Part shown: piece by piece, positions 1-10,913 of the stretch | Position numbering within the stretch: position 1 is the first letter of the stretch | Layout of the letters: every line of letters begins with the position of its first letter | Assembly (NCBI GenBank): GCA_964534375.1 | Contig: CAZHPN010000192.1 | Location: 1 to 10,913, forward strand | Direction: 5' to 3' | DNA length: 10,913 nucleotides | From: an uncultured bacterium | Lineage (GTDB): Bacteria; Lernaellota; Lernaellaia; Lernaellales; Lernaellaceae | The notes under the pieces: model-generated | Told to the model about the DNA's origin: nothing | Databases searched by the model: none | The model's input: only the letters and a program-made list of their open reading frames with translations | Translations under genes and position numbers: made by a program

Positions 1-446
1 ATCGTCTTGTCGATTTCCATGATGTCGAAGCTCATCTGGTCCAGCACGTCGAGCAGGTCGTCTTGAAAATCGCTGTCGGCCTTGTCGATTTCGTCGATGA
101 GCAGCACCGTGCGTTTGGCGCTGGTGAACGCCTGGCCGATCTTGCCCATGCGGATGTACTGGTTGATGTCGGCGACGTTGCGGCCGCTGTCGTGGAAGCG
201 GCTGTCATTGAGCCGCGTGAGCGTATCGTAGAGATACAGGGCGTCGACCGCTTTCATGTTGCTCTTCACGTTGAGTTGAATCAGCGGCATGCCGAGGTTC
301 TCGGCGATCGCGTGCGCGAGCAGCGTCTTGCCAGTGCCCGGCTCGCCCTTGAGCAACAGCGGCAACTCCAGCCGGATCGCGACGTTGACCACCCGCCCGA
401 GTTCTTCATCCAAAATGTACGTCTTCGCGCCGGTGAACTGCGCCAT
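1..446 (-). CDS. MoxR-family AAA+ ATPase, 3' end truncated by the window edge
   Basis: Not in the ORF track; translated by hand from ATG at 444-446: MAQFTGAKTYILDEELGRVVNVAIRLELPLLLKGEPGTGKTLLAHAIAENLGMPLIQLNVKSNMKAVDALYLYDTLTRLNDSRF...VLLIDEIDKADSDFQDDLLDVLDQMSF. It has Walker A (GEPGTGKT), Walker B (LLIDEIDK) and the MoxR-type 'DKAD..F..DLL' segment. SD AAGGAGG at 451-457. Confidence 0.93.
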   Translation of the reverse strand, partial: MAQFTGAKTYILDEELGRVVNVAIRLELPLLLKGEPGTGKTLLAHAIAENLGMPLIQLNVKSNMKAVDALYLYDTLTRLNDSRFHDSGRNVADINQYIRMGKIGQAFTSAKRTVLLIDEIDKADSDFQDDLLDVLDQMSFDIMEIDKT

Positions 447-450
447 AACG

Positions 451-457
451 CCTCCTT
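451..457 (-). promoter_or_regulatory. Shine-Dalgarno site of the MoxR ATPase
   Basis: Plus-strand cctcctt = AAGGAGG on the minus strand, 4 nt upstream of the ATG. Confidence 0.8.
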
Positions 458-533
458 CGATTCAGTTGCCAGATTGCAGAATAATCATTGCGCCGCATCT
501 TTGCCGAAAATGGCGCCGACGCCAAGAGGCATG

Positions 534-664
534 GCGGAATGCGGATTGCGGAATGCCGACCGAATGCGGAATGCGGAATGCGCAATGGGGAATGTTACAC
601 GGGCGAATCTGGTTGGGCTTCGCGCGGCGTCTGACCTTTCCGAGCGGAATGCGGAATGCGGAAT
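534..664 (+). repeat. Heptamer tandem repeat arrays, consensus GCGGAAT (about 11 copies in three runs)
   Basis: Run 534-554: gcggaat gcggatt gcggaat. Run 559-593: accgaat gcggaat gcggaat gcgcaat ggggaat. Run 644-664: gcggaat x3. Confidence 0.95.
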
Positions 665-714
665 GTTCCAGGGGCGAATCTGGTTGGACTTCGCGCGCCG
701 TCTGATCTGTCCGC
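573..714 (+). repeat. 71-bp tandem duplication (2 copies)
   Basis: 573-643 vs 644-714 align without gaps, with 9 mismatches by manual count. Each unit is 3 heptamers + GTTmCAs + GGGCGAATCTGGTTGGrCTTCGCGCGsCGTCTGA...TCCG. Confidence 0.93.
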
Positions 715-741
715 CTGGTCCGACTGGTCCGACCGGTCCCG
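706..741 (+). repeat. 9-mer tandem repeat, consensus CTGGTCCGA (4 degenerate copies)
   Basis: tctgtccgc (706-714), ctggtccga (715-723), ctggtccga (724-732), ccggtcccg (733-741). Confidence 0.85.
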
Positions 742-789
742 CTAGTTCGCATGTTGGAAACGGAAAGTTGCCGCGCCGCGCGGTTCCCT

Positions 790-1122
790 TCAGATCAGCT
801 TTTCCAGAGCCGCGCTCAAGACCGGTAAGTCATGGTGGACGATTTCCCAGACGATCTCGACATCCAGGCCGAAATAATCGTGCGCGATTCGGTTTCGCAA
901 GCCGGCGAGTTGCCGCCAAGGAATTCCCGGATGAAGCGCCGTAAATCCCGCCGGAAATTGCTTCGTCGCTTCGCCAATGATTTCCAAATTGCGGACGACC
1001 GCATCGATCGATTTTTCGTCTTGCAAAAAGGCGGCGCGATCCAACCGGGCCACGTAGCGCTGAATTTTTCCCACAGCGTTTCTAATATCTTCGAGGAGCA
1101 GATCGACGTCGCGTTTAGGCAT
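790..1122 (-). CDS. hepT: HEPN / DUF86 RNase toxin (HepT-like), 110 aa
   Basis: Family signature 'DAVVRNLEIIGEA...IPWRQLAGLRNRIAHDYFGLD.EIVW' with an intact R-x4-H-x-Y motif (RNRIAHDY). Overlaps the upstream MNT gene by 8 nt. Confidence 0.93.
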   Translation of the reverse strand: MPKRDVDLLLEDIRNAVGKIQRYVARLDRAAFLQDEKSIDAVVRNLEIIGEATKQFPAGFTALHPGIPWRQLAGLRNRIAHDYFGLDVEIVWEIVHHDLPVLSAALEKLI

Positions 1123-1420
1123 CGATCAACTCGCCCTCGATCCGGAGCCACAGTGATGGTTTGATTGCGCGCCGCGAGACCAAGTCCACCGGCCGGCCGA
1201 GGGCCCGCTCGATTTCATCGCCCAACTCGACGAAGCGCAGGCCGATCGACGGGTCCACTTCGACCAGCACGTCCACGTCGCTGTCCTCCCTGGCGTCACC
1301 GCGAGCCCAGGAGCCGAAGAGGGCCAGACGCCGGATCGGATAACGCCGACCGAGAATCGCCCGCTGCTCGCGCAATCGCGCGAGAATTTCCTGCCGCGTC
1401 GCCCGGATTTCCGCCGCCAT
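1115..1420 (-). CDS. mntA: Minimal nucleotidyltransferase (MNT) antitoxin (MntA-like), 101 aa
   Basis: Pol-beta-type motif FGSWARGD...DSDVD (GS-x10-DxD) and 'LGRPVDLVS'. Strong SD GAGGAGGTGA at 1424-1433. Directly upstream of the HEPN gene. Confidence 0.93.
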   Translation of the reverse strand: MAAEIRATRQEILARLREQRAILGRRYPIRRLALFGSWARGDAREDSDVDVLVEVDPSIGLRFVELGDEIERALGRPVDLVSRRAIKPSLWLRIEGELIDA

Positions 1421-1441
1421 TATTCACCTCCTCGTGGGTTT

Positions 1442-1470
1442 AGAATACGACCCGCCGCGGTCTCGGTCCA
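1442..1470 (-). promoter_or_regulatory. Putative sigma70-type promoter of the MNT-HEPN operon
   Basis: Minus strand TGGACC (1465-1470), 17-nt spacer, TATTCT (1442-1447). Each hexamer matches consensus at 4/6. Lies just upstream of the SD. Confidence 0.5.
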
Positions 1471-1518
1471 GCCCGCACTTCGCATTCCTCACTCCGCATC
1501 CCGCATTCGCCATTCCCT
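1470..1518 (-). repeat. Degenerate heptamer array, consensus ATTCCGC (reverse complement of GCGGAAT)
   Basis: agcccgc acttcgc attcctc actccgc atcccgc attcgcc attccct in exact 7-nt phase. Confidence 0.85.
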
Positions 1519-1590
1519 TAATTGTGCCTTCGCGCGCGTTGTGGTAAGTGAAAGTGTTCGCCGGTTCGTGCAGGGGGCCATCGAAAACGC

Positions 1591-2976
1591 ATGAAACGAC
1601 TCGTATTCTTTTACCCGCCGCGGACGCCGCGCGACGCCTTCTGGCTGACGGCGACCGCCGGCATTGTCGGCGGTCTGGCCATCATTTGGGCGATTGCGCC
1701 CCTGACCGGATTGAGCCTGAAACTCGGCGGCACGGCGCACGACGGCTTTCTGGAACTGGCGCGGTCGCTTGCGGAAGATCGCGGCTATATCTTCGGTCCC
1801 GGCGAGCCGCACGTTTTGCACCGGCCGCCGCTGTATCCGTTTCTCATCATGCCGCTGACCGTGCTGCCCGCCTGGGCCCTGCGCCCGGCGCTGGTCATCG
1901 TGCAGGGCTTCCTGCTCGGGGCGCTCGGCATGCTGCTCTTTCGCCTGGCGTTGCGTCTCTTCGGCGAACGGGCCGCGCAGGCCTCGCTGGCGCTGCTGCT
2001 GGCTTACCCGTGGACGTACTGGCACGTGAAGAACCCGATGGCGATCGTCTTGCAGGCGGTGCTGTACCTGGCGCTGTGCGAAACCGCGCTCTTTCTTTAT
2101 CTCGACGAGCCGCCCGAACCGCAAGCGTCAGCCCGCCACTGGCCGCGGTTCGACGCCTGCCTCAACCTCGGCCTGCTCGCCGGCGCCGCAATCCTCACCC
2201 ACGGCACGATGCTCATTTCGGCGACGGCGGTCTTGTTTTTGCTCTTCGCGGCCGGCGTCTGGCGCCGTTCGACGCGCCTCGCGGCGACGGCCGCAGCGGC
2301 GCTGGCGATCGCCGTGTTCATGGTCGCGCCGTGGACGATCCGCAATTGGCGCGTGGCGCATCAATTCATCCCGGTGACCAGCAACTCGGGCCTCGCCTAT
2401 TTCGCCGGCAACGCCCACTGGGGCATCGGCGGGCCGCGGGTCAAGCCGTTTGGCGACGACATCGCCGTCGCGCTGCAGCACGCGAACATCGCCGCTGCGC
2501 GCCGGCTCGACATCTCCTTCTTCGGCGCGCTCGACCCGCAGCTTTCGGCGGAACTCGACGCGCGCGCGAAACAGCACATGCGCGCGCACCCGGGTCTGGT
2601 CGCGTGGAAATCCCTGCTCAACTTGATGGAGGATTTTTTCCCGCTGTTCGGCGACGCGATCCTGTCGCCCAAATCGTCGGCGAGCCTCGTGCTGAGCGAA
2701 AACGCGCTGCTCTCGCTGGTCCATCTGGCGTTGCTCGCGTTCGCCGCGCTCGGCCTGCGGCGACTGGCGCCGGTCGCGGGCGTGTCGCGGGCGACGGCGG
2801 CCGTGGCCCTCGCGGCGCCGGTCGTCATCTACGTCGCGCCGTATCTGCCGTTTCTGACCTACGTCGGCCACGCCCAGTACACGTTCGGGACGATGCCGTT
2901 TCTCGACGCGGCGGCGGCCGTCGGGTTTCTGTCGCTGCTGCGGACGTCGCCGGCGCCGGCCGGAGATAACGCATGA
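1591..2976 (+). CDS. GT-C fold membrane glycosyltransferase (ArnT/PMT-like), 461 aa
   Basis: Many hydrophobic helices. Early loop Asp ('HDGFLELARSL') and 'HRPPLYP', plus the family-typical 'APWTIRNW...FIPVTSNSGLAYFAGN'. Strong GC3 bias. Stop overlaps the next start (ATGA at 2973-2976). Confidence 0.8.
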   Translation: MKRLVFFYPPRTPRDAFWLTATAGIVGGLAIIWAIAPLTGLSLKLGGTAHDGFLELARSLAEDRGYIFGPGEPHVLHRPPLYPFLIMPLTVLPAWALRPALVIVQGFLLGALGMLLFRLALRLFGERAAQASLALLLAYPWTYWHVKNPMAIVLQAVLYLALCETALFLYLDEPPEPQASARHWPRFDACLNLGLLAGAAILTHGTMLISATAVLFLLFAAGVWRRSTRLAATAAAALAIAVFMVAPWTIRNWRVAHQFIPVTSNSGLAYFAGNAHWGIGGPRVKPFGDDIAVALQHANIAAARRLDISFFGALDPQLSAELDARAKQHMRAHPGLVAWKSLLNLMEDFFPLFGDAILSPKSSASLVLSENALLSLVHLALLAFAALGLRRLAPVAGVSRATAAVALAAPVVIYVAPYLPFLTYVGHAQYTFGTMPFLDAAAAVGFLSLLRTSPAPAGDNA

Positions 2977-3860
2977 CCGCCGCTGAAAAGCCGCCCGAAC
3001 CGGCGCGGTGCTGGGTTTGCGATTCGCCGCGCCTCGCGCGCTGGCGCGACGCGACGACCGTCGGGCCGCTGACGAGCGCCGATTTTCGCATCACCGACGC
3101 CCACTACGGCCGCACCGCGGCGATCGAGCGCTGCGCCGACTGCGGCTTTCGCCAATGCGCCGAGTTGGCCGACGCGTTGCGCTACTACGAAACGCTCGAC
3201 GACCCGGGCTACGAGGAGAGCGCCGGCGAACGGGCGCGCCAGATGGCCGATCTGCTCGCCTTGCTGCGGCGCTTCAAGCCGGCCGGGCGGCTGCTCGACA
3301 TCGGCGCGGGCAGCGGCATCTTGCTCGCCGAGGCGCAACGGCTCGGCTACGCGGCGGAGGGCGTCGAGCCCTCGCACTGGCTCGCCGAACGCGCCGCGGC
3401 CAAGGGGCTGACGGTGCATTGGGGCACGCTGCCGCACGCCGGGCTGCGGCCGCCGTACGACGCGGCGCTGCTGATCGACGTGATCGAGCACGTCGCCGAT
3501 CCGCTCGGGCTGCTGGCGCAGGCGCGCGACGTGCTGGCGCCGGACGGCGTCGGCCTCGTGGTCACGCCCGACATCGACTCGTTCGCCGCGCGCCGGCTGG
3601 GCGCCCGCTGGTGGCACTGTCGCGTCGCCCACATCGGCTACTTCAATCGCAGCACGCTGCTGCGGGCGCTGGACCGCGCCGGCCTGACGCCGCTGCACGT
3701 GATGCGGCCGCGCTGGCATTTCAGCACGGCCTACCTCGCCCAGCGCCTGCCGGTCTATGTGCCGTTCCTGCGGCGCTGGAACCCGCTCGCCCGCCTGCCC
3801 GAGGTTATTGTGCCGTTGAATTTCTTCGACTCGCTGGGCGTGGTATTCTGTAAGAAGTAG
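2973..3860 (+). CDS. Class I SAM-dependent methyltransferase with N-terminal CxxC...CxxC putative Zn site, 295 aa
   Basis: Motif I 'LLDIGAGSG', plus 'GVEPS', 'DVIEHVADP', 'VVTPD' and 'HIGYFNRSTL'. CWVC and CADC pairs at the N-terminus. ATGA coupling to the GT gene. Confidence 0.9.
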   Translation: MTAAEKPPEPARCWVCDSPRLARWRDATTVGPLTSADFRITDAHYGRTAAIERCADCGFRQCAELADALRYYETLDDPGYEESAGERARQMADLLALLRRFKPAGRLLDIGAGSGILLAEAQRLGYAAEGVEPSHWLAERAAAKGLTVHWGTLPHAGLRPPYDAALLIDVIEHVADPLGLLAQARDVLAPDGVGLVVTPDIDSFAARRLGARWWHCRVAHIGYFNRSTLLRALDRAGLTPLHVMRPRWHFSTAYLAQRLPVYVPFLRRWNPLARLPEVIVPLNFFDSLGVVFCKK

Positions 3861-3874
3861 TCAGAAGTCAGAAG
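3851..3874 (+). repeat. Short heptamer repeat TCAGAAG at the methyltransferase stop
   Basis: taagaag (3851-3857), tag, tcagaag (3861-3867), tcagaag (3868-3874). Confidence 0.55.
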
Positions 3875-3899
3875 CGGGACGAGCAAACGAAGGGAAGCC

Positions 3900-4880
3900 A
3901 TGATTCGGCCATATTTGCAAATTGCGCGGCCCGACCATTGGTTCAAGAACCTGTTCATGCTGCCGGGCCTGGCCGTCGCGTTGCTGCTCAAACCGGAGCG
4001 CCTCGCCGGCGCCTGGCTGCCGTTTCTGCTCGGCGTGGTCGCCGCCTGCCTGACCGCCTCGGCGAACTACGCGATCAACGAATACCTCGACCGCGAATAC
4101 GACAAGCGGCACCCGATCAAGAAAAATCGCCCGAGCGCCGGGGGGCTGATCCGCCGGCGCTGGGTCGTGCTCGAATGGACGCTGCTCGCGGCGGCCAGCC
4201 TGGCGCTCGCCTGGGCGATCGGCTTTTTCTTCTTCGTCGTCACCGTCTGGTTCCTGCTGATGGGCGTGATCTACAACGTCAAACCGCTGCGCACCAAAGA
4301 CGTGCCCTATCTCGATGTGCTGTCGGAATCGATCAACAACCCGATCCGCTTTCTGCTTGGCTGGGCGACGGCAATGCCGGCCTTCGCGCCGCCCCCCGGG
4401 GCGCCGTTGTCGTTCCACTATTTCGACCAGATTCTGGCGACCCAGCTTCCGCCCAGCAGCGTGATGATGTCGTATTGGTTCGGCGGCGCGTTCCTGATGG
4501 CGGTCAAACGCTACGCCGAATTCCGCCAGATCGGCGACCCCGCGGTCGCAGCGTCGTACCGCCGCTCGTTCCAGCATTACACGCCGGAAAAGCTGCTGGT
4601 CTCGTCGTTTTTCTACGCCCTGAACGCGTCGTTTTTCCTGGCGATCTTCCTGATCAAATATCGCATCGAATTCCTGCTGACCTTCCCGCTTTTTTCACTG
4701 CTCTTCGCGTGGTATCTGCACATCGGCTTCAAAGAGAACTCCGCCGCCCAGCACCCCGAAAAGCTCTACCGCGAACGGTCGTTCATGTTCTTCGTCTTGC
4801 TGCTGGTCCTGGTCGTCTTCGCGCTGTTCGTCGTCGACGTCCCGAAGCTGGGCTGGCTGCTGCGGAAGAACTTTTACTAG
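3900..4880 (+). CDS. UbiA-family prenyltransferase, decaprenyl-phosphate phosphoribosyltransferase (DPPR synthase)-like, 326 aa
   Basis: 'RPDHWFKN', first acidic motif 'NYAINEYLDREYDKRHPIKKNRP', 'YN...KDVPYLDV' and 'KRYAE' fit the DPPR-synthase branch of UbiA. Multiple TM helices. Confidence 0.85.
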   Translation: MIRPYLQIARPDHWFKNLFMLPGLAVALLLKPERLAGAWLPFLLGVVAACLTASANYAINEYLDREYDKRHPIKKNRPSAGGLIRRRWVVLEWTLLAAASLALAWAIGFFFFVVTVWFLLMGVIYNVKPLRTKDVPYLDVLSESINNPIRFLLGWATAMPAFAPPPGAPLSFHYFDQILATQLPPSSVMMSYWFGGAFLMAVKRYAEFRQIGDPAVAASYRRSFQHYTPEKLLVSSFFYALNASFFLAIFLIKYRIEFLLTFPLFSLLFAWYLHIGFKENSAAQHPEKLYRERSFMFFVLLLVLVVFALFVVDVPKLGWLLRKNFY

Positions 4881-4883
4881 ACG

Positions 4884-5100
4884 AACCGCGAACAAACCGC
4901 GAAGGAATTACCAGGGAATTGGAATAAACCGCGAACGCAAGCGAATAAGAACGGCAACGGCATGAATGAATTGGTTTTAGTCGCGAACGCCCGTCAATAT
5001 ACCCAATAAGATCTCATTCATGCCTATTCGCGTGCATTCGCGTGCATTCGCGGTCAAAAAAACACAATCATCCGCGGTCAAAAAAACAAAAATCATTCGC
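4884..5100. repeat. Composite intergenic palindromic/repeat element between convergent genes (possible bidirectional terminator)
   Basis: AACCGCGAA x3 (4884, 4895, 4927). Perfect 11-bp inverted repeat GGCATGAATGA (4959-4969) / TCATTCATGCC (5014-5024). Outer inverted repeat 4928-4946 vs 5036-5054 (17/19). 10-mer ATTCGCGTGC tandem at 5026-5054. 24/25-bp direct repeat CATyCGCGGTCAAAAAAAC...AAT at 5045-5068 and 5069-5093. Confidence 0.85.
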
Positions 5101-5106
5101 CGTAGT

Positions 5107-6273
5107 TCACCCGAGTTTGGACAGCGCTCCGCGGATGTTCTTCAGCGCCTTGTCGATGTTGGCGACCGAGTTGGCGTAGGAAAAACGCAGATAGCCTTCG
5201 CCGTAGGCGCCGAAGGCCGTGCCGGAAAGCGCCGCGACGCCGGCCTCGTTCATCAGGAAATTCTCCAGGAACGAACTCGTCTGGCCGAGCTTCTTTACGT
5301 TCGGGAAAACGTAGAACGCCCCCTTCGGCCGCACGCACGAGAAACCGGGCAGATCGTTCAGGCCGTCGACGATGAAATCGCGGCGTTTGCGAAATTCCTC
5401 GACCATCCGCGCCGCCTCGTCCTGCGGGCCGCGCAGGGCTTCGAGGCAGGCGTATTGCACGAAGCTGTTGGTGCAGGAATTCGAGTTGGTCATCAGCCGC
5501 GTCACGTGCGTCGCCAGTTCCTTGGGCATGATGCCGTAGCCGGCGCGCCAGCCGGTCATCGCGTACGTTTTCGAGAAACCGTCGAGGATGATCAGGCGGT
5601 CGGCGACGCCGGGCTCGCGCGCGATGGTCTCGAACTCGCCTTCGTAAAGAATATTGATATAGATTTCGTCGGCGAAGATCCAGATGCCGCGCTCGCGGGC
5701 GATTTTCGCCACCGCGGCCAGGTCGGCCCGCGTCAGCACGCCGCCGGTCGGGTTTTGCGGCGAATTGAGGATAATCATCCGCGTCTTGTCGGTGACCAGG
5801 CGCTGGAGGTGCTCGACGTCGAACGAGAACGCGCGCTCCTCCAGCAGCGGCAGCGCGACCGGCTTGGCGCCGATGAAGCGAATGACGGATTCGTAAATGG
5901 GGAACCCGGGATTGGGATAAATGACTTCGTCGCCTTCGTTGGCGATCGCCAGCAGCGCAAAGAAAATGATCGGCTTGGCGCCCGGCGTGACCACGACCTG
6001 CTCGGGTGCGAACGTCAGGCCGCGGCGCGCGCCGGCGTCGCGGGCGATCGTCTCGCGCAACTCCGGCAGGCCGGCCGACGGACCGTAATGCGTGAAGCCT
6101 TTGTCGAGCCCGTCTTTCGCCGCGGCGACGATATTGGCGGGCGTCGCAAAATCCGGCTCGCCGATTTCCAGGTGCACGATTTCGCGCCCTTTGGCCTCGA
6201 GGGCGCGGGCGCGGGCCAGCACTTCAAACGCGGTTTCGGTGCCCAAGCGGCTGATTCGTTCGGCAATTTGCAC
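5107..6273 (-). CDS. Aspartate-aminotransferase-like enzyme translated from an internal GTG start (388 aa)
   Basis: GGAGGT (6278-6283), 4 nt, then GTG (6271-6273), in frame with the long ORF. The product begins M-QIAERISRLGTETAFEVLARA, the normal N-terminus and length for this family. Confidence 0.75.
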   Translation of the reverse strand: MQIAERISRLGTETAFEVLARARALEAKGREIVHLEIGEPDFATPANIVAAAKDGLDKGFTHYGPSAGLPELRETIARDAGARRGLTFAPEQVVVTPGAKPIIFFALLAIANEGDEVIYPNPGFPIYESVIRFIGAKPVALPLLEERAFSFDVEHLQRLVTDKTRMIILNSPQNPTGGVLTRADLAAVAKIARERGIWIFADEIYINILYEGEFETIAREPGVADRLIILDGFSKTYAMTGWRAGYGIMPKELATHVTRLMTNSNSCTNSFVQYACLEALRGPQDEAARMVEEFRKRRDFIVDGLNDLPGFSCVRPKGAFYVFPNVKKLGQTSSFLENFLMNEAGVAALSGTAFGAYGEGYLRFSYANSVANIDKALKNIRGALSKLG

Positions 6274-8745
6274 AGCGACCTCCGTGGGATTGGCGACTCG
6301 GGGCGCCGACGGCGAAGCGGACTTCAGCGCGGCCGCGGCGTCCCCATTTTTTCCTTTTTCCTTCCCGGCGCATTCCATGAACCGCGCGTAGTCCAGCACC
6401 GCGGCCGCCAGGGCCGGGCCGCTCAGGCCGCCTTCTTCCATGACCTTCGCCGCGGCGCCGCTGCCGAGATAGCGGCCGGCGAGGAACGGGTGCAGCAGCC
6501 GCCGGCGGCCCGCGTACGACGTCACCCAGCGGTGCATCGTCGCGGGCGTGAAGCCGGTGATGCCCATCGCCTCGCGCGCGCGCGCCTCGGGATAAATCGC
6601 GAGCTGTTCCGCCTCCGGCAGCAGGTCGAACAATTCGGCGCTGGCGATGTAATAGACGTTCATGTTCAGCTTTTCGCGGCGCAGCACCGGCAGCACGTCG
6701 GCGACGAAGGCGACGCCGATCTCGCTGCCTTGCAGCACGAGCGTGCCGTGATACGGCCGCCGTTCGGGGTCGCCGGCGATGAGGCGGCAGACGCCCTTGA
6801 CCGACGCTTCCGGCGGCGGCAGGCCGAGCGCCGCGCGGTCGGGGACGATCTCGTTCGGCCGCGTCACGAACGGGCAAAGGACGGCCGGGCGGGCGCGCAG
6901 GCCGGCCAGCAGCAGCGGCCACGCCTCTTGCGCGTCCCATGGCGTCAGCGTGATGAGCGCGCCGCGCGGAAAATTTTCCTGGAGCAGTTGCAGGCACTGC
7001 GGGTCGGCGTGCGTCGGCCCGTCCTCGCCGGTTTTCACGCCGGCGTGTGCGTTGACCATGATGAACGTGCGGAACGGCTCGCCGGTCAGTTGCCGCCGCG
7101 CTTGCTGGCCGATGCAATGCAGCCGCGCCGGCACGTGTTCGAGCGCGGCGAGAAAGGCGCCGTACGACGACGTGACGCCGATGTGCCGCCCGTACGCCGA
7201 AAGCCCGGCCATCAGCGCGCCCATCGCGTCTTCGCAGATGCCGCCGACCGGCAGCAGGCGCGAGGCGCGGTTCGCCGCCGTTTGGAAACCCTTGCCGAAC
7301 GCCGCGCCCGTTTTCGCGACGCTCGTCGATTCGAACAAGTCGGCGGAACTGACAATGAACGCGCCGCCGGTTTTTTCGTTGAGCGCGGCCAGCGCGTCGC
7401 CGACCGCGCCGCGCAGCGTGGCCGCCTTGCCGGGCGTCAATTGCAAGGCGGCGGGCGGCGTTTCCAAGCGCAGTTCCGGGTCGTCGTACACGACTTCCAG
7501 ATGCGGGGCGTCGGCGCGCGGCCGGCGCGCGAGCGCGGCAAGCCGGCGTTGCGCCGCGCGCAGGCGGTCGGCGGCGAACCTCGCCGCTGCGGCTTCCTTT
7601 TCCAGCGCGCCGCGGATGCACAGCAGCGTCTGAAAGTACGTCTCCTCGACGGCGGCGGGCGATTTCGCATCGGTGCAGCGCGGGAACCGTACGCCGAATT
7701 CGCGGAACCGCGCCTCGAACGGCGCGGCGACGAATTGGTAGAACGCATCCGAACAGAACGGGTGCCCGGCGCCGTGCGAGGCCCGGCCCTCGAGGCCGTA
7801 ATGCCAGCCCTTCGTCGTGCGGTAGACGATCGCCGTCGGCAAACCGTTGGCCAGCTCCGCGGCTAGGCGCTGGGCGGCGACGACCTGCCGGAAGTCGGCG
7901 CCATCGTCGACCTGGACAACGTTCCACTCGTGCAGGTGCGCCAGTTCGGCCGGGCTCCACTGCACGTAATCGCCGCGCCGGCCGTCTTCGGCGCAGACGC
8001 AATTCGAGTCGATCGAGGCCTGGTTCCAGTCGACGTGCAGCGCGAAATTCGCCAGGTTCGCCGCCGACGCGCCGGCCAGCGCCTCGTGGACGCGGCCCGG
8101 CGTCAGGCCGCCTTCGCCCTCCAGCGCGTGAATCCGCGGCGGCTGCGCCGGATAAATATCGAGCGCGCCGAGCGCCAGCCCCATCGCCGCCGGCACGCCC
8201 ACGCCCGAGGCCCCGGTCGCCAGGCTCGCAAACGGTGTCGCCGGGGTCGGGTGGCCGTCAAGCGCCTTGGCGCGATATTGGTGGAACAAAGGCGTGTCCT
8301 GCGTCGGATTGCGGCGGAAACCGAGCAGGTCTTCGAGGCGGAGTTGGAATTTCTCCTCGGGCAGCAGGTCCGGCGCGGCGATGCGGGCCAGCTCGTTGCG
8401 TAGCGCCCACGACGCGTACAGGCCCAGCGCCTTGTGGCCGGCGGCGTACACGAGTTGGTCCGCGTGCGGCGCGGTCGGGCGCGAAAAATCGTAGTCGAGG
8501 AACAGGTAGATCAGGCTTTCGACGATGCGGCCCGACGAAATGCTGCCGCCCGGGTGGCCGGAGGTCGGCACGTAGTTGAAGAGCACGCCGCAGAGGGTGC
8601 GATAGGCGAGGTCGATCGTCTCCAGCGCCGCGAAATCGGCGTCGCTCACGTCGAGCGGAATCCGGTCGAGCAGGTCGCGCACGCGGAACATCTGGGAACG
8701 TCGGGGGGCGAACGAAAAGGGCTGCGCCAGGGCGTCGAAAATCAT
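5107..8745 (-). CDS. Transketolase-like ThDP enzyme (aa 1 to ~790) fused in frame to a class I/II PLP-dependent aminotransferase (aa 825-1212)
   Basis: TK motifs: SGHPGG, AAGHK, DGHPT, GEG-x28-N (DWN), SHGAG, SADL, GICE, HAG...GEDGPTH. Aminotransferase motifs: LEIGEPDF, PGAK, NSPQNPTGG, DEIY, DGFSKTYAMTGWRAGY (PLP Lys), PKGAFY, YLRFSYA. GGAG SD upstream of ATG 8743-8745. Confidence 0.85.
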   Translation of the reverse strand: MIFDALAQPFSFAPRRSQMFRVRDLLDRIPLDVSDADFAALETIDLAYRTLCGVLFNYVPTSGHPGGSISSGRIVESLIYLFLDYDFSRPTAPHADQLVYAAGHKALGLYASWALRNELARIAAPDLLPEEKFQLRLEDLLGFRRNPTQDTPLFHQYRAKALDGHPTPATPFASLATGASGVGVPAAMGLALGALDIYPAQPPRIHALEGEGGLTPGRVHEALAGASAANLANFALHVDWNQASIDSNCVCAEDGRRGDYVQWSPAELAHLHEWNVVQVDDGADFRQVVAAQRLAAELANGLPTAIVYRTTKGWHYGLEGRASHGAGHPFCSDAFYQFVAAPFEARFREFGVRFPRCTDAKSPAAVEETYFQTLLCIRGALEKEAAAARFAADRLRAAQRRLAALARRPRADAPHLEVVYDDPELRLETPPAALQLTPGKAATLRGAVGDALAALNEKTGGAFIVSSADLFESTSVAKTGAAFGKGFQTAANRASRLLPVGGICEDAMGALMAGLSAYGRHIGVTSSYGAFLAALEHVPARLHCIGQQARRQLTGEPFRTFIMVNAHAGVKTGEDGPTHADPQCLQLLQENFPRGALITLTPWDAQEAWPLLLAGLRARPAVLCPFVTRPNEIVPDRAALGLPPPEASVKGVCRLIAGDPERRPYHGTLVLQGSEIGVAFVADVLPVLRREKLNMNVYYIASAELFDLLPEAEQLAIYPEARAREAMGITGFTPATMHRWVTSYAGRRRLLHPFLAGRYLGSGAAAKVMEEGGLSGPALAAAVLDYARFMECAGKEKGKNGDAAAALKSASPSAPRVANPTEVAVQIAERISRLGTETAFEVLARARALEAKGREIVHLEIGEPDFATPANIVAAAKDGLDKGFTHYGPSAGLPELRETIARDAGARRGLTFAPEQVVVTPGAKPIIFFALLAIANEGDEVIYPNPGFPIYESVIRFIGAKPVALPLLEERAFSFDVEHLQRLVTDKTRMIILNSPQNPTGGVLTRADLAAVAKIARERGIWIFADEIYINILYEGEFETIAREPGVADRLIILDGFSKTYAMTGWRAGYGIMPKELATHVTRLMTNSNSCTNSFVQYACLEALRGPQDEAARMVEEFRKRRDFIVDGLNDLPGFSCVRPKGAFYVFPNVKKLGQTSSFLENFLMNEAGVAALSGTAFGAYGEGYLRFSYANSVANIDKALKNIRGALSKLG

Positions 8746-8809
8746 CGGTTGTCTCCACTTGGCGGACGCCAGCCGCCCGAGCGCGGGTTGCGCCCGAAAA
8801 GGCGGACAG

Positions 8810-8839
8810 AGAGTAGCGCGGCTCGAAGGCGAAAATCAA
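8810..8839 (-). promoter_or_regulatory. Putative sigma70 promoter upstream of the transketolase
   Basis: Minus strand TTGATT (8834-8839), 18-nt spacer, TACTCT (8810-8815), about 65 nt before the ATG. Confidence 0.4.
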
Positions 8840-8867
8840 TCGCGTTTGGTCCAAGGGCAAGCGAAAA

Positions 8868-9926
8868 CTAAAAGTCTACCCCTTTGTAGGCGGGCGCAGA
8901 CATAATACCGGCCCCGCTGTCGTACGTGGGAGTCTTACGCAAGTCCCGAGTCTCGAAAAACATATCGTTAATGCAATCCCGAATTTCCTCCGCAGACATC
9001 TGGCAAAGATCAGCCATCACCGCTTTTTTGTCGCGGGGGGCCATTTTCGCAAATTCGGCCTTCGTGGCGTCCCAACGAGCCGCGCGGCCAATACGGGCCT
9101 GTTCGCCGGGCAGGAACTGCGAAAAATGTTCGAGGCTTGTGTCGGAGGCGCAATCGGGCGAGGGACTCGGACCTTCCCCGCCCTCGGTTTCGCCGAACCG
9201 GTTAATCTGAAGTTGCCGTTTTTTGGTCAATTGCTGGTCGCGAATCTTATCGCTCGATTCGTCCGCACCGGTCGCTTTTTGCGGCGCGGCGCCGGCAGGG
9301 GCGGAAACGTCTTCGCGCATTTTTAATTCGGCTAATTCGGCGAGAAGCTTACGACGGTTCAGACCCTGCCGAATTTCCCGCTCACCGGTTTTACCGATCA
9401 GCGTCTCAATCGTCGCGCACTTCGCGCTCGGCGTCATGGCCATGTACCCGTGTTTTACGTTTTCGATTTCGTCCCACGAAAAATAGTTGGCTTTTTGCAG
9501 GAGCGCGACGAAGTTGGACGGGCTTACATTAGCGCTGCAACTCGTTTTCTCATCGCGGCACCCACTTCCCATTGCCGCAGCGCCGAGTAAGAGCGCCGCG
9601 GCGACAAGCGCAGCCGTCGGGCGCGGCTTCGTTTTCAGCGAGGTCGGAACGCGCGCGGCCAGCAATGCGGCCAGTTCGTCGGCGAGCGCCGGCGCGTTCA
9701 GGGTTTCGCATTCTGGCGCGGGCAAACGCGTGGCGTCGTGGCAGTCGAGCGCCGCCAGCAATTCGCGCAGGCGTGCCCGGGCGTCGGGGTCATCGCGCCG
9801 CGAGCGCACGCGCGAAATCAACCACGCCTCAACCTCGCGCGCCGAGGCGGTCGGCGGGGGCGCGGCTTGCAACGCGTCGAGAAACGCGCGAGCCTTTTGC
9901 GCCACGGTCAGTTCCAAGCGCGACAT
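8868..9926 (-). CDS. Hypothetical membrane-anchored/lipoprotein-like protein with duplicated Cys-anchored module and C-terminal YKGVDF, 352 aa (paralog 1)
   Basis: SD-like AAGGGAG before ATG 9924-9926. Clear homology to the adjacent upstream ORF. Basic patch, hydrophobic helix and MGSGC at aa 98-123. Confidence 0.85.
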   Translation of the reverse strand: MSRLELTVAQKARAFLDALQAAPPPTASAREVEAWLISRVRSRRDDPDARARLRELLAALDCHDATRLPAPECETLNAPALADELAALLAARVPTSLKTKPRPTAALVAAALLLGAAAMGSGCRDEKTSCSANVSPSNFVALLQKANYFSWDEIENVKHGYMAMTPSAKCATIETLIGKTGEREIRQGLNRRKLLAELAELKMREDVSAPAGAAPQKATGADESSDKIRDQQLTKKRQLQINRFGETEGGEGPSPSPDCASDTSLEHFSQFLPGEQARIGRAARWDATKAEFAKMAPRDKKAVMADLCQMSAEEIRDCINDMFFETRDLRKTPTYDSGAGIMSAPAYKGVDF

Positions 9927-9958
9927 AGCTTGACTCCCTTATTCGGCGCCGCCGGGGA

Positions 9959-10913
9959 CTATAAATCCACGCCTTTGTAAAGGACCGCGTAATTGATGTC
10001 GCCCGAGCGATCGTATTTCGGCCCCGCTTTCGGGTTTTCAGTTCCATAAAACATTTCCTCGATGCACTTGCGAATTTCGTCCGGCGACATTTGGCAAAAG
10101 TCGGCCATCACCGCCTTTCGATCCCGGGGGGCCATCGATTCGAATTCGACCTTGACCGCGGCGTTATCGCGCCGCACAGCCCCCCACGCGTTGCGTTCGT
10201 CCGGCAGAAATTGCGACAAATGTTCGAGACTCGTGTCGGAGGCGCAATCGGGAAACGAACTAGGATGTCCCTCGTCCTTGATTTCATCGGGCCGAGCGGC
10301 GTCGTATCGTCGATTTTGCCTGTCGCGAATTTCGTTGCGTAGGATCGTCAACGCGCTAGGAACGGGGCCGTCGAGAAAAACTTGCAGAGCAAAGCTATCG
10401 ATTGGCGGGTCCTCAGCCTTCGCGGCCCCTTTTTTCTTCTTGAATTGCTCGTCGACATCGGAAACTACGAGCGCCAAAAGCTCATATTCGGAATCGCCCC
10501 GGCCGTAAATTCCGGAAAGCGTGCTCCGTAGCCGGCCGGGCATTCGGTGGCTTATTTTCAGATCGTCGAGAACCTTAATTCTGTCGATTCCGGGCGTATA
10601 AGATCGCTCGCTCACGTTTTCGCCATTCAGCGCCCTTATGTATCCGCATTTCATGCCGGGCGTCATGGCCGCGTACTCGCCCTTCGCGCTTTCGATTTCG
10701 TCCCACGAAAAATAATTCGACTTTTGCAGCAGCGAGACGAAGTTGGCTGTGCTGGTGTCGACTCCGCAACGAACTTTCCCGCCGCGGCAACCGCCTAGCG
10801 CCGCGCCGCAAATCAGCAGCGCCGCGGCGATCAGGGCCGTGGTTGGCCGGCGTTTCGTGTTCAATAACGATGGCACGCGGGCGGCGAGCAGAGAGGCCAG
10901 TTCGTCGGCGAGA
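9959..10913 (-). CDS. Paralog 2 of the same uncharacterised family, 5' end outside the window, C-terminal YKGVDL
   Basis: The frame is open to the window edge and reads LADELASLLAARVPSLLNTKRRPTTALIAAALLICGAALGGC, matching paralog 1 (LADELAALLAARVPTSLKTKPRPTAALVAAALLLGAAAMGSGC). The GTG at 10876 is therefore not the true start. Shared blocks include LLQKxNYFSWDEIE and PDCASDTSLEHxSQFLP. Confidence 0.85.
   Translation of the reverse strand, partial: LADELASLLAARVPSLLNTKRRPTTALIAAALLICGAALGGCRGGKVRCGVDTSTANFVSLLQKSNYFSWDEIESAKGEYAAMTPGMKCGYIRALNGENVSERSYTPGIDRIKVLDDLKISHRMPGRLRSTLSGIYGRGDSEYELLALVVSDVDEQFKKKKGAAKAEDPPIDSFALQVFLDGPVPSALTILRNEIRDRQNRRYDAARPDEIKDEGHPSSFPDCASDTSLEHLSQFLPDERNAWGAVRRDNAAVKVEFESMAPRDRKAVMADFCQMSPDEIRKCIEEMFYGTENPKAGPKYDRSGDINYAVLYKGVDL

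Follow-up and report, generated by a model that had tools for sequence, protein, structure and literature searches.

PQQ, mycofactocin, darobactin, and a large number of crosslinked peptides are products of radical SAM (rSAM)/SPASM enzymes, and a new substrate motif for an enzyme of this kind has usually brought new chemistry. In the mycofactocin system, MftC links a valine to the terminal tyrosine of its substrate, MftA. Whole proteins can also be modified in the cytoplasm before export, as happens with anSME and its sulfatase and with QhpD and QhpC, and the curated model TIGR04133 ("rSAM_w_lipo") presumably describes an enzyme paired with a lipoprotein, to judge by its name. For the darobactin group, a conserved W-[T/S]-[K/R]-S-F core is reported in bioRxiv 10.1101/2024.12.16.628070.

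The locus described here lies in a 10,913-nucleotide contig of an uncultured bacterium (the window), which encodes two adjacent paralogs, A and B. These are probably "orphan" substrates of a conserved cassette comprising tailed proteins and two radical SAM enzymes, rSAM1 and rSAM2, with the enzymes encoded on another contig of the same genome (C256) and the C-terminal tail of the paralogs radically modified. The family is rare, falls outside Pfam and NCBIfam, and resembles a protein-sized cousin of peptide natural-product maturation. Full-text literature searches on the tail motif, on TIGR03913 or the "GDL motif," and on rSAM and SPASM together with lipoprotein, sulfatase, or Myxococcota found nothing relevant. 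The putative substrate would be unusual in being an entire lipoprotein-like protein that is exported and that has a folded domain preceding its signal peptide, a layout that raises the question of how modification and export are coordinated. The cassette is compact, recurs across phyla, and is directly testable biochemically via one C-terminal peptide.

Paralogs A and B and their shared tail

The features of the two genes are as follows.
8868..9926, minus strand: paralog A, a complete gene (352 amino acids plus stop) whose product has an N-domain, a signal/TM helix, two small helical domains, a linker, and the YKGVDF tail
9959..10912, minus strand: paralog B, 317 amino acids, with the 5' end cut at the contig edge, where the open reading frame remains open
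9934..9940, minus strand: Shine-Dalgarno-like AAGGGAG, 7 nt before the start codon (ATG) of paralog A, as seen in the sequence itself
9642..9926, minus strand: N-terminal helical domain of A, about 95 residues (pLDDT of 92 to 98), conserved in the family alignment
9558..9620, minus strand: hydrophobic helix of A, residues 103 to 121, with K/R before it and G-C (Cys123) after it
8958..9020, minus strand: conserved helix of A, ...LCQMSAEEIRDCINDMF, residues 303 to 323, which includes the invariant Cys308 (from the alignment and complex model)
8871..8888, minus strand: YKGVDF tail of A, residues 347 to 352, with the stop codon at 8868-8870
10787..10843, minus strand: signal/TM helix of B, ending in a lipobox-like ALGG-C
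9962..9979, minus strand: YKGVDL tail of B, with the stop codon at 9959-9961

Protein A ends in ...PTYDSGAGIMSAPAYKGVDF and protein B in ...PKYDRSGDINYAVLYKGVDL, each followed directly by its stop codon. The two genes are co-oriented tandem paralogs (44% identity; E = 2e-74), and the 32-nt gap between B and A suggests that they are cotranscribed. In RNA libraries from three studies, some contigs match stretches of A and B at 99% identity or higher, which is a weak hint of their transcription; contigs from run X4 include none over 1457-8736, and most of the window is uncovered, which is not evidence of silence. A promoter scan of 8600-10913 gave 0 promoter-like sites, with terminator-like sites at chance level.

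The initial annotation had read the two ends as PTYD-x10-YKGVDF and PKYD-x10-YKGVDL and had proposed a conserved PxYD-x10-YKGVD[FL] tail. The reading itself is correct, with a spacing of 10 residues in both proteins, isoleucine at offset 5, and alanine at offset 8. As a family feature, the last part of the tail stands and the first does not. Among 1.84 billion cluster representatives searched by phmmer with protein A, the family set comprises 29 at 28 to 50% identity to A, and all 29 have YKG[VI]x[FLY] at the end, with 0 to 5 further residues; the shared ending goes well beyond chance. Their alignment has Y347, K348, G349, and C308 of A as invariant columns, and the tail flanks diverge; the PxYD-x10 element is common only to the recent paralogs A and B. 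The genome itself encodes five open reading frames that end in YKGV[DSE][FL], spread over two contigs. The lysine is not essential: 8 of 64 distinct tails have R, L, I, or Q in its place. These tails were chosen with Y, G, V/I, and F/L/Y held fixed and are informative only at the K and x positions. Variants of the tail include YKGVxF, YRGVxFPE, and Y[LI]GVRFE. The motif is followed by only 0 to 6 residues in all 64. The Myxococcota tails have P-[EDR]-x after the phenylalanine and a cysteine 4 to 8 residues before the tyrosine, and two paralogs in a related genome (G006) have 6 extra residues past the motif. A sorting signal of the PEP-CTERM, LPXTG, or MYXO-CTERM type was considered and rejected, as no TM helix or basic tail lies beyond the motif in these 64 tails.

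That A and B are tandem paralogs at 44% identity could also mean that the shared tail is a functionless remnant of recent duplication. We give this reading almost no credence: 29 of 29 representatives, at 28 to 50% identity to A, have retained the motif, as have tailed proteins beside rSAM1 homologs in other phyla. The linker next to it has no fixed length or composition. In the AlphaFold2 model of A, residues 327 to 347 have a pLDDT of <50, so the tail does not contribute a strand to the last domain. It is predicted to be intrinsically disordered and lies past the last folded module on a flexible linker, as had been proposed from the sequence.

The tailed proteins are 190 to 352 amino acids long and share one order of parts: an N-terminal helical domain, a signal-peptide-like helix with a lipobox-like cysteine at its end, a small Cys-bearing helical domain, a disordered and often acidic linker, and the tail. 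The N-domain is the best conserved of these and is confidently folded; its location is presumed to be cytoplasmic. The 18- to 20-residue hydrophobic helix, with basic residues and [x][ASTG][GAS]-C, is found in 27 of the 29 representatives; in the family, the helix has basic residues before it and acidic residues after it. A bacterial lipoprotein signal is N-terminal and consists of a basic n-region, a hydrophobic h-region, and the lipobox [LVI][ASTVI][GAS]C. In the tailed proteins, the segment starts only after some 100 residues, an atypical position for such a signal, and residues 103 to 121 with Cys123 of A resemble a lipoprotein signal peptide placed internally. This segment appears to direct export; the earlier idea that the tail is itself an export or anchoring signal is not supported. 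A twin-arginine motif does not consistently precede the hydrophobic helix (only some Myxococcota members have RR), and we therefore make no claim of Tat export. Three cysteines of A (C123, C130, and C308) occupy positions that are invariant or nearly so.

Searches of Pfam and NCBIfam with A, B, a paralog from C256, and five tailed proteins from other loci found no family match, the sole hits being subthreshold noise (SbcD_C; E = 0.037), and no NCBIfam model matched the tailed proteins at an E of ≤1 or ≤0.01 in two scans. A homologous-protein search with the C256 paralog returned only itself, and one with the family alignment returned six proteins, none named by a source. Structural comparison was similarly sparse: Foldseek of the AlphaFold2 model against the PDB gave nothing at an E of ≤0.001, the best match in the wide VIA-align fold search had a Z of 6.1 and was among common helical arrangements, and a search of the ESM Atlas gave a TM of <0.5 and no feature match. 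The absence of convincing fold matches is not proof of a new fold.

The radical SAM/SPASM cassette

The initial annotation expected the array to continue past position 10913, where a partner enzyme could lie. This expectation failed. The first 55 nt of contig C303 are identical to the last 55 nt of the window's contig, and C303 has just the N-terminal part of B and then a Big_2 protein; on the downstream side, the neighbor of the two genes encodes a transketolase-aminotransferase fusion. No rSAM gene neighbors A or B in the flanks checked, including C303. Action of the rSAM enzymes on the window proteins is thus assumed to occur in trans from another locus.

The conserved-neighbor comparison that had been recommended located that candidate partner elsewhere. 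On C256, three tailed genes are followed by rSAM1 and by a fusion of rSAM2 with a sulfatase-like domain, and rSAM1 begins with an ATG 1 nt after the last tailed gene stops. The related genome G005 has three tailed genes, then rSAM1, and then rSAM2-sulfatase-like; two others (G006 and G007) keep this order up to their contig ends. Arrays of tailed genes are directly 5' of two rSAM/SPASM genes on C256 and in three related genomes.

The association extends well beyond these genomes. Among the closest public loci (n = 27; rSAM1 phmmer score of ≥256 bits; Myxococcota and other phyla), an open reading frame ending in Y.G[VI].[FLY].{0,6} lies directly upstream of rSAM1 on the same strand in 25, and the two exceptions are cut by, or fall short of, contig ends. 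In lower-scoring rSAM loci, such a frame is adjacent in only 1 of about 130. The pattern matches 38 of 15,337 open reading frames overall, and 35 of the 38 are the adjacent ones. A second rSAM gene comes right after the first in 22 of the 27 loci. The cassette is found in the window's small wetland phylum, in Polyangia/Myxococcota, and in a Coatesbacteria MAG, and, across phyla, the tail and one rSAM subfamily accompany each other almost one-to-one.

Both enzymes have Pfam Radical_SAM and SPASM matches, with CX3CX2C plus a 7-Cys SPASM domain, and 10 cysteines of rSAM1 are invariant among 28 homologs (C34, C38, C41, C276, C294, C336, C339, C345, C349, and C366). The Pfam domains of rSAM1 are Radical_SAM and SPASM only, and neither an RRE/PqqD domain nor a separate chaperone was found.

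The placement of an rSAM/SPASM gene beside a Pfam Sulfatase domain, or its fusion to one, is reminiscent of anSME and its sulfatase, and the enzymes might be thought to mature the sulfatase-like enzyme in that manner, with the tailed proteins as unrelated membrane partners or regulators. We regard this as very unlikely. The sequence T-A-P-S-V aligns with C-S-P-T-R of a solved sulfatase, and the nucleophile motif is W-T-x-P-[SA]-hydrophobic in 17 of the 17 cassette homologs aligned, so that there is no formylglycine site; the domain is of the Thr-type alkaline-phosphatase/sulfatase-like kind. An anSME-like reading was dropped, as the formylglycine motif C/S-x-P-x-R is missing. No anSME model occurs among the best 25 NCBIfam matches of either rSAM. 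Furthermore, the sulfatase-like gene is present in 12 of the 27 loci, against 25 for the tailed gene, and, since it is missing from the other 15, its role is not core.

Predicted docking and fate of the tail

In the suggested cofolding of the tail with its recurring partner, the tail and the conserved helix before it were placed on rSAM1. The model comprised rSAM1, residues 296 to 352 of A, three 4Fe-4S clusters, and SAM, and its ipSAE values were 0.92, 0.90, and 0.92, whereas none of 3 controls exceeded 0.01, with the reservation that models of enzyme-substrate complexes can pass by likeness to solved rSAM-peptide complexes. Of 157 solved complexes, 116 reach this mark, as do 2 of 215 mismatched pairs; these rates are rough here, where we used our own alignments and ligands. 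The partner pLDDT was at least 55, and at least 71% of the contacts were common to the runs. On A, the contacts comprise residues 303 to 323 and 347 to 351; on rSAM1, they comprise the invariant barrel residues Q199 and Q201, positions near G77-E79 and N105, and the SPASM region. The lowest-error contacts are those of the helix around C308, not those of the tail, which is still among the confident contacts. On this model, residues 303 to 323 would be a docking element on rSAM1. The early suggestion of an rSAM/SPASM maturase is supported by the synteny, by the public rSAM loci, and by the complex model, with the correction that lysine is replaceable.

These contacts also bear on the possibility that the tail serves for docking or sorting alone and that the rSAM enzymes modify other residues, e.g., conserved cysteines (as thioethers), or use the helix and tail as a handle. 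A PDZ protease in the periplasm might, for instance, bind such a tag as a Phi-x-Phi-COOH ligand, or an outer-membrane machine might read it as a beta-signal-like strand; V-x-F-COOH does resemble PDZ ligands of class II as well as the C-terminal ends of OMPs. The near invariance of C123, C130, and C308, the cysteine that precedes the tyrosine in Myxococcota, and the position of the lowest-error contacts are consistent with this alternative, and the conserved cysteines could be the real modification sites. However, the motif is not always terminal, as seen in the Myxococcota and G006 tails, which is a poor fit to a free-carboxylate ligand, and no TM helix or basic stretch follows it, unlike the case for sortase- or exosortase-type signals. 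In addition, residues 347 to 351 are among the confident contacts with the rSAM1 barrel residues, and one-to-one pairing with a subfamily of rSAM enzymes is the pattern that a core motif should show. We consider a tag function unlikely. A related point concerns recognition: since N-domain relatives with a different tail (...DDDH), a sister family, also adjoin rSAM and AP-like genes, the N-domain, and not the tail, could be the common recognition element.

Under the preferred reading, in which A and B are substrates of the cassette, the gene order of the cassette is one or more tailed proteins, the first rSAM/SPASM enzyme, the second, and sometimes a subsequent or fused Thr-type AP/sulfatase-like domain. 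In the cytoplasm, rSAM1 would dock on the LCxMSxxEI helix before the linker and draw the tail into its active-site barrel, and one or both rSAM enzymes would then install a radical modification on the tail. The likeliest product would be a C-C or C-O crosslink closing a small ring across Tyr-x-Gly-Val, in which the glycine would permit the turn. We infer this tail chemistry throughout, the modification being predicted from sequence and model. If the protein's C-terminal portion is exported, an rSAM enzyme in the cytoplasm would have to act on it prior to translocation, and the N-domain ahead of the signal-like segment may serve as a cytoplasmic handle or built-in leader that holds the protein for modification. 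Export would come next, perhaps with lipidation at the cysteine and cleavage, and would place the modified tail beyond the cytoplasmic membrane, at the end of a flexible, acidic tether.

A more elaborate version seems rather doubtful to us. It envisages a "protein-scale RiPP," i.e., an exported lipoprotein with its own leader domain whose YKGVxF tail becomes a rigid darobactin-like macrocyclic strand, displayed on the acidic tether, and engages a beta-barrel or envelope partner or else forms an anchored redox or adhesive end group. The BAM lateral gate of the same or neighboring cells is an example of such a partner.

Comparison with known rSAM/SPASM systems

The best-scoring curated rSAM families for both enzymes are the peptide-modifying SPASM families TIGR03913 (GDL-motif peptide associated) and TIGR04103 (nif11-class peptide), at 198 to 256 bits against cutoffs of 592 and 725, and their substrates are unrelated to the tailed proteins. 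The concept of an rSAM/SPASM enzyme with a lipoprotein-like substrate is shared with TIGR04133, which scores 132 to 171 bits against a cutoff of 425. As in the anSME-sulfatase system, a Pfam Sulfatase domain occurs in the cassette, but C/S-x-P-x-R is replaced by threonine and a hydrophobic residue, and the conserved target motif is on a separate protein family.

The mycofactocin substrate MftA (...GVY-COOH), acted on by MftC, likewise has a C-terminal Gly-Val-(x)-aromatic motif, and the MftC model TIGR03962 scores 120 to 131 bits against a cutoff of 265. Unlike that system, the cassette has no MftB-like RRE, peptidase, or glycosyltransferase gene, and its substrates are large exported proteins. 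Moreover, the motif is not always at a free C-terminus, so mycofactocin-type decarboxylation chemistry is unlikely.

Darobactin, dynobactin, and xenorceptide (made with DarE, DynA, and XyeB, respectively) are similar in combining an rSAM/SPASM enzyme with a short aromatic-containing core that is at or near the C-terminus and ends in phenylalanine, and the core of this group sometimes carries a few trailing residues, as do the tails described here. The DynA model NF041298 scores 57 to 75 bits against a cutoff of 450. In contrast to the peptides of about 50 residues with a Gly-Gly leader in that group, the putative substrates here are proteins of 210 to 350 residues with an N-domain and an internal signal/lipobox-like helix, their motif is Y-K-G-V-x-F with an invariant glycine, and the cassette contains no protease or transporter genes. 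More generally, the precursor differs from those of RiPP-like maturase systems in that it is not short and has a folded N-domain, and no RRE/PqqD-like domain was found; the resemblance to these systems lies in an enzyme with CX3CX2C and a 7-Cys SPASM domain and in a conserved core motif within an otherwise variable substrate.

Tailed proteins A and B and their family

The window is one entire contig (G000:C192), and its two tailed paralogs, A and B, are encoded as follows:

8868-9926, minus strand: protein A, 352 aa
9959-10912, minus strand: protein B, 317 aa, open at the contig end

The two ORFs are 32 nt apart, and AAGGGAG precedes A as read from the sequence. The proteins share 44% identity (E 2e-74), and neither matches any Pfam or NCBIfam model. 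Their C termini, PTYD-SGAGIMSAPA-YKGVDF* and PKYD-RSGDINYAVL-YKGVDL*, are exactly as described in the initial annotation. Parts of both genes (A, 8735-9379; B, 10024-10459) are matched at 99% identity or more by metatranscriptome contigs from three runs in three studies, a hint of expression, as such contigs cannot prove transcription; in run X4, no RNA contig covered 1457-8736 of the window.

A six-frame scan of the source genome (G000) revealed five ORFs ending in YKGV[DSE][FL], namely, A, B, and three in tandem on another contig, C256. A phmmer search with A against 1.84 billion cluster representatives returned only 29 proteins, every one with YKG[VI]x[FLY] at its end; the motif is terminal in 27, and of the other two, one continues with D and one with DRIRR. 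Among these 29, the invariant alignment columns are Y, K, G, and one upstream Cys, while the linker ahead of the tail, often poly-Asp, ranges in length from a few to >60 residues. The tail, proposed from A and B alone, is thus kept in relatives and is a hallmark of the family. It is disordered in the AlphaFold2 model of A built from the family alignment (pLDDT below 50) and so does not form a strand of the last domain. A degenerate member on C256 (locus L010, 5676-6256, minus strand) still ends in RYKGVEF, although its N-domain fragment and C-terminal module are read in two different frames and are not linked by a signal helix.

The AlphaFold2 model of A begins with a very confident four-helix N-terminal domain (residues 1 to 90; pLDDT 92 to 98), for which structure-similarity searches found no fold relative, followed by a helix (residues 103 to 121) and small helical domains. 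Across the family, K/R residues precede this hydrophobic helix, and in 27 of the 29 members it is followed by [ASTG][GAS]-C and then acidic residues. The segment resembles a lipoprotein signal peptide, but it starts about 100 residues into the protein. The small domain that follows has the signature C..D.S..HF ... LC.MSP.EIA.Y, and A and B each contain a duplication of it.

The rest of the window includes two features separated by a repeat region:

3-446, minus strand: MoxR-like AAA gene fragment
790-1122 and 1115-1420, minus strand: HepT/nucleotidyltransferase toxin-antitoxin pair

The repeat region (534-713) lies in the gap between them and contains clustered short repeats of the GCGGAATG type and two copies (89% identity) of a 70-nt direct repeat. 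Three co-oriented genes on the plus strand (1591-4880), opposite in direction to A and B, encode a PMT_2-like glycosyltransferase (weak match), a Methyltransf_23 protein, and a UbiA-family prenyltransferase and may represent an envelope-glycolipid module. Directly downstream of A (5107-8745, minus strand), a single 1212-aa ORF encodes an unusual fusion of a transketolase-like N-terminal part (PF00456, PF02779) with a class I/II aminotransferase (PF00155), whose closest NCBIfam model is aspartate aminotransferase, with a score below cutoff.

Radical SAM/SPASM enzymes beside tailed genes

A partner gene had been suggested as possible beyond the right edge of the window. This is not the case: contig C303 opens with the very 55 nt that end the window and carries the missing N terminus of B and then a Big_2 protein. 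Neither A nor B has a radical SAM gene as a neighbor, which counts against the maturase reading for the window genes. The enzymes are instead encoded on C256, where the ATG of rSAM1 (381 aa, Radical_SAM plus SPASM) lies 1 nt past the stop codon of the last tailed gene and the next gene (rSAM2, 810 aa) encodes a second Radical_SAM plus SPASM unit fused to a Pfam Sulfatase domain. By tblastn, this is the single copy of the cassette in G000. Full-length tailed members occur in 4 of the phylum's 17 genomes in the collection, and three further genomes of the same family share the order tailed gene, rSAM1, rSAM2: G005 has three tailed genes, rSAM1, and the rSAM2-sulfatase-like gene, and G006 and G007 match it as far as their contigs extend. 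G006 also encodes (L025, G006:C135, 3070-6435, plus strand) two exported proteins with an acidic spacer and a GGCGC end, a Cys-tipped tail.

Co-occurrence was also tested from the enzyme side, using 159 public loci encoding relatives ranked by phmmer score to rSAM1. At scores of at least 256 bits, 25 of 27 loci carry a co-oriented ORF directly upstream that ends in Y.G[VI].[FLY] plus 0 to 6 residues. Of the two loci without one, L147 is truncated where the rSAM begins, and L154 is on a contig of 3.8 kb. Such an ORF is adjacent in only one (L180) of the remaining ~130 loci. Overall, the pattern matches 38 of 15,337 ORFs, 35 of them the adjacent ones, and the N-domain profile also matches most of the upstream tailed proteins. 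The loci are labeled Polyangiaceae, Myxococcales, and Deltaproteobacteria MAGs and one Coatesbacteria MAG, among others. The tail and one radical SAM/SPASM subfamily co-occur near one-to-one across phyla, and the candidate partner enzyme recurs on C256, in three related genomes, and at the closest public loci. Of the 27 loci, 22 have another rSAM right after the first, and 12 have a sulfatase-like gene.

Tail forms at the public loci include [LVIP]-YKGV[SA]F-P-[EDR]-x, PYRGV[TA]FPE, and Y[LI]GVRFE. Because the pattern used for selection imposed Y, G, V/I, and F/L/Y, the free position alone is informative, and Lys is dispensable because it is replaced there in 8 of the 64 distinct tails. The Coatesbacteria protein (L151, 7240-7977, plus strand) has the motif twice near its end (...KYKGVDFS...AYKGVDFS), resembling a two-core precursor.

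Both enzymes score highest to peptide-maturase models, although no curated NCBIfam cutoff is reached (TIGR04103, 218 to 256 bits against 725; TIGR03913, 198 to 255 bits against 592). The CX3CX2C motif and seven SPASM cysteines of rSAM1 are invariant among 28 aligned homologues. No RRE was found, which counts against the maturase reading. In the sulfatase-like domain, T-A-P-S-V aligns where a solved sulfatase has its formylglycine site, C-S-P-T-R, and W-T-x-P-[SA]-hydrophobic is conserved in 17 of 17 cassette homologues; with Thr and a hydrophobic residue where that site has C and R, the domain does not qualify as an anSME client. In having a Thr nucleophile, it resembles the Thr-type members of the alkaline-phosphatase superfamily.

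Docking model and proposed tail modification

The initial annotation had suggested co-folding the tail with a recurring partner. Modeling rSAM1 (alignment A3) with residues 296 to 352 of A (alignment A2), three 4Fe-4S clusters, and SAM gave ipSAE values of 0.92, 0.90, and 0.92, against 0.01 for the top of three controls, with partner pLDDT of at least 55 and at least 71% of contacts common to the runs. Solved complexes reach the same mark in 116 of 157 cases and mismatched pairs in 2 of 215, counts that are rough here given our own alignments and the ligands used. Confident predicted contacts on A are a conserved helix (303 to 323, including C308) and tail residues 347 to 351; those on rSAM1 are the subfamily-specific N-terminal segment, barrel positions beside invariant residues (Q199, Q201, near G77-E79, and near N105), and the SPASM region. 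The model favors binding, without demonstrating it, and solved rSAM-peptide complexes may aid such a pass.

The invariant disordered tail, the co-occurrence, and the supportive docking model together suggest that the rSAMs modify the tail in the cytoplasm, most plausibly by forming a small crosslinked ring around Tyr-x-Gly-Val; the conserved cysteines are other possible targets, which weakens this reading. Lying in front of the internal signal peptide, the N-terminal domain would keep the protein available to the enzymes until export. Once mature, the protein would be exported and possibly lipidated, and a flexible tether would display its modified tail. For A and B, the enzymes of the C256 cassette would act in trans. 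The maturase idea gains from the association with an rSAM subfamily and from docking, and it is weakened by the lack of an enzyme beside A and B.

The N-domain, rather than the tail, may be the shared handle, as it recurs together with the hydrophobic helix in a sister family whose tails differ:

L028 (G009:C207), 1608-3986, plus strand: sister family locus, N-domain and hydrophobic helix, ...WDDDH or ...DDDDDH tails

Further members are found at L027, L034, and L046, and in G009 and G016 the genes adjoin an rSAM/SPASM gene and an alkaline-phosphatase-superfamily gene. Systems of this kind may thus come with a second type of tail, represented by this family.

Relation to known systems

The tailed family is absent from Pfam-A and NCBIfam 20.0, no source among the database matches names it, and a full-text literature search returned nothing on it. 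We file the system under a known kind, a radical SAM/SPASM maturase with a ribosomal substrate; it is unusual in having as its substrate an entire protein, exported and lipoprotein-like, that brings its own N-terminal domain.
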